Assembly (NCBI GenBank): GCA_963753085.1
Contig: CAVWBF010000027.1
Coordinates: 10,382-74,381 of the forward strand
Direction of reading: 5' to 3'
Origin: an uncultured Spirochaetota bacterium
GTDB taxonomy: Bacteria > Spirochaetota > Spirochaetia > SZUA-6 > Fen-1364
Length of the DNA stretch: 64,000 bases
The position numbers and the translations under genes are program-made. Of the stretch, positions 1-64,000 are shown in pieces (the stretch's first letter is position 1; each line of letters begins with the position of its first letter). The notes below the pieces were generated by a model. The model did no database searches, had not been told where the DNA came from, and saw nothing but the letters and a program-made list of their open reading frames with translations.

Positions 1-129
1 TCCCTTCGAAAAACAATAGCACCAGGTCCGGCCAAAAAAACGGGTTGCTGAAAAGACCGCACGGCGGCGGCCCGCCTGTGATTTGCCCGAACACTCTGGT
101 ATTCTCTCAGGGAGGGACCGAGGAAAGTC

Positions 130-1287
130 ATGTCGAACGCCGAGATTTTCCGTGACGAGCTTTTCGACCTGCTTGCCGCGCTTGTGTCAATCGATTCCAT
201 CAACCCCGATCTCGTGCCGGGCTCCCGAGGCGAGGCGGAGATTGCCGCGTGGGTGGCGCGGTGGGCGAGGGCAAAGGGGCTGGAGGTCCACGTCGAGGAG
301 TCCGGGCTCTCCGGCAGGCCGAACGTCCTTGCTGTGGCCCGCGGGCGCGGAGGCGGCAAAGCTCTCATGCTCAACGCGCACATGGACACCGTCGGGGTGG
401 CCGGCATGGAAAACCCGTTTCGACCGACGGTCCGCGATGGCCGGCTTTGCGGCCGCGGATCGATGGACACCAAGTCCGCGCTTGCAGCGTTCATGATGGC
501 CCTGGCTGCAGCCCGGGAGCTTCCCCTGCGCGGGGACGTCATCCTTGCGGCTGTTGTGGACGAAGAGTATGCAAGCGTCGGCACTGAGGCCGTTGTGAAG
601 AAATGGAAGGCTGACGCGGCCGTTGTCGGGGAGCCGACCGGAATGCAGATCGTCATTGCTCACAAGGGCTTCTCCTGGCTCGAGATCGAGACCCGGGGTG
701 TCGCCGCACACGGCTCACGTCCCGACATGGGGGTGGATGCAATCGCCAAGATGGGGCGCGTTCTTGTGGCCATTGAAGACATGGGCTGCCGGCTCTCCTC
801 TGGCCCCGCCCATCCCATCCTGGGGACCGGATCCGTGCATGCGTCCCTGATCAGCGGCGGACAGGAACTGTCCTCGTACCCGGCGTCCTGCCGTGTGGGA
901 ATCGAGCGACGAACTGTCCCCGGAGAAACGGCGGACGCTGTGGAGAAGGACCTGAGAGAAGAGCTTCTCAGGCTTGCGCATGCCGACCCTTCCCTCAAAG
1001 CGGAGGTACGCACCATCTTCTCCCGGGACCCCATGGAAGTGTCGAAGGGATCTCCCGTCGTGCAGGCGCTTGCCGGCGCCTTCAGAACCGTCACCGGGAG
1101 GGAAGCCGAGCTCGGCGGAATGAGCGCGTGGATGGACTCCTCCCTCCTGACAGCCGCGGGCATTCCATCGGTGGTGCTGGGACCGGTCGGTGAAGGCCTG
1201 CATGGAGAACACGAATGGGTTGACCTCTCCACGGTGCATTCCGTCGGGATGATAATCCTGTCGATGATCCGGGACTTCTGCTCGTGA
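130..1287 (+). CDS. M20-family metallopeptidase/deacylase (ArgE/DapE-like)
   Basis: 385-aa ORF with NAHMDTVGV and VVDEEYAS metal-ligand motifs and M20 domain layout. Purine-rich RBS (GAGGAAAG) precedes the ATG. Confidence 0.85.
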   Translation: MSNAEIFRDELFDLLAALVSIDSINPDLVPGSRGEAEIAAWVARWARAKGLEVHVEESGLSGRPNVLAVARGRGGGKALMLNAHMDTVGVAGMENPFRPTVRDGRLCGRGSMDTKSALAAFMMALAAARELPLRGDVILAAVVDEEYASVGTEAVVKKWKADAAVVGEPTGMQIVIAHKGFSWLEIETRGVAAHGSRPDMGVDAIAKMGRVLVAIEDMGCRLSSGPAHPILGTGSVHASLISGGQELSSYPASCRVGIERRTVPGETADAVEKDLREELLRLAHADPSLKAEVRTIFSRDPMEVSKGSPVVQALAGAFRTVTGREAELGGMSAWMDSSLLTAAGIPSVVLGPVGEGLHGEHEWVDLSTVHSVGMIILSMIRDFCS

Positions 1288-1306
1288 GAGGACGGCTCGC
1301 CGGGTC

Positions 1307-3232
1307 TTACTTCTTTGGCGGAAGAAGCTCCACGCTCTGCAGGGGCTTCGTGGTCAGCTTTACTCCCCTGGCAGTCAGCCCGCATGCCGGAATTTTTGCG
1401 AGGTCCACGTTCACAGATTTGACTTTCTGTCTCTTCGCCGGAACGAGGTTCAGCTTCAGCGTCCCGACCGCCTTCTTTTCAACCAGGTAATCGATCCCCA
1501 GCGAGCCTTCCTTTGCGAGGGGGTATGTCTTGTTCGTGATGAACCGCTCGATGTGCACTTTTTTCCCCCACGCCAGCCCGGCGGCATCACGATACACAAG
1601 GGTGATGTGCGCGCCCCGGGTCTTGTCGAAGATGCCCGCGTACAGGAGCGCGCCCGGCATCCACGCCTTCTCCGGCGGCGCCATGATCCGGTAGGTGCCG
1701 TCAGCGGTCACGGCGAGGATCCGATCGTACTCCGTGACCGTCATCACGAACTCCGATCCCCGGACCGAGCTGCCGAAATACCCCGCCTCCCTGTCGTAGC
1801 TCAGGCGTATGTTCGCCTTTGCAACGGCCACCTTGTCCACCGCGTGGAACGTCTCGATCTCCGTGCGCCGGGGGAACTGCTCCCCGTACTTTTCATCCAG
1901 CCCGTTCAACCATTCGACGACAGTTTTCGTGAGGTTCTTCAGCTTCCGGGTCACCTGCCGCAGGGATGCGACGATGTCGTCAATCTCCCCGCGGTTTTTT
2001 TTCAGGTCATACGCGCTGATGCGCCGGATGCGCAGGTCGAGCAGGCGCGCCACGTCCTCATCCGTCATGGCGCGCACGAACTGCTTCGAGAAGGGCTTCA
2101 TGCCGGCGAAGACCTCCCGGCGCACCGCCTCCTCCGTGCCCGCCTTTTCCAGGCGCTTGTAGACGCGGTTCTCTATGAAGATGCGCTCCAGGGTGAGCCA
2201 GTGCCTGCGGTCCTCCAGGCGAGCCAACTCGTGGTCCAGCTCCGCCTTGATCTGCCTTTTCAGGAGGAGGGAGAACTCCTTGAGGTACTCCGCGATGGAG
2301 AGGTCCACGGGACGATCGTTCCTGATCACGACCATGTTGGAGCCGATGGCAATCTCGCAGTCCGTGTTCGCATAGAGCTGATCGATGACCGTGTCCGGCT
2401 CCGCCCCGCGCGAGAGGGCAAGCTCGATCTCCACGTGGTCGCTCGTGTAGTCGCTGATCTTGGAGACGCTGACCTTTCCCTTCTGGACAGCCGCCTCGAT
2501 GGAGCTGATGAGACTCCCCGTGGTGGTGCCATAGGGAATCTCGCTGATCACGAGCTTCTGCACCCCGCTCACTTTCTGGATGCGTGCCCGCACCTTCACC
2601 TTCCCGACCCCGTCGGAGTACTCGCTGATATCCATGAGGCCGCCCTGAGGGAAGTCGGGGTACAGGGTGAACTTCTCCCCCGTGAGGATGGCGATGAGGG
2701 CGTGCAGGAGCTCGGGGAAGTTGTGGGGCAGGATGGTGGTTGCCATTCCGACCGCGATCCCTTCCGCTCCCAGCATGAGGAGGACGGGAACTTTTGCCGG
2801 CAGCTCCTTGGGCTCCTTGCGTCGGCCGTCATAGCTGGCAAGGTATTCGGTAAGCGCGGGATTGAAGAGCGTCTCCAGCGCAAGAGGGGTGAGCCGGCAT
2901 TCGATATAACGGGCGGCGGCCGCGGGGTGGCCGGTGATGAGGTTGCCGAAGTTCCCCTGCTTCTCGATGAAGTATTCCTTGTTTGCCAGGACGACCAGCG
3001 CATCCCCGATGGAGGCGTCCCCGTGAGGATGCAGCTTCATCGTCTCCCCGATGACGTTGGCCACCTTGTGGAACTTGCCGTCGTTCATCTCGAAGAGCGT
3101 ATGCAGGATGCGTCGCTGAACCGGCTTGCAGCCGTCGCGCAGGTCGGGGATGGCCCGGTCCATGATCACGTAGCTGGCGTAGTCGAGGAAATAGCCCTCC
3201 ATGAGGGGCTTGAGCTGGCTCTGCGGGCTCAT
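1307..3232 (-). CDS. parC: Type IIA DNA topoisomerase subunit A (ParC/GyrA-like, short 641-aa form)
   Basis: DRAIPDLRDGCKPVQRRIL and HPHGD motifs near the N-terminus. ATGA start/stop overlap with the upstream B-subunit gene. Confidence 0.85.
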   Translation of the reverse strand: MSPQSQLKPLMEGYFLDYASYVIMDRAIPDLRDGCKPVQRRILHTLFEMNDGKFHKVANVIGETMKLHPHGDASIGDALVVLANKEYFIEKQGNFGNLITGHPAAAARYIECRLTPLALETLFNPALTEYLASYDGRRKEPKELPAKVPVLLMLGAEGIAVGMATTILPHNFPELLHALIAILTGEKFTLYPDFPQGGLMDISEYSDGVGKVKVRARIQKVSGVQKLVISEIPYGTTTGSLISSIEAAVQKGKVSVSKISDYTSDHVEIELALSRGAEPDTVIDQLYANTDCEIAIGSNMVVIRNDRPVDLSIAEYLKEFSLLLKRQIKAELDHELARLEDRRHWLTLERIFIENRVYKRLEKAGTEEAVRREVFAGMKPFSKQFVRAMTDEDVARLLDLRIRRISAYDLKKNRGEIDDIVASLRQVTRKLKNLTKTVVEWLNGLDEKYGEQFPRRTEIETFHAVDKVAVAKANIRLSYDREAGYFGSSVRGSEFVMTVTEYDRILAVTADGTYRIMAPPEKAWMPGALLYAGIFDKTRGAHITLVYRDAAGLAWGKKVHIERFITNKTYPLAKEGSLGIDYLVEKKAVGTLKLNLVPAKRQKVKSVNVDLAKIPACGLTARGVKLTTKPLQSVELLPPKK

Positions 3233-5055
3233 GCTCCCTCCAGGACCTCGACGCGCAGGTTGTTCACGATGAACTTTTTCCGTTCCGGAGTGTTCTTTCC
3301 CATGAGGAACTCCAGCGTTCGGTGGACTCCCGCCATGGAGGGGACCTGGACCGGCGTCAGGCGCATGTCGTCGGACATGAACTGCTTGAACTCCTTCGGG
3401 GAGATCTCCCCCAGGCCCTTGAACCGGGTGACCTCCGTATTCTTCATGCGCTTCATTGCGGAGTCGCGCTCCGCTTCGCTGTAGCAGTACGCCGTCTCGT
3501 CCTTGGTGCGGACGCGGAAGAGCGGGGTCTCCAGGATGTAGAGATGGCCCTTGAGGACCAGCTCCTCGAAGTAATGAAGGAAGAACGTGAGGAGGAGATT
3601 TCGGATGTGCATTCCGTCCACGTCCGCGTCGGTGGCAAGGATCACCCTGTTGTAGCGCAGCCCTTCCAGATTGTCCTCGATTCCCAGCGCGCGCATAATG
3701 TTGTACAGCTCCTCGTTCTTGTACACCGTGTCGCGCTTGAGCCCGAAGACGTTCAGCGGCTTCCCCTTGAGGGAGAATATGGCCTGCGTATGCACGTCCC
3801 GTGCCTGGATCATCGGCCCGCCGGCGGAGTCCCCTTCCGTGAGGAAGATGCTCGATTCCTCGCGCCTCTTTTCCTTCTCATCGTCGAAGTGCACCCGGCA
3901 ATCGGTCAGCTTGGGGATGTGCAGCTCCACCTTGCGCGCCATCTCGCGGGCCTGTTTCTTGATGGTGGACAGTTCCTTCCTGATGCGCTCGTTGGCCCTG
4001 ATCTTCTCCACGAGCTTTTTCGCCTCACCCTCGTTCTTGTGAAGCCACGTGAGGGTCTCTTTCTTGACCTCCTCCGCCACCCAGGAGCGGATCTCGTTGT
4101 TGCCCAGCTTGTGCTTTGTCTGGCTTTCGAACACCGGGTCCTTCAGCTTGATGGCCACCGCCCCGATCATCCCTTCCCGCACGTCTTCCGCCGAGAAGTT
4201 CACCCCGGCGTACTCATCGATTGCCTTCAGGACTCCCAGGCGGAACGCGGTCTGGTGCGTGCCCCCATCCACGGTGAACTGGCCATTCACGAAGCTGAAA
4301 TAGCTTTCCCCGAAATTGGCCGTGTGGGTGAAGGCGAACTCCAGGCTCGGGCCCTTGTGGTGGGCTATCTCGTAATGCATCTCCTCCTCACCGATCTCTT
4401 CCACGAGGAGATCATGCAGCCCCTCCTGGCTCGTCACCGTCTGGCCGTTGTACTGGAAACGCAACCCCGAGTTGAGGTAGCTGTAGTAGCGCAGCCTCTT
4501 CAGGATGAACTCGTCGTCCCACTCGTAGGTCGTGAAGATCTTGGGGTCCGGAGTGAAGCGCACGAAGGTTCCCGTCTTTGCCTTCGCGTCCCTGCCTTCT
4601 TTCTGGGTGATAAGCTTGCCCTGGCGGAACAGGGCCTGCATGAACTTGTGGTCCCGGTAGCTGGCCACCTCGAACTCCGCAGAGAGCGCGTTCACGGCCT
4701 TTGTGCCGATGCCGTTCAGCCCGACGGAGAACTGGAAGACGTCGTCGTTGAACTTGCCGCCGGTGTTGACCTTGCTCACGCAGTCGATGACCTTGCCCAG
4801 GGGGATGCCGCGGCCGTAGTCGCGCACGCTGATGGCCGCTTTCTTCCTGGCGATATCGATCACCTTGCCCTGGCCCATGATGAACTCGTCTACGCTGTTG
4901 TCAATGATTTCCTTCAGGAGGATGTAGATGCCATCCATCGGGTTGGAGCCGTCCCCCAGCCTGCCGATGTACATCCCCGTGCGGAGGCGGATGTGCTCCA
5001 GCGCGTCCAGCGTCTGGATCGCTTTTTCATCGTATTTGATCGCGGTTTTCGCCAT
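3229..5055 (-). CDS. parE: Type IIA DNA topoisomerase subunit B (ParE/GyrB-like)
   Basis: GHKL ATPase N-terminus (LEHIRLRTGMYIG), Toprim EGDSAGG, PLKGK. Start set at ATG 5055 (MAKTAIKYDE); the longer ORF to 5169 runs into the repeat-filled intergenic region. Confidence 0.85.
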   Translation of the reverse strand: MAKTAIKYDEKAIQTLDALEHIRLRTGMYIGRLGDGSNPMDGIYILLKEIIDNSVDEFIMGQGKVIDIARKKAAISVRDYGRGIPLGKVIDCVSKVNTGGKFNDDVFQFSVGLNGIGTKAVNALSAEFEVASYRDHKFMQALFRQGKLITQKEGRDAKAKTGTFVRFTPDPKIFTTYEWDDEFILKRLRYYSYLNSGLRFQYNGQTVTSQEGLHDLLVEEIGEEEMHYEIAHHKGPSLEFAFTHTANFGESYFSFVNGQFTVDGGTHQTAFRLGVLKAIDEYAGVNFSAEDVREGMIGAVAIKLKDPVFESQTKHKLGNNEIRSWVAEEVKKETLTWLHKNEGEAKKLVEKIRANERIRKELSTIKKQAREMARKVELHIPKLTDCRVHFDDEKEKRREESSIFLTEGDSAGGPMIQARDVHTQAIFSLKGKPLNVFGLKRDTVYKNEELYNIMRALGIEDNLEGLRYNRVILATDADVDGMHIRNLLLTFFLHYFEELVLKGHLYILETPLFRVRTKDETAYCYSEAERDSAMKRMKNTEVTRFKGLGEISPKEFKQFMSDDMRLTPVQVPSMAGVHRTLEFLMGKNTPERKKFIVNNLRVEVLEGA

Positions 5056-5127
5056 GATGTTCCTTACCGGTCGCGCGGGAAGTGTGGGAATTTCCTGTAT
5101 TTCCTTTGATAGTAAGGACAATCGTGG

Positions 5128-5316
5128 CGGAGCGTCAAGTCTGCCGCGCTCCGTGGGGTTGCGCGGCATGGATGTACGCGAGTACGCGTTCCGCGCGAAC
5201 GCGGTGCGGGAGCGAGGCCCCGGCGCGCTCCGCGGGGTTGCGCGCCGTTTGCGCTCCTAGGGGTTGCGCAGCCAAGGATGGCGAGGCCGAACCTGCCGCG
5301 CTCCGCGAGGTTGCGC
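5128..5316. repeat. Four dispersed copies of a GC-rich about 19-nt motif GCGCTCCGYGRGGTTGCGC (three with a longer CTGCCGCGCTCCG...GGTTGCGC context)
   Basis: Copies read at 5146-5164, 5225-5243, 5251-5269 and 5298-5316, in the divergent intergenic region between parE and the lipoprotein gene. Spacing is irregular. Confidence 0.7.
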
Positions 5317-5373
5317 CGCGTCATTGGACGCGGGCGGAACTCTTGGATAAGATGCGCCAAGGAGGCTCACATC

Positions 5374-5718
5374 GTGAGAAAGATTGTCATCCTTGCTGTT
5401 GTGGCCACGGTGATGCTAAGCGGATGCATCTCCGGGAAGTTTCTCGGGTTTCTTGCAACCTCCGACTACGTCGATCAGAAGGAAAAGGCTCTTGCGGACG
5501 ACCAGGCCAAACAGATTGCGGATCTCAAGGCCCAGCTGGCCGACTACGAGAAGTTCAAGCAGCAGACGCAGAACGCCGTGGACCAGATCAACCAGTCGCA
5601 GAAGACCATCCAGGACCTCCAGGCCCTTGCCAGGAGGGTGGAAGGGCGGCTGGACCAGGTCCCCAAGGAGGTGATCAAACAGATCATCGACGCGCTTCAG
5701 GCCGCTTTGAACGAATAG
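5374..5718 (+). CDS. Small coiled-coil lipoprotein
   Basis: GTG start 7 nt after AGGAGG. Signal peptide with lipobox (VMLSGC), then a Gln/Lys/Asp-rich helical region. Confidence 0.6.
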   Translation: MRKIVILAVVATVMLSGCISGKFLGFLATSDYVDQKEKALADDQAKQIADLKAQLADYEKFKQQTQNAVDQINQSQKTIQDLQALARRVEGRLDQVPKEVIKQIIDALQAALNE

Positions 5719-5749
5719 GACGAAAGTCCCGGCCGCCGGCAGGACCTGC

Positions 5750-6778
5750 ATGGCTCGCACACGCAGCTCTCGATCTGGAGTCTCCCTTTCATGTGCCGTC
5801 GCGCTGGCGCTTGTCCTGCAGAGCGGCCCGGTGTCCGCGGGCCCCCAGAAGGAGGCGGGCAGCAGGAAATACAGCATGGCCTTCATCCCGAAGGTCAAAG
5901 CCGCCTGGTACGAAAGGCTCCAGGCGGGGATGAACCGGGCCGCCGCCGAGCTGGACGTCACGGTCCGCCAGAAGGCTCCCGCATCCGTGGACGAAGCCGA
6001 GCAGACACGGCTGATCGACGAAGCGATCAGGGAGGGAAATAACGCCATCCTTTCTGTTCCCGTTGATGCAAAGTCAATCGAGTCAGCGCTTGCCCGGGCG
6101 CAGGCTCAGAAGCTCACCACCATCACCACGGGCTCTCCGTTCCAGGTGAACGCTGATTACGACATCGAGATGATCGACAACAAGGCCTTCGGACAGCGGT
6201 CCATGGACGAAATGGCAAAGGCCATGGGTTCCCCCGCGGGAGAATATGCGGTCTACGTCGGATCGTTTACAGAGGTAGCCCATAACCTCCGCGCCGATGC
6301 GGCAATTGCCGAGGCCAGGGAAAAATACCCCGGGCTGAAGCTGGTCGCGGAACGCTTCCCGGTCTCCGAGGACCGGGACCTCGCGCGCAAGGTCTCCCTT
6401 GATGTCATTGCCTCTCATCCGGATGTACGGGCCTTCCTTGCCTTCGGGAGCAAGGGCGCATTGGGTGCGGCCGATGCCGTCCGGGAGAAGGGCCTGATCG
6501 GGAAAATTGCGGTCATCGGCACCGTCTCACCCCGCGAGGCCTCCCGCTGTCTCAGGGACGGCTCGCTCACCACCTCGATCCTCTGGGACCCGGCGGAGGC
6601 CGGCTACGCCATGGTGTACATTGCGAGGCTTGTGCTGGACGGCAGGAGAGGAATCATCGGGCCGGACCTCGACATCCCGACGCTGGGCAAGCCGTTCTCG
6701 GTGCGGGGAAACACCCTGGTCTACGATCGACCTATCGTCGTGACCAGGGACAACGTGGACGACTATCCCGGCTTCTAG
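5750..6778 (+). CDS. Periplasmic sugar-binding protein (type 1 PBP, RbsB/LsrB-like), no adjacent permease or ATPase
   Basis: Signal peptide, 342 aa, PBP1-like alternating pattern (KYSMAFIPKV..., AVIGT...). Confidence 0.7.
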   Translation: MARTRSSRSGVSLSCAVALALVLQSGPVSAGPQKEAGSRKYSMAFIPKVKAAWYERLQAGMNRAAAELDVTVRQKAPASVDEAEQTRLIDEAIREGNNAILSVPVDAKSIESALARAQAQKLTTITTGSPFQVNADYDIEMIDNKAFGQRSMDEMAKAMGSPAGEYAVYVGSFTEVAHNLRADAAIAEAREKYPGLKLVAERFPVSEDRDLARKVSLDVIASHPDVRAFLAFGSKGALGAADAVREKGLIGKIAVIGTVSPREASRCLRDGSLTTSILWDPAEAGYAMVYIARLVLDGRRGIIGPDLDIPTLGKPFSVRGNTLVYDRPIVVTRDNVDDYPGF

Positions 6779-7596
6779 GCGCCCGGCGGCTGCCGCGGCG
6801 CTGCTGCCCGGCCCGATGCCAGGCCGTGTCCCACCAGGTACTCGCAGCTTTCCCGCACGGCCCGTTCCATGTCGGACTCGCAGCTGTCCAGCTCCACGAC
6901 GAGCCACGCGAGCACCGTCGGATCCGCGGCACCGATGACGGCAGGCACATCCATTTTCCCTGCACCGACCGCAACGTGGGGCCGGCCCTTCGCGAGCGGG
7001 CCGTCCTTGATGTGAAGGAGCGGGGCGCGTGAAGCGAATTTCCTCACCACGGCCGCCGGATCCACTTCACCGAAGCGGGCCGCCCAGTAGGTATCGATCT
7101 CCAGGCTGACCCGGGGGGCCAGCTCAAGGAGGATGTCATATTTCATCCTGCCGTCGATTGTCTCGAACTCCCACCAGTGATTGTGAAGGAAGAGCGTGAT
7201 CCCCGCGGAGCGAAGCCGCTCCTCCATCAGGTTGATCGTCTCGGCAGTTCTTGAGACTGCCTCCCGGCTGGCAAAGTTTTCAGCGGGAAATCCGCACGCC
7301 ATGAATGGCGTGCCCAGGTCCCCGGAAACCTCGATGACCTCCACGAGTTTGTCCGGCGTCGCCCAGGGGAAATGGCTGGAGCTGATGCGCATGCCCGTGT
7401 CTTCCACGAGCCTGCGAACCTCCCGGGGCTTCATCCCGTGGAAGCCGGCAAGCTCAACGCCGGCATACCCCATGCTGGCCACCGTACGGATGACAGCCGG
7501 GAAATCGTGCTGCGACGCATCCCGCAGGCTGTACAGCTGGATCGAAACGGGCGGAGGCTGATCCGGCCTTCCGTCGGGCGCCCGGGCAAGGCTCAC
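6775..7596 (-). CDS. Sugar phosphate isomerase/epimerase (xylose-isomerase-like TIM barrel)
   Basis: IQLYSLRD...MGYAGVELAG N-terminal signature. GTGA overlap with the upstream oxidoreductase gene. Confidence 0.8.
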   Translation of the reverse strand: MSLARAPDGRPDQPPPVSIQLYSLRDASQHDFPAVIRTVASMGYAGVELAGFHGMKPREVRRLVEDTGMRISSSHFPWATPDKLVEVIEVSGDLGTPFMACGFPAENFASREAVSRTAETINLMEERLRSAGITLFLHNHWWEFETIDGRMKYDILLELAPRVSLEIDTYWAARFGEVDPAAVVRKFASRAPLLHIKDGPLAKGRPHVAVGAGKMDVPAVIGAADPTVLAWLVVELDSCESDMERAVRESCEYLVGHGLASGRAAAPRQPPGA

Positions 7597-8639
7597 AGAA
7601 GGACTTCCCGCCCCGACGCGGAAGACTGGTAGACGGCATCAATCACGCGTTGAACGGCCAGTGCCTGCTCAGGGGTGACGCACGGCTGCTCTTCACCGAG
7701 AACCGAGCGGACAAAGTTGACGAACCGGTTGCAATGAGGATAGCGGAGAGGAACTCCGAGCGCATCGATGTCCAGCTGCGCAGCGAGCTCCCTGTCCGTG
7801 CGGTAGATCTCCACGGGAGAAACCCTCGCGCCGGCCTCCGTGCCGAAGAGCTCAACGCCGTGCGCATCGTCCTCCTTCTGGTGGGCGACCCAGGAGATCT
7901 CCAGCTGGACAGTGGCCCCGTTCTTCATCCTGATGAACGCCGTGGCGCTGTCGTCGACGTCGAAGGGGATGCCTTCCGGAGTCGACGCCCCCCAGCTCCC
8001 TTCCCCCAGGCCGCGCGAACCGAACTTCGAGTACGCCGCGCCGCTCACGCCGGCGACGTCGAAGTTTCCCGAGGTCCAGAGCGCGAGGTCCAGCATGTGG
8101 ACGCCGAGGTCCATGAAGCAGCCGCCGCCCGCAAGCTTCCTGTTCCCGAACCACGTTCCCAGGCGGGGAGCCCCGGCCCGACGGCGCCAGAAGGCACGCA
8201 TTCGATGGATCTCTCCGAAATAGCCGCGCTCCGCCAGCGAGCGGACCTGCTGCGCGCCTTTTTCGAATCGGAAGTTCATACCGAGCATGAACGTCTTTTT
8301 TCTTTTCGCCGCGATCTCCACCACCTTGCGGGCGTCTTCAAAGGACGTCGCAAACGGCTTCTCCAGCATGACATGCTTGCCTGCTTCGAGAGCGGCGACG
8401 GCGTAGGGCGCGTGGTAGACGTTGGGCGTTGCTATGTAGACGGCATCGAGTGAAGCATCGTGAAAGAGCTCCCGGGCGTCCGGGTACGTCGCCGTGAACC
8501 CGTTCTTTCTGGCAAACTCCTTTGCCCGCTCCTGATGAGGATCAGCGACAGCCACGACCTCCGCCGCGCCGCTTGCCGTTATCCCGTCGAATCCGTACTG
8601 GGCGATCGCGCCCGCTCCCGCAATCCCGAACTTCAGCAT
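7593..8639 (-). CDS. Gfo/Idh/MocA-family NAD(P)-dependent oxidoreductase
   Basis: N-terminal Rossmann motif (MLKFGIAGAGAIA), EKP motif (VMLEKPFA), 348 aa. Confidence 0.85.
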   Translation of the reverse strand: MLKFGIAGAGAIAQYGFDGITASGAAEVVAVADPHQERAKEFARKNGFTATYPDARELFHDASLDAVYIATPNVYHAPYAVAALEAGKHVMLEKPFATSFEDARKVVEIAAKRKKTFMLGMNFRFEKGAQQVRSLAERGYFGEIHRMRAFWRRRAGAPRLGTWFGNRKLAGGGCFMDLGVHMLDLALWTSGNFDVAGVSGAAYSKFGSRGLGEGSWGASTPEGIPFDVDDSATAFIRMKNGATVQLEISWVAHQKEDDAHGVELFGTEAGARVSPVEIYRTDRELAAQLDIDALGVPLRYPHCNRFVNFVRSVLGEEQPCVTPEQALAVQRVIDAVYQSSASGREVLL

Positions 8640-8741
8640 GTCTCACCTTCCCTCTTCTTTATAGCCGCTGGGCGTGGCCCGAATCAACACCGCGTGAGTA
8701 TGTTAAGAGATGCCGCCTTCGCGCGGTTGCAAGGAGGGCAT

Positions 8742-9593
8742 GTGAAGGGGAAAACCGTATTGATCACCGGCGCGACAGCGGGGATCGGGCGCATCACCGC
8801 CCGGGATCTCGCGGCTGCGGGGGCCCATCTCCTGCTTGTGGCGCGCAATCGGGAGAAAGCCGAGGCGACACGGGAGTGGATCATTGCACAGGGCGGCGGA
8901 GGCTCCGTGGAGCTCATCATTGCGGACCTTTCGAGCCTGGAGCAGGTCCGCTCCGTCGCGAAGCAGGTCAATTCCCGGGCCGCCGGTCTCGATGTCCTGG
9001 TGAACAACGTCGGGGCGGTCTTCCAGGGACGGCGGGAGTCACCGGACGGGATCGAGATGACGTTTGCCCTCAATCACTGCACGCCGTTTCTCCTCACCAA
9101 CCTGCTCCTCGATGCGCTCCGCAAGAGGACTCCGTCCCGGATCGTGACCGTGTCCTCGGATGCCCATCTTCGCGCCGTGATGAACTGGGACGACCTGGAG
9201 GGCCGACAGAGCTATCGCACGTGGACCGCCTACGGCCAGTCCAAGCTCGCAAATCTCCTCTTCACGTACGAGCTGGCCCGCAGGCTTGACGGAAGCGGGA
9301 TCACCGCCAACGCCCTCCATCCGGGGTTTGTCGCTTCCGAGTTCGGAAAGAACAACGGCGGGTTCTTGAAGGTGGGGATATCCGTTGCCCAGCGCCTGGG
9401 AGGCATCAGCGTGGAGAAAGGCGCGCGCACGAGCGTCTACCTGGCCTCTTCACTGGAGGTCGAAGGCGAGACGGGCAAATACTTCGTGAAGTGCCGGGCC
9501 CAGGAGTCGTCGCCTGCCTCGCGGGACCGCGAAAGCATGCGGAGGCTCTGGGACATCTCGGCGGTGATGACCGGGCTTGCCATGAAGGATTGA
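8742..9593 (+). CDS. Short-chain dehydrogenase/reductase (SDR)
   Basis: GKTVLITGATAGIG cofactor motif and YGQSK catalytic motif. GTG 8742 follows AAGGAGG. The longer ORF from 8460 overlaps the convergent gene, and ATG 8700 is an alternative start. Confidence 0.85.
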   Translation: MKGKTVLITGATAGIGRITARDLAAAGAHLLLVARNREKAEATREWIIAQGGGGSVELIIADLSSLEQVRSVAKQVNSRAAGLDVLVNNVGAVFQGRRESPDGIEMTFALNHCTPFLLTNLLLDALRKRTPSRIVTVSSDAHLRAVMNWDDLEGRQSYRTWTAYGQSKLANLLFTYELARRLDGSGITANALHPGFVASEFGKNNGGFLKVGISVAQRLGGISVEKGARTSVYLASSLEVEGETGKYFVKCRAQESSPASRDRESMRRLWDISAVMTGLAMKD

Positions 9594-9601
9594 GGCGGAC
9601 G

Positions 9602-10582
9602 ATGGACTACGTTCGATTGGGCAGAACCGGGCTCAAGGTCTCGCGGATCTGTCTGGGAACGATGACCTACGGGTCCTCGAAGTGGCACGACTGGGTGCTC
9701 GATGAGAAGGAAGCCCGGCCTTTCTACAAGAGGGCCATCGAGATGGGGATCACCTTTTTCGACACGGCGGATGTCTATTCTCTCGGCGTGAGCGAGGAAG
9801 TGACCGGGCGGGCCCTCAGGGAGTTCGCGAAGCGCGATGAGATCGTTGTTGCCACCAAGGTGTTCAACAGGATGGGGCAGGACCCGAACAACCACGGCCT
9901 TTCCCGCAGGCACATCATGGACGCCATCGACGCTTCCCTCAAACGGCTGGGGATGGAGTTCGTGGACCTGTACCAGATCCACCGGTGGGACCCCGAGACT
10001 CCCATCGAGGAGACCCTGGAAGCGCTGACGGATGTCGTTCGATCGGGGAAGGCGCGTTACATCGGGGCTTCCAGCATGTATGCCTGGCAGTTCGCGCGGG
10101 CACTCGGCATCTCGGAGATGAGGGGCTTGAGCCGCTTCGTTTCAATGCAAAACCACTACAACCTCGTATATCGGGAGGAGGAGCGGGAGATGATCCCGCT
10201 CTGCGTGGACCAGGGGATCGGGATCATTCCATGGAGCCCCCTGGCGCGGGGCTTCCTTGCCGGCAACCGGTCCCGCGACAAGGGTGGGGAGACGACGCGA
10301 AGCAGGTCTGACGATTTTGCTCATGGGATGTACTACCAGGAAGAGGACTTCGTGACCGTGGATCGCGTGGCCAAGGTGGCGAAAGATATGGGAAAAACGA
10401 TGCCGCAGGTGGCCCTGGCGTGGATGCTCTCCAAGCCGCATATCACGTCACCCATTGTCGGGGCGAGCAAGCTTCCCCACCTCGAGCAGGCCGTGGAGTC
10501 ACTTTCGATCAAGCTTGATCCGGACCAGGTCAGGTTCCTGGAGGAACCCTACCGACCGCATCGCGTGCTCGGGCACAGCTAG
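9602..10582 (+). CDS. Aldo/keto reductase
   Basis: MDYVRLGRTGLKVSRICLGTMTYG N-terminus typical of AKR. Start is ATG 9602, just after the SDR stop. Confidence 0.9.
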   Translation: MDYVRLGRTGLKVSRICLGTMTYGSSKWHDWVLDEKEARPFYKRAIEMGITFFDTADVYSLGVSEEVTGRALREFAKRDEIVVATKVFNRMGQDPNNHGLSRRHIMDAIDASLKRLGMEFVDLYQIHRWDPETPIEETLEALTDVVRSGKARYIGASSMYAWQFARALGISEMRGLSRFVSMQNHYNLVYREEEREMIPLCVDQGIGIIPWSPLARGFLAGNRSRDKGGETTRSRSDDFAHGMYYQEEDFVTVDRVAKVAKDMGKTMPQVALAWMLSKPHITSPIVGASKLPHLEQAVESLSIKLDPDQVRFLEEPYRPHRVLGHS

Positions 10583-10626
10583 GCAGGCGCAGCAGGGGAG
10601 GCGGGCGATCACGCGCAGGGCAGCGA

Positions 10627-11529
10627 TCACCTGCCCATGGCAAGCAGCTTCTCTGTCACCATCTGGTAGAGCCGACGCACGTCGGCGTCCGTCGTGTGGT
10701 ACCCCGTGCCGGTGGTCTGCTGACGCACGACCACGTACCCGTATTCCTTGTCGCCTCCCGGCTCCCTCACGAACTCATCGAATCCCATCGAGCTGAGCTT
10801 GTGGAAAGTGTCTCCCTTTCCGCGGCAGAGAAATACGGCGTACATGTAGGGAACGTTGCCGTTGGGGCCCTTGTTCACGGCCACCTGGAGCTGGACCCCG
10901 AGGAAATCAGTGGGCTTGCGACGGGGCTCCACCATGAGCCGGATGTCCTCCGGCACCTCGTGGCCGTCCTTTTCCTTGTCCAGCTTCAGGTACGGAGTGA
11001 TGATGATGTCTCCTCCCTCGGCCTGCTCGGTTTCGAGGATCGGCTCGAAGACACGCATGCGGAAGGCGAGCTCCTGCGGGGTCCAGAGCATCACGTTGCC
11101 GGTGAGAAGGAACGGGATGAGCAGCACGAAGGCATCGAAGCAGACGAGGGCCGCGAACGGCCGGTCGCTCATGATCAGGACGAGGCTTGCGATGGCGAGC
11201 ACGACGGCAATGAACCACCCGAACCCCGGCCGATAGATCACGGAGAACCGCTTCTGGCGGGTGAGCTCGAGGTTGCTCCTGATCCGGTCGTATTCCCTGA
11301 CGGACGCCGGCTGCCAATCCTCCTGTCCGATGTCCATTGGCTTGTTACGGAAGCTGCGCGCGGACACGAAAAGCAATCCGGGGATCATGAGCGCGATTCC
11401 GGCAACAAAGCCAAACTCAGGCAGAAGGACCTGGATGGCGAATCCCAGGACGGCAAAGCCGGCAAAAATGAACAGCCGGGCGGGAAAAACGACACGCGGA
11501 ATGACGTAACGCATCTCCATCTCTCGCAC
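10627..11529 (-). CDS. Membrane protein of unknown function (about 4 TM helices plus a soluble C-terminal domain), last gene of the rSAM operon
   Basis: 300-aa ORF with hydrophobic helices in the first about 150 aa. Only 6 nt separate it from the rSAM stop. No family recognised. Confidence 0.6.
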   Translation of the reverse strand: MREMEMRYVIPRVVFPARLFIFAGFAVLGFAIQVLLPEFGFVAGIALMIPGLLFVSARSFRNKPMDIGQEDWQPASVREYDRIRSNLELTRQKRFSVIYRPGFGWFIAVVLAIASLVLIMSDRPFAALVCFDAFVLLIPFLLTGNVMLWTPQELAFRMRVFEPILETEQAEGGDIIITPYLKLDKEKDGHEVPEDIRLMVEPRRKPTDFLGVQLQVAVNKGPNGNVPYMYAVFLCRGKGDTFHKLSSMGFDEFVREPGGDKEYGYVVVRQQTTGTGYHTTDADVRRLYQMVTEKLLAMGR

Positions 11530-11535
11530 CCTCCG

Positions 11536-12927
11536 TCACCGCTCGGCGCCCACTGCCGCGCGGTTGGCGTTCCTGATCTCCGCAGTTCCGACCTGTCTCC
11601 AGTACAGGGGACAGGCAGCCTGGCAGGCGACAAAGCTTTCACAACCGGCACACTCCGGCGGCGCGTACCGCTTCTGCTTGAACACCTGAGCCCGGTCGGA
11701 GAACCAGATCCGCCGAAAATCCGTTTCCAGCAGGTTGCCCATGGGCTCGGGGTACGAGGAGCAGGGCAGCACGTCACCGGCGGGAGACACGGAGAGCAGG
11801 CCGTCCATAGCCGCGCAGGACTTGTTGCCGAGCCCGTGCGCAATGGTGTTGTAGTGGCAGTGGGGGATGGGCGAGTACCAGAAAAAGACAAGTCCTTCGG
11901 CTCGGGCGGCCGCGCGAACAGCGTCGATGACTGAGCCGGCGCGCGCGTAGGGAACGAGAAGCTCGTCATCATGGGTCGCGCTTGTCGAGCTGCGGCCGTC
12001 ACGCTGGCCGACCGGAATGTAGAGGTTCATCGCAAAGCGCGTCACCCCAAGACCCTTGAGGAAGGCCGGCATGAGTGGGGCATCTGCGCTCGTGAAAGCT
12101 GTGACCGTTGTGTTCGTCTGGACGGAGATGCCGGCGTCCCTGAGGTTCCTGATTCCCTGGAGCGTGCGCTGCCAGGATCCTGGTCGCCGGGTGAGATGAT
12201 CGTGGGCCTGCGCGCGCGGGCTTTCCAGGCTGACCTGCGCGGTTCGAAGCCCGGCGCGAAAAAGGCTGCGGGCGCGGGGAGCGTCAGCGAGGGTCCCGTT
12301 CGTCACGAGGTTCACCTGGAGGCCGAGGCTCCGCGCCTGGCGAATCATCTCTTCAAGGTCCGCGCGGAGAAGCGGCTCTCCGCCGGTGAACGAAAAGAAC
12401 GGGATGCGGGCATCTTCCTTGAATACACGGAGGATCCGCTTCAAATCGGCAAGGCTCATCTCCCGCCCGTCTCTTCCCGACACCGCGCGCGGCGTGCCGG
12501 CGGTAACCTCTTCCCCACAGCCTGCGTAGCAGAACCTGCATGCGTTGTTGCAGCGCCAGGTGACGGCAATCTCCCCGAGGATGGGAAGCTGCGTGAAATG
12601 GAAAGTGTAGGGGACGGTCTCAAGCGGGGAGGCATCACCAGGCTCCCCCAGGTACAGGGCGCGAAGGCTCGACACGAATGCGGCGACCTGGCGCGCGCGC
12701 TCGGCAACAGCAATGCCCGGGATGTCTTTCACCTTTCCGCCGGCGATCATGTGACGGACGATGGCAATTCCCGTTTCGTTGGCCTTGTAGACCTGGTTGG
12801 GAGGAAGAACGACCACCCCGTCCTCCTGCCGGGCGAATATGTGGTTCCCTGCCTCGCGGAAAAACGCATCCACCCACCGGAGGGAGTCGACGCCGGCAGC
12901 TTCCTGCTTTCGGGATGCTCTGCTCAA
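11536..12927 (-). CDS. Radical SAM enzyme with SPASM-type C-terminal domain and PqqD/RRE-like N-terminal segment (peptide/protein-modifying maturase)
   Basis: WRCNNACRFCYAGC (CxxxCxxC) and a C-terminal Cys cluster (CAAMDG..PCSS..CAGCESFVACQAACP). The N-terminal stretch HIFARQEDGVVVLPPNQVYKANETGIAIVRHMIAG resembles an RRE. TTG 12927 overlaps the upstream stop (TTGA); GTG 12873 is an alternative. The ORF-track N-terminus up to 13296 overlaps the upstream gene and is discarded. Confidence 0.85.
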   Translation of the reverse strand: MSRASRKQEAAGVDSLRWVDAFFREAGNHIFARQEDGVVVLPPNQVYKANETGIAIVRHMIAGGKVKDIPGIAVAERARQVAAFVSSLRALYLGEPGDASPLETVPYTFHFTQLPILGEIAVTWRCNNACRFCYAGCGEEVTAGTPRAVSGRDGREMSLADLKRILRVFKEDARIPFFSFTGGEPLLRADLEEMIRQARSLGLQVNLVTNGTLADAPRARSLFRAGLRTAQVSLESPRAQAHDHLTRRPGSWQRTLQGIRNLRDAGISVQTNTTVTAFTSADAPLMPAFLKGLGVTRFAMNLYIPVGQRDGRSSTSATHDDELLVPYARAGSVIDAVRAAARAEGLVFFWYSPIPHCHYNTIAHGLGNKSCAAMDGLLSVSPAGDVLPCSSYPEPMGNLLETDFRRIWFSDRAQVFKQKRYAPPECAGCESFVACQAACPLYWRQVGTAEIRNANRAAVGAER

Positions 12928-14588
12928 TGAGCGCCCCCCGAGACGCACGCGGAGTGACATGCGGAATGGCATGCCGAATGGCACGCGGAGTGACAGGCGT
13001 GGTGGCAGGCGGAATGGCACGCGTTGTGACACGCCGAGTAGCAGGCGCCGACTCCGCCGGTGACTGCCTGGGGCGGAGCGAAACAGCCCTTGAAGCAGGA
13101 CGCGGAGGCCATGAATGTCCTGTAATCCGCGGAGAAGTCGTGCGGAAGATGCACCTGCGAGTAGACCGCCGTGTTCCAGAAGATCCATCGGTAGGAGGAC
13201 CAGTACCAGAAATACGGCTCGGCCCTGTCCTGATCTGTTTCCTCGCGCTGCTCCAGCTTCTTCCTGTAGAACTCCTTCGTGGCATCGATGTCGCAATCCC
13301 AGACCTTCTCCTGGAGCTTTGCCAGGACTTTTTCAAAGAAGTCGGCAAGAAGCCCTGAAAGCACCGCTCCCCGCGTATCGAAGGATTGGAGGAAAAGCTC
13401 CTCGTACTCGTGCTCCGCTTTTCGCACGGTCAGGATTTTTATCAGGAGGGGATCCTCGGAAACGACGTCGATGATGCCCTGGCGCTTGAGGCCTTCCAGC
13501 ATGATGGCAACGACTTTCTGCAGCGGCATCTCCAGGAGAAGGGCCGCTTCCACGGGATGCAGGTCCTTTATCACTTTTCCCTTGACCTGATAGGTGCCGC
13601 CATAGAGCTTGGGCGGGATCCAATTGTCTCCTGCCCAGCGGATTCCCTGGACCTTTTCCATGGTCCTTCCATACCCACGTGCCTTGAGGATGTAGAGGAT
13701 GAGGACAGCAGCCAGGAGGACGGCAAAGACCGCTGCCATTGCCGGCAGGCTCATCCTCGCGGCTGAGGCAGCCGTAGTGGTCCCTCCGGTCGATGGGGCC
13801 GCGCTGCCGGCAGCACCGGGGGCCGTACCGCCTGTGGCACCTGGAGCGGCCCCGGCAGCGCTTGAGCTGAAGAGGACTCCAGCCTGCATCGGAACAGCGG
13901 ATTTTTTGAGGTAGAACTGCAGCCGCTGGGCCTGTCGAGCGGAGACCTTTTCCTGGTTGAATCTCAAGGTCAGGTAGTACGCGCCGTCGGTTCCCTTTGT
14001 CCCGAAAGCATCGATGCTGTTTTCCCGGTTGACGAAGGCTTCTGTTCGAAAACCGAGCCTGTCCAGCTGCTCGGGCGACACCTTCGCTCCCGCCACGACG
14101 ATGGGAAAGACGATCCTGACGGTGCGGTGCTCCAGGGGCTCGTCCCATTGCTCGGGTGCCCAGTCGAAGTAGAACAGCTCTCCGTAATCAGCCGAGGTGG
14201 TCCAGCCGATCAGGTGTGCCGCGGCCAGGTCCCCTCCGTAGGCAAGAAAGTACATGGCCGTGCCGGTGAATGCCTGTCCGCCGGCAAGCACCACGTCGTA
14301 CCTGCCGTCCCCCAGGTCGGTGATGGTCAGGCCGACGCGCCTGTTCCCTCCGAGGTCCGCAAAGCACTGCTTGAAGTTGAACACGGGGGTGACAGCGGCG
14401 CCCTGGAAATAGAACCCGTGCATCTGTCCGCCCGCGGCCTCCCAGTCGAGGCTCTCATAGAAATCCGCCTTCCCGTCCGCGCGGACAACGACATCCATTT
14501 CCACGGATCTCAGGTCTGCCGTAACCGCGAAAGCGACGAGCCTGCCGACCGAGAGCGCGAGGAAGCATGCCAGAAGAGTCTTTTTCAT
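12924..14588 (-). CDS. DUF2207-like single-pass membrane protein with a C-terminal CXXX (ACHS)n cysteine-repeat tail
   Basis: Signal peptide (MKKTLLACFLALSVGRLVAFA), about 210-aa ectodomain, Ala/Gly/Thr-rich linker, TM helix (MSLPAMAAVFAVLLAAVLILYIL), about 240-aa C-terminal domain ending GACYSACHNACHSACHHACHSACHSACHSACHSACVSGGAH. ATGA overlap with the upstream gene. Confidence 0.8.
   Translation of the reverse strand: MKKTLLACFLALSVGRLVAFAVTADLRSVEMDVVVRADGKADFYESLDWEAAGGQMHGFYFQGAAVTPVFNFKQCFADLGGNRRVGLTITDLGDGRYDVVLAGGQAFTGTAMYFLAYGGDLAAAHLIGWTTSADYGELFYFDWAPEQWDEPLEHRTVRIVFPIVVAGAKVSPEQLDRLGFRTEAFVNRENSIDAFGTKGTDGAYYLTLRFNQEKVSARQAQRLQFYLKKSAVPMQAGVLFSSSAAGAAPGATGGTAPGAAGSAAPSTGGTTTAASAARMSLPAMAAVFAVLLAAVLILYILKARGYGRTMEKVQGIRWAGDNWIPPKLYGGTYQVKGKVIKDLHPVEAALLLEMPLQKVVAIMLEGLKRQGIIDVVSEDPLLIKILTVRKAEHEYEELFLQSFDTRGAVLSGLLADFFEKVLAKLQEKVWDCDIDATKEFYRKKLEQREETDQDRAEPYFWYWSSYRWIFWNTAVYSQVHLPHDFSADYRTFMASASCFKGCFAPPQAVTGGVGACYSACHNACHSACHHACHSACHSACHSACHSACVSGGAH
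12939..13046 (-). repeat. Coding 12-nt tandem repeat (about 8 units) encoding A-C-H-S
   Basis: Units read codon by codon. Cys alternates tgc/tgt, His cat/cac, Ser tcc/tcg, and Ala gcg/gca/gcc. Confidence 0.85.
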
Positions 14589-15224
14589 TTCTTGTCTTCC
14601 AGTTCCTTCGAGATCGAGAGGCGCTGGCCGTCACTCACTCCGAGCAGGTCCTCCACGGTCCTTTCCCGGATCACACGGGCGCAGTCCATGATGTCGCCGG
14701 GCAAAACCCTCCGCCGCTTCATCCGAGGCCGCGCCGCTGCTGCCGGGAACGCCGTAGCGGCGACCCGTCGACTCCTCGTCCCGCTCACCGAGGAAGACCT
14801 GGCATATCTCGAGCACCCTCTCGATCCTTTCGTTTGCCAGGGGCGAATAGCTGGAAAGCTCGCGACATTTTTCGAGGTATGAGCCGGACTCCTGGAGGAA
14901 ATACTCGATGGCTCTGGCCAGTCGCTCGTTGCCCAGCCTCAACACGGAGATGCGCTCGCGGACCCTTTCCACCTCCGCTGTCCTGGCTCGAGTCCTGGCC
15001 AGCCGATCCTGCTCGCTTTCCCTGACGATCTCCCTGGCTCCACGGCGTGAAAAGAAGACGGCTGTGGTGACCCCTGCATAGACAATGATGACCACGATGA
15101 CGGGGGCCAGTGAATGCTCTCTCAGAAATGCGACGGCCAGGGCTGCGAGAACAGCCGCTCCAAGGGCCAGCGTCAGGGACAGCCGGGACCGCAGGTACAG
15201 GGAAAACGGATTCTTCGGGGGCAT
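14585..15224 (-). pseudogene. Two-TM coiled-coil protein (XpaC-like), split over two frames (apparent frameshift or indel error)
   Basis: Frame A (14631-15224) has two TM helices and an AIEYFLQESGSYLEKCREL region, then degenerates. Frame B (14585-14788) gives a plausible C-terminus ending ...SISKELEDKK whose stop overlaps the next start (ATGA). A switch is possible at the A/T homopolymer near 14702-14707. Confidence 0.5.
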
Positions 15225-15292
15225 TTGCCCCTACTGTGCATCCCGGCTCAGGGAATTGTCAATGGATTCACGATTTCATGGCGTGGAGCCGT

Positions 15293-16015
15293 TTACTGCA
15301 GCAGGTAACCGAGCCCCATGGCCCGGTAGAGCTGGCCCGCGAGCCAGCGGGCCGGGTGGGGCCGTCCCGGAACGGCAAGGCGAAGCGGCGAGTTGACCAC
15401 CTTCAGGCTGCCGTTCTCCATCCTGTTCTGGATGTTGGGGCTTTCCAGGTTCATGTAATCAATGGTGATCCCCCGGCGGATGTGGTAGTGCACGTAGGCG
15501 ATGGTCCCTGAAGGGTCCACGCTGACCACCATGCCCATGTGGGAGAGAGGGTTGTCCCACCCGTTGTAGCCGTTTTCGTCGTACGTATTGTCCCAGAAGA
15601 TGATGTCTCCCGAGAGCGGGTGGGCCGTCGTGTAGAGAAGGTCGCGGCGCTGAAGCGTCTGGTAGATCCGCGACACGCCGGTTCCCCTGAGCCGGGGGAA
15701 ATCCTTCGACAGGTCGATGCCCGCATACCAGTAGATGGCGAGGACCGTTCCCGTGCAGTCCATCGTGAACCTGCGGCCGCGGATGAGCAGCTCGTTCCTT
15801 CCCAGCACGGCGTGAGCGCCCTGGACGAGCTTGTCCCTCAGGGCGATCACGGCGGGATCTTCCGTGGCGCGCACCGGGGCAGGCTGGGTCCGGACAGCCG
15901 GTCCGGACCATGAGACTGGCCGCGCGAGGCCTTCCGGCTGGTAGGTGGCGCAGGAGGCCAGGAAGGCGGAGAAGGCGAGGAGGAGTAGCAGCGCGGCCAC
16001 CAGGTATGAACGCAT
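15293..16015 (-). CDS. NlpC/P60-like cysteine peptidase lipoprotein
   Basis: Lipobox (FLASC), a DCTGTV motif analogous to the NlpC/P60 catalytic Cys, and downstream His residues. 240 aa. Confidence 0.7.
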   Translation of the reverse strand: MRSYLVAALLLLLAFSAFLASCATYQPEGLARPVSWSGPAVRTQPAPVRATEDPAVIALRDKLVQGAHAVLGRNELLIRGRRFTMDCTGTVLAIYWYAGIDLSKDFPRLRGTGVSRIYQTLQRRDLLYTTAHPLSGDIIFWDNTYDENGYNGWDNPLSHMGMVVSVDPSGTIAYVHYHIRRGITIDYMNLESPNIQNRMENGSLKVVNSPLRLAVPGRPHPARWLAGQLYRAMGLGYLLQ

Positions 16016-16420
16016 CTATCCCTTTCCCGCGAAGTATTGCTTCATGGGCGCAAAATAGTAATCCACCCATCCCTGGCGATAGCTGGCCCCCTGGCCGGGG
16101 GGGATCTCGGTCTGGACCACGGTGATCCGCGTTCCACCCTTTGCCTTTTCCAGAATCACCTCGAGACGGGAATCCGGAGCGTCCTCGGGGAACTCGGTGG
16201 TCCGCCAGGACTGCACGATCCTGCGCCGCGGATCGAGCTCCAGTGTCTTTCCCCACATGTAGCCGCCGCCGGCCGTGAACGGACCTCCGACTCGAGCGCT
16301 GATCTTTGCTGCAGGGGTGTTGGTCATCTCACCGTGCTCCTTGCCGCTCAGCCATGCCTTGTACACGTCTTCCGGGGCTGCCGGGATCACGGCTGAGACC
16401 TTGAGCGAGTCGGGCTTCAT
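16016..16420 (-). CDS. SRPBCC-superfamily protein (AHSA1/START-like)
   Basis: MKPDSLKVSAVIPAAPEDVYKAW... resembles AHSA1-type SRPBCC proteins. Start moved to ATG 16420. Confidence 0.75.
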   Translation of the reverse strand: MKPDSLKVSAVIPAAPEDVYKAWLSGKEHGEMTNTPAAKISARVGGPFTAGGGYMWGKTLELDPRRRIVQSWRTTEFPEDAPDSRLEVILEKAKGGTRITVVQTEIPPGQGASYRQGWVDYYFAPMKQYFAGKG

Positions 16421-16525
16421 TCGGAACCCCCCTTTTTCACGACGCCCCACTTCCAATGATATCGTAGCGGAGCGCGCTCTCCATTGCAAACTCCGAGTGC
16501 AAACCCCACGCCCCTGGTCCCGACG

Positions 16526-17209
16526 CTACAGGGCGGCCCGGATCCTTTCCACATTATCCGTGATGATGATCCGGGCAAACCGCCGAACCAGGCCCACCTC
16601 CTCCCTGCTGTTGACGGTCCAGAAAGCCAGGGAAAACCCGAATGCCCGCAGGAGCCCGGTCATGCCCAGCGCTCGGAGCTTTCCCAGGACCTCGAACATC
16701 TGTATCGGCAGGTTGACGTAGTCAGGCCTGAGCCCTGAGATCATGCGTGCCATCCCCGCCACGCCGAGCCCCGCGGCCTCCTGGCCCAGGAGGAGCCCGA
16801 TGGGAAAGCCACGCGCCTTGAAAAACGAAAGCAGCCGGGGCTCGAATGATGACACCATGATCGGGCCGGGAGCGGGTCTGAGCGACAGCGCATTCCCGAT
16901 GGGTCCGCAGTCCGCGGGGGTCAGGGTGTCCGATTTCAGCTCGAGGTTGAGAAAGGCGCCGGGCGGAAGCAGGGCGAGCATCTCTTCCAGCCGGGGAGGT
17001 TTTTCTTCGTCGAAAGAGGCGGAGGGTGGATCGTGAAGCATCACGTACGAGCTGTCGGAGGCTTTCTGAACGTCGCACTCTATGCCGTCCGCTCCCGCAT
17101 CGAAGGCCGCGCGGAAGGCGGCCAGCGAGTTTTCGGGATGCACCGAATGTGCCCCACGGTGCGCAAGGATGATGGGCCTGGCTCTCCTGCTCACGCGGTA
17201 CTCTGGCAC
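16526..17209 (-). CDS. Glycerophosphodiester phosphodiesterase (GDPD family)
   Basis: ILAHRGAHSVHPENSLAAFRAAFDAGADGIECDVQ signature. The longest ORF reaches 17299 but would cover the divergent promoter, so an internal GTG (17209 or 17194) is preferred. Start is uncertain. Confidence 0.75.
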   Translation of the reverse strand: MPEYRVSRRARPIILAHRGAHSVHPENSLAAFRAAFDAGADGIECDVQKASDSSYVMLHDPPSASFDEEKPPRLEEMLALLPPGAFLNLELKSDTLTPADCGPIGNALSLRPAPGPIMVSSFEPRLLSFFKARGFPIGLLLGQEAAGLGVAGMARMISGLRPDYVNLPIQMFEVLGKLRALGMTGLLRAFGFSLAFWTVNSREEVGLVRRFARIIITDNVERIRAAL

Positions 17210-17261
17210 GTCCCTGCGGCCTGGTGTCAATCCGCGCTCGTCGCGGCGCGGGATCCTTTTG

Positions 17262-17290
17262 TTGACACCTCGCCGGGCCGCCCCCATAAT
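17262..17290 (+). promoter_or_regulatory. Sigma-70-like promoter for the GPH transporter gene
   Basis: TTGACA (17262-17267), 17-nt spacer, CATAAT (17285-17290). GGAAGGGGGA RBS and ATG 17317 lie downstream. Confidence 0.55.
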
Positions 17291-17316
17291 CGGCATCATC
17301 GGAAGGGGGAATCGGA

Positions 17317-18678
17317 ATGAAGGGAAAAAGTCTGAGCCTGGGGACGAAGCTGGGTTTCGGCGTCTGCGACCTGGGGGGGAACCTCTTCTTCACCATCATG
17401 GGGTTCTATCTCTTGAACTTCATGACGGACGTCGCAAAGCTCGGGGCCGGTCTCGCGGGGACCGCCATGCTGGTGGGCAAGATCTGCGACGCCATCACCG
17501 ACCCGACGGTGGGCTACCTTTCCGATCGCACTCGAAGCAGATGGGGACGCCGAAGGCCGTGGATGTTCTGGGGAGCGATCTTTCTCTTCTTCACGATGAT
17601 CCTCCAGTACACAAACCCGCACATCGAAAGCCAGGTCTGGCTTTTCATCTACATGGCCGTTGCGTATTGCCTCCTCACCACGGCCTTCACCATGGTGAAC
17701 ATCCCCTACGGGTCGCTCACCCCTGAGCTGACCCCGGATTTCGATGAACGGACCACCCTGAACGCGTTCCGCATGAGCTTTGCGGTCGTGGGGACGTTCA
17801 TCGGCGCGGGGCTCGTGCTGAAGATCGCGGGCGCCTTCTCCAGCCAGGACACCGGCTACACGGCAATGGCGGCCGTCATGGGCGCGGTCATGCTGGGAAC
17901 CTCATTCATCACGGTGTTCACCGTGAAGGAGCCCCCTCGAGCGCAGTCGGAAGCCTCCGAGCAGCAGGGAATCATCAGGACGTACGCCGCGGCCTTCCGG
18001 AACCGCCCGTTCGTTCTTGCGCTCACCGCCTTTGCCCTTCATATCGGCGGAACCGCCGTGATCCAGGGTGCGCTGATCTACTATTTCAAATACATCTACG
18101 GGGGGAGCGCCTCCTTCGAGCTTGCGCTCCTCTGCCTGCTGGCACCTGTGCTGATCTTCATCCCCGCGTGGACTTTCGTGTCGAAACGCATCGGGAAGAA
18201 GTGGTCATATAACATCGGCATGGGCCTTGTGGTCGTTGCGGTGCTGGCCATCTACCTCTTTGCGAGGCAGCAGGGACCCGCTTTCTTCTATATAGTCATG
18301 GCGATTGCCGGGATAGGGTTCTCAACGCATTACGTGATGCCCTGGTCCATCGTTCCTGACGCGGTGGAGCTGGACTATGCGGAGAACGGGGTGAGGCGGG
18401 AAGGCGCTTTCTACGGAGTCTGGAACTTCATGAACAAGGTCGGCGTGGCAGTGGCCAATGCCATCACCGGGTTGGTCCTCGGCGCCTTCGGCTACGTGGC
18501 CAACGTGCCGCAGACCGAAACGGCAAAGCTCGGCATCCAGCTGCTGGTGGGGCCGATTGCCGCTATCTTCTACGTGGCCGGCGTGATCGTCTTGTCCTTC
18601 TACCCCATCACCCGGAAATACTACCAGTCGGTCATCATGCCGAAGGCGGCCGAATGGGACAGGAAGCGAAAGCCGTAG
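17317..18678 (+). CDS. Glycoside-pentoside-hexuronide (GPH) family sugar:cation symporter
   Basis: 12-TM profile. DAITDPTVGYLSDRTRSRWGRRRPW signature of MelB/YicJ-type carriers. Confidence 0.85.
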   Translation: MKGKSLSLGTKLGFGVCDLGGNLFFTIMGFYLLNFMTDVAKLGAGLAGTAMLVGKICDAITDPTVGYLSDRTRSRWGRRRPWMFWGAIFLFFTMILQYTNPHIESQVWLFIYMAVAYCLLTTAFTMVNIPYGSLTPELTPDFDERTTLNAFRMSFAVVGTFIGAGLVLKIAGAFSSQDTGYTAMAAVMGAVMLGTSFITVFTVKEPPRAQSEASEQQGIIRTYAAAFRNRPFVLALTAFALHIGGTAVIQGALIYYFKYIYGGSASFELALLCLLAPVLIFIPAWTFVSKRIGKKWSYNIGMGLVVVAVLAIYLFARQQGPAFFYIVMAIAGIGFSTHYVMPWSIVPDAVELDYAENGVRREGAFYGVWNFMNKVGVAVANAITGLVLGAFGYVANVPQTETAKLGIQLLVGPIAAIFYVAGVIVLSFYPITRKYYQSVIMPKAAEWDRKRKP

Positions 18679-18688
18679 CGCCAATGGC

Positions 18689-19960
18689 TCAGCCGTTTCC
18701 CCTGATCCGCGTGCGATACTTCAGCGGCGGAACGCCCTCCAGAGCGGCGAAGGTCTTGGAGAAATGGCTCTGGTCGAAGAACCCGGAGTCCGAGGCGATG
18801 GCAGCGATGCTTCGATCCGAGTGGGACAGGAGGTATTTCGCAAAGTCGATCCTCCGCCGGGCGATATAGGCGGAGAGGGACATCCCGCTTTCCTTGTGGA
18901 ACAGGTGGAGCGCGCGGCTGACGCTCAGCCCGGCAACGCGGGCAACCTCCGCGGCTGACACCTTCTCCGTGAAGTGCTTCTGCACGTAGTCCCTCATTTT
19001 GGTCATGTGGGCCCACGCCTTGCGTCCCATCTCCTCCGAGACCGTGCGGTTGAAGTTCTCCAGGACCTGCGTCACTTTCCAGAACAGGTCGTCGAAGTTG
19101 ATGGCCGCGTTGATATCGGTCAGGTAGGAATAGCGCGGGCCCAGGAGGCCGTCAGCGCTGATGCCCTTCTCTATGGCGGCGCGGGAGATGATGACGATCA
19201 GCTCCAGGAGCCGGACCTTCAGCCGGTTGAAGTTCATCCCGGTTTCCAGGAGGATGGCCCCCAGGTAGCGGTTGATGATCTCGCGGGAGCCGCTCAGGTC
19301 TCCGAGGACCACCTTGTCGATGATCTCGTTCTGCATCCGCACGAGGGACGACACCAGGTCCTGCTTTTCCTTGCGAGCGTCGTCCAGGAAGTTGGCAATG
19401 ATGAATTGCTGGAGGCTGCGCTCGCGGCTTTCATGGATGAGGTCAAGGTCATTGGCCCCGTAGCGGCCGGTGAGGTCAAAGAGCAGCGCGGCGTTCCTGC
19501 GCAGGGTCTCCGAGGGAACGACGGGGAAGGGCAGCTTCGTGCGGGGGCCGACGCGCGCGCGCAGGCGGAAGCGGCGGATGGCGCGAACGACATCCTCGCG
19601 GATGTCCTTCTCCATCTGGGGGAGGATGGAGAAGCCGCTCACCAGACCGGCGGCGAGCTTCCTTTCCCGCGACAGCGGGACCGCAAATGTCACCAGCCCG
19701 AAGGGGCAGACGGAGATGTACGCCTCTCCCCAGCGGAAGGACTCCTCCACGGCCCTCCGCTCGTGATCCCTGCAGATCATTTCCCTCTTCGGGGAATCCG
19801 ACAGGAGGGCGCACAGCGGACAGTTGCCGGTGCCCCACAGCCTGCGCCCCTCGGTGTCGACAAGGAGGAGGGGGAGACCCGTGATGGCCCGGTATTCTGC
19901 CCCGAGCCCCTTGAGAGCGGTGAGATCGATGCCTGGTGGGAGCCCGCTTGTCGTGTTCAT
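18689..19960 (-). CDS. AraC-family transcriptional regulator with N-terminal PocR-like sensor domain
   Basis: Cys-containing PocR-like N-domain (CPLCALL...ICRDHE...VCPFGL). C-terminal AraC HTH pair (LSAYIARRRIDFAKYLL...IASDSGFFDQSHFSKTF). Confidence 0.8.
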   Translation of the reverse strand: MNTTSGLPPGIDLTALKGLGAEYRAITGLPLLLVDTEGRRLWGTGNCPLCALLSDSPKREMICRDHERRAVEESFRWGEAYISVCPFGLVTFAVPLSRERKLAAGLVSGFSILPQMEKDIREDVVRAIRRFRLRARVGPRTKLPFPVVPSETLRRNAALLFDLTGRYGANDLDLIHESRERSLQQFIIANFLDDARKEKQDLVSSLVRMQNEIIDKVVLGDLSGSREIINRYLGAILLETGMNFNRLKVRLLELIVIISRAAIEKGISADGLLGPRYSYLTDINAAINFDDLFWKVTQVLENFNRTVSEEMGRKAWAHMTKMRDYVQKHFTEKVSAAEVARVAGLSVSRALHLFHKESGMSLSAYIARRRIDFAKYLLSHSDRSIAAIASDSGFFDQSHFSKTFAALEGVPPLKYRTRIRGNG

Positions 19961-20059
19961 GTCGATTGAATAGCAGGATTTTACAAAAAACCGATCCGCA
20001 GTACAATACGCTTGCGGGTGGGTCAGGGGTGGCCTCGCCAGACCAGTTAGCTCAAATTC

Positions 20060-20087
20060 TTGACAAACTGGTCGACGGGTTCATAAT
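20060..20087 (+). promoter_or_regulatory. Sigma-70-like promoter for the Zn-ADH gene
   Basis: TTGACA (20060-20065), 16-nt spacer, CATAAT (20082-20087), about 20 nt before the ATG at 20109. Confidence 0.5.
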
Positions 20088-20108
20088 CCGGGAACAACGG
20101 AGGGTTCC

Positions 20109-21134
20109 ATGAAACAGGCCGTCATGACATCGCCTGGGGTCATCGAGTTCAAGGAAGTGCCGGCCCCGCAGCCGGGCCCGGGACAGGTTCTCCTGCGAAT
20201 CAAGCGGATCGGCGTCTGCGGATCAGATATCCACGTGTACCACGGGAAACACGCCCTCACCCCCTATCCTGTCGTCCAGGGGCACGAGGTGTCAGGTGTT
20301 GTAGAGGTGCTCGGCTCCGGGGTCAAGGGCTTCAAGGTCGGAGACCCGGTGACATTCCAGCCCCAGGTCACCTGCGGCACCTGTTACCCCTGCAGGCACG
20401 GCGCCTATCATATCTGCGACAACCTGAAGGTCATGGGATTCCAGACCACCGGCGCGGGCTCGGAGATGTTTGCCTTGGACGCCCGGCTGGTCCTGAAGCT
20501 CCCCTCGGGGACCAGCCCCGACCACGGCGCCATGGTGGAGCCGACGGCGGTGGGCGTGCATGCGATAACCCGCGGCGGCGGCGTGAAGGGGAAAAAGGTC
20601 CTTATCCTGGGGGCCGGTCCCATCGGGAACCTCACCTCCCAGGTTGCCAAGGGCATGGGTGCCGCCAGCGTGATGATAACCGACGTCTCCGACTATCGCC
20701 TCGGGCTGGCCCGGGAATGCGGGGTGGATTTCGCCGTGAACACGGGGAAGGAAGACCTCGCGGCCCGGATCCGCGACGGCTTCGGAGAGGAGAAGGCCGA
20801 CCTCATCCTGGAATGCGTGGGCGCGGGGGCTACCATCAGCCAGGCAGTCTCCGTTGCCCGCAAGGGGTCCGACATCGTGGTCGTCGGGGTGTTCGGCGAC
20901 AAGCCCCAGGTTGACCTGGGAACGGTCCAGGACCGGGAGCTGCGCCTCATCGGGACGCTCATGTACCAGGAGCCTGACTGGAGGAAGGCAATCGAGCTGA
21001 TCGGCTCCCGCAAAGTGAATCTCCAGCCCCTCGTGACCAACCATTTCGCGTTCGCCGACTACAAGAAGGCGTACGAATACATCGACGCGAACCGTGAGCG
21101 CGCCATGAAGGTCATGATCACGGTGCAGGAATAA
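20109..21134 (+). CDS. Zinc-dependent medium-chain alcohol/polyol dehydrogenase (sorbitol/threonine-DH-like)
   Basis: GVCGSDIHVYHGKH zinc motif, structural-zinc Cys cluster (CGTCYPCRHGAYHIC), GAGPIG Rossmann motif. Confidence 0.9.
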   Translation: MKQAVMTSPGVIEFKEVPAPQPGPGQVLLRIKRIGVCGSDIHVYHGKHALTPYPVVQGHEVSGVVEVLGSGVKGFKVGDPVTFQPQVTCGTCYPCRHGAYHICDNLKVMGFQTTGAGSEMFALDARLVLKLPSGTSPDHGAMVEPTAVGVHAITRGGGVKGKKVLILGAGPIGNLTSQVAKGMGAASVMITDVSDYRLGLARECGVDFAVNTGKEDLAARIRDGFGEEKADLILECVGAGATISQAVSVARKGSDIVVVGVFGDKPQVDLGTVQDRELRLIGTLMYQEPDWRKAIELIGSRKVNLQPLVTNHFAFADYKKAYEYIDANRERAMKVMITVQE

Positions 21135-21184
21135 GGAAAGGCGGCTGGCCCGGCTTGCCGGGAAACAGCCGATACTGGGAATAC

Positions 21185-22135
21185 ATGAGCCTCACGATTG
21201 ACGCTGATGAGCTGCAGGAGTTGGTGGCGCTCTGCGACGAGCAGGGGGTGCTCCTCTTCTGGAACAAGGCCGCCGAGGAAGTCACCGGCTTCCGCCGGGA
21301 GGACGTACTGGGGTATCACCTGGACTCCATTGTTGCCCCGGGGTCCCAGGCCGAGCTGCAAGCTATCTTCTCCATCCAGAAATCCGGGTCCATGCTTCCG
21401 GGAATCGCGATCCGGCTGCAGACCACGTTCGGCATGGAGATCCCGACGGATCTCATTTCCGTGCCACGGTATGAGTCGGGGAAGCTCTCGGGGTGGCTCC
21501 TCGTGTTTCGTGACACGACCCTCAAGACGCAGCTCCAGGAGCAGCTGGACCGGCTGGACGTGCTCTACCGGGGGCTCGTCGAGCATTCACCGGCCATCAT
21601 CTACGTCCTGGATGTCTCAGGCCGTACCGTCTTCATCAACGACTCGGTGGAGACCCTCCTCGGGTACAAGAAGGAAGAGCTGCTGGGGAAGGAGCTGATC
21701 GAAATCGTTCATCCCGATGACAGGCAGGTGGCCTATTGGCCCCTGCGGGAGCGGCGCAGATCCCAGCGCGCAACGAGAAACCTGCAGATACGCCTCACGA
21801 CAAAAGCCGGCGCTCCGCGCCAGTACGACCTGGATTTCATCTACATCTCCCTGAGCGCCTTCGGCCTCGGGCCGCAAATCCCCGGCGGGCCGAGCGGTGC
21901 GGTTCCTGAAAACCTCCAGGGAACCCAGGGAATTGCCCGCGACGTCACGGAGCTCGTCATGCTCAGGGACATGGCCCGTCAGGTTGGCCATATCCTCCCC
22001 ATCTGCTCGGTCTGCCGTCGCATCCGGGTCACCACCCCCAGCGCGGAGGAATGGCTGCCTCTCTCGGAATACGTATCCCGCAAGACCGGCATACTTTTTT
22101 CCCACACCTTCTGTCCCGACCACCTGCCGAAGTAG
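21185..22135 (+). CDS. Tandem PAS-domain signalling protein with a C-terminal Cys/His motif
   Basis: Two PAS-like segments (LLFWNKAAEEVTGFRREDVLG; IIYVLDVSGRTVFINDSVETLLGYKKEELLG). Tail is ICSVCRRIR...FSHTFCPDH. A TTG at 21155 is an alternative start. Confidence 0.7.
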   Translation: MSLTIDADELQELVALCDEQGVLLFWNKAAEEVTGFRREDVLGYHLDSIVAPGSQAELQAIFSIQKSGSMLPGIAIRLQTTFGMEIPTDLISVPRYESGKLSGWLLVFRDTTLKTQLQEQLDRLDVLYRGLVEHSPAIIYVLDVSGRTVFINDSVETLLGYKKEELLGKELIEIVHPDDRQVAYWPLRERRRSQRATRNLQIRLTTKAGAPRQYDLDFIYISLSAFGLGPQIPGGPSGAVPENLQGTQGIARDVTELVMLRDMARQVGHILPICSVCRRIRVTTPSAEEWLPLSEYVSRKTGILFSHTFCPDHLPK

Positions 22136-22209
22136 CAGGGCTTCAGAAGTAGCAGGGCTTCAGAAGGAGCAGAGCTTCGGAAGGAGCAGAGCTTCGGAAG
22201 GAGCAGAGC
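22129..22209. repeat. 17-nt tandem repeat, about 4.8 copies (2x GAAGTAGCAGGGCTTCA, then 2.8x GAAGGAGCAGAGCTTCG)
   Basis: Units read directly at 22129, 22146, 22163, 22180 and 22197. The array fills the convergent intergenic gap, and the first unit contains the PAS gene's TAG stop. Confidence 0.9.
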
Positions 22210-22216
22210 GCCGCCT

Positions 22217-22783
22217 CTACAGCGAGGCAAGCTTTCTCAGAAGAAGCTCCTTGTTGGTCTCGAACCAGCTTCGAAACTCCTCGAACTGTTCCGCGGTTTC
22301 CGACGCCGCCCCCGAGAGCACCAGGAGGTCGCTCCGCCACCGGTACCAGAGGCAGTGCAGGGAGTACGGCTTGCACCTCCGCCGCGAATGGCACTGGCTC
22401 TCCAGCATCTCCGCCAGCTCGATGTGGTTCGCGTCCCCCGCCACGTAGTACACGTCGTCCTCCGCGCAACCCAGCGCGATGCGGCGAAACCCCTCCGCCA
22501 TCGCGTCATCGTGCCGCCATCCCTCGATGGCGACGTCCTTCGAGCCGAGGCGCAGGTCATGCCCCTGGGACCTCAGGAGCTTACGCAGCGCCACGATGTC
22601 TTCCCGGACCGCCCGCGCCACCTGGGGATCGTTCCTGCTGCGAGAAAGCCGCTCGCGCCACCCCCTGAGCTCCGCGTCGTACTGCTCCAGCATCTTCGCC
22701 CTGCTGAGGTAGTTGGTCGTGTCGGAGAGAAGCCGCCATGTCGAGCTGATCGACTCGGCGAATCGGTTGAAGAACGTGGCCAT
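22217..22783 (-). CDS. Hypothetical protein (188 aa)
   Basis: ORF trimmed to ATG 22783 (MATFFNRF...) because the longer form overlaps the kinase gene. No family recognised. Confidence 0.45.
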   Translation of the reverse strand: MATFFNRFAESISSTWRLLSDTTNYLSRAKMLEQYDAELRGWRERLSRSRNDPQVARAVREDIVALRKLLRSQGHDLRLGSKDVAIEGWRHDDAMAEGFRRIALGCAEDDVYYVAGDANHIELAEMLESQCHSRRRCKPYSLHCLWYRWRSDLLVLSGAASETAEQFEEFRSWFETNKELLLRKLASL

Positions 22784-22882
22784 GTGGTCTCGGGTGAAAG
22801 TAGCCGCCCTGCCGCGCGCGGTCAAGCTTGCCTCTCCCCCGTCCCGGTGATACCGTCTTGCACCGGGTGAGGAGGTGAGGCC

Positions 22883-24391
22883 GTGGAGAAGAGCGCAAGC
22901 GTCATCGCGGTGGACATCGGGGCCTCCGGAGGCAAGTGTTTCGCCGGCGTGTTCGACGGGAAAGGATTCACGCTCCGGGAGGTCCATCGCTTCAGCCATG
23001 AGCCGACCACCATCTACACGACGGACAGATCCGGCGCTCCCGAGGCGCGCACCTTCTGGGACGCGCTGTACATCTACGCGCAGATCGTCCAGGGCCTGCG
23101 CGCGTACCGCCGCGACGTCGGGGAGACGGCTGATTCCATTGGCATAGATGCCTGGGGGGCCGACGGCGCCCTTGTCACCGAGGACGGGGTCACGCTGGGT
23201 CCCGTGTACTGCTACCGCGACCACCGGCTTGACGGCATGATGGACCAGGTGAAAGCCCGGGTGGACCCACGGAGGATCTACGAGATCACCGGGATCCACT
23301 TCCAGCCCTTCAACATGTCAAACCAGCTCCTCTGGTTCATGCAGAACAGGGCGGGGCTTGTGAAGAAAGGGGTGCGCTTCCTGCCGATCACGACACTGTT
23401 CTCCTGGTACCTCGGCGGGGTGACCGCCGTGGACTCCTCCTGGGCCAGCGTGACGCAGCTCATGGATTCCAAGAAGCGCAAGTGGAGCCGCGAGATCCTT
23501 CGCGCGCTCGGGATCCCCGCATGGCTCATGCCCGAGATCGTGGCACCAGGCACGCCCGTGGGAGAGATCCGCGCGGGGCTGGCGGATGCCGTCGGGCTGA
23601 ACCGGGCCCGCATCATCGCCGTGGGCTCCCACGACACGGCAAGCGCCTACGCGGCGGCCCCCGTGGGGAACCCGGCGAACGCCCTCATCATCAGCTCGGG
23701 AACATGGTCCCTCGTGGGAAAGCTGGTGCGAAAGCCCGTCACGAGCGAGGAGGCGATGGCGGCGAACATCAGCAACGAGGGCGGGATCGGCAACATCCGG
23801 CTCCTGAAAAACTGCATGGGCACCTGGCTCGTGCAGGAGCTGCGCCGCGCCTGGCGGGCCCGCGACGGCCGGGAGCTGGACTGGGAGGAGATGAACCGCC
23901 TGACGGAGAGGGGGACGCCGTTTGCCGCCTTCATCGATCCCGATGACCCCGACTTTTACAACCCTCCGAATATGGAGGAGGCCATCGTCGCCTTCTGCCG
24001 CAGGACGGGGCAGGAGGCGCCACGGGAACGGGGCACGATGTTGCGCGTCGTCTATGAGAGCCTCGCGCTGAAATACCGTGCCGTGGCGGAGCAGATCAGC
24101 ACGGCAAGCGGGAAGCCCAACTCCGTCATTCACATCGTGGGCGGGGGGTCGAAGAATGCGTTCCTCAACCAGCTTGCCGCGAACGCCTGCGGGGTGAAGG
24201 TCGTGGCCGGTCCCGAGGAGGCGACGGCCGTGGGGAACGCCATGGTGCAGGCACTGGGGCTGGGGATCATCGAGAAGCTTTCCGAGGCAAAGTCCATGAT
24301 CCGGGCCGCCTTCCCCATCCGCGAGTTCGCCCCGCGCGAGCGCGAGACGTGGGAGAAGGCGTACGCCCGGTTCAGGACTGTCGTCAAATAG
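22883..24391 (+). CDS. FGGY-family carbohydrate kinase, rhamnulokinase-like
   Basis: VIAVDIGASGGK N-terminal ATPase motif and GGGSKN near the C-terminus; 502 aa. GTG start after GAGGAGGTGAGG. Confidence 0.8.
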   Translation: MEKSASVIAVDIGASGGKCFAGVFDGKGFTLREVHRFSHEPTTIYTTDRSGAPEARTFWDALYIYAQIVQGLRAYRRDVGETADSIGIDAWGADGALVTEDGVTLGPVYCYRDHRLDGMMDQVKARVDPRRIYEITGIHFQPFNMSNQLLWFMQNRAGLVKKGVRFLPITTLFSWYLGGVTAVDSSWASVTQLMDSKKRKWSREILRALGIPAWLMPEIVAPGTPVGEIRAGLADAVGLNRARIIAVGSHDTASAYAAAPVGNPANALIISSGTWSLVGKLVRKPVTSEEAMAANISNEGGIGNIRLLKNCMGTWLVQELRRAWRARDGRELDWEEMNRLTERGTPFAAFIDPDDPDFYNPPNMEEAIVAFCRRTGQEAPRERGTMLRVVYESLALKYRAVAEQISTASGKPNSVIHIVGGGSKNAFLNQLAANACGVKVVAGPEEATAVGNAMVQALGLGIIEKLSEAKSMIRAAFPIREFAPRERETWEKAYARFRTVVK

Positions 24392-24395
24392 ACGC

Positions 24396-24440
24396 AAAAA
24401 AAACCGTTCGGGCGTGGGCCCGAACGGCTTTCGTACTTTT
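24396..24440. terminator. Bidirectional intrinsic terminator between the kinase and hsp20 genes
   Basis: A-run, then CCGTTCGGGC / GCCCGAACGG 10-bp stem (24404-24427), then a T-rich tract. Confidence 0.7.
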
Positions 24441-24460
24441 TCCTGTTTCGGCGGGGACTT

Positions 24461-24883
24461 TCAGCTCTTCTTCACTTCGATCATCTTGGGCTTCGCGGCC
24501 GGTGTCTTGGGGAAGCTCAGGTTGAGGATGCCGTTCTTGAACTCCGCGGCGATCTTTTCCCTGTCGATCCCCTCGGGAAGAACGAAGCTCCTTGTGAAGC
24601 TTGACGCCCTGCGCTCGCGCATCAGGTAGCCGTTCTTCTTCTCCTCTTTCTTCTCTTCCTTGCGGGAGGAGATGGTGAGGAGATTGTTGTCCAGCTTGAC
24701 CTCGACGTCCTTCTCGGTCAGGCCGGGGAGCTCGACCTCCATGAGGTATTCGGAGTCGGTCTCCTTGACGTCCACTGCCGGAGTGGAATGACCGAACACA
24801 GGCTCAGTGAAGATCTCGTCGAACCAGCTGGAAACGTTGTCCAGAAGGTCCAGCGTGTTGGGTGAATAACGGATAAGGTTCAT
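24461..24883 (-). CDS. Hsp20/alpha-crystallin small heat-shock protein
   Basis: Alpha-crystallin domain (VDVKETDSEYLMEVELPGLTEKDVEVKLDNNLLTIS), 140 aa, GGAGGTG RBS. Confidence 0.9.
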   Translation of the reverse strand: MNLIRYSPNTLDLLDNVSSWFDEIFTEPVFGHSTPAVDVKETDSEYLMEVELPGLTEKDVEVKLDNNLLTISSRKEEKKEEKKNGYLMRERRASSFTRSFVLPEGIDREKIAAEFKNGILNLSFPKTPAAKPKMIEVKKS

Positions 24884-24925
24884 ATCGCACCTCCAATTGC
24901 CTTTTGAAAATCTCGACTATATATC

Positions 24926-24942
24926 TGCAGGAAATGTGCCAA
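24926..24942 (-). promoter_or_regulatory. Sigma-54 (-24/-12) type promoter upstream of hsp20
   Basis: Minus-strand reading is TTGGCACATTTCCTGCA, against the consensus TGGCAC-N5-TTGCA. It lies 43 nt upstream of the ATG inside an AT-rich island. Confidence 0.55.
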
Positions 24943-25122
24943 GATCAGGTATTTTCGAATAATTCATTATGGACAAATAAATTAGAAGATAACTCCTTCA
25001 TCTGGCTTGAAGCCAGTAAGGCCTATAGTTGTATCATTTTGATCCAATTAGTCCATTTGTGGCCCATCATGATGCGTTCTGACGCACTTTTCATGATTTC
25101 CTTTTGCTGTTAGCGTCACCGG

Positions 25123-26010
25123 GTGGGCAAAAAGGAACCGTCCGGGCTTCTTTCATCGTTCGAAAGCTTTTCTCCAGAAATGAATCCGCGCCTGGTGCCT
25201 GCGAGCCCGTCGTACTGGCTGGCATGCCAGGGGAGCAGCATCCTGATCGAGGCGGGCAAGGGCGGGGCCGCCGGCTCAGAGGCAGCTTGCATTCCCCTTG
25301 CCGACGACCTGGCCTCACTCGGGCTGTCCGGCGGCGCCTCCCATCTCCTGGGAACGGCTGCCGGCCACCCGTGTCGGGCAGTGGGCATCCCTATCGGGAC
25401 TCCTGCTCCCGCCGGCCTGCGCTTCGAAGGCCTGCGGTCCCTTTTCGACGGGATGTCCTACAGCTTCTTCGCGCTGGCGGCGCGCGCTCTGGAGATCGTG
25501 GAGTGGGATCGCTCGCACCGCTTCTGCGGGACATGCGGCACGGCGACCATCCTCAAGGACGGCGAGCGCGCTCGGGAATGCCCTTCCTGCGGCAGCCTGA
25601 GCTACCCCCGCATCTCGCCGGCCGTGATCGTTGCGGTGGTGCGGGGCGACAGGATCCTCCTTGCGCGCGCGGCCAGATTTCCTCCCGGCCTCCACAGCGT
25701 GCTGGCCGGCTACGTCGAGCCGGGAGAGACTCTCGAGGAATGCGTTCATCGCGAAGTGCGCGAGGAGACGGGGATCGAGGTGACCAACCTGCGCTACTTT
25801 GCGAGCCAGCCGTGGCCCTTTCCTCACTCCCTGATGGTCGCGTTCACCGCTGAGCATGCCGGGGGGGAGATCGTCGTGGACGGCACGGAGCTCAAGGACG
25901 CCGCGTGGTTCTCGGCGGACGCGCTCCCCGAAATCCCCGGTCCGATGACGGTGGCCCGTCGGCTGATTGACTGGTTTACGAGCGGGCGGCCGGCATGGGG
26001 AACCCCATGA
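25123..26010 (+). CDS. nudC: NAD+ diphosphatase (Nudix hydrolase NudC-type with zinc ribbon)
   Basis: CGTCG...CPSCG zinc ribbon followed by Nudix box GYVEPGETLEECVHREVREETGI. ATG 25180 is an alternative start. Confidence 0.85.
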   Translation: MGKKEPSGLLSSFESFSPEMNPRLVPASPSYWLACQGSSILIEAGKGGAAGSEAACIPLADDLASLGLSGGASHLLGTAAGHPCRAVGIPIGTPAPAGLRFEGLRSLFDGMSYSFFALAARALEIVEWDRSHRFCGTCGTATILKDGERARECPSCGSLSYPRISPAVIVAVVRGDRILLARAARFPPGLHSVLAGYVEPGETLEECVHREVREETGIEVTNLRYFASQPWPFPHSLMVAFTAEHAGGEIVVDGTELKDAAWFSADALPEIPGPMTVARRLIDWFTSGRPAWGTP

Positions 26011-27431
26011 CCAGGGAGGTGAGCCGCTGCGGCTGGGCGTCCGGCGAAGAGGCGCTCATCCTCTACCACGACCGCGAGTGGGGAGTGCCCGTGCACGACG
26101 AGCATCGGCATTTCGAGTTTCTCATCCTTGAAGGAGCGCAGGCCGGCCTTTCCTGGCTCACGGTGCTTCGAAAAAGGGACGCGTATCGCCGAGCCTACCG
26201 CGGGTTCGATCCGGCCCGGGTTGCGCGGTTCGGGAAGCGGGACATCGAAAGGCTGATGGGGGATCCCGGGATCGTGCGCAACCGGGCCAAGATCGAGTCT
26301 TCGATCAACAATGCCAAGAGGTTCCTCGAGATCCAGAAAGAGTTTGGCAGCTTCGACGCGTACATCTGGAAATGGACGCACGGGAGGCCGCAGGTGAACC
26401 GCTGGCGCGCAATCCGCGAGGTCCCGCCCACGAGCGAGCTCTCCGACGAGGTGTCGAAGGACTTGAAGGCGCGCGGGTTCAGCTTTGTCGGCTCGACCAT
26501 CATCTACTCCCACCTGCAGGCGGTCGGTGTGATCAACGATCACCTCGCGAGCTGCTTCCGTTGGGCCGGGCTTGCCGCGCGCAACCGGGGCGCCGCCGGC
26601 CGCGCGCGGGCCGGCCCCGCGCGGGCCTGCCACACGTGGGCCGCCGAGAGGGCTGAGCGCAGCGAAGGATCCTGTTGCAGCGTCGTTGCAGAATGCACCC
26701 GTTTGCTCTACATTCGGGGTGTGAACGAGCTCGTCGCTGTCATCGAAGATGAAGACGATATTCGCGACCTGGTTGCGGCGGCGCTGAAGAAGGAGCGGTT
26801 TCGCGTCCGGGAGCATCCCGACGGACATGGGTTCCTTGCGTCCCTGGCCGCCGAAAGGCCGGGCCTCATTATCCTGGACCTCATGCTTCCGGACATGGAC
26901 GGGTTCGAGATCTGCCGCAGGATCCGCGCCGACCGGGACCTCTCCTCCATTCCTGTCATCATCCTGACAGCCCGCTCCGAAGAAGCGGACCGGATCCTCG
27001 GCCTCGAGCTCGGCGCGGATGACTACGTCGTAAAGCCCTTCTCCCCCAAGGAGCTTGCGGCGCGCGTGAAGGCCGTCCTCCGCCGCGCCGCCCCCGAGAC
27101 CGCGCGGGCGCGCATCGATGCGGGAGAAGGCCTCATCATCGACACGGATACCCTGGAGGCGTTCGCCGACGGGCATCGCCTGGAGCTGACGCAGGCGGAG
27201 TTTCGTATCCTCCAGCTCCTGGCCAGCCGCGTCGGATGGGTTTTCTCCCGGGAAAAGATCCTGGACTATCTCTGGGGCAACGAGAAGAACGTCACCGACA
27301 GGTCGGTGGACGTGCACGTGAAGCACCTGCGGGACAAGCTCGGAGCACAGGGAGCCCGGATCCTCAACGTCCGGGGAGTCGGCTACAAGCTCATCTCATC
27401 CACTCGCGCGGTCCCCACGGAGGGGCGGTGA
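25995..27431 (+). CDS. Continuous ORF: DNA-3-methyladenine glycosylase I (Tag) domain, about 50-aa Ala/Arg/Gly linker, then an OmpR/PhoB-type response regulator
   Basis: The Tag signature (YHDREWGVPVHD ... VINDH) is followed with no stop codon by a receiver domain and a winged-helix domain in the same frame. Confidence 0.6.
   Translation: MGNPMTREVSRCGWASGEEALILYHDREWGVPVHDEHRHFEFLILEGAQAGLSWLTVLRKRDAYRRAYRGFDPARVARFGKRDIERLMGDPGIVRNRAKIESSINNAKRFLEIQKEFGSFDAYIWKWTHGRPQVNRWRAIREVPPTSELSDEVSKDLKARGFSFVGSTIIYSHLQAVGVINDHLASCFRWAGLAARNRGAAGRARAGPARACHTWAAERAERSEGSCCSVVAECTRLLYIRGVNELVAVIEDEDDIRDLVAAALKKERFRVREHPDGHGFLASLAAERPGLIILDLMLPDMDGFEICRRIRADRDLSSIPVIILTARSEEADRILGLELGADDYVVKPFSPKELAARVKAVLRRAAPETARARIDAGEGLIIDTDTLEAFADGHRLELTQAEFRILQLLASRVGWVFSREKILDYLWGNEKNVTDRSVDVHVKHLRDKLGAQGARILNVRGVGYKLISSTRAVPTEGR
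26721..27431 (+). CDS. phoB: OmpR/PhoB-family response regulator (possible independent GTG start inside the long ORF)
   Basis: VNELVAVIEDEDD...LDLMLPDMDG...VVKPF receiver, and a C-terminal winged helix (LTQAEFRILQLL...VDVHVKHLRDKL...VRGVGYKL). GTGA overlap with the kinase gene. Confidence 0.75.
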   Translation: MNELVAVIEDEDDIRDLVAAALKKERFRVREHPDGHGFLASLAAERPGLIILDLMLPDMDGFEICRRIRADRDLSSIPVIILTARSEEADRILGLELGADDYVVKPFSPKELAARVKAVLRRAAPETARARIDAGEGLIIDTDTLEAFADGHRLELTQAEFRILQLLASRVGWVFSREKILDYLWGNEKNVTDRSVDVHVKHLRDKLGAQGARILNVRGVGYKLISSTRAVPTEGR

Positions 27432-29182
27432 AGCGCCTCATCCTCAGCAGGGCCTTCGGCGGGTTCGCCTTCCTGTGCGTCTTTGCGCTCCTGGCATTCT
27501 TCATTTACACGCTCACCGTGGTGCGGGGAATGGCGTTCGACTCGGTGGTCCATGGCATGGAGCAGGCAGCACTCACCGCACGGGGAGCCGCGGCGCCGCT
27601 CATGGCAAAGGGCAGGAGCGTTGAGCTGGACTCTCTCACGCACCGCATGGCAGCCGAAGGGCACGATCGGATCACCCTGATCGATGCTCGCGGCGTCGTC
27701 CTTGCGGATTCAGAGGAAGACGCGACGAAGATGGAAAACCACTCCCTGCGCCCCGAAGTTGCCGCCGCAATGCTCGGGGAAACGGGGGTTTCATCCCGGC
27801 TTTCCAGCACGGTGCGGCGCTGGACGGTGTATGTCGCGGTTCCCGTCTTCGTGAACGGGAGCGTTCACGGCGTGGTCCGCGCAGGCAGCCCCCGGGCGGA
27901 TCTGGATGCCGCCTACCCCCGCGAGACGACGAACCTCCTTCTCTTCATGGGTCCCCTCCTTGTCGTCTGTCTCCTCTTTGCGCTGGCGTTCACCCGTTCC
28001 ATTCTCTCCCCGCTTCGCGACCTCGCGGGCGCCGTGGGCAGGTTTGCCTCGGGGGACTTCGGGGCACGGCTGCACCTGCGACGGCGGGACGAGATCCGCG
28101 AGCTCGCCGAGGCGTTCAACGGGATGGGAGAACGCGTCCAGCATTTCTTTGAGGACAGCGCGCGGCGCGCGCAGGAGCTGGATGGGATCTTCTCATCCGT
28201 GCAGCAGGGGATCATCCTCCTGGACAGGAGCGGGCGGATCGTCCGCTGCAACAGGGGCTTCGAGGACCTTGCCGGCAGCCGGGGAGTGGAGGGGAAGACC
28301 TTGTGGGAGCTCGTGCGCGCGCCGCGGCTCATCGAGCTGATCCAGGAGGCGAGGTCCACCGGGGAGCGGCGGTCCGAGGAGGTGGCCTGCGGGGAAAAGT
28401 GGCTCCTCTGCACGGTGCAACAGATGCCGGGCAGGGAGGAGCTGATTGTCGTGCTCCATGACACCACGGAGATCCGCCGCCTGGAGACGGTGAAGCGGGA
28501 CTTCGTGGTCAACGCCTCCCACGAGCTGCGCACGCCGCTCACCTCCATCCGCGGTTCCCTGGAAATGCTGGAAGGGCGGCTCTCCGGGGACTCCCAGCGC
28601 TGGATGGACGCCATCCGCCGCAACGCGGAGCGGATGTCAGCCATCGTGGAGGACCTCCTCCTTCTCTCGCGCCTCGAGGCGCGGGGAGTCGAGCGCACGC
28701 CCGAGCCTGCCGACCTGCGGAGGATCATCACGGATGTCACGGGGATGTTTGCACACCGCGCGCAGGCGAAAGGACTTGCCCTGAATGTCTCCGTTCCCGA
28801 CCCCCTGCCCTCCATTCCGGCTGACGCGTTTCTCGTGGAGCAGATGCTGGTCAACCTGCTCGACAACGCCCTGAAATACACGGAGACGGGCGAGGTCAGG
28901 GTCACCGTGGAGCAGGAGGGAAGCCGGTGGATGAGGATCGAGGTTTCGGACACCGGCATCGGGATCTCGGAGGAGCATATCCCCCGCCTCTTCGAGAGGT
29001 TCTACGTCGTGGACAAGTCGCGGTCGCGGAAGCTCGGCGGGACCGGACTGGGGCTCTCCATCGTGAAGCATATCGTCCAGAGCCACGGGGGAACCGTCGG
29101 ACTGGAGAGCAGCGTCGGCCGGGGAACCCGGATCATCGTGCGCCTGCCGGTTTCCGAGGGCCGCGCGGCAGCCCTGAATTAA
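27428..29182 (+). CDS. phoR: Sensor histidine kinase (PhoR-like: TM, HAMP, PAS, HisKA, HATPase)
   Basis: H-box SHELRTPLTSIRG, N-box LLDNALKYT, G-boxes DTGIGI and GGTGLGLSIV. GTG 27428 overlaps the RR stop. Confidence 0.85.
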   Translation: MKRLILSRAFGGFAFLCVFALLAFFIYTLTVVRGMAFDSVVHGMEQAALTARGAAAPLMAKGRSVELDSLTHRMAAEGHDRITLIDARGVVLADSEEDATKMENHSLRPEVAAAMLGETGVSSRLSSTVRRWTVYVAVPVFVNGSVHGVVRAGSPRADLDAAYPRETTNLLLFMGPLLVVCLLFALAFTRSILSPLRDLAGAVGRFASGDFGARLHLRRRDEIRELAEAFNGMGERVQHFFEDSARRAQELDGIFSSVQQGIILLDRSGRIVRCNRGFEDLAGSRGVEGKTLWELVRAPRLIELIQEARSTGERRSEEVACGEKWLLCTVQQMPGREELIVVLHDTTEIRRLETVKRDFVVNASHELRTPLTSIRGSLEMLEGRLSGDSQRWMDAIRRNAERMSAIVEDLLLLSRLEARGVERTPEPADLRRIITDVTGMFAHRAQAKGLALNVSVPDPLPSIPADAFLVEQMLVNLLDNALKYTETGEVRVTVEQEGSRWMRIEVSDTGIGISEEHIPRLFERFYVVDKSRSRKLGGTGLGLSIVKHIVQSHGGTVGLESSVGRGTRIIVRLPVSEGRAAALN

Positions 29183-29217
29183 CGGAAAATTAACACAACC
29201 TTCACCGCTCACTAACA
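29179..29217 (+). promoter_or_regulatory. Pho-box-like array: four direct hexamer repeats at exact 11-bp phasing upstream of pstS
   Basis: TTAACG (29179), TTAACA (29190), TTCACC (29201), CTAACA (29212). The AAGGAGG RBS and GTG 29283 lie downstream. Confidence 0.7.
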
Positions 29218-29282
29218 GCGTCTCCCTCCATTGATACTGCGCACACGCGCTGAAATTACACCATCGCCAAGGAGGAATCGCA

Positions 29283-30333
29283 GTGAGAGTCACCAGGCTA
29301 TTTCTGACCGCGGCGCTCCTGGTCTCCCTCGGGGGGATCGGCTTCGCGCAGTCGTACGAGTTCGTCGGAGCGGGCGCGACGTTCCCCGCGCCGCTGTACT
29401 CCAAGATGTTCGACCAGTACGCCAAGGAGTTCGGCGTGAAGGTCAACTACCAGTCCATTGGTTCGGGCGGCGGGCAGACCCAGCTCAAGAACAGAACCGT
29501 TGATTTTGGCGCCTCGGACGTCATCATGACGGAAAAGGATCTCGCGTCAGCTCCGGCGCCGATTGTGCACATCCCTATGGTCGCCGGTGCAGTGGTCATC
29601 ACCTCCAACCTTTCCGGGCAATCCCGAGCTCAGGTTTACTCCCGATCTCGTGGCTGACATCTACCTCGGCAAGATCAAAAGGTGGAACGATCAGCGGATC
29701 GAGGCGGTGAACCCGGGGGTGAAGCTGCCGGCCATGAACATTACCGTTGTGCACCGCTCAGACGGCAGCGGCACGACCGGCGTGTTCACCGACTACCTCA
29801 GCAAGGTCTCCGACGAGTGGAAGGAGAAAGTCGGCTCGTATACCTCGGTTCAGTGGCCGACCGGCGTGGGAGCCAAAGGGAATGAGGGTGTTTCGGGCCT
29901 GGTGAAACAGCTTCCGGGAGCCGTGGGCTACGTGGAGCTGATCTATGCCCTGCAGAACCACATGCAGTATGCCCTGCTCAAGAACAAGAGCGGCAACTGG
30001 ATTCAGGCCTCCCTTGAAACCACGACGACGGCGGCAAACGTGCCGGTGCCCGAGGACGTGACCAAGCTGAGCACGACCAACACGAACGTGCCCCAGGGGT
30101 ACCCCATCGCCAGCTTCACCTGGCTGATCCTTTACAAGGAACAGAATTATGGCAATCATGACAAGGCAAAATGCGAGGCTCTCCTGAAGATGATCTGGTG
30201 GATGACGCACGACGGGCAGAAGTATGCAGAGCCCCTGTCGTATGCGACTCTGCCGGCGCCCGTTGTCAAGAAGGCGGAGGACATCCTCAAGTCAATCACC
30301 TGGGATGGCCAGCCGCTCCTGAGCGGAATGTAA
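29283..30333 (+). pseudogene. pstS: Phosphate-binding protein PstS, interrupted by a 1-nt frameshift (or sequencing indel)
   Basis: ORFs 29283-29657 and 29563-30333 together form a complete PstS (signal peptide, GAGATFPAPLY, SIGSGGG, HRSDGSGTT). Removing one T from the run at 29611-29613 restores ...ITSNLPGNPELRFTPDLVADIYLGKIKRWND. Confidence 0.85.
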
Positions 30334-30357
30334 GGACCTCGACGACCGAGAGCTTGG

Positions 30358-31248
30358 GTGGGAAGGATGACGACCGCGCGGGCTTCTGATTCGGCGTTCC
30401 GAACGACGCTCTTTGTCGGGGGGATCGTGGTGAGCACCCTGCTTGTCGCGATTTTCCTCACTCTTGTGCTCTCCTCCCGCCCTGCTCTCGTCGCAAACGG
30501 GTTTCAGTTTCTGACAGGTTCCGAATGGGATCCTGTCACAAACAGCTTCCACGCCGTGCCCTTCATCGCGGGCACCCTGCTCACCTCTTTTATTGCGCTG
30601 GTGCTGGCGACGGTGCTGGCGCTGGCACTTGCCATCCTGCTGGGAGAGTATTTTCGCACCGGTGTTTTTGCCTCTCTCATGAGGACCGCGGTCGAGCTCC
30701 TGGCCGGGATCCCCTCCATCGTATATGGCTTCATCGGACTCTTCTTTCTCGTTCCGGTTATCAGGGTCCTCCAGCAGCTCATTGGGGTGCCTCCCTTCGG
30801 CGTGGGCATCCTTACCGCTGCGATCCTCCTGGCGTTCATGGTACTCCCGTATTCGGCCTCGCTCAGCCGTGAAGTGATCAGCCTCGTCCCTGCCGACCTG
30901 AAAGAAGCGGCTTTGTCCCTGGGGGCGACTCCCTCCGAGACGATCTGGAAGGTGTCGCTTCCCTACGCCCGCTCGGGAATCGTCGGCGGAGTCTTTCTGT
31001 CGCTGGGCCGGGCGCTCGGGGAAACGATGGCTGTCACCATGGTGATCGGAAACTCAAATGCGCTCACCGCCAACGTCCTGTCTCCCGGCAATACGATGGC
31101 GAGCGTCATTGCGAACGAGTTTACCGAGGCCACCGGCAACGTCTACCTCGCAAGCCTCATCGAGATCGGGCTCCTCCTCTTCGTGATCAGCACGGCGATC
31201 AATATCCTCGGGAAGCTCGTCATCAACCGCATGGTAGAGGCCCGCTGA
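30358..31248 (+). CDS. pstC: Phosphate ABC transporter permease PstC
   Basis: 6-TM permease in the canonical pstSCAB order. PstC-like sequence throughout. Confidence 0.9.
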   Translation: MGRMTTARASDSAFRTTLFVGGIVVSTLLVAIFLTLVLSSRPALVANGFQFLTGSEWDPVTNSFHAVPFIAGTLLTSFIALVLATVLALALAILLGEYFRTGVFASLMRTAVELLAGIPSIVYGFIGLFFLVPVIRVLQQLIGVPPFGVGILTAAILLAFMVLPYSASLSREVISLVPADLKEAALSLGATPSETIWKVSLPYARSGIVGGVFLSLGRALGETMAVTMVIGNSNALTANVLSPGNTMASVIANEFTEATGNVYLASLIEIGLLLFVISTAINILGKLVINRMVEAR

Positions 31249-31249
31249 C

Positions 31250-32176
31250 GTGGCTGAAAACATCGCTCGAATGACACGCGGCGGCGGTGTGACTTCCTCC
31301 CAGGAAAGACTCGCATCCGGCTCGCGCGGAGAGGACGCGGGGGTCCGCGGCCGGCTTCGCGCGGACACAGCCTTTCGGGCCGGGGTCCTCGCATTGTCTC
31401 TCCTCGCCGTTCTTCCCCTTGTGCTCATTCTCATTTTCATCATCGTTCGGGGTGCCTCCTCGATCAACTGGCAGTTCCTGACGGAGCTTCCGAAGCCCAT
31501 GGGGGAGACGGGAGGCGGGATTGCGAATGGGATTGTCGGAACACTCATCCTGATCGTCATAGCTTCCGTGATTTCGATTCCGTTGGGGATCTTTGCCGGC
31601 ATTTTCCTTTCAGAAAGCGGGAAAAGCGAGCTGGGGAAAGTGACGCGCTTGTCGCTGGAAACGCTCATGGGCATCCCCTCGATCGTCATTGGAATTGTCG
31701 CCTATGTCTGGGTGGTTCGGCCCATGGGTCATTTCTCTGCCCTCTCTGGCGGAGTGGCGCTTGCCATGATCATGCTCCCCGTCATCACGCTCTCCACCGC
31801 GGAGACGCTCATGCTGATTCCCGTGAGTCTCCGTGAGGCCGCCCTTGCCATCGGCGTCTCGTACCCGCGGACGGTCCTCAAGGTGATCCTCCCCGCCGGC
31901 GCGAGCGGAATCATCACTGGAGTTCTTCTGGGCGTCGCCCGCGCCGCCGGAGAGACGGCCCCCCTTCTCTTCACTTCGTTCGGAAGCCCGTACATGGTTC
32001 TCGGCATCTTCAAACCCATGGCCTCGTTGCCCCAGACGATTTTCTATTACGCGATAAGCCCGTACCCCGAATGGCAGTCCCTCGCCTGGGGCGCTTCCTT
32101 TGTTCTCCTTGTTGTTGTGCTCGCGCTGAATCTCGTGACACGGCTGGTAACATCGAGATGGAAGATCCAGTTCTGA
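31250..32176 (+). CDS. pstA: Phosphate ABC transporter permease PstA
   Basis: GTG start 2 nt after the pstC stop. PstA-like permease with an EAA-type loop (AALAIGVSYPRTVLKVILP). Confidence 0.9.
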   Translation: MAENIARMTRGGGVTSSQERLASGSRGEDAGVRGRLRADTAFRAGVLALSLLAVLPLVLILIFIIVRGASSINWQFLTELPKPMGETGGGIANGIVGTLILIVIASVISIPLGIFAGIFLSESGKSELGKVTRLSLETLMGIPSIVIGIVAYVWVVRPMGHFSALSGGVALAMIMLPVITLSTAETLMLIPVSLREAALAIGVSYPRTVLKVILPAGASGIITGVLLGVARAAGETAPLLFTSFGSPYMVLGIFKPMASLPQTIFYYAISPYPEWQSLAWGASFVLLVVVLALNLVTRLVTSRWKIQF

Positions 32177-32937
32177 CCGCGGAAAAGATAATCCTTGAGA
32201 CGCGGGGCCTCACGGCCGGGTTCGACGGGACCGATGTCGTGAAGGGCATTTCGCTTGCCGTGCCCGAGCATCGCGTCACGGCGATCATGGGTCCGTCCGG
32301 CTGCGGCAAGACCACCTTCATGCGATGCATCAACCGTATGCACGAGCTGGCTCCCAACGCTGCCGTGCGCGGGAGCGTGCTCCTGGACGGGGACGACGTC
32401 TACCGCCTCAACCCCATCCTCCTGCGCCGCCGCATCGGGATGGTGTTCCAGCGGCCCAACCCGTTCCCGACAATGAGCATTTACGACAACGTCATCGCGG
32501 GCTACACTCTCAACGGCGCCCGCATGGACAGAACGGACCGTGACCGCATTGTGGAGGAGACGCTCCGCATCGTCACGCTGTGGGACGAAGTGAAGGATTC
32601 CCTCTATCGGCGTGGGACTTTCCTCTCCGGCGGCCAACAACAGAGACTCTGCATTGCCCGCGCCTTGGCCATGAAGCCCGAGGTGCTTCTCCTGGACGAA
32701 CCGACCTCCGCCCTGGACCCGAAGGCCACGGCTGCCATCGAGGAGCTGATCGTCTCTCTCAAGGGAACGGTCACCATCGTCCAGGTCACGCACAACATTC
32801 CCCAGGCGGCTCGTATTTCCGACTACACGGCGTTCATTCACATGGGAGAGCTCGTGGAGTTCGGGCCGACAAACAAGTTGTTCACGGTTCCGAAGGACAA
32901 GCGGACGGAGGAATACCTCTCCGGGAAGTTCGGATAG
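32158..32937 (+). CDS. pstB: Phosphate ABC transporter ATP-binding protein PstB
   Basis: Walker A GPSGCGKTT, signature LSGGQQQRL, Walker B LLLDEPTSALD. ATG 32158 overlaps the pstA end. Confidence 0.95.
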   Translation: MEDPVLTAEKIILETRGLTAGFDGTDVVKGISLAVPEHRVTAIMGPSGCGKTTFMRCINRMHELAPNAAVRGSVLLDGDDVYRLNPILLRRRIGMVFQRPNPFPTMSIYDNVIAGYTLNGARMDRTDRDRIVEETLRIVTLWDEVKDSLYRRGTFLSGGQQQRLCIARALAMKPEVLLLDEPTSALDPKATAAIEELIVSLKGTVTIVQVTHNIPQAARISDYTAFIHMGELVEFGPTNKLFTVPKDKRTEEYLSGKFG

Positions 32938-32945
32938 GAGTCACC

Positions 32946-33605
32946 ATGCCGATAGCGCAGATCGACGATCTCAAGGCGCGCGTCGTGGCGTACGCCCGCC
33001 TTGTCGAAGACATGATCGAGCAGTGCCGCTCCTCCCTGCAGAAGCGCACGACGGAGGATCTGGACGAGGTCGTGGAGAAGCAGGAGACGCGGGCCAACGA
33101 GTTCGAGATGGAGCTGGAGGAGGAATGCACCTCCCTCATCGCCCAGCACCAGCCCATGGCAAAAGAGCTGCGCACCATCCTCATGGTCCGCAGCATGACC
33201 AACGACCTGGAGCGCATGGCGGACCACGCGGTGAACATCGCGGAGGCAGCGCTCGAGTGCATCGGGCTTTCCACGGCGCAGCCCGACGAGGATCTCCTGC
33301 GGCTCTTCGGGGACACCATCGGGATGGTGGATAGCGCGGTGCGGAGCTTCATCGAGGCCAACGCGGCGCTGGGCAGGGAGGTGTGCGAGGCTGATGCCAC
33401 GGTGGACCAGCTTGCCTCCGAGATCCTGGAGCGCGTCAGCGTTTCCATGACCCGGGATCCCTTTACGATCGAGCAGAGCCTCTGCGTCCTGAAGATTGCC
33501 GGCAACTTGGAGCGGATTGCCGATCTTTCCACCAACATCGGGGAAGACGTGATCTACATGACCGAAGGCAGAGTGATCAAGCATAACCGGGTCGAGGAAA
33601 GGTAA
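32946..33605 (+). CDS. phoU: Phosphate signalling complex protein PhoU
   Basis: Two PhoU repeats (DLERMADHAVNIAE; NLERIADLSTNIGE). ATG 32946. Confidence 0.9.
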   Translation: MPIAQIDDLKARVVAYARLVEDMIEQCRSSLQKRTTEDLDEVVEKQETRANEFEMELEEECTSLIAQHQPMAKELRTILMVRSMTNDLERMADHAVNIAEAALECIGLSTAQPDEDLLRLFGDTIGMVDSAVRSFIEANAALGREVCEADATVDQLASEILERVSVSMTRDPFTIEQSLCVLKIAGNLERIADLSTNIGEDVIYMTEGRVIKHNRVEER

Positions 33606-33610
33606 ACACC

Positions 33611-35137
33611 GTGTCCCACCGGATCGCTTCCATCGACGTGGGCACGAATGCGATCCGCTTTTTTGCAGTCGAGATGGAGGGAGACTCGGTTTCGCGTGTC
33701 CTCAGCGAGGCGCGGTTTCCCGTACGCTTCGGCCACGGAGTCTTCTCCGCCGGGCGCATCAGCGCGGATGCTTCCGCCCAGGCCCTCGATGGCCTGGAAC
33801 GCGCGGCCGTCCAGATGAAGGAGCTGGGGATCCAGAAGTACCGGGCCGTGGCCACGAGCGCGGTCCGTGAGAGCCCCAACAGGCGGGAGCTCGTGCGCGC
33901 GGTGAAGCGGCGCACGGGGATCTCCCTCGAGGTGATCTCAGGGTCCGAGGAGATACGCCTTGTCCAGGTGGCCGTCACCCGCCGTCTCCTCCTGGGCACG
34001 GACCAGTGGATCCTCGTTGAGCTGGGCGGGGGGAGCGTGGAAGTGGCCCTGGTCACCTCTGCCCGCATCCTCTGGAGCGAGACGCACGCCATGGGCGCGG
34101 TGCGGCTCCTGGAGCTGTTTGCCCCTGGCGGAAAAGAGACCCCGGATTTCCTCGAGCTCCTGAGCGAGTACTCGGCAACCATCCGCCTGTCTCCAAGGGT
34201 CCGCGAGGCGAAGGCCTGCGGGTTCATCGGAACGGGTGGAAACATCGAGGTCCTGGCCAGGATAGCCAACGGCGCGGCGGAAGAGGGAGACGTCAGAAAG
34301 CTCCCGGTCAAGGGCCTGCGCGCGGCCATGGAAAAGCTTTCCCGCATGACCATGCAGGAGCGCATGAGCGCATACGATCTGCGCCCGGACCGGGCGGACG
34401 TGATTGTCCCTGCGGCCGTCGTTTACTCACAGCTCGCCGAGCTTCTCGGGGTCTCCGAGATTGTCGTCCCCGGCGGCGGGATCCGGGAGGGCATCATCTT
34501 CGACCTCGCCGACAAGCTGGCCGTTCGGCGCCCGGCGAGCGATGAAAGCACAATCGAGGATGCCGTAGCCCTGGGCAGGAAATACTCCTTTGACGAAGCG
34601 CACTCCGTGCATGTTGCCCGGCTTGCCGGCCAGCTCTTCGATCAGCTTTCCGCTGTTCATGGCCTCGGGAGTCGCGACAAGCGTCTCCTCATGGTCGCGG
34701 CAGTCCTCCACGATATCGGGGATTTCGTCAGCCTGAAGGGCCACCACAAGCATTCCCTGTACCTGATCTCGCGCGCCGAGATCTCAGGCTTTTCGCAGAG
34801 CGAGATGTTTCTCATTGCCAACATCGCGCGCTATCACAGGAAGAGCGCCCCGAGCGTGCGCCATGGCGAGTTCGCCCTCCTGTCCAGCGCGGACCGCGAG
34901 CGCGTGCGCCGGCTTGCGGCTATCCTGCGGATCGCCGACGCCCTGGACAAGGAGCACCGGGAGAAGATCCAGAAGATCGAGGTCAGGCGCAAGGAAGATC
35001 TCATCGAGATCGCCGCGGGGCGCAACGGCGACCTGCTCCTGGAGCGCTGGGCCCTCGAGAAGAAAGCCGACATGTTCAGGAGAGTCTTCGGAGCCCGGGT
35101 GGTCCTTGTGTCCCGGGAAGGCGGCCCGAGTGCCTGA
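33611..35137 (+). CDS. ppx: Exopolyphosphatase (Ppx/GppA) with C-terminal HD domain
   Basis: ASIDVGTNAIRFF actin-like ATPase N-terminus. HD region LHDIGDFVSLKGHHKHS. Confidence 0.9.
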   Translation: MSHRIASIDVGTNAIRFFAVEMEGDSVSRVLSEARFPVRFGHGVFSAGRISADASAQALDGLERAAVQMKELGIQKYRAVATSAVRESPNRRELVRAVKRRTGISLEVISGSEEIRLVQVAVTRRLLLGTDQWILVELGGGSVEVALVTSARILWSETHAMGAVRLLELFAPGGKETPDFLELLSEYSATIRLSPRVREAKACGFIGTGGNIEVLARIANGAAEEGDVRKLPVKGLRAAMEKLSRMTMQERMSAYDLRPDRADVIVPAAVVYSQLAELLGVSEIVVPGGGIREGIIFDLADKLAVRRPASDESTIEDAVALGRKYSFDEAHSVHVARLAGQLFDQLSAVHGLGSRDKRLLMVAAVLHDIGDFVSLKGHHKHSLYLISRAEISGFSQSEMFLIANIARYHRKSAPSVRHGEFALLSSADRERVRRLAAILRIADALDKEHREKIQKIEVRRKEDLIEIAAGRNGDLLLERWALEKKADMFRRVFGARVVLVSREGGPSA

Positions 35138-37238
35138 GGCAGTACGCTCGGCAGAGGACCTGGCGGATCCGTCCCTTTTCATTGACCGGGAGCTCAGTCT
35201 CCTGGACTTTTTTCGGCGCGTGCTGGAGGAGGCAGAAGACCCGTCAAACCCCCTCCTGGAACGCGTGAGGTTCCTTTCCATAGTCAGCTCCAACCTGGCG
35301 GAGTTCTTCATGGTCCGGGTCTCGGGTCTGAAACAGCAGATCGAGGCCGGCGTGAGCGAGCACTCCGCCTCGGGGCTTTCTCCGTCGGCCCAGCTTCAAG
35401 CGGTGCGCAAGGCGTCCCAGGATCTCATGCTGCAGGCACGCGCCTGCCTGCGGGAACTCCTCCCGCTCCTGGACAGCGTCGGGATTCACATTCTCGGCTA
35501 CGAGGGCCTTTCCGATGCCCAGCGAGCCTCCGTCGACTATTACTTCCGGGAGGTAGTCTTTCCCGTCCTTACGCCGCTGGCTGTGGATCCGGGCCGCCCC
35601 TTTCCTCATATCTCCAACATGAGCCTGAACTTCGCCCTCGTCGTCAGTGATCCCGGAGGACAGGAGCGATTCGCCAGGGTCAAGCTGCCGGGCACGCTCC
35701 CGCGGCTCGTGGAGGTTCGCGCCCCGGACGGTGAGAAAGGCCAGTCCGATCAGAACCAGTCCGTCACCTTTGTCTGGCTGGACCAGGTTGTCACGGCCAA
35801 CCTGGGCACCCTCTTCCCCGGCCTCAAGGTGGGTCAATCGTATCCATTCAGGGTAACGCGGGATGCCGAGGTTTCCATCCAGGAGCTGGAGGCGGAAGAC
35901 CTCCTGGAGACCATCGAGCGGGGCGTACGGCAGCGGCGCTTCGGAAAGGTCGTGCGGGTCACCGTGGACCCCCGGATGCCGGATGCAATTCGCGACATAC
36001 TGGTTGAGAACCTGGAGGTGGACCCGAGGGACATCTACACCCTGGAGCCTCCCCTTGGGATGAGCGACATCGCGCAGCTGCACGACCTTGACCGGCCCGA
36101 CCTCAAATACCCGCCCTTCCTTCCAGCACTTCCTCCCGCGCTGCGGGACCTGGAAGGAAGCATCTTCGCAGCCATCCGCAGGGACGATATCCTCCTGCAC
36201 CATCCCTACGATTCCTTCACCCCCGTGGTGGATTTTCTCAACACCGCCGCCAGCGACCCTTCGGTTCTTGCCATCAAGCAGACCCTCTACCGGGTGGGCC
36301 GCAACTCTCCGGTCGTGGAAGCGCTCCTGGAGGCTGCGCGCAACGGGAAGCAGGTTGCCGTGCTCGTGGAGCTGAAGGCCCGCTTCGACGAGGAGAGTAA
36401 CATCGAATGGGCCCGCGCCCTGGAGCGCGAGGGCGTCCACGTCGTGTATGGCCTCCTGGGCCTGAAAACGCACTCCAAGATCGCCCTTGTCGTGCGCCAG
36501 GAAGGGGACCGCATCCGCCGCTACGTCCACCTCTCCACGGGAAACTACAACGCGGTCACCGCGCAGCAATACACAGACCTCGGGCTTTTCACGTGCGACG
36601 ACGCCATCGGGGCCGACACCTCGGATGTCTTCAACTACCTTACCGGCTACAGCGACAAAAGCGACTACCGGCGGTTCCTCGTGGCCCCCATCAACCTGCG
36701 CCGGGGACTGGAGGCCTTGATCCGCCGTGAGATGGCCCACACAGCCGGCGGAGGGGAAGGGCACGTGATCTTCAAAATCAACGCCCTGGTGGACAAGCCG
36801 ATGATCCAGCTCCTCTACGAAGCATCCCAGGCGGGCGTCAAAATCGACCTGGTGGTGCGCAGCATGTGCTGCCTGCGACCGGGCATCCCGGGGGTGAGTG
36901 AGACCATCTCCGTGCGGAGCATCGTCGGCAGGTTCCTCGAGCACAGCAGGATCTTCTGGTTTCGAAACGGCGGACGTGAGGAAGTCTACCTGGGAAGCGC
37001 CGACCTGATGATGCGAAACCTCGACAGGCGCGTGGAGATTCTTTTCCCGGTGGCAAGCCAGCGACTCGTCCGCTACCTTCACGACGAGGTGCTTGCCACA
37101 TGCCTTGCGGACAACGGCAAGGCGCGAGTGATGAAGAAGGATGGCAGCTACGAGCGGCCCCGGCGCGACGACGGGAGGGAGATCATCGACTCGCAGGCGC
37201 AGCTCATCAAGCGGCGGGGGAGCCAGGGGGGCGGGTGA
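35130..37238 (+). CDS. ppk1: Polyphosphate kinase 1
   Basis: FIDRELSLLDFFRRVLEEAEDPSNPLLERVRFLSIVSSNLAEFFMVR N-terminus, and the HSKIALV PLD-like catalytic His region. GTG 35130 overlaps the ppx end by 8 nt. Confidence 0.9.
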   Translation: MPEAVRSAEDLADPSLFIDRELSLLDFFRRVLEEAEDPSNPLLERVRFLSIVSSNLAEFFMVRVSGLKQQIEAGVSEHSASGLSPSAQLQAVRKASQDLMLQARACLRELLPLLDSVGIHILGYEGLSDAQRASVDYYFREVVFPVLTPLAVDPGRPFPHISNMSLNFALVVSDPGGQERFARVKLPGTLPRLVEVRAPDGEKGQSDQNQSVTFVWLDQVVTANLGTLFPGLKVGQSYPFRVTRDAEVSIQELEAEDLLETIERGVRQRRFGKVVRVTVDPRMPDAIRDILVENLEVDPRDIYTLEPPLGMSDIAQLHDLDRPDLKYPPFLPALPPALRDLEGSIFAAIRRDDILLHHPYDSFTPVVDFLNTAASDPSVLAIKQTLYRVGRNSPVVEALLEAARNGKQVAVLVELKARFDEESNIEWARALEREGVHVVYGLLGLKTHSKIALVVRQEGDRIRRYVHLSTGNYNAVTAQQYTDLGLFTCDDAIGADTSDVFNYLTGYSDKSDYRRFLVAPINLRRGLEALIRREMAHTAGGGEGHVIFKINALVDKPMIQLLYEASQAGVKIDLVVRSMCCLRPGIPGVSETISVRSIVGRFLEHSRIFWFRNGGREEVYLGSADLMMRNLDRRVEILFPVASQRLVRYLHDEVLATCLADNGKARVMKKDGSYERPRRDDGREIIDSQAQLIKRRGSQGGG

Positions 37239-37717
37239 TGGACCTTTTCTTCTTACGCCACGGAGAAGCGCAAAGCAGGGAGGAGTGGAAAGGCGATGAC
37301 GGGGAACGCCCGCTATCCGAGGAGGGCGTTGCCCGGATGCGCCGGGAGGGAAAGACGCTCGCCGGGCTCTCTCTCGGTGTCTCCCTGGTCCTGACCAGCC
37401 CGCTGGTACGGGCATTCGCGACAGCAGAGATTGCCGCGACCGCGCTGGGCCTCCGTGATTCGCTCTTTACAGACGCACGCCTTTCCCCCGGCTTCAACGT
37501 GATGTTGCTGCGGGAGATCCTTGCCGAACACGCCGAGGTGGGTGCACTGCTCATCGTGGGGCACGAACCTGATTTCAGCGAGACCATCGAGGCGTGCATT
37601 GGCGGAGGACGGGTGGAGTGCAAAAAGGGCGGCCTTGCGAGGCTTGTCATCACCGATCCCCTGCGTCCCCGCGGCTCGCTCCTGTGGCTTCTTCCCCCCC
37701 GTGTCCTTGCCCCATGA
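37238..37717 (+). CDS. sixA: Phosphohistidine phosphatase SixA-like (histidine phosphatase superfamily)
   Basis: LRHGEA motif and a downstream GHEP motif. The ATG shares one base with the ppk1 TGA. Confidence 0.8.
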   Translation: MDLFFLRHGEAQSREEWKGDDGERPLSEEGVARMRREGKTLAGLSLGVSLVLTSPLVRAFATAEIAATALGLRDSLFTDARLSPGFNVMLLREILAEHAEVGALLIVGHEPDFSETIEACIGGGRVECKKGGLARLVITDPLRPRGSLLWLLPPRVLAP

Positions 37718-39897
37718 GCACGGAGACGGAGGCAAAGCTCCTCGTCGCCGACCTCGTTTCCTTCAACCGGGCGAAAGCCCTGCGCGCCCTCGGAGAGTTC
37801 GCCCTCTCCGCGGGACAGGAGGTGGATGTCCATGATACGTATCAGGACACCCCCAGCCGAACCCTCCTGGCAGCTGGCTGGGCGCTGCGCACGAGAGAGC
37901 GCGCCGGTGAGATCCTTCTGACCTTGAAATCTCTTGCCCCCTTGTCGGGCGTCATCCACGAGCGGGAGGAGCTGGAGGTCACGTTGGACCGACCGGGTGA
38001 TCCCGGGGAGTGGCCCGACTCGGAGCTTCGGCGCGTAGTCCTTTCACTGGCAGGAAACCAGCCGTTAGAGCCCCTGTTCGAGGTTCAGCAGACGCGCCTC
38101 GTGCGGCGAGTTGCCTCAGGGGACCGGGTTGCCGCGGAGATGAGCCTGGATCAGGTCCGGGTGCTGGCTGGCGGGCGGGAGCGGGAGTACTGCGAGCTGG
38201 AAATCGAGCTCCTGGGCGACGGCACTCGTGACGATCTTTCCGCAATTTTGTCGGCGCTGGCCGAAGAGATGCCGCTTGTTCCTTCAGCGCGCTCAAAGTT
38301 CGAAGAGGGGCTGCTCCTGCTCGACGGGGCTGCGGCGGTGACCCGGCAACCCGGACGGCCAAAATCCATGCGGTCCCTTATCCCCGAGGCCGCGGGAAGG
38401 CCGCTGGAGCTGGAGGCTCCCGCGGGCGTCGAAGAGGAGACTGTCCTCACCGAGCTTCAACGCCTGGGATACCGCTCAAGGGTGCGCTCCCGAAGGGGGG
38501 AGACCCGCACATACTTCGACACCCAGGGTGGAAGCCTCCTCCGCCAGGGCTGCGAGCTGTACGTCACGGGAGCGGACTTGCGGTGGCACTTCCTGCGCGA
38601 CGGTCGCCAGGAGCATTCGCAGAAGGGTGGGCAGGGTGCGCCGCCGAAGATGGGGCCTGTGGGGCATTCCGTGGAAGGAGTCACGCGCAACCGTCCAGGC
38701 GTTCCCTATCTCGAGGCAGTCATGCGTGAGACTGCGCTCTCCCTGGCAAGCATGACGGCACCGGTGCTGGGCGTTACTCTCTCCAATTGGCGCCTTCGCT
38801 CGCTGCTGCACGAGCTGCCTGAGCAGACCGTTCTCACCCTGGCCGTGGACCGCGGCAGGGCATCGCCGTTCGAAAGAGACTACCTGGTCCAGCTTCTGAA
38901 GAGCGGGCTCGATCTCCGCCAGCTGGACGGAACGGTGCTCGGCTTCGGCCTTCGGCGGCTCGGGGCACCGCTTCCTGGCGCCCCCCTGCCCGGAGAATAC
39001 CTGCCGGCGCGCGGAGACGACGTGCCCACCGTATGCCGCAGGATCCTCGGGGGGGAAGCGTGGCGGATGAAAGCGAACGCCCCGGGAGCGATCAAGGATC
39101 TTGACTCCGAGTTTGTCCACGACCTCCGCGTTGCCACCCGCCGGGCGCGCTTTGCCTGCCGGCTCTTTCTTGCTGTCCTGGGTGAGCAAGGCCGCGACAG
39201 GGTACGAGCGGAGCTCTCCTGGATTGCCGGGCTCCTGGGCGGGGTCCGGGATCTGGACGTGCTGCGGGAACGGCTTGGCTCCCAGCTTGCCCTTACCGAT
39301 GCCGATCCACAGTTTATGAAAAACATGACAGACCTTCTGGATGCAAGGCGGGCACAGGCGAGGGCAGCCCTGGTCCCGGCGTTGGGCTCCCCGCGGTTTC
39401 ACGCTCTCCTTGAGCTGATGAGTTTGGCAGCGCCCGAGCCTTCCGGGCCGGCGGCGGCAGCAGCCGGTCAGCCGGCTTCAGAGCTTGGCCGGCGCAAGCT
39501 GACCCGGGCGCTGGCAAAGATGCTGCCCTGGACGAAACGCAACCCCGAAGAGCTTTCCGCGGCAGAGTTGCACAGGCTTCGCATTCTCTTCAAACGGCTC
39601 CGCTACACGGCAGAGTTTTTTCGCCCCGTCCTGGACGAGGATGTCACTCCGCTCGTGAAGGAGTGCGTGGCGTACCAGGACTGCCTTGGCCTGCACCAGG
39701 ACGCACGGGCGGCTGTGGAGATCATCACCGGGTTTGCCGAAGAGCCGGCCGTGCGCGGAGAGCCGGAAGCGCTCCTTGCCCTTGGCGCCCTTGTCCAGGT
39801 TCAGCGGGACCGGATGAAAACGCAGAGGGATCGGTTCCAGGTTCTCTGGAAATCCGCCCCGGCCCTTTTCAACACGTGGGAGCCGCAGGCGCCATGA
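37714..39897 (+). CDS. CYTH-domain plus CHAD-domain protein (polyphosphate-granule-associated type)
   Basis: N-terminal TETEAKLLV (CYTH ExExK) and a C-terminal CHAD-like helical region (VHDLRVATRRARFACRLF ... LHRLRILFKRLRYTAEFF). ATGA overlaps on both sides. Confidence 0.8.
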   Translation: MSTETEAKLLVADLVSFNRAKALRALGEFALSAGQEVDVHDTYQDTPSRTLLAAGWALRTRERAGEILLTLKSLAPLSGVIHEREELEVTLDRPGDPGEWPDSELRRVVLSLAGNQPLEPLFEVQQTRLVRRVASGDRVAAEMSLDQVRVLAGGREREYCELEIELLGDGTRDDLSAILSALAEEMPLVPSARSKFEEGLLLLDGAAAVTRQPGRPKSMRSLIPEAAGRPLELEAPAGVEEETVLTELQRLGYRSRVRSRRGETRTYFDTQGGSLLRQGCELYVTGADLRWHFLRDGRQEHSQKGGQGAPPKMGPVGHSVEGVTRNRPGVPYLEAVMRETALSLASMTAPVLGVTLSNWRLRSLLHELPEQTVLTLAVDRGRASPFERDYLVQLLKSGLDLRQLDGTVLGFGLRRLGAPLPGAPLPGEYLPARGDDVPTVCRRILGGEAWRMKANAPGAIKDLDSEFVHDLRVATRRARFACRLFLAVLGEQGRDRVRAELSWIAGLLGGVRDLDVLRERLGSQLALTDADPQFMKNMTDLLDARRAQARAALVPALGSPRFHALLELMSLAAPEPSGPAAAAAGQPASELGRRKLTRALAKMLPWTKRNPEELSAAELHRLRILFKRLRYTAEFFRPVLDEDVTPLVKECVAYQDCLGLHQDARAAVEIITGFAEEPAVRGEPEALLALGALVQVQRDRMKTQRDRFQVLWKSAPALFNTWEPQAP

Positions 39898-40646
39898 CAA
39901 CCGTTGCCGTGTACCACCTCAAAGGCGGCGTAGGAAAGACGACAACGGCCGTCAACCTGGCCTGCTGCGCGGCACTGGACGGCGAGCGAACGCTCCTCTG
40001 GGACCTCGATCCGCAGGGAGCCGCCGGCTTCTACCTTGGTGCCGCAGTGGGGGCCAGGAAGACCGGACGCCGCCTCATCGAAGGGAAGATTAGGGTCACC
40101 GACGTTGCCCGGGAATCGGCGTTCCCCGGGCTGGATGTGCTTCCCTCCCGCTTCTCCTATAGAAAGCTCGATGTCCGCCTTGCCGTTCAAAGGAAAGCAA
40201 GGAGCGCCATCAGGCGCGTCCTCAAGCCTCTGGAGAAGACTTACCAGTGGGTCTTTCTGGACTGCCCGCCGGGAGTTTCCCTGCTTGCGGAAAACGTCTT
40301 TCGCGCGGCGGACGTGATCCTCGTTCCACTCATTCCCACCCCCCTTTCCATCAGATCCTTCGAGGAGATCTCCGTCTTTCTTGCCCGCAGTCGCCTGGGC
40401 CGGTCCCGGCTCGTGCCTTTCTTCTCCATGGTGGAAGGCAGGAAGAAAATCCATCGGGAGACGATGAAGGTCTTCTCCGCCCGGGAGAAGACCGTCCTGT
40501 TGTCCATCATCCCCGCAATGTCTGACATTGAAAGAATGGGCGTGACACGAAGACCCGTGGCGTACTTTCGGCCGCGTTCGTCTGCCGGCAAATCGTACCG
40601 CGCGCTCTGGAGCGAGCTGAAAGGAAAGCTCGCCGGTCGGACATGA
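39894..40646 (+). CDS. ParA/MinD-family P-loop ATPase
   Basis: Deviant Walker A (KGGVGKTT) and DLDPQG; 250 aa. ATGA overlaps with both neighbouring genes. Confidence 0.85.
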   Translation: MTTVAVYHLKGGVGKTTTAVNLACCAALDGERTLLWDLDPQGAAGFYLGAAVGARKTGRRLIEGKIRVTDVARESAFPGLDVLPSRFSYRKLDVRLAVQRKARSAIRRVLKPLEKTYQWVFLDCPPGVSLLAENVFRAADVILVPLIPTPLSIRSFEEISVFLARSRLGRSRLVPFFSMVEGRKKIHRETMKVFSAREKTVLLSIIPAMSDIERMGVTRRPVAYFRPRSSAGKSYRALWSELKGKLAGRT

Positions 40647-41752
40647 CCCCGCAGCTTGTCGGCGCGGCCGCGAGCATCGAGGCAACGCTCCAGAAGCTCT
40701 TCGACTCCTCTCCGACTCTCCCCCTGACAACCTCGGAGCGGCTTGTCGTCATCAGCGATCTCCATCTGGGAGATGGCAGCTCGCGAGATGACTTCCTCCC
40801 CAACGGAGAGCTCCTGGAAGAGATCCTCCGCCGCTATTACCTGCCCAACGGCTATTCCCTTGTCCTCAACGGGGACATTGAGGAGCTGCAGCGCTTCCCC
40901 CTGGACGCCATCAGGTCCCGCTGGCACGGGCTGTACGAGCTCTTCCGCCAGTTCGTCGCGCGGGCCGCTGTCTACAGGATAGTCGGCAATCACGACGATG
41001 GCCTCTGGCACTCCGATGCGCGGATCGGGGACGAGCCTCTCCTGGCCTCCCTGCGGCTTTCCTTCGGATCGGAAACCATCTTCATCTTCCACGGCCATCA
41101 GGCCACGATCTTCTTCGAGCGGTTCAACGACGTCTCGGGCTTTTTCCTTCGCCATTTCGCCAACAGGCTCAACATCCGCAATCTTCCCGTGCACTACGAA
41201 AGCACGAGGAGATACAGGACTGAGCACCGGGTGTACGCATTCTCCAGCGCCCGAAAGATCGTCTCCGTGATCGGGCACACGCATCGTCCGCTCTTCGAGT
41301 CTCTTTCGAAGATCGATACGCTGCGCTTCCGCATTGAGCAGATGTGCCGCGATTACCCGTCGGTGTCTCCCCGTGCCCGGCGGACCATCGAGAAGGTGGT
41401 GGACATCTACAAGGGCGAGCTGAGCCACCTCTGGGAGAAATCCCGGCGGGACGGCATGCGAAGCAGCCTGTACAACGAGCAGCTCTCCGTTCCCTGCCTT
41501 TTCAACTCCGGCTGCGCCATCGGCAAACGAGGAGTGACTGCAATCGAAATAGCCCAGGGGGAGATCGCTCTCGTGCACTGGTTCGACAGGCGCAGAAGCG
41601 ACAAACACCTCACGAACGGCCACCGGGGCCTGGCCTCCTATCCCCACGACGGGGAGGCCACGAGGCGCCTGGGAGAGACAGAGTATTATCGGACGCTCCT
41701 GAAGAAGGACCGGCTGGATTACGTCTTCTCCCGGATCCGCCTCCTCGCCTAG
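40643..41752 (+). CDS. Calcineurin-like metallophosphoesterase
   Basis: VISDLHLGDG, LNGDIEE and GNHD motifs in the canonical order, then a later GHTH. Confidence 0.8.
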   Translation: MTPQLVGAAASIEATLQKLFDSSPTLPLTTSERLVVISDLHLGDGSSRDDFLPNGELLEEILRRYYLPNGYSLVLNGDIEELQRFPLDAIRSRWHGLYELFRQFVARAAVYRIVGNHDDGLWHSDARIGDEPLLASLRLSFGSETIFIFHGHQATIFFERFNDVSGFFLRHFANRLNIRNLPVHYESTRRYRTEHRVYAFSSARKIVSVIGHTHRPLFESLSKIDTLRFRIEQMCRDYPSVSPRARRTIEKVVDIYKGELSHLWEKSRRDGMRSSLYNEQLSVPCLFNSGCAIGKRGVTAIEIAQGEIALVHWFDRRRSDKHLTNGHRGLASYPHDGEATRRLGETEYYRTLLKKDRLDYVFSRIRLLA

Positions 41753-41759
41753 ATGGGAA

Positions 41760-41798
41760 TTAACCGCAAATTAAGGGAACGCAAAGAAAAACCTAACA
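41760..41798 (+). promoter_or_regulatory. Pho-box-like phased repeats upstream of the GHKL-like gene
   Basis: TTAACC (41760), TTAAGG (41771), CTAACA (41793), all on an 11-bp register. The unit at 41782 is degenerate. Confidence 0.45.
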
Positions 41799-41834
41799 CG
41801 GAAGCCTGATCCTGCCCCCGCGAGGAGGAAGCAG

Positions 41835-42530
41835 ATGCCGTCGACGAAGCGGGGTCTCTGGGAAAGCGTCTACTATGCCATCGTCCAGTCGAAGACGCTC
41901 ACCGTCTCCACGTGCGCCTATCTGCCCGGGGAGCGGATACACATCGACAAGATCCTCGGCGCATTCCTGGAGGCTGCTGGAATGATGGAGCTGCGGAACA
42001 ACCTCGCGTATTGCATCCACGAGCTCGCGGGGAACGCCAAGAAGGCGAATATGAAGCGCCTCTATTTCCAGGAAAAGACCCTCGACATCCTTGACCCCGT
42101 GGATTACGCGCGCGGCATGGAAGGGTTCAAGAGCGAAACGACGGAACAGATCGCCTACTATCTGAAGAAGTTGAAGGAGAACGGCCTGTACGTGAAGTTC
42201 CAGTTTCGCAAGCTGAAGCGGGGAGTGCGCATCAGCATCCGAAACAATTCCCAGCTCACTCCGTCCGAGCAGCGGCGAATCGGGGAAAAGCTGGCAATTG
42301 CCAGCCGGTACTCGTGCCTTGCGGAAGCCTATTCGACAACGGAGGACAGTGCCGAGGGGGCCGGGCTGGGAATCGTCATGATGCTCTTCATGCTGAAGAA
42401 CCTTGGATTTTCGCAGAGCTCGTTTTCCATCCGCGTGTCGGCAGGCGAAACCATCGCTACGTTGAGCCTCGAAGTTCCGGCCGCCGCCGCCTCGGAAATC
42501 GAGGAGCCGGCGCATACGGCGAGCGCGTGA
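41835..42530 (+). CDS. GHKL (histidine-kinase-like ATPase) fold protein, possible anti-sigma/partner-switching kinase with a degenerate G1 box
   Basis: N-box-like HELAGNAKKAN and G2-like EGAGLGIVMM. The usual DxGxG position reads IRNNSQL. Adjacent to PP2C and STAS genes. Confidence 0.5.
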   Translation: MPSTKRGLWESVYYAIVQSKTLTVSTCAYLPGERIHIDKILGAFLEAAGMMELRNNLAYCIHELAGNAKKANMKRLYFQEKTLDILDPVDYARGMEGFKSETTEQIAYYLKKLKENGLYVKFQFRKLKRGVRISIRNNSQLTPSEQRRIGEKLAIASRYSCLAEAYSTTEDSAEGAGLGIVMMLFMLKNLGFSQSSFSIRVSAGETIATLSLEVPAAAASEIEEPAHTASA

Positions 42531-42544
42531 GGTCCTGGCTCTCG

Positions 42545-43864
42545 TTATTGCCCTGCCCCATTTGAAGGCGCACCGTACTTCATGATCACGAAGGTTACAT
42601 CGTCGCGCTGGGGAGCCTCGCCGCGGAAGGACGAAAGGTCCGCAGCCAGCCTGCCGGACAGCTGCTGCGGCGCCAACCCACCATGCGTCTTCAGCAGCCC
42701 CCAGAGGCGCTGCTCCGTATAGTCGTGTCCGTTGCCATCCGTCTGATCGATCACCCCGTCCGTGAACAGGACCAGGAGGCTCCCGGGCTTCATGCGGTAC
42801 GTCCGCGTGACAGGATTGAGATCCGGCTGGACACCGAGGGGGGGATTGGCGGTTTCAGAGCCAAGCCGCATGAGCTTCGCGCCTTCCATCACCAGCATGT
42901 ACGAGTGGCCCATATCGCAGATGATCGCCTCCCCGGTATCCTCGTCGAACTCGATGATGATGCCGGTGACAAAGTACTCCAGGGAAAAGGTGTCGATGAT
43001 GTAGCGGTTGAGGGTTCGCGCGAAGCTCTTGACCGAGTTGGACTCCGTGTAGCCGTCGAAGAAACCCCCAAGCACCGCGGTAATCAGGGATGCCGCGATC
43101 CCCTTGCCTGAGACGTCGCAGATAGCGATGAGAAGCTTGCCGTCGTCGAGGCGCTTGAGAACGTAAAAGTCTCCCCCGACCTCCTTCGCCATGGCTGATG
43201 CGCCCAGAAGGAGCGTGCGCTTCCCCGAGAAAGAGAAAGTCTCCTTCACGATAGCGTTTTGCAGCCTGCGGGCCAGCGAGATGTCCCGAGCGGTGATGTT
43301 CGAAAGGTAGATGAGCAGATCCGTCGTGGAGAAGATGCCCGCAAAGCGGCCCGAGCCATCGACAAGCATGTAGTACAAGCTCGCTCCCTTGCTCAGCTCT
43401 TCGCTGAGGATGTCTGCGACGCTGAAGATGCTCATGTCGTCGCGGAAGATCCGAGGCGGGCTCATGACGGTGGGAGCGAGCTTCCGCTTGTACAGATCCC
43501 TTCCGTTCATTTTGCCGAGGTTGTCGAAAAGCTCCCGCCTCAACACAATCCCGACGGGCACCCCCTTCTGATCCACCACGCCGACGCCGAAGATGCCTGG
43601 ATTTTTCTCCATGCCCTCCGCCAGGTCGTAGACCGAGGCATCCTGGGAAATGAACATGCGGCTGGATGCGAGCTTGGCGATGACTTCTCCCGGCCTGCTG
43701 TTCGGCTCAACGATTCCAAGCACATTGGTTGAGGAGTCAGGCTCATCCGTGCCGAACCCCGACCGGCGCTCGGCCAGGGCCGGTAAGCCAAGGTCGACAA
43801 CGGTGAACTTGTCGAGGATCGTCTCAGAGACGGCTCTTCTTCCGCTTGGGTCTCCTGCATTCAT
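42545..43864 (-). CDS. PP2C-family (SpoIIE/RsbU-like) serine phosphatase with N-terminal CBS pair
   Basis: CBS-like segments (GVGVVDQKGVPVGIVLRRELF; YYMLVDGSGRFAGIFSTTDLL). PP2C motifs GDFYV, ICDVSGKG, FTDGV. ATG 43864 is preferred over GTG 43957, which sits inside the divergent Pho-box. Confidence 0.8.
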   Translation of the reverse strand: MNAGDPSGRRAVSETILDKFTVVDLGLPALAERRSGFGTDEPDSSTNVLGIVEPNSRPGEVIAKLASSRMFISQDASVYDLAEGMEKNPGIFGVGVVDQKGVPVGIVLRRELFDNLGKMNGRDLYKRKLAPTVMSPPRIFRDDMSIFSVADILSEELSKGASLYYMLVDGSGRFAGIFSTTDLLIYLSNITARDISLARRLQNAIVKETFSFSGKRTLLLGASAMAKEVGGDFYVLKRLDDGKLLIAICDVSGKGIAASLITAVLGGFFDGYTESNSVKSFARTLNRYIIDTFSLEYFVTGIIIEFDEDTGEAIICDMGHSYMLVMEGAKLMRLGSETANPPLGVQPDLNPVTRTYRMKPGSLLVLFTDGVIDQTDGNGHDYTEQRLWGLLKTHGGLAPQQLSGRLAADLSSFRGEAPQRDDVTFVIMKYGAPSNGAGQ

Positions 43865-43952
43865 AGGCTCAGAATAAAGGGCAGGTGTTAAGGAAGTACG
43901 AACGCCGCGTGAAGATTCCGTTAGACCTTTTCCGGCCCGGAATCCCGCTTCC

Positions 43953-43969
43953 TTCACATTCGCTTAACA
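43953..43969 (+). promoter_or_regulatory. Pho-box-like direct repeats upstream of the first STAS gene
   Basis: TTCACA (43953) N5 TTAACA (43964), followed 7 nt later by TATATC. Confidence 0.45.
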
Positions 43970-44006
43970 GTGACGGTATATCGAGGTTCACCGGGGAGGT
44001 TAGGGA

Positions 44007-44375
44007 ATGGACATTGCGGTCAGGAGATACCAGGAGACGCACATCATCGACCTGAAGGGAGACCTGGATCTCTACAGTGCGTTCCGCTTGAAGGACACGG
44101 TGCAGAAAATGCTCGCGATGGGCATTCGTGTATTCATTTTGAACCTGAAGGGTGTGCACTACGTCGATTCGAGCGGTATTGGCGCGCTTCTCTCCATAAA
44201 CCACCTCTTGGCAAAAGACGGCCGAAAGTTCCGCATCGCGGCCCTCACGCAGCCCGTGCAGAATCTTCTCGGCCTCACGAGGCTCACCGGGGTCTTCCCG
44301 ATCTCAAAGACAGTTCTGGAAGCGGTAGAAACGATCGATAGCGTTGCTGAGAGCCCGAAACAGGACCCCGCATGA
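44007..44375 (+). CDS. STAS-domain anti-sigma-factor antagonist
   Basis: IIDLKGDLDLYSAFRLKD...NLKGVHYVDSSGIGALL with the phosphorylatable-Ser context (DSSGIG). Confidence 0.85.
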   Translation: MDIAVRRYQETHIIDLKGDLDLYSAFRLKDTVQKMLAMGIRVFILNLKGVHYVDSSGIGALLSINHLLAKDGRKFRIAALTQPVQNLLGLTRLTGVFPISKTVLEAVETIDSVAESPKQDPA

Positions 44376-44411
44376 CCAGGTAAGCTCTCTCCTGCCCGAT
44401 TCCGTGCAATG

Positions 44412-44450
44412 TTCACACAAAAGTCGACAATATTTCATGCAGAGTTAACA
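44412..44450 (+). promoter_or_regulatory. Pho-box-like phased repeats upstream of the second STAS gene
   Basis: TTCACA (44412) and TTAACA (44445) are exactly 33 bp apart, with weaker units at 44423 and 44434. Confidence 0.4.
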
Positions 44451-44487
44451 GGAAGGCGCGAAGAATGGCGTACGCTCAATCGGGAGG

Positions 44488-44871
44488 ATGGCAGGAATGG
44501 AAATCAAGGCGAGGCTGTTCGAAGACACCTGCGTCGTCGATGTAGCGGGAGAGATAGATCTGTACAACGCGTTCCGCCTCAAGGACACAGTCCATCTCAT
44601 GATGGAGAAGAAGATCTGCGCGTTCATTTTCAATCTCAAGAAGGTGACGTACATCGACTCCAGCGGTATCGGCGCCCTCCTCTCCATCAATGCGGTGCTG
44701 ACAAAGAAATCGCTTCCTCTCCGGATAGTAAGCGTTCCCCCGTCTGTCATGAAGGTCATGCAGCTCACCCGCCTGGTTGGCTTCCTCCCCGTCGAGAGCA
44801 CAGAGGTTGAGGCCTTGGACGGGCTTGCCACGCACCGGAAAGTGGCCGGCCCGGGTCCTCGGATTGCGTAA
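44488..44871 (+). CDS. STAS-domain anti-sigma-factor antagonist (paralog)
   Basis: VVDVAGEIDLYNAFRLKD...NLKKVTYIDSSGIGALL. Clear paralog of 44007-44375. Confidence 0.85.
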   Translation: MAGMEIKARLFEDTCVVDVAGEIDLYNAFRLKDTVHLMMEKKICAFIFNLKKVTYIDSSGIGALLSINAVLTKKSLPLRIVSVPPSVMKVMQLTRLVGFLPVESTEVEALDGLATHRKVAGPGPRIA

Positions 44872-44967
44872 GGCAGCCCGTCACGAGGGGCGCGATCGGC
44901 CGGGTTCCCGACGTGGCGCTGGCCGTGAACGCTCCTCGCGGCGGACATCTTTGTCGGGATACCTTCC

Positions 44968-45396
44968 CTACTTCTTTTTCTTCTTTGCGTTCTTCGCGCT
45001 CTTCGTGAGCGCCTGGAGCGCTTTCTTGTCATCCGAGGTCTGCAGGACCAACGTGGCCGTCTTCCCGCGGAAGCTCGTTGCCCAGGCGCGGTTGACGTTG
45101 ACAGATGCCTCAGCCAGCCGCTTTGCCACCTTCTTCAGGCTGCCCGCCTTGTTAGGCATGTCCACGCACAGGACCGGCGCTTCGGCAATGTCGACACCAA
45201 GGGCCGCTAGAGCTTTCTTTGCCTTGGCATTCCTGGCAACGAGGACCCGAAACTCCGCTTGCGACCCTGCCTCGGTCGCCAGGAGCGCCTCGATGTTCAC
45301 GCCTGCGGCCCCGATCAGATCAGAAACAGCGGCAAGCTGACCTGCCTTGTTGGGCAGGGAAAAGCTCAATAGCTGCGATTCCTTTGCTTTTGCCAT
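44968..45396 (-). CDS. Tandem ACT-domain protein with a Lys-rich C-terminal tail
   Basis: Two ACT-like units (LSFSLPNKAGQLAAV...; CVDMPNKAGSLKKVA...), ending KSAKNAKKKKK. 14 nt downstream of collagen-like gene A. Confidence 0.7.
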   Translation of the reverse strand: MAKAKESQLLSFSLPNKAGQLAAVSDLIGAAGVNIEALLATEAGSQAEFRVLVARNAKAKKALAALGVDIAEAPVLCVDMPNKAGSLKKVAKRLAEASVNVNRAWATSFRGKTATLVLQTSDDKKALQALTKSAKNAKKKKK

Positions 45397-45410
45397 GCGA
45401 GCTCCTTTGC

Positions 45411-45902
45411 CTACTGGCTTGTGGCCGGGACAAGCTGGACCAGGTAAGCTTTTCCCTGCCTCACGAACTTGAGGCTACCGTCCGGGTCCACGAACAAGTA
45501 CGTGGAGGAAGCCTCCTGGGGGCCGCTTGCATACCGCACCCCGGGCCCCGGCTCCCCTTTGTCACCCTTTCCTCCTGCTTCTCCACGGGCTCCCGGCTCT
45601 CCGCGGCTCCCTTGGGGCCCTTGCGGTCCGACCGGTCCCTGGGGTCCCTGTGGTCCGACGTCCCCCTTGGGACCGCGCTCTCCCTGCGGCCCGGCGGGTC
45701 CCCGTTCGCCCTTCTCCCCCCTTGGCAGGCCAAGAGCGAGGGTCCCTGAACCCTCCTCGAGTCGAGCGTACGCCGCCTCTCCCGGACCAAGCACCATTAC
45801 GGATGCACCGGTGATGGCGCCCTTCTTGGCCTTCCCCGGCTTCTCCGGCTTGGCGGCCTTGGCGTCCGTCTTGTTCTTCTTGGCCTTTTTTTCCTTTGGC
45901 AT
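45411..45902 (-). CDS. Collagen-like (Gly-X-Y)n protein A with a Lys-rich N-terminus and a conserved C-terminal domain; no signal peptide
   Basis: About 20 uninterrupted GXY triplets ([30 protein letters not shown]...). ATG 45902 follows AGGAGGAGG. The C-terminus [26 protein letters not shown] is shared with 49077-49427. Confidence 0.75.
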
Positions 45903-46110
45903 GACGACCTCCTCCTGAAACATGCCGACACATGCTCAAACGTGAAGGTACATCAAGTGTGCACCGATAGCAAGTACAAAATGCATCCAATAGGTACATT
46001 CTATGCACCGTGTTGATACAGAAAGGATGCTGTCGGGGGCCTCTTCCCCTCTCCCGGGGCCTGGAGTATATTTCACCTACCCGTCACATCCGATTCAAGT
46101 TGGAGCAGAT

Positions 46111-46392
46111 ATGGCAGGCTCCTTTGTTCCCGGGCCTGCGTCCAAGAAGGACGCCAAAGAGTATGCCCGGTTCTGCAGGATCCGCAGGCTTTTTCTCGTT
46201 GACGGGCTCGAGACCTGGCGGGCAGCGCTGAAAGCGCGGGGCCTGTCCGGAGACGAGATCGACGGGAAGCTCGCCGCCGCCATGCATTTCGTCTTCAGCC
46301 TCGGGGAGCCGTCTCTGGGGTCGCGGGACGGGAGCGAGGGCAGGGAGGGGCCGCCGCGGCAGCCTCCTGAGCGGGATTCATTTGCGTCTTAG
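46111..46392 (+). CDS. Hypothetical protein (93 aa)
   Basis: ATG 46111 lies 5 nt after GGAG, divergent from collagen-like gene A. No family recognised and the C-terminus is low complexity. Confidence 0.35.
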   Translation: MAGSFVPGPASKKDAKEYARFCRIRRLFLVDGLETWRAALKARGLSGDEIDGKLAAAMHFVFSLGEPSLGSRDGSEGREGPPRQPPERDSFAS

Positions 46393-46478
46393 CCAGCCAT
46401 GGAACGGTGAAATCCGCGGGGAGTAGAATCAGTGCCCGCAGGCTGCGCCCTGGAGCGAGGTCGGAATCCAATGCAAGA

Positions 46479-46500
46479 ACGCCCCCCTTCCGGGAGGCGT
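46479..46500 (-). terminator. Possible hairpin terminator downstream of the porin gene
   Basis: Minus-strand ACGCCTCCC-GGAA-GGGGGGCGT stem with one mismatch, followed by TCTTGCATT (weak U tract). Confidence 0.3.
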
Positions 46501-46534
46501 CCTGCAAAAGTTCATGAAAGCAGCGAAACTCGGG

Positions 46535-47740
46535 TTAGAAGCGGAAGCGCGCCCCGACCATGGCGCCGAAAATGCTGCTGAAGTTTCCAGCAACCGATGT
46601 GCCAGGGGCAACGATGACCTGGGCGCCGCCGTTCGGGGTGTTTTCAAGTGCGTCAGCGAACTGCGTGTACCATGCGCCGACGTAGAAGTCAAAATCCTTG
46701 CTGAAGTAGTAGTCGGCAGCAAGGAGGCCGCTGTAGCGCTCGCCGTCGTCGGCGTTGGCGAGCACATATGTTGCGTAGTCGAAATAGATGGCCGCGAGAA
46801 GGTTCAGGGAAGGCAGTACGTAGTAATTCGCACCCAAGTTGACGATGTCATCTTTGCGACCTTTTCCGCCGGACGACATTTCACTGTTGTTGGGGTTGAT
46901 CCTGGTGAAGCCAGCGTCGAACTCGGAGTGAATGTAGAAGGCGTACACGCCGTTCTTAGCATCAAGAGCATACTTGACGCCGGCTCCAGCGTCGAAGTGG
47001 TGGTTGTAGACCGCGTCAGCTTCGTACTGAACCGCAACGGCGGCTGAAATCGGCACATCTTTGTTGTTGTATCCCAGGCTGCCTGAAATCATCGCATTCT
47101 TGTCGATGAAGCCGTCCGTGGTGCCGATGCCCGGGATGTTGCCTGACTGGGCCATTGCGCCGACGGTAACTCCGCTGAAATTGCCGCTGTACTTGACGGA
47201 GCTGTCCCAGCGGAAGCCCATCTGCTGCGCGAAAAAGAAGTTGACAGCGTCGCCCGAAGAGTAGTTGTTTCCTCCCTGGGCTCCATTGCTCCAGTAGCCA
47301 AGGTTCCCGTGACCGCCGCCGAACACATCGCCGACGCCCATCGCATCGCTGAACGTGCCATACTGCCGGCCGAATGTGAGCGTGCCATAGTCACTGCTCA
47401 CACCCACCCAGGCCTGCCGGCCAAAGATCTGACCCTGCTGGTCGATCTGACCGACGGGCAGAACGACACCGCCTTCCAAAGTGTAGATCGCTTTGAGGCC
47501 ACCGAGATCTTCGGTCCCTCGAAGACCCCACCGGCTGCCATTGAAAAGTCCCTGCGAAAAACCAAAATACGTATTGCCTGATGAGTCTGCGTTCGTCGAT
47601 GCGCGAAGGGCCATGTCAACCAATCCGTACACCTCGACCAGAGACCCGGGCTGGCCCAGCATGGGGGCATCAGCGCCGGCAGTGAATGCGACAGCGGCCA
47701 CGAGTAGAGCCGCGGTCGCCAGAACACGAATCGTTTTCAT
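46535..47740 (-). CDS. Outer-membrane porin (general or phosphate-starvation type beta-barrel)
   Basis: Signal peptide (MKTIRVLATAALLVAAVAFTAGA), alternating beta-strand pattern, G/Y/N-rich, C-terminal ...GARFRF. ATG 47740 follows AGGAG. Confidence 0.8.
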   Translation of the reverse strand: MKTIRVLATAALLVAAVAFTAGADAPMLGQPGSLVEVYGLVDMALRASTNADSSGNTYFGFSQGLFNGSRWGLRGTEDLGGLKAIYTLEGGVVLPVGQIDQQGQIFGRQAWVGVSSDYGTLTFGRQYGTFSDAMGVGDVFGGGHGNLGYWSNGAQGGNNYSSGDAVNFFFAQQMGFRWDSSVKYSGNFSGVTVGAMAQSGNIPGIGTTDGFIDKNAMISGSLGYNNKDVPISAAVAVQYEADAVYNHHFDAGAGVKYALDAKNGVYAFYIHSEFDAGFTRINPNNSEMSSGGKGRKDDIVNLGANYYVLPSLNLLAAIYFDYATYVLANADDGERYSGLLAADYYFSKDFDFYVGAWYTQFADALENTPNGGAQVIVAPGTSVAGNFSSIFGAMVGARFRF

Positions 47741-47789
47741 CTCGACTCCTTTCGAAGAGGTATTTGTTGGTCTCACGAAAATGGATGAG

Positions 47790-47828
47790 CGTTAAGTAGC
47801 TGTTACTAAAGTGTTAAAAAGATGTGAA
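47790..47828 (-). promoter_or_regulatory. Pho-box-like array: four direct repeats at 11-bp phasing upstream of the porin gene
   Basis: Minus-strand reading is TTCACA-tcttt-TTAACA-cttta-GTAACA-gctac-TTAACG, about 50 nt upstream of ATG 47740. Confidence 0.65.
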
Positions 47829-47918
47829 TTTGCCCTTGATGGGATTTCGCGGCAATGAGCGAGGCAATTTTCAGCGTTCTACCACCCCCGAAAGGATCCA
47901 AATATTCGGCCCTTTCAC

Positions 47919-47965
47919 AGGCTTGCGCGCTGTCAGCTTCTCATGCCCCACCCAATCTTCCAGCG
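47919..47965 (+). repeat. About 47-nt non-coding element, paralog of 48113-48160 (shared core TCAGCT..CCCCACCCAAT.TTCCAGCG)
   Basis: Hand alignment of aggcttgcgcgctgtcagcttctcatgccccacccaatcttccagcg against aggtttgcgtacacgttcagctcctagttccccacccaatttccagcg. Confidence 0.6.
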
Positions 47966-48036
47966 TTTTCCCAGTCCAGGGCTCCTCTTGCCGCGCGGTT
48001 TCTCGCGGGTTGAAATGGCACGGCGAGGCCGTAGAA

Positions 48037-48086
48037 TTAACCCTAAATTAAAAGAAGCAAAAATAATTCGTAACAAATTTGTTATA
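48037..48086 (+). promoter_or_regulatory. Pho-box-like phased repeats upstream of the sRNA candidate
   Basis: TTAACC (48037), TTAAAA (48048), GTAACA (48070), GTTATA (48081), all on one 11-bp register. Confidence 0.45.
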
Positions 48087-48092
48087 GCCTTT

Positions 48093-48193
48093 GCGCGTCT
48101 TTACCGGTTTTGAGGTTTGCGTACACGTTCAGCTCCTAGTTCCCCACCCAATTTCCAGCGCCCTCCCTGACCAGGAGGGCGCGTCTTTTTTTT
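48093..48193 (+). ncRNA. Candidate small RNA (about 100 nt) with a C-rich CCCCACCC motif, ended by an intrinsic terminator
   Basis: No plausible ORF. Phased boxes and a TATAG-like -10 lie upstream, and a 9-bp GC stem plus T8 lies at the 3' end. The 5' end is only estimated. Confidence 0.35.
48158..48193 (+). terminator. Rho-independent terminator
   Basis: GCGCCCTCC (48158-48166), 7-nt loop, GGAGGGCGC (48174-48182), then GTC and T8 (48186-48193). Confidence 0.8.
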
Positions 48194-48235
48194 CTGGGCG
48201 CTGGACGTGCTGTTTTTGGGCCGCGATTGCAAAAA

Positions 48236-48274
48236 TTAACCGCTATTTACGGTAAACCAAAGCAATCCTTAACA
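48236..48274 (+). promoter_or_regulatory. Pho-box-like phased repeats upstream of the small Cys-rich ORF
   Basis: TTAACC (48236), TTACGG (48247), TTAACA (48269) on an 11-bp register. Confidence 0.5.
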
Positions 48275-48308
48275 CTGATCCTTTCTGCTATTCAGTGGGA
48301 GGATCCCG

Positions 48309-48518
48309 ATGAAAATAACCAGGGAAGGTGAGGTCGTCGCGTTCTACCTCGAAAGCGAGATAGTCTGCCCCGGCTGCATCACGCACCAGGAGCAGACCGA
48401 CCACGCCTCTGACGAGTGGCTCGCGGTTGAAGAGCTGGAGGGCGCGGTGGATGAGCTGTGGTGTGACCGCTGCGATGCCGGTCTCATGGCTGCCCAAAAG
48501 GAAGCCTGCTGCTCCTGA
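48309..48518 (+). CDS. Small Cys-rich protein (69 aa; CPGC ... CDRC, zinc-ribbon-like)
   Basis: ATG 48309 follows GGGAGGA. Two CxxC pairs plus a C-terminal CC. No family recognised. Confidence 0.5.
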   Translation: MKITREGEVVAFYLESEIVCPGCITHQEQTDHASDEWLAVEELEGAVDELWCDRCDAGLMAAQKEACCS

Positions 48519-48521
48519 GGC

Positions 48522-48794
48522 TTGCTTTCACTCCTGCTCCCGCCCCCGTCTGCCGATCATGGGAGCATGGGTGCGCAGCAAGGGATCCTGATCGAGGCGA
48601 GCTACGGGATTGAATACAGGGCCGTCCCCGCGGGCGGCCGGGCTGGATGGACTGCGCAGTGGCGGCCCATCCGCGCGCTGAAGAACTTCATGACTTTTTC
48701 CTACATCACTCGCACAGAGCAATTCCGAACGCAGGATGAAGCGCTGGAGTTCGTCCGAAGAAACGCAGGGGCGATAGTCGCCGGCGCCCTGTAA
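48522..48794 (+). CDS. Hypothetical protein (start uncertain)
   Basis: ORF immediately after the small Cys-rich gene. Neither TTG 48522 nor ATG 48567 has well-spaced RBS support. Confidence 0.3.
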   Translation: MLSLLLPPPSADHGSMGAQQGILIEASYGIEYRAVPAGGRAGWTAQWRPIRALKNFMTFSYITRTEQFRTQDEALEFVRRNAGAIVAGAL

Positions 48795-49076
48795 GGACAG
48801 GCCCCCGCGCCTGAGCCTCGCCAGACAACAAGGGCCCTCAGCGAGTTCGTGGAGGGCCCATACAGAAAAAGCTTGAGGGAGCTTTCACTCAACAAGGAAA
48901 CGACAGAGTGTTAGCTCCGCATGAACTTTGCGTTAAATCTCAGCGTTTCCGCCCACTGTCCCGAACAGCCCCCGGTCTCTGCGCGGGGGCGTATCGCATT
49001 TACGGCGTGCCTCCCGCACCTCCAACGCCGCGCCGCTTTACGCCGCGGCAGGCTCGGCACGCCTCGGCGTCCATGC

Positions 49077-49427
49077 CTACGGCGCGGGAACCAATTGGAC
49101 GACGAACGTCGTTCCCTGCCGCACGAACTTCAGCGAGCCATCCGGACCCACAACCAGATAGCCCGTCGCCGGGCTGGCACCGCCTTCGTAGCGGATGCCG
49201 ATCCCCGGCTCTCCCCGGGGTCCCGGCTCGCCGCGCATGCCCGATGAACCCTGCGCTCCCATGGGTCCCTGCGGCCCCCGCTCACCCTGCGGTCCGCGCT
49301 CGCCCTGAGGACCGGCTGGTCCACGCACGGCGCGGACAACTGCCGCCTTTGCCGGCTTTTTGGCTTTTGCCGGCTTCCTGCTCTTCGGCGCGGGCTTCGC
49401 CTTCTTCTTCGCTTTTGCCTTCGGCAT
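49077..49427 (-). CDS. Collagen-like (Gly-X-Y)n protein B with a Lys/Ala/Pro-rich N-terminus; paralog of 45411-45902
   Basis: [29 protein letters not shown], then 14 GXY triplets, then [37 protein letters not shown]. Confidence 0.75.
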
Positions 49428-49441
49428 GAGTACCTCCTCGA

Positions 49442-49681
49442 CTACCGCTTTTTGCTCCGCCTGACCTTTTCCCGAAGCGCGACGAGTCTCGCGTCGAGAA
49501 ATCGGTCCAAGGCTTCGTTCACGACGTCAGTGTACTTGAGCTTGGGCGTCCTTCTGTCAGGTCGCGCGTTGTAGACGGAAATGAACTTTGTCATCCGCGT
49601 CTGGTTCCCCGGCGCGATCTCGACGTTGATCTTGTGCGAGTGCTCCTTATGGTCCCTTTCCCTGCCCTTCTTTCCCCCCAT
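49442..49681 (-). CDS. Small basic protein, ribbon-helix-helix-like (79 aa)
   Basis: KINVEIAPGNQTRMTKFISVYN...KYTDVVNEALDRFL fits a beta-strand/helix/helix pattern. Paralog of the upstream gene, with a basic tail. Confidence 0.5.
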   Translation of the reverse strand: MGGKKGRERDHKEHSHKINVEIAPGNQTRMTKFISVYNARPDRRTPKLKYTDVVNEALDRFLDARLVALREKVRRSKKR

Positions 49682-49688
49682 CCCCCGG

Positions 49689-49853
49689 TCATCCCCTCTT
49701 TCCCGCCAGGTATTCGTGAAGGGCCCGGTTGATCACGTCCGCCGGCTTGCACTTCGGTGTGACCCTCTGCGGGTCATCGTTGTACAGGTCCACGTATTCC
49801 TTCATGCGCTCCCAGTTGGCAGGTGTGATCTCGATATGCAACTTCTTTGCCAT
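49689..49853 (-). CDS. Small ribbon-helix-helix-like protein (54 aa)
   Basis: MAKKLHIEITPANWERMKEYVDLYN...KPADVINRALHEYL. ATG 49853 follows GGAGGGAGGAAG. Confidence 0.5.
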   Translation of the reverse strand: MAKKLHIEITPANWERMKEYVDLYNDDPQRVTPKCKPADVINRALHEYLAGKRG

Positions 49854-50019
49854 GGATAGGGCAGCTTCCTCCCTCCTCAAATGGTGCCTCAAGTGTAGCA
49901 TCGAAAGCGCATTCGAAACAAGTCAAAAAATGCATCCATGCGGTTCATTTGGTGCATCTCGACCCACAGCCCGGCGGCGCCTATCCCCGCCTCCACCATC
50001 CCGGTATAGTGAGTGAGTG

Positions 50020-52494
50020 ATGGATCCCTACCAGCTTCCCGTCTATCAGCAGCGGGACAAGATACTGAGCGCCCTCGAGAAGAACCAGGTGATCGTGGTG
50101 GAAAGCCCCACGGGCTCCGGCAAAACGACCCAGATCCCCCTCATCCTGCACCAGGCGGGCTTTTCCTCCCGCGGAATCGTGGGCGTCACCCAGCCTCGGC
50201 GGATTGCCGCCCTTTCCGTCTCAGAGTTCATCGCCCGCCAGATCGGAAAGAAAATTCCCGACACTGTGGGCTACACGATGCGATTCGAGGACAGGACGGA
50301 CGAAAACACCGTGATCAAGATCATGACGGACGGGATCCTCCTCCAGGAGCTCAAGGGGGACCGCACCCTGTCGCGCTACAGCGTGCTCATGGTGGACGAG
50401 GCCCACGAGCGCAGCCTCAATATCGATTTCATACTCGGCATGCTCAAGAGCATCATTTCCCAGCGGCCGGAGTTCCGCGTCATCATCTCCTCGGCCACCA
50501 TCAACGTCGAGGTGTTCTCCGAGTACTTCGACGGGTGCCCCGTGGTGAGCATCGACGCGCCTATGTATCCCGTGGAGCTCCTCTATTCCCCCCCGAAGAT
50601 CGAGGGAGACCACGAAAGCCTGCTTTCCGCAATCCGCGACATCGTGGCGCGGGTCATGCGGGCAAAGGCGAAAGGTGACATCCTCATTTTCCTCCAGGGT
50701 GAGCTCGCCATAAAGGATTGCGTCCAGGCCCTCGCGGAGCTCGACACCGGCGGGGAGCTCGCCCTCCTTCCCCTGTACGCCCGCCTGTCCCACGAGGACC
50801 AGGCGCGCGTCTTCCAGGAGTTCCCGGGCAAGCGGAAGATCATCGTGGCGACGAACATCGCGGAGACGAGCGTCACGATCGACGGGGTGGTCCACGTGAT
50901 CGACTCCGGACTTGCCAAGATGAACTTCTACAGCCCGAAGACTTTCACCGAGTCTCTGATCGAGGTTCCGGTTTCCAAGGCATCGTGCAACCAGCGCCGT
51001 GGAAGGGCGGGCCGCACCGCCCCTGGCGTCTGCCATCGCCTGTACACGCGCAAGGATTACGACTCCCGTCCCATGTACACCGTGGAGGAAATCAAGAGGA
51101 CGGATCTCTCCGAGGTGGTCCTGAGGATGGCGGAGCTCGGTGTCCGCGACTTCGAGTCATTCGATTTTCTCTCTCCCCCCGGCCAGGAGGGCATTCGCGC
51201 GGCAGTGGAGACCCTGACGCTCCTTGATGCTCTTGACGAGGAGCGCAACCTCACGGAGACGGGGCGCCTCATGTGCCTCTTCCCTATCCTGCCTAAGCAC
51301 GCCCGCATGATCGTGGAAGGCATCCGTTCGTATCCCTCCGTTATCGCGGAGGTCATCATTGCGGCAACGTTTCTTTCCGTGAACTCGCCCTTCCTCCTCC
51401 CTGCCGGTGAGGAGCTGGAGGCGCGGCGGGCGCACCACACCTTCCGCGATCCCCTGGGGGATTTCGTCTCGTACCAGCGCATCCACGAGGCATTCGTTCG
51501 CTCGTCCAACAAGGCGCGCTTCTCGGAAACTCACTACCTGGACCTGCGTACGATGAACGAGATCATCAACATCGACGGACAGCTCCAGGAGATCGTCAGC
51601 AAGCTCGGCGTCCCCATCGGCTCCGGGGGAGGATGGGACGATTACCTGTGCGCGGTCTCGCGCGGACTGATCCAGTTCGTCTGCGAAAGAACGGGCCGGG
51701 GGATCTATCGGAGCCTCACGGCGGACAAGATCCAGATCCATCCCGGCTCCCTCATGTTCCGCGAGAATCCGCCCTACATCGTGGCCGGGGAGATCGTGCG
51801 CACCAGCCGCATGTATGCGCGCTCCGTGTCTCCTCTGCGCCGGCAGCTTCTTTCCGTCATCTCCCCGCTTCTCACGCAGGCCTTCGTGAAAGGCGTGCCA
51901 ATAACGCGCGAGCGGGAGAAGGAGAAGAAGAGAGACTTCACCAACCAGATGAAAATCGGCCAGGAGGCTTTTCCTATCCGCACGATCAAGGGCGGCCGCA
52001 AGATGGTGATCATGGAGTGGGAGAAGCTGCGCGCCGTTCTCCAGCAGATTGCACCGGGAGGCCTTCCCTCGTTCAAGAACATGTTTGGAACGATCATCTG
52101 GGACGGGAAAGAGATCTTCTACGGGATGAAGCTCTCCGTCATCCTCAGTCTTGCGCCCTACCTCCATACCGAGGAAGGGGTGTGGGAGGACTGGCCCGCT
52201 GGAAAGACGTTCATTTTCGCGCGTGATGGCCGCGAGGTCTGCAGCTACCTGCCCCGGCTCCTCTGTCTCTGCCCGTTGAAGGGCACCTCCAAGAGGCTGG
52301 GGTTTCTCACCTTGTACACGGACTGGAAGGGCAGCTACTGGTTCAAGTCGGAGAAGAGCCTGCTCACCGCCCGCCAGGAAACGCTGGCGAGCCTGGAGAG
52401 CATCGCCGACGAGCCCGAGGAGCTCCTCCCGCGCGAAGACAGGGAGTCTGCCGCCCGGCTGTATCATCTCATCTCGGAGATGCTTGAAGATTAG
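50020..52494 (+). CDS. DEAH-box ATP-dependent helicase (HrpA/HrpB-like)
   Basis: GSGKTTQIP Walker A, DEAHER, SAT, QRRGRAGR motifs, plus the HA2-like C-terminal region. Confidence 0.9.
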   Translation: MDPYQLPVYQQRDKILSALEKNQVIVVESPTGSGKTTQIPLILHQAGFSSRGIVGVTQPRRIAALSVSEFIARQIGKKIPDTVGYTMRFEDRTDENTVIKIMTDGILLQELKGDRTLSRYSVLMVDEAHERSLNIDFILGMLKSIISQRPEFRVIISSATINVEVFSEYFDGCPVVSIDAPMYPVELLYSPPKIEGDHESLLSAIRDIVARVMRAKAKGDILIFLQGELAIKDCVQALAELDTGGELALLPLYARLSHEDQARVFQEFPGKRKIIVATNIAETSVTIDGVVHVIDSGLAKMNFYSPKTFTESLIEVPVSKASCNQRRGRAGRTAPGVCHRLYTRKDYDSRPMYTVEEIKRTDLSEVVLRMAELGVRDFESFDFLSPPGQEGIRAAVETLTLLDALDEERNLTETGRLMCLFPILPKHARMIVEGIRSYPSVIAEVIIAATFLSVNSPFLLPAGEELEARRAHHTFRDPLGDFVSYQRIHEAFVRSSNKARFSETHYLDLRTMNEIINIDGQLQEIVSKLGVPIGSGGGWDDYLCAVSRGLIQFVCERTGRGIYRSLTADKIQIHPGSLMFRENPPYIVAGEIVRTSRMYARSVSPLRRQLLSVISPLLTQAFVKGVPITREREKEKKRDFTNQMKIGQEAFPIRTIKGGRKMVIMEWEKLRAVLQQIAPGGLPSFKNMFGTIIWDGKEIFYGMKLSVILSLAPYLHTEEGVWEDWPAGKTFIFARDGREVCSYLPRLLCLCPLKGTSKRLGFLTLYTDWKGSYWFKSEKSLLTARQETLASLESIADEPEELLPREDRESAARLYHLISEMLED

Positions 52495-52524
52495 AGTCGG
52501 GCCGCTGTTCGCGGTCCCCCCGCG

Positions 52525-53328
52525 CTACCTCCGCGGCTTCTGGTTTCGGGCGGAGATGATTCGAAGCCCCTCCAGGGTCAGCCACTGTTCCACGGATACC
52601 TTCTCCTGCAGAAGAGGGGCGATGAGGGGGGAGCTTCCGCCCGTCACCACCACCTCCGCTCTGCCTCCCAACTCCGCTCGCATGCGCCTGATCAGTCCCT
52701 CCACGAGACTCACGTAGCCGAAGACCACCCCGGACTGAATGGAGTGGATAGTGTTGCGCCCGGCGATCCGGGGCGGCGCGGCAAGCGGAACCCGCGGAAG
52801 CTGCGAGGTATTACGCGCCAGGGCGTCCACGGCCGAGGTGAGACCCGGCGATATGGCAACGCCCTGAAGCTCCCCCGGCGTCGAAGCCGGGGAGCCCGCG
52901 GCAGGCGCGGCGACCGCAGTGAAGGTGAGGGCGGTCCCGAAATCCACGACGATGCAATTCCCGTGAAACCGGTCGAAGGCCGCCACCGCGTTGGCAACGA
53001 GATCCGCGCCCACCTCCGCCGGGTTTTCCGTGGTGATGCTCAGCCCCAGGTCCATCCCGTGGGAGAGAAGGAGAGGGGTCGTCCCGGATACCGCCTGAAT
53101 GGTGTCCGCGATGGCTCGTGTCAGGGGAGGGACGACGCTGGAGAGGATTGCCGAGTCGATGCTTTCCTTCCGTATCCCGCCGGAGGAAAGAAGCTCGCGG
53201 AACATGACCGTGTACTCGTCGGGGGTTTTCTCGTGGACCGTCTGGATTCGAAACCGCTGCACCCATCCGGCATTCCCGTGCACGCCGAACGTGATATGAG
53301 AGTTGCCCACAGACACCGCAAGCAGCAT
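52525..53328 (-). CDS. coaX: Type III pantothenate kinase
   Basis: MLLAVSVGNSHITFG N-terminus, VVDFGTALTF, and GGSSPLI near the C-terminus. ATG 53328. Confidence 0.85.
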   Translation of the reverse strand: MLLAVSVGNSHITFGVHGNAGWVQRFRIQTVHEKTPDEYTVMFRELLSSGGIRKESIDSAILSSVVPPLTRAIADTIQAVSGTTPLLLSHGMDLGLSITTENPAEVGADLVANAVAAFDRFHGNCIVVDFGTALTFTAVAAPAAGSPASTPGELQGVAISPGLTSAVDALARNTSQLPRVPLAAPPRIAGRNTIHSIQSGVVFGYVSLVEGLIRRMRAELGGRAEVVVTGGSSPLIAPLLQEKVSVEQWLTLEGLRIISARNQKPRR

Positions 53329-53429
53329 GGCGCCCTCCGTGCCAAGTGTAGCGGCGCGGCCTTTCGTGTCAAGAAAGGGCATGCCCGTCCTTGTGGGCGC
53401 CCCTTTCGCTGACTATACTATACCGGTGA

Positions 53430-54833
53430 ATGAGTGGGCTCCCGGAAGCGAAGGACTCGCCACACGGACTCAGGAAAGCTCTCCGCTCCATCCCCGTCTT
53501 CCGATATGACGGAACGCTCAAAGTCTTCTATAACGGGTTTCTGATCCTTGCCGCGCTGGCAGGCACGATCATCACCTCCTACCGTCTCACCTTCCAGCAT
53601 TTCCAGTTCGATACCATCTACTGGTTGATCACCATCGTCTACCTTCTCGATATCCCCTGGACGTTCAACCAGTCCGTCAGGAAAGGGCTCGTCGTCTACG
53701 CGGACAGGCGCAGCATCGCCCGCATGTACCTGCGCGGCTGGTTTACGGTGGACCTCGTTTCCGGGCTTCCCCTTGCCTGGATGTTCTCCATGATCCCCGG
53801 CAGTTATGCCTCCGAGGCAGAGAGCCACATGGGAGTGGTGCTCGGGATCATCGTCCTGACGAAGGTCCTGAAGATGGCGAAGATCAGCAAGGTGAGCGCC
53901 ATCTTTGCCGACATCCGCCGGAGCCTCAGCGTCAACCCGGCCCTCATGCGCCTCGTCACCTTTGCCTTCTGGTTCGTGACCGTGGTTCACCTCATGGCAT
54001 GCGGGTGGGTCCTCATTGGAGCGTCGGAGACCGAGCGGCCGGACTTCGACCAGTACCTCCGCGGAGTGTACTGGTGCGTCACGACCATCGCCACCATCGG
54101 GTACGGAGACTACACTCCCAACCACAACTCGAACCTGCAGATCATCTATACAATCGGGGTGATGGTGTTCGGCGTGGGCATGTACGGGTACATCATCGGC
54201 AACGTCGCCTCGCTCATCGCCAACCTGGATACGGCCCGGGCGGCCTACCAGGAAAAGATGGAAGAGATCAACGATTTTTTCCGCAGCAAGCGGGTTCCCG
54301 CGGCCCTCCAGTCGCGCCTTCGCGACTATTATTCGTATCTCTGGGAGACGCAGAAGAGCGTTTCACCGGTGTCCATTACCGAGGAGCTTCCGCACACCCT
54401 TTCCATGGAGATCCTTCTTTACCTCAACCGCTCGATCCTCGAGAAAGTTTCCCTTTTCAGGAACGCGAACGAGATATTCATCAGGGAGATCGTACAGCTG
54501 CTGCGTCCCATGGTTTTTCTCCCGGACGACTACATCATCCGTCAGGGAGAGTACGGCGACTGCATGTACTTCCTCAGCTCGGGCGATGTCGAGGTGGTCG
54601 TGGGGGACAGGAAGGTCGCGCAGCTGGGCGCGGGATCCCCGTTCGGCGAAACGGCCCTTCTGCAGGGTGAGAAGCGAGGGGCCAGCATCCGCGCCCTGAG
54701 CTATTGCGACGTGTACAAGCTCTCCAAGGCCGATTTCGACGCGCTTCGCGCGCGGTATCCCGAGTTCGATGCGCAGGTGAAGAAAATCGTCGAGGACAGG
54801 CTCAAGGATACCCAGGAAAAAACGCAGAAGTAA
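53430..54833 (+). CDS. Cyclic-nucleotide-gated K+ channel (6-TM ion-transport domain plus cNMP-binding domain)
   Basis: Selectivity filter TTIATIGYGD. The cNMP-binding cassette includes FGETALL...RGASIRA. Confidence 0.85.
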   Translation: MSGLPEAKDSPHGLRKALRSIPVFRYDGTLKVFYNGFLILAALAGTIITSYRLTFQHFQFDTIYWLITIVYLLDIPWTFNQSVRKGLVVYADRRSIARMYLRGWFTVDLVSGLPLAWMFSMIPGSYASEAESHMGVVLGIIVLTKVLKMAKISKVSAIFADIRRSLSVNPALMRLVTFAFWFVTVVHLMACGWVLIGASETERPDFDQYLRGVYWCVTTIATIGYGDYTPNHNSNLQIIYTIGVMVFGVGMYGYIIGNVASLIANLDTARAAYQEKMEEINDFFRSKRVPAALQSRLRDYYSYLWETQKSVSPVSITEELPHTLSMEILLYLNRSILEKVSLFRNANEIFIREIVQLLRPMVFLPDDYIIRQGEYGDCMYFLSSGDVEVVVGDRKVAQLGAGSPFGETALLQGEKRGASIRALSYCDVYKLSKADFDALRARYPEFDAQVKKIVEDRLKDTQEKTQK

Positions 54834-54846
54834 TCCCGGCGGCCAA

Positions 54847-54863
54847 TTAACCGAAAACTAACA
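54847..54863 (+). promoter_or_regulatory. Pho-box-like direct repeats upstream of the ABC importer operon
   Basis: TTAACC (54847) N5 CTAACA (54858), in an AT-richer spacer about 90 nt before ATG 54950. Confidence 0.45.
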
Positions 54864-54949
54864 CACCCCTCGCACGGACTTAATTCTTCATCCCTACACA
54901 GAAAACGCCCGGCAAAAGCCGGAAGAATCACGACGTCAAAGGAGTAGGT

Positions 54950-56098
54950 ATGAGAAAGGTGATCGTTTTCGCCCTCGGCCTGATTTTCCTGATGGCCGCG
55001 GGTACAGGTGTGTTTGCGGGTGGAAGCCAGGAGAGCAAGGCGGGGCCGGCTCTTACCCAGGCGCCGGCAAGCTTCGACGACTTGGTCAAGGCCGCGCAGA
55101 AGGAAGGGCAGCTCACCGTGATAGCCCTCCCGCGCAACTGGCTGAACTACGGAGAAGCAATCGATACGTTTGCAAAGAAATACGGGATCAAGGTCAACGA
55201 GCTGAACCCTGACGGCGGCTCGGGAGACGAGCTGCAGGCCATCCAGGCGAACAAGGACAACAAGGGGCCCCAGGCCCCGGACGTCATTGACGTGGGCTTC
55301 TCATTCGGGCCGGACGCCAAGAAGGCTGGCCTTCTGGCGCCGTACAAGGTCGGCACCTGGAACTCCATCCCCGACAGCGTGAAAGACGCAGATGGGTACT
55401 GGTATGGCGACTATTACGGCGTGCTTTCCTTCGAGGTGAACCTCGATGTGGTCAAGACGCCGCCGCTGGACTGGCCCGATCTCCTGACCCCGCCGTTCAA
55501 GGGGCAGGTGGCGCTGACTGGTGATCCCCGCGTCTCCAACCAGGCCATCATGGCAGTGGCGGCTGCGGCCCTTGCCACTGGGGGCAGCTTCGAGAATGCG
55601 AAGCCCGGCGTGGACTTCTTTGCGAAGCTCAACTCGGCAGGCAACTTCGTTCCCCTGATCGCCAAGATGGGAACGGTCGCCTCGGGAGAGACCCCGGTGG
55701 CGGTCACCTGGGACTACCTGGCGTTGTCAGACCGCGACACCGCGGCAGGGAATCCCAATATCGCGGCGATCATTCCGAACTCGGGTGTCGTCGCGGGCGT
55801 CTACGTGCAGGCCATCAGCGCATACGCGCCCCATCCCAATGCAGCCCGGCTCTGGGAGGAGTTCCTGTATTCGGATGAAGGACAGCTGATCTGGCTGAAA
55901 GGCTACGGGCACCCGATCCGTTACGCCGACCTTGCCGCGCGGAACGCGATTCCCGCAGAGGTTGCGGCGAATCTCCCTCCGGCATCCTATTATGCAAAGG
56001 CGGCATTCCCGACCCTCGATCAGCAGGGCACCGCCAAGGCTTTCATCGTGAGCAACTGGGACTCTACCGTCGGTGTGAACGTCACGCCAAAGCAGTAG
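54950..56098 (+). CDS. ABC transporter periplasmic substrate-binding protein (PotD/AfuA/PhnS-like cluster)
   Basis: Signal peptide, 382 aa, first gene of an SBP / permease / permease / ATPase operon. Confidence 0.8.
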   Translation: MRKVIVFALGLIFLMAAGTGVFAGGSQESKAGPALTQAPASFDDLVKAAQKEGQLTVIALPRNWLNYGEAIDTFAKKYGIKVNELNPDGGSGDELQAIQANKDNKGPQAPDVIDVGFSFGPDAKKAGLLAPYKVGTWNSIPDSVKDADGYWYGDYYGVLSFEVNLDVVKTPPLDWPDLLTPPFKGQVALTGDPRVSNQAIMAVAAAALATGGSFENAKPGVDFFAKLNSAGNFVPLIAKMGTVASGETPVAVTWDYLALSDRDTAAGNPNIAAIIPNSGVVAGVYVQAISAYAPHPNAARLWEEFLYSDEGQLIWLKGYGHPIRYADLAARNAIPAEVAANLPPASYYAKAAFPTLDQQGTAKAFIVSNWDSTVGVNVTPKQ

Positions 56099-56102
56099 GT
56101 GA

Positions 56103-57002
56103 ATGGCTTTCTCCGGCACGAACGGTGAGGGTGCGCATCATGCGCGCCCTCGCCTTCGGCCCTCTCCCGGGAGGTGGGCCGGCCTCCTTCCTTTCCTGCT
56201 CTTCGCAACGGCGTTCATGCTCCTCCCCGCGGCGACGCTCCTGGTGGGGAGCTTTCAGAACGCGGAGGGGGGCTTCAGCTTCGCGAACATTACCCATCTG
56301 TTTCGTCCCGGGATATTGAAATCATACCTGCTCACCATCGAGGTGAGCCTTGTCACCGCTGTCGGGGGGGGAGTATTCGGCTTTCTCCTAGCCTATGCTG
56401 TTACCATGGGCGGACTCCCCAGGAGCGTCCGTTCGTTCCTGGGGACATTCTCCGGGGTCGCCTCAAATTTCGCCGGGGTCCCCCTGGCATTCGCTTTCAT
56501 AGCGACCCTCGGGCGCACAGGCCTGGTGACGGCGGTCTTGAAGGCGCTTTTCGGAATCAGCCTCTATGATGCGGGATTCAACCTGTACAGCTTCCTGGGT
56601 CTGAGCTTCACGTACCTGTACTTCCAGCTTCCGCTCATGGTGCTCGTCATCACGCCTGCCCTTGACGGAGTGAAGAAGGAATGGCGGGAGGCATGCGAAA
56701 ATCTTGGCGCCTCGCGGATGCAGTACTGGCGTCACGTAGCGCTGCCCATCCTTTTTCCGTCCATCCTGTCCGCGGTGATCCTCCTGTTCGGGAACGCCTT
56801 CGGGGCATATGCCACGGCGTACGCGTTGACCGGGGGGCTCCTCAACCTCGTCCCCATCCTGATCGGCGCGCAGATCAGGGGAGATGTCCTGCATGATCCC
56901 AACCTCGGGTATGCCTTGGCCCTGGGCATGGTCGTGATCATGACCGCCAGCATCCTCGGCTACAACGCGCTGCAGAGGCGCTCAGCGAGGTGGCTTGCAT
57001 GA
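56103..57002 (+). CDS. ABC transporter permease
   Basis: 6-TM profile with an EAA-like loop (EACENLGASRMQYWRHVALP). Confidence 0.85.
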   Translation: MAFSGTNGEGAHHARPRLRPSPGRWAGLLPFLLFATAFMLLPAATLLVGSFQNAEGGFSFANITHLFRPGILKSYLLTIEVSLVTAVGGGVFGFLLAYAVTMGGLPRSVRSFLGTFSGVASNFAGVPLAFAFIATLGRTGLVTAVLKALFGISLYDAGFNLYSFLGLSFTYLYFQLPLMVLVITPALDGVKKEWREACENLGASRMQYWRHVALPILFPSILSAVILLFGNAFGAYATAYALTGGLLNLVPILIGAQIRGDVLHDPNLGYALALGMVVIMTASILGYNALQRRSARWLA

Positions 57003-57820
57003 GTGGCGTGAGCGTCAGGGGCGCCAAGGGAAGCGCCAGGGGCGCCAAGGGCTGGGCGTGGCTCTGGATCAGCCTCGGGGGGCTCTACTTCTTCGTTCCG
57101 CTGGCAGCCACGTTTCTCTTTTCTCTCAGGGCCCGAAAGGGCGTGGTCAGTCTCCTGGCCTACGCGCACGTGCTTTCCGACCCGCAATTCCTGAAGACTT
57201 TCACCTTTTCCCTGGAGATGGCTGTCCTGACAATCGTGGCTGGTCTCGCCCTGATCCTTCCCACCGCGATATGGGTCCACCTGAAGATGCCCAGGGCCAG
57301 GCCGGTCATCGAGACGGTCGCCCTTCTTCCTTTCGTGATCCCGCCCATCGTGCTCGTGTTCGGGCTCATCCGCCTCTACAGCAGGCCGCCGCTTCCCATC
57401 GTCTCAAGCCCTATTCTGCTGGTCGCAGGATACATCGTTCTGTCCTTCCCCTACATCTTCCGCTCGATCGATTCCGGGTTGAGGGCCATCGACCTGCGCG
57501 GGCTTACCGAGGCCGCACAGAGCCTGGGCTCCCGCTGGTGGACCACCCTTTTTCGCGTCGTGCTTCCCAACATGCGAGCGGCGCTTCTGAGCGCCGCTTT
57601 TCTCACATTCTCCATCGTGATCGGGGAATTGACAATCACCGTCATGCTTGCGTGGCCGGCGTTCGGTCCCTACATGGCACAGGTGGGACGCAACCTTGCC
57701 TACGAGCCGGCGGCGCTCTCCGTGATGAGCTTCCTCCTCACCTGGGGCGTGATCGCCCTCATGCAGGCGCTCAGCCGGGGCCTCGGAAGCCAGGGCCCCG
57801 CTGCGGGCGGGACCCACTGA
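56999..57820 (+). CDS. ABC transporter permease
   Basis: ATGA overlap with the previous permease. EAA-like loop (EAAQSLGSRWWTTLFRVVLP). Confidence 0.85.
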   Translation: MSGVSVRGAKGSARGAKGWAWLWISLGGLYFFVPLAATFLFSLRARKGVVSLLAYAHVLSDPQFLKTFTFSLEMAVLTIVAGLALILPTAIWVHLKMPRARPVIETVALLPFVIPPIVLVFGLIRLYSRPPLPIVSSPILLVAGYIVLSFPYIFRSIDSGLRAIDLRGLTEAAQSLGSRWWTTLFRVVLPNMRAALLSAAFLTFSIVIGELTITVMLAWPAFGPYMAQVGRNLAYEPAALSVMSFLLTWGVIALMQALSRGLGSQGPAAGGTH

Positions 57821-57834
57821 GGCAAGGAGGGAGA

Positions 57835-58899
57835 ATGGCTTTCCTGGAGTTATGCGGGATCACCAAGAGGTTCGGCTCGGTCACGGTGGTGGATTCCTTT
57901 TCCCTGACGGTCAACCAGGGAGAGTTTGTCTCCTTTCTCGGCGGCTCGGGCTGCGGCAAGACCACGACCCTGCGGATGATTGCCGGCTTCGAAAATCCGT
58001 CGGAGGGAAGCATATTCATTGACGGCTCCGACGTCGTAGAGGTGCCTCCCCACAGACGCGGGGTCGGGATGGTCTTCCAGAACTACGCCCTTTTCCCGAA
58101 TATGACAGCGGAGCAGAACATAGGGTTCGGCCTGCGGGTGGCCGGCAGAAAGCCCGAGGAGCTGAAAAGCCGGGTCCACGAGCTTCTTGTCCTGATCGGC
58201 ATGGAAGGCCATGGCGGGAAGTATCCCCACCAGATGTCCGGAGGGCAGCAGCAGCGCGTGGCGCTTGCCCGGGCGCTCGCTGTCCAGCCCAGAGTGCTGC
58301 TCCTCGACGAGCCTCTCTCTGCGCTCGACGCGGGAATCCGTGTGCGCCTGCGCGAGGAGATACGCACGATCCAGCGCAAGCTCCATATCACGACGATCTA
58401 CGTGACCCACGATCAGGAGGAAGCGCTGTCCCTGTCCGACAGGGTGGTGGTGATGCGCGCCGGGCGGATCGCGCAGATCGGCTCACCGCTTGAAATCTAC
58501 AACCGTCCCGCCTCGGCATTCGTCGCCTCGTTCATCGGGTCGCTGAACGTCCTGGCGGCCCGCGTGGTAGACGCGGGAGCGGGGACGCTCAGCGTCGAAG
58601 GGCAGCTGGTGGCTGCCTCCATCCCCGTGGGGCTGCCCGCGGGGCAATCCGTGCGCCTTTCCGTCAGGCCCGAAATGATCTCACTGGCCAACGGGCACGC
58701 GGATTCCAACAGACTGCAGGGCACGGTGACCGACGTCGAGTTTCTCGGCTCCATCGTTCGAATCTATCTCCGCATCGAGGAAAGCGACCTCTTCCTCGAT
58801 ACCTTCAACAATCCCCATCTTGCTCTTCCGGCTGCCGGGGACCGCGTGACCGCCTGGTTCCCACGCGAAGCCTGCCTGATCAGCACGGACGACGGCTGA
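57835..58899 (+). CDS. ABC transporter ATP-binding protein (PotA/FbpC-like with C-terminal TOBE-like domain)
   Basis: Walker A GGSGCGKTT, signature MSGGQQQRV, Walker B LLLDEPLSALD. ATG 57835 follows AAGGAGGGAG. Confidence 0.9.
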   Translation: MAFLELCGITKRFGSVTVVDSFSLTVNQGEFVSFLGGSGCGKTTTLRMIAGFENPSEGSIFIDGSDVVEVPPHRRGVGMVFQNYALFPNMTAEQNIGFGLRVAGRKPEELKSRVHELLVLIGMEGHGGKYPHQMSGGQQQRVALARALAVQPRVLLLDEPLSALDAGIRVRLREEIRTIQRKLHITTIYVTHDQEEALSLSDRVVVMRAGRIAQIGSPLEIYNRPASAFVASFIGSLNVLAARVVDAGAGTLSVEGQLVAASIPVGLPAGQSVRLSVRPEMISLANGHADSNRLQGTVTDVEFLGSIVRIYLRIEESDLFLDTFNNPHLALPAAGDRVTAWFPREACLISTDDG

Positions 58900-59022
58900 C
58901 AGCCTGCTGCCTCAGCGCTCGCAGCGCGGAAGCTGGCCTTTCCTGGCGTGCTTTGCCCGGCAACTTGCAATTGCGCTTGGGACAGGGACAGTCCGTCTTG
59001 ATGACCGATACCGGCGGGTTGC

Positions 59023-59676
59023 TCATGGTCCTCTCCGGGGGAAAAGGTTCTTCCAGTCGCGCCGCACGTTCTCAGCCGCGGAGAAAATGTGGAGGACCGG
59101 CACGAGCCAGCGTGGAACGGGCCTCACCGGCGCCATTACCTTGAAGTGCGTTACCCCCGGGGTGTTGCTCGCATTCCCGGGGCAGACGTCGTAGTCGTGA
59201 CCGTCCACCCGGACCCGCAGCCACATGTGTCCTGAGATCATTGCGGGCTGCGGCACCCCGTGGATCACCGATGGTGGAAAGCTGCAGCGCAGAGATTGAA
59301 CAGGCCGCGAGGCAATGCCAAGCCGGTCGAAGATCAGCTTCAGGGCCATGGTCATCTGGATACAGTACCCCATGCCGCGCTCGAATGACCGCTCCCAGGA
59401 ATCCCAGGGGTTGCGCCGGGAATACCGGTACTTCCGTGCGGCAAGCTGCTGCACGCGGGCTACGAGTGGAAGGCCCGTCAGCCCGGAATCACGAGCCTCA
59501 CAGACGGCATCCTCCAGCGTCGTGACGCCGTCAGAGGTTGTCCTGCCCTCCTTTGGCAGAAGTCGGGCGGAGCGGATGCTGAAGGGAAGAAAGAATGCCA
59601 GGTACAGGAGAGACCCGGCCAGCAAGGTGCCGACCATAAGCGCAAGAATCAGCGCAGCTGTGACAATCATACTCAT
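59023..59676 (-). CDS. Membrane-anchored transglutaminase-like cysteine peptidase superfamily protein
   Basis: N-terminal TM helix. GYCIQ (Cys), GHMWLRV (His) and DYD (Asp) occur in the expected order. Confidence 0.65.
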   Translation of the reverse strand: MSMIVTAALILALMVGTLLAGSLLYLAFFLPFSIRSARLLPKEGRTTSDGVTTLEDAVCEARDSGLTGLPLVARVQQLAARKYRYSRRNPWDSWERSFERGMGYCIQMTMALKLIFDRLGIASRPVQSLRCSFPPSVIHGVPQPAMISGHMWLRVRVDGHDYDVCPGNASNTPGVTHFKVMAPVRPVPRWLVPVLHIFSAAENVRRDWKNLFPRRGP

Positions 59677-59793
59677 CGACTACAGCGAAGCGGTTTCCTG
59701 GTGCGGGATTTGCGGCAAACGTCTGGACACGTATTGTAATCCAATAATCCAAAAGGAAAAAGCTGACGGCGGCGAGCGCGGTGGGCCGCGGCT

Positions 59794-60714
59794 TCAGGTG
59801 ATGGCAGCCTCGAAGTCGCTCCGATCCAGGAAGGACTTCTGCGTCCCGGGCCGTGTCGTGGAGAGTGCGGCGTACATGTTGGCCATCCGCAGGGCCCGTT
59901 CGATGTCACCTGTCTCGCCGTAGTATGCGGCAAAGCAGCCGATGAACGCGTCCCCCGCGCCCGTGGAGTCCACGCTCTTCACGCGGTGAGGCGGGACGAG
60001 CTTCTCCATGTCGGGCGCCATGAGAAGGCAGCCTTTTTCCCCGAGAGTCACGATGAGCTTCGAAAGGCCTTTTTTCAGGAGTGTCCTGCCCGCGGCCTTC
60101 ACCTCGTCCAGCGTTCCCGTCGGCATGCCGGTCAGGGTCTGGAGCTCTGTCTCGTTAGGAGCAAAGAAGGAGACGCTGAGGATCTTCCCGACCTCCAGGG
60201 AGGGATCAGCGGGAGCAGGGTTGAGAATCACCGGGACCTTCTTTGCGGCGCACAGGCGGATAGTGTGATACACGGTCTCCAGGGCAATCTCCAGCTGCAT
60301 GATGACCATGTCGCTGGACAGGATGCGCTCAATTGCCCGATCGACGTCCTGGGGCATGAGGCGCGCATTCGCTCCCTTGATGATGAGGATACTGTTGTGG
60401 GATGAGGGGTCCACGAAAATCGGGGCCACCCCGCTGGAAATTCCCGGAACCGTCTCCACCCAGGTGGTATCAATGCCGAGGTGCTCGAAGTTGCGTTTCG
60501 TGTTCGGGCCGAAAAGGTCGTCTCCAACTTTTGTGACCATGCATACGTCGGCGCCCAGGAGGGCCGCGGCAACGGCCTGGTTGGCGCCCTTGCCTCCGAA
60601 TCCCATCTCGAACCGGGGTGCCTCGATGGTCTCTCCCTCTTTCGGCATCCGGTTCACGTACGTGATCAGGTCTACCATGTTGCTTCCCACTACCGTGATT
60701 CTTGGCTTGCCCAT
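59794..60714 (-). CDS. rbsK: Ribokinase / PfkB-family sugar kinase
   Basis: GGKGANQAVAAA and DSTGAGDAF motifs, 306 aa. Confidence 0.85.
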   Translation of the reverse strand: MGKPRITVVGSNMVDLITYVNRMPKEGETIEAPRFEMGFGGKGANQAVAAALLGADVCMVTKVGDDLFGPNTKRNFEHLGIDTTWVETVPGISSGVAPIFVDPSSHNSILIIKGANARLMPQDVDRAIERILSSDMVIMQLEIALETVYHTIRLCAAKKVPVILNPAPADPSLEVGKILSVSFFAPNETELQTLTGMPTGTLDEVKAAGRTLLKKGLSKLIVTLGEKGCLLMAPDMEKLVPPHRVKSVDSTGAGDAFIGCFAAYYGETGDIERALRMANMYAALSTTRPGTQKSFLDRSDFEAAIT

Positions 60715-60728
60715 TTTCTTCTCCCTGG

Positions 60729-60935
60729 CTACAGCGAGCGGATCGTGGATTCCATGAGGCTGGTTTCCTCGGCATCGAGGTATCCAGCCCGCACGGCGAA
60801 AGAGGCCGTTCCCAGCCCGGCGTCCCAGACCTGCTGGCCCTCGTACGGGAGGACCACGATGTGGCCGTGAAGCTCGGCCGGCGGTTTATCCTTTTTGCCG
60901 AAGAGACATCTCTCAAGGTGGATTCGCCCCGTCAC
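60729..60935 (-). CDS. Small hypothetical protein (68 aa) between deoR and the kinase gene
   Basis: GTG start preceded by GAAGGAGGGAG. 14-nt gap to the kinase gene. No family recognised. Confidence 0.45.
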   Translation of the reverse strand: MTGRIHLERCLFGKKDKPPAELHGHIVVLPYEGQQVWDAGLGTASFAVRAGYLDAEETSLMESTIRSL

Positions 60936-60959
60936 GGCTCCCTCCTTCGTCGATATTTT

Positions 60960-61733
60960 TCAGGCGATATGAAGGACTATTCCCAGGTTCCTGATGATCT
61001 CCGCGTACTCCGTCGGTATCCCAGAGTCAGTGACGATCTCATCGAAATCGGAGAGATCCGCGAAGTAGTCGGAACGAATGACCCCGAACTTCGAGGAATC
61101 CACGAGAAGGATCTTTGTCCTGGAGGACTGGATGACGGCCTTCTTCGTCTCCCGTTCGTAGGAGTTCATGCAGGTGACGCCAAACTGGTGGTTTGCCCCG
61201 GAGGCCGAGATGAAGGCCTTTGTCGCCCTGAAGTTCCTGATCATCTCCAGGCTTTCGGGGCTCTCGAACATAAGGGTGTTTTCGTGGTACACGCCCCCGG
61301 CAAACATCGTTTTGCAGTTCCTTCGGCGGACGGTTTCTGAAACGACATTCAGGGAAAAGCACAATACAGTGTACGGGATGGTCTCGGGGAGGTATTTTGC
61401 CAGGTATTCCGTCGTCGAACCGACATCGATCAAGAGGGTATCCTCGGGCTGGATCAGGGAAGCGGCACGCTGCCCGATCCTTCGCTTCAGCTCGGGATGC
61501 TCGGCCCCCGCGGCGATGAGCGAGTAGTAGCTCTCCGTCTCACGCGAGCTGGAAGGGTGAAGGATCACGCTCCCGTGAAGGACCTTGACCTTTTCACTCT
61601 GCACGAGCGATACGAGATCACGACGGACAGTCATATGGCTGACCTTGAGCTGCCGCGACAATTCCTGGACGCTCGCCGCTTTGCTGATCTGAAGTGTCTG
61701 CATTATCACGGCCAGCCGATCGGTCCTGTTCAT
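60960..61733 (-). CDS. DeoR-family transcriptional repressor
   Basis: N-terminal HTH (ASVQELSRQLKVSHMTVRRDL) and a DeoR C-terminal sensor domain. Divergent from the BMC shell operon. Confidence 0.9.
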   Translation of the reverse strand: MNRTDRLAVIMQTLQISKAASVQELSRQLKVSHMTVRRDLVSLVQSEKVKVLHGSVILHPSSSRETESYYSLIAAGAEHPELKRRIGQRAASLIQPEDTLLIDVGSTTEYLAKYLPETIPYTVLCFSLNVVSETVRRRNCKTMFAGGVYHENTLMFESPESLEMIRNFRATKAFISASGANHQFGVTCMNSYERETKKAVIQSSRTKILLVDSSKFGVIRSDYFADLSDFDEIVTDSGIPTEYAEIIRNLGIVLHIA

Positions 61734-61828
61734 ATGATTCTAAACGACGCCTCCGCAGGATAGAATATCATAGATGTTAAAAAAAGAAAATATATTTCAC
61801 ATTCTTTAACCTATTTTTGATGTTTTGG

Positions 61829-61857
61829 TTGACATTTAACATTTTCGAATCTATAAT
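61829..61857 (+). promoter_or_regulatory. Consensus sigma-70 promoter of the BMC shell operon
   Basis: TTGACA (61829-61834), 17-nt spacer, TATAAT (61852-61857), in an AT-rich island. About 135-nt leader to ATG 61999. Confidence 0.65.
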
Positions 61858-61998
61858 GAGCGGTGGATCTTGATCAGGGGAGATCCAGGCCCTTTCCCTG
61901 ACGGAGATTCTACCGAGGGTCTTCCTTTCATATCGATTCTTTTCGCTGCCTCGGCTATTGTGGTCAGGCGGCTGTTTCTTTGAATGCAAGGAGGAGTC

Positions 61999-62301
61999 AT
62001 GGCGGACAGCGGATTTGAAGCCCTCGGGATGATCGAGACCCGGGGCTTTGCGGCGATGGTGGAAGCCGCTGATGCGATGGTGAAGGCGGCCAGGGTGGAC
62101 CTGGTTGGCTTCGAGAAAATCGGCGGCGGCTACGTGACGGCCATCGTGCGCGGTGACGTCGCGGCCTGCCGCGCGGCGGTGGACGCGGGAAGCAGGGCGG
62201 CGGAGAAGGTGGGGGAGATCGTTTCCACCCACGTCATTCCGCGGCCGCACGTGTCCGTGGACCAGGCGCTCCCGCTGGGCCGCGGTGAGCGAAAGGGGTA
62301 G
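61999..62301 (+). CDS. BMC-H (hexamer) microcompartment shell protein, PduA/EutM-like
   Basis: [24 protein letters not shown]...[26 protein letters not shown] 61999 follows AAGGAGGAG. Confidence 0.9.
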
Positions 62302-62304
62302 GCC

Positions 62305-62946
62305 ATGGCAATAGACCTGAGAACCTACGTATTCCTCGATTCCCTGCAGCTGCAGAATGCGAGCTTCATTGCCACGGTGAGCAAGGGATATTACCCCGTT
62401 GGCATGCAGGCCTGCTGCGTGGTCGAGATTGCTCCGGGCATCGAGATCAACCGTCTGACCGACATTGCGTTGAAGGCGACAAACGTGACTCCCGGCCTCC
62501 AGATCGTGGAGCGCGCGTACGGGCTCCTCGAGGTGCACTCCGACAGCCAGGGAGATGCCCGCATGGCCGGAGAGGCAGTCCTGCGTGAGCTGAAGAAGAA
62601 CGAGGGAGACAGGCTGAAGCCGCGCGTGCTGACCAGCCAGCTCATCAAGAACATCTCGGACCACCACGCGCAGCTCATCAACAAGGTGCGGCACGGGAAC
62701 ATGGTGCTGCGCGGGGACACGCTGTACGTGCTGGAAGTGGAGCCCGCCGGCTACGCGTACTACGCGGCAAACGAGGCGGAGAAGACGAGCGCGGTGAACA
62801 TCATCGAGGTGCTCGGTTTCGGCGCTTTCGGGCGGGTGTACATCGCAGGAGAAGAAGCGGAAGTAATCGAGGCCAGGAAAGTCGTGGAGTCGCGGCTCTC
62901 CGGGCTGAGCGGCCGCGAGATCGCGGCAACGGCGGCCAGAATTTAG
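62305..62946 (+). CDS. Two-domain BMC shell protein (BMC-T-like)
   Basis: 213 aa with two BMC-like halves ([23 protein letters not shown]...; [25 protein letters not shown]...). Sits between the two BMC-H genes. Confidence 0.7.
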
Positions 62947-62980
62947 GCTTGCGCGCAATACGAAGAGGAGAAACGGGAAA

Positions 62981-63292
62981 ATGGCAGACAACGGCTTTGA
63001 TGCTTTGGGAATGATCGAGACACGGGGATTCGCGGCAATGGTGGAAGCCGCCGACGCCATGGTGAAGGCGGCCAAGGTGGACCTGATCGGCTTCGAGAAG
63101 ATCGGCGGCGGCTACGTGACGGCCATCGTGCGCGGAGACGTTGCCGCCTGCAGGGCGGCGGTGGACGCGGGAAGCAGGGCGGCGGAGAAAGTGGGGGAGA
63201 TCGTGAGCACCCACGTGATTCCGCGGCCGCACGAGGGCGTTGATGCAGCGCTTCCCCTGGGACGGCAGCCCGCGGCCACGGGCAAGAAGTAG
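62981..63292 (+). CDS. BMC-H microcompartment shell protein (paralog)
   Basis: [26 protein letters not shown].... Shares long nucleotide-identical blocks with 61999-62301. Confidence 0.9.
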
Positions 63293-63306
63293 CGGGACGC
63301 TCTCCC

Positions 63307-63612
63307 ATGGTGCTTGCGCGGGTGAAGGGCACGGTCGTTTCCACGCACAAACCCTCCAGCATGGAGGGGATGCGATTCCTTCTCCTGGAGAAGATCGACG
63401 CTGTTACCCTGGCCGGCAAGGGCGATTACGTGGTGGGCATTGACGGGGTGGGGGCGAACGTCGGGGAGATCGTGTTCTACGTCACGGGTTCCAGCGCCCG
63501 GATGACGGACACCACCAAGGGCAAGCCCTCCGATGCCACGATCATCGCGGTGGTGGATATCATCGAGAAGGACGGGAAGCTCACCTACCAGAAGTCGGAG
63601 GCCGCGGAGTGA
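63307..63612 (+). CDS. BMC-P (pentamer vertex) protein, EutN/CcmL family
   Basis: MVLARVKGTVVSTHK... typical EutN N-terminus, 101 aa. Confidence 0.9.
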   Translation: MVLARVKGTVVSTHKPSSMEGMRFLLLEKIDAVTLAGKGDYVVGIDGVGANVGEIVFYVTGSSARMTDTTKGKPSDATIIAVVDIIEKDGKLTYQKSEAAE

Positions 63613-63634
63613 TGGCGGCCCGAAAGGCGCGTGC

Positions 63635-63925
63635 ATGACCCTGGCTGTTGTGCGCGGCACGGTGGTGGCGACAAAGCGTGCGGACAAGGTGGACGGGGCC
63701 AGGTGGCTCCTCGTGGAGGAGTGCAACCAGAGCGCGCAGGGCAAGGGCGAATACCTGGTCGGACTGGACATGGTGGGGGCCGAGCGCGGGCAGGTGGTGC
63801 TCCTGACGCAGGGCAGCAGCTGCCGGTGGACCAGCAGGACGGACGACCGCCCCATGGATACGCTCGTGGTGGCAATCGTGGATACGATCCATAGCGGCGG
63901 ACAGGCCCAGTACAATGCGCAGTAA
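63635..63925 (+). CDS. BMC-P (pentamer vertex) protein, EutN/CcmL family (second copy)
   Basis: MTLAVVRGTVVATKR... from ATG 63635. The longer ORF from 63533 overlaps the previous gene. Confidence 0.85.
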   Translation: MTLAVVRGTVVATKRADKVDGARWLLVEECNQSAQGKGEYLVGLDMVGAERGQVVLLTQGSSCRWTSRTDDRPMDTLVVAIVDTIHSGGQAQYNAQ

Positions 63926-63949
63926 CGCGAGGCGGGCAAGAGGCTTTGC

Positions 63950-64000
63950 ATGGGCTTGAGTGAAGATATCCGACAGATCGTGGAGCAGGTGCTGAAGAGC
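63950..64000 (+). CDS. 5' end of the next BMC-locus gene (truncated by the window edge); the N-terminus resembles an encapsulation peptide
   Basis: MGLSEDIRQIVEQVLKS... forms an amphipathic helix pattern. Only 17 codons are visible. Confidence 0.4.
   Translation, partial: MGLSEDIRQIVEQVLKS

Follow-up and report, generated by a model that had tools for sequence, protein, structure and literature searches.

The window, a stretch of 64,000 nucleotides from an uncultured Spirochaetota bacterium, has a set of genes for phosphate uptake and polyphosphate (polyP) turnover. Here phoR, pstS, pstC, pstA, pstB, phoU, ppx, ppk1 and a SixA-like gene lie on the same strand, upstream of an adjacent pair of genes coding a CYTH-CHAD protein and a ParA-like ATPase (Table 1).

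Table 1. Genes of the polyP locus, with positions counted from the first nucleotide of the window
Feature	Position	Strand	Basis of assignment
pstC, pstA, pstB, phoU (phosphate uptake, Pho control)	30358..33605	+	Pfam BPD_transp_1 x2, ABC_tran, PhoU
ppx/gppA exopolyphosphatase	33611..35137	+	Pfam Ppx-GppA 2e-44, Ppx-GppA_III 1e-30
ppk1 polyphosphate kinase	34815..37238	+	All four PP_kinase domains, E 6e-35 to 3e-77; ORF start as given is over-extended, Pfam N domain from residue 122
SixA-like histidine phosphatase	37238..37717	+	Pfam His_Phos_1 5e-10
CYTH-TTM-CHAD protein, proposed granule adaptor	37714..39897	+	Pfam CYTH 2e-17, CHAD 4.5e-50
ParA/Soj-fold ATPase	39894..40646	+	250 aa; Pfam AAA_31 3e-33, CbiA 1e-12
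Calcineurin-like metallophosphoesterase, last gene of the coupled string	40643..41752	+	Pfam Metallophos 5e-9

The last genes of the string overlap one another. The TGA stop of ppk1 (37236-37238) overlaps the ATG of the SixA-like gene (TGATG), whose product begins with MDLFFLRHGE and whose own stop overlaps the CYTH-CHAD start (ATGA at 37714-37717); the real start of the CYTH-CHAD gene is the ATG at 37714. The ATPase start overlaps the CYTH-CHAD stop in ATGA at 39894-39897, and its stop overlaps the metallophosphoesterase start in ATGA at 40643-40646. Our scan of positions 36800-42700 gave no promoter-like sites and six terminator-like sites vs 4.9 expected. The genes are predicted to be transcribed together.

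The first-pass annotation had described a ParA-type ATPase of 250 residues with a KGGVGKT(T) motif, coded between a CYTH-CHAD protein and a phosphoesterase, overlapping both neighbours and having no parB or parS nearby. The translation gave the same length and motif, Pfam identified CYTH and CHAD upstream and Metallophos downstream, ATGA was present at both ends, and the searches for ParB and parS agreed as well. The context had been understated, in that the pst-phoU-ppx-ppk1-sixA string also lies upstream.

In the ATPase, the deviant Walker A sequence KGGVGKT occupies residues 10-16. Its signature Lys K10 and K15 are invariant in 100 family sequences, and the Walker A′ and Walker B Asp residues (D37, D39 and D123) are invariant too. 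The AF2 model (pLDDT 95.9) was compared by Foldseek with known structures, and TM scores were 0.87-0.89 for Soj/ParA, 0.82-0.83 for McdA, 0.77-0.81 for MinD, and 0.74-0.79 for BcsQ/FleN; the predicted fold is thus nearest to Soj/ParA, with McdA next. By its motifs and fold the protein belongs to the ParA/MinD (deviant Walker A) superfamily. None of the NCBIfam equivalogs, all ParA models included, reaches its cut-off with this protein.

The partner protein includes a canonical CYTH/TTM barrel with the ExExK motif (ETEAK), a second TTM-like barrel that had no Pfam match, and a CHAD domain. By sequence its PDB matches were the CHAD structures 6QV7, 6QVA and 3E0S (4e-23) and YgiF 5A60 (1e-9). In its AF2 model (pLDDT 91.5) the barrels span approximately residues 1-190 and 230-400 and the helices residues 438-723. 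CHAD residues H470, R480, R513, H621, R624, K628 and R631 are invariant across 70 partners. With these conserved His, Arg and Lys residues the partner is a CHAD protein (phosin), for which polyP binding is predicted. CHAD proteins bind polyP and are located on its granules (PMC6537752; PMC9239181, citing Tumlirsch and Jendrossek 2017).

To which of the known systems can this ATPase be assigned? We rejected a ParA of chromosome or plasmid partition (ParABS). Its neighbours are CHAD and Metallophos genes, no ParB_N domain was found in the assembled genome (77% complete), matches to the parS consensus in the window were at chance level with none near the locus, no iterated (centromere-like) repeats were detected at the locus, and its clade stands apart from Soj. 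MinD was rejected too: the family ends at the last core helix, like Soj, without the C-terminal amphipathic extension, minD models score 43-45 bits vs cut-offs above 200, and no min genes were found in the neighbourhood examined. The carboxysome protein McdA does not fit, the neighbours being polyP genes rather than McdB or carboxysome genes and the McdA sequence match reaching only E 6e-10. A metallochaperone of the Mrp/CooC type was rejected as well: there is no Cys motif and the best matches are to ParA/Soj.

In the phylogenetic tree the ATPase and its relatives form a clade of their own (SH-type support 96-100%), distinct from the Soj paralogues that the same genomes carry. Soj-like paralogues, taken from carrier genomes and from close relatives, served as references in this tree and were supplemented by comparisons with PDB entries. 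The family is strongly basic. Its median pI is 9.5 vs 4.8-8.8 for Soj and its net charge +10 to +11 vs -8 to +3, and the protein of the window reaches pI 10.7 and net charge +23. All the signature residues (Y7, R90, D93, E133, P148, R154, H187, E213, M215, R219 and W239) are present in the window protein. Family-specific conserved Arg or Lys occurs at positions 49, 51, 55, 73, 90, 100, 137, 154, 184, 214 and 219, with K or R in 95% of members at position 184, and these positions are common to members adjacent to CHAD genes and to orphan members. The residue that corresponds to the DNA-binding Arg of Soj is conserved in at least 90% of the wider alignment and in 53 of 81 sequences of the locus set. 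DNA binding is not assured, however, because the Soj motif PRNVRL is replaced by the family motif P-x-x-S-D/E-V/I-E-R-M-G. We define here a widespread CHAD-associated family of basic ParA-like proteins, which had not been described before.

How closely is this family linked with CHAD across the different taxa? In close relatives, all 17 orthologous loci have CHAD directly upstream of the ATPase. A biased sample covering 12 phyla had it there in 70 of its 77 informative loci, where the two genes mostly overlap by 4 bp; for comparison we used evenly drawn genomes, where adjacency was found in only three of 13 spirochaete carriers and eight of 69 informative Pseudomonadota loci. CHAD adjacency is therefore lineage-limited and a minority arrangement in evenly drawn genomes; the family extends beyond the module with CHAD, and near-universal pairing would be an overstatement. 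One orphan clade of 37 members belongs to Magnetococcales. The opposite-strand genes beside orphan members are truA and a PALP enzyme (identified by Pfam in GC-rich DNA), and in some spirochaetes the place of CHAD upstream of the ATPase is taken by a small coiled-coil ORF rich in Lys.

At the level of whole genomes the family and CHAD co-occur in both phyla. CHAD genes were found in 11/13 Spirochaetota carriers vs 12/187 other genomes, and in 59/68 Pseudomonadota carriers vs 123/333. PPK1 or PPK2 is present in all 22 carriers checked (of 81). A CHAD gene was not detectable in eight non-Magnetococcales Pseudomonadota, one member of the Magnetococcales clade, and two spirochaete carriers, and the overall count was 10 of 81 carrier genomes without any CHAD gene, so the family cannot strictly depend on CHAD.

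Fused proteins, grouped by BLAST and Pfam, formed 10 representative clusters of ParA-CYTH, one of CHAD-ParA, and one with a HAD/S6PP phosphatase. In 16 loci the stop of the ParA gene is overlapped by a small separate CYTH gene, whose Nitrosomonas copy is the NeuTTM triphosphatase. The CYTH domain of the ParA fusions is of another subtype and escaped an HMM built from these small genes. When metagenomes were scanned with the fusion P0192, the only hits were two unrelated CYTH loci, neither of them with ParA or CHAD.

These results bear on the proposal of the first-pass annotation that the ATPase is a candidate for positioning polyP granules, which homologues unlinked to CHAD or ppk genes elsewhere were to count against. 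The link to CHAD and polyP stood, through adjacency (17/17 loci, 12 phyla), fusions and co-occurrence, with CHAD enriched in carriers and a PPK in every carrier tested, as a suggested co-occurrence check had sought. The adjacency itself was limited to a minority of loci in the even samples (3/13 and 8/69).

We propose, with moderate confidence, that the protein is a ParA-type ATPase associated with polyP granules, most likely the motor of a two-part system for granule positioning and segregation. The operon, probably under Pho control, would co-produce PPK1, PPX, the SixA-like phosphatase, the CYTH-TTM-CHAD protein, the ATPase, and the metallophosphoesterase. The CHAD domain would bind the granule surface, while the ATPase would bind ATP, dimerise as a sandwich by means of its signature lysine K10 and, by its very basic surface, attach to a polyanionic matrix, for which nucleoid DNA is the likeliest choice. 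CHAD protein on the granule may then stimulate ATP hydrolysis and produce a local depletion zone, and granules would move or space out along the ATPase gradient to be inherited by both daughter cells, by analogy with ParABS and McdAB. Basic N-terminal peptides stimulate other ParA ATPases. In a weak test, no conserved basic peptide of this kind was found at the N-terminus in the partner consensus.

An enzymatic or turnover role fits as well because of the tight link to CYTH triphosphatases. The ATPase may act in a complex for polyP turnover as an ATP-dependent switch or as an assembly factor, like BcsQ or FlhG/FleN in their systems, and not as a motor; its dimer would recruit or regulate the CYTH triphosphatase, PPX, metallophosphoesterase, and PPK at the granule surface, thus controlling polyP synthesis or mobilisation. 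CYTH triphosphatases recur around the family as separate genes, as fusions with the ATPase, and in the window as a fusion with CHAD. Enzyme genes lie on both sides of the ATPase in the window, the HAD/S6PP phosphatase is fused in one cluster, the PPK2 gene adjoins the ATPase gene in one carrier genome (G154), and Foldseek matches also include BcsQ and FleN. However, both sequence and predicted fold are nearest to Soj/ParA and McdA, the ATPase is coded apart from polyP enzymes in most carriers, and the strong positive charge throughout the family is better suited to matrix binding than to enzyme regulation. We regard this role as unlikely.

The same charge may point to another ligand. The ATP-bound dimer could bind polyP itself instead of DNA, coating the granules or using polyP as its matrix or direct cargo. 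It would then control the fusion, size, or surface of granules, CHAD proteins would be co-residents and not adaptors, and the family would organise granules also in genomes without CHAD. The contrast in charge with Soj, the many family-specific Arg and Lys kept in CHAD-adjacent and orphan members alike, the loss of one Soj DNA-binding motif, and the occurrence of members in genomes with PPK1 but without CHAD are consistent with this. On the other hand, basic charge serves DNA binding equally well and the Soj DNA-binding Arg is largely kept. To our knowledge, no ParA-family protein has a matrix other than DNA or membrane, which also counts against direct polyP binding, and we give it little credence. 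If it were true, a ParA-type ATPase would have an inorganic polymer as its matrix or direct cargo in place of DNA or membrane.

That the family has no polyP-specific role, being a ParA of DNA partition or other cargo that happens to be located in polyP loci in some lineages, is very improbable: most members in even samples are not beside CHAD or ppk genes, some carriers lack CHAD, and the Lys-rich ORF replaces it in some spirochaetes, but searches of the genome for ParB and of the locus for parS or centromere-like repeats were negative, the clade is apart from Soj, stop/start overlaps with CHAD recur in 12 phyla, fusions exist, CHAD co-occurrence is strong, and the loci sit on long chromosomal contigs (up to 5 Mb).

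The proposed granule motor can be compared with several known systems. Like McdA of the McdA-McdB system, it is a ParA-type ATPase of small size that has no ParB or parS and is coded beside a cargo-binding partner, and the cargo in both cases would be a cytoplasmic, nucleoid-associated body that needs spacing. In contrast to McdA-McdB, the partner here belongs to the CHAD or TTM-CHAD proteins and not to McdB, the surroundings have no carboxysome genes, the candidate cargo is a granule of inorganic polymer, and the sequence resembles McdA weakly (E 6e-10 vs 4e-22 for ParA 8RAY). Soj/ParA gives the best sequence and structure match (TM 0.87-0.89, 25-30% identity) and has in common with the family the deviant Walker A with signature Lys, both Asp motifs, and the mostly kept equivalent of the DNA-binding Arg; the family differs from it in forming a separate clade, in its much more basic proteins, in the absence of parB and parS, and in the replaced PRNVRL. 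AlgP of P. aeruginosa and PhaM/PhaF/PhaH also space storage granules on the nucleoid (PMC9239181, PMC13052382). However, these tether granules passively, as histone-like DNA-binding proteins for which no ATPase is known, whereas here an ATPase is combined with a protein having a polyP-binding domain.

The literature search found no paper establishing a ParA for polyP granules, in line with what the first-pass annotation had supposed. A 2025 review describes the spacing component and the ATP dependence of polyP granule placement as unknown (PMC13052382), and according to a 2026 study the placement mechanism in E. coli, Caulobacter, and Synechococcus is still undefined (PMC13081873). Since polyP spacing in S. 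elongatus requires no ParA-family protein (PMC13081873), a ParA-type granule system is not universal. A ppk-parA-CHAD cluster in Acidithiobacillus represents the same kind of conserved neighbourhood; the 2024 paper only lists the cluster and names the ParA a plasmid partition protein, with no link to granules and no family defined (PMC10892726).

The ATPase is a strong candidate for the machinery placing polyP granules. If this is true, a CHAD adaptor with a dedicated ParA-type ATPase would be the first system powered by ATP that serves an inorganic storage granule. It would extend the list of ParA cargos and make the question of granule placement directly testable in cultured carriers. Tractable carriers are Paracoccus, Ruegeria, Nitrosomonas europaea (with the genes next to NE1496), Desulforhopalus vacuolatus DSM 9700 and Magnetococcus marinus MC-1. 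The carriers include polyP-rich organisms relevant to phosphorus removal or cycling, such as Microthrixaceae, relatives of Desulfobulbaceae, and Magnetococcales.

The components around the pair differ among lineages. Of the 15 ortholog loci of the same genus, 13 have the metallophosphoesterase gene after the ParA-like gene and one more has a short remnant of it; the gene was not found beside the pair in the two loci from other families or in non-spirochaete loci. It joins the pair in this spirochaete genus only. The pstC-pstA-pstB-phoU order is also kept in the loci of this genus.

The window ATPase is quite probably tied functionally to polyphosphate (polyP) granules, and we regard its context as the strongest possible: it sits in a polyP operon, is translationally coupled to CHAD and is conserved throughout the genus. 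The first-pass annotation correctly placed the gene between a CYTH-CHAD protein and a phosphoesterase (CYTH plus CHAD upstream in our analysis, a calcineurin-like metallophosphoesterase downstream), and the ATGA overlaps claimed with both neighbours are present, but it missed the same-strand genes for a PhoB-like regulator, PhoR, pstS, pstC, pstA, pstB, phoU, ppx, ppk1 and a SixA-like histidine phosphatase. The ppk1/sixA junction is TGATG and the sixA/CYTH-CHAD junction is ATGA. A SixA-like protein recurs in the module in one Desulfurivibrionaceae locus. Elsewhere in the window, a methyladenine glycosylase domain and a PhoB-type response regulator occupy one open frame, probably as two genes sharing it and not as a fusion.

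Positions of the features discussed in the text
Feature	Position	Strand	Remark
SixA-like histidine phosphatase, His_Phos_1	window:37238-37717		precedes CHAD gene
CYTH-CHAD gene	window:37714-39897	+	
ATPase ORF	window:39894-40646	+	250 aa, N-terminus MTTVAVYHLKGGVGKTT
Upstream stop/ATPase start	window:39894-39897		shared ATGA
ATPase stop/downstream start	window:40643-40646		shared ATGA
Metallophosphoesterase gene	window:40643-41752	+	
Glycosylase/regulator open frame	window:25995-27431		
SixA-like His_Phos_1	L073:6735-7226		after ParA-like gene
Lys-rich ORF	L139:6533-6898	-	9-16 nt upstream of ParA-like gene
Lys-rich ORF	L140:6245-6553	+	9-16 nt upstream of ParA-like gene
Lys-rich ORF	L146:6976-7260	-	9-16 nt upstream of ParA-like gene
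Lys-rich ORF	L147:6087-6404	+	9-16 nt upstream of ParA-like gene
Lys-rich ORF	L144		117 aa, touches ParA start
Conserved Microthrixaceae ORF	L053:6717-7778		after ParA-like gene
MinD/FlhG-like gene	C6:258963-259670		own genome
PPK2 fragment or gene	G154:C81:12179-13427		locus L145

In 41 related genomes the matches were bimodal, with orthologues at 45-80% identity and Soj-type proteins at about 30%. The CHAD gene lies directly upstream in 17/17 orthologous loci. The run phoU (or pstB)-ppx-ppk1-CHAD-ATPase is kept in 11 of the 15 same-genus contigs that reach far enough, and the metallophosphoesterase comes next in 13/15 same-genus loci; the two most distant orthologous loci, from other families, retain just CHAD and the ATPase. 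A scan of species-representative genomes, seeded on query peptides and biased to close look-alikes, gave 80 loci (40-79% identity) in Spirochaetota, Pseudomonadota, Actinomycetota (Microthrixaceae), Calditrichota, KSB1, Deferribacterota, Thermodesulfobacteriota, Verrucomicrobiota, Kiritimatiellota, Ignavibacteriota, Chloroflexota, Bdellovibrionota and Bacteroidota. A same-strand CHAD gene was directly upstream, mostly with a 4-bp overlap, in 70 of the 77 loci whose upstream side was not truncated; these span 12/13 phyla, and both Bacteroidota loci are without CHAD. A conserved folD-ppk-parA-CHAD cluster was given without interpretation for Acidithiobacillus in 2024 (PMC10892726). Five Microthrixaceae loci (L053, L054, L056, L057, L065) have a conserved ORF after the ParA-like gene (238-353 aa as listed) with no Pfam match.

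Pfam identifies AAA_31 (3e-33) and CbiA in the ATPase, which falls far under every cut-off of the NCBIfam equivalogs ParA_partition, RepA, MinD, BcsQ and SopA. The AlphaFold2 model (100 family sequences, pLDDT 95.9) is nearest in Foldseek to Soj/ParA folds (9A6N, 8RAY, 2BEJ; TM 0.87-0.89), then to McdA (0.82-0.83) and to FleN, MinD and BcsQ (0.74-0.81); in sequence, the solved proteins that match best are ParA 8RAY (4e-22) and Thermus thermophilus Soj (3e-17), with McdA at 6e-10. Residues K10, G11, G14, K15, D37, D39 and D123 are invariant in the family. R183, aligned with the Soj DNA-binding arginine, is retained in 53/81 locus-set members, and 90% or more of the sequences in the 100-sequence alignment have its equivalent; Lys/Arg follows directly in 95%. 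In contrast to Soj with its PRNVRL motif, the family has P-x-x-S-D/E-V/I-E-R-M-G in this place, and unlike MinD it has no C-terminal extension. The family stands out as basic, with a median pI of 9.5 (net charge +10) against 4.8-8.8 in the Soj-like paralogues used as outgroup, and the window ATPase reaches pI 10.7 and +23.

The ATPase had been described as having no parB or parS partner nearby, and this agrees with its own genome: no ParB_N was found in the assembly, which covers 77% of the genome, parS matches did not exceed chance, and no iterated repeats were found at the locus. Soj-type ParA, which relatives do carry, was not found in this assembly either; since the assembly is incomplete, both absences may be a gap. 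Apart from the window ATPase, the only ParA/MinD gene in it is MinD/FlhG-like.

In the best single model, which we hold about equally likely to be right or wrong, the ATPase would, by analogy, be a positioning motor of ParA type, for which the CHAD protein would serve as adaptor. The modelled partner (pLDDT 91.5) is tripartite: a canonical TTM barrel, carrying ExExK (ETEAK), that matches the YgiF triphosphatase, a second TTM-like barrel undetected by Pfam, and a helical CHAD domain that matches the crystallised polyP-binding chains 6QV7/6QVA at 4e-23. Partners in other phyla (about 500-560 aa) consist of a TTM-like barrel and CHAD; Pfam CHAD is found in 70/70 aligned partners and the extra canonical CYTH in only seven of them, all of spirochaete type, including that of the window. 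Our literature search found no paper that establishes a polyP ParA, and a ParA/MinD review does not mention polyP. In a 2025 review AlgP is the sole entry for polyP granules, and both their spacing component and the ATP dependence are listed as unknown (PMC13052382). In Synechococcus elongatus the granules are periodic, nucleoid-bound and McdAB-independent, and the mechanism elsewhere was called undefined (PMC13081873, 2026).

A role of the ATPase in turnover or assembly is less likely, though the recurrence of a CYTH triphosphatase in the module speaks for it. Sixteen loci (Alpha-, Beta- and Gammaproteobacteria, Verrucomicrobiota, Kiritimatiellota and one spirochaete) carry a small CYTH gene that overlaps the stop of the ATPase gene; that of Nitrosomonas is the orthologue (PDB 3TYP/2FBL, 7e-81) of NE1496/NeuTTM, a characterised inorganic triphosphatase (PMC3440374). 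The 150 best representative clusters include ten ATPase-CYTH fusions, one ATPase-HAD phosphatase fusion and one CHAD-ATPase fusion, which could be a frameshift artefact because both genes normally overlap out of frame. These overlapping genes and fusions show CHAD, ATPase and CYTH shuffled among two or three genes, which argues that they act jointly. The family representative P0135 (561 aa) carries a fused sucrose-6-phosphate phosphatase/HAD domain (S6PP at 1e-65 in Pfam). Another representative (P0146, 342 aa) has a C-terminal Ala/Lys/Pro-rich tail resembling histone H1 or AlgP; proteins of this type are known to space the polyP and PHB granules of pseudomonads.

In trees all family members grouped together, separate from Soj (SH-type support 96-100%). 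Those that have no CHAD neighbour are nested within this clade, and the adjacency label requires at least 11 changes on the tree. Nitrosomonas and one Rhizobiaceae sequence fell among Rhodobacterales, Microthrixaceae among Gammaproteobacteria and a Bdellovibrio MAG beside Chromatiaceae; such conflicts with taxonomy suggest that the module has spread horizontally, or that there were errors in binning.

Even sampling gave a lower frequency of adjacency. Among 200 Spirochaetota genomes 13 were carriers (E < 1e-40), only three with adjacent CHAD; in the other ten no CHAD, ppk1, ppx, CYTH or phoU was detected within 6 kb either side. Among 400 Pseudomonadota genomes, 68 carriers had 70 loci: CHAD was adjacent in only eight, absent in 61, and one was truncated. 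Adjacency to CHAD is the rule in the orthologous and the biased loci and the exception in evenly sampled ones; the first-pass proposal is not refuted by its own condition, that homologs elsewhere have no link to CHAD or ppk genes. Five of the ten spirochaete loci have directly upstream, on the same strand, a small Lys-rich ORF of 94-121 aa, probably a coiled coil, in place of CHAD; it may serve as another kind of small partner, like McdB or ParG. The Pseudomonadota members without adjacent CHAD retain the family signature residues and basic charge; direct polyP binding by the ATPase, to which extreme basic charge and CHAD-less carriers would point, is improbable.

One clade holds 37 of these Pseudomonadota members; the queried one (L153) and the sequences closest to it carry the name Magnetococcales, and where checked truA is divergent upstream and a PALP enzyme downstream of the orphan member. 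In the 37 genomes of this clade (loci L152-L189 and others; Magnetococcales genomes such as G301, G253, G345 and G393) CHAD-only genes lie elsewhere, of about 310-330 aa and in up to five copies per genome. Large phosphorus-rich inclusions are a known feature of magnetotactic cocci.

At genome level carriers were enriched in CHAD, as the first-pass proposal would have it: 11/13 vs 12/187 non-carriers in Spirochaetota (Fisher p 2e-10), 59/68 vs 123/333 in Pseudomonadota, the latter count taking in one unpublished genome, G599 (p 2e-14), and 16/24 Pseudomonadota carriers after removal of the Magnetococcales clade and adjacent cases (p 0.008), all p values overstating the case because related genomes are not independent. 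Co-occurrence with ppk1 was also borne out in Spirochaetota (10/13 carriers vs 62/187 non-carriers), and PPK1 is present in 8/8 CHAD-less carriers outside Magnetococcales. No carrier without any polyP kinase was found among the 22/81 checked, which is weak evidence in Pseudomonadota, where such kinases are expected to be common. The three spirochaete carriers that lack PPK1 have PPK2, as does genome G317; in G154, a spirochaete without PPK1, a PPK2 fragment or gene lies convergent right after the ParA-like gene.
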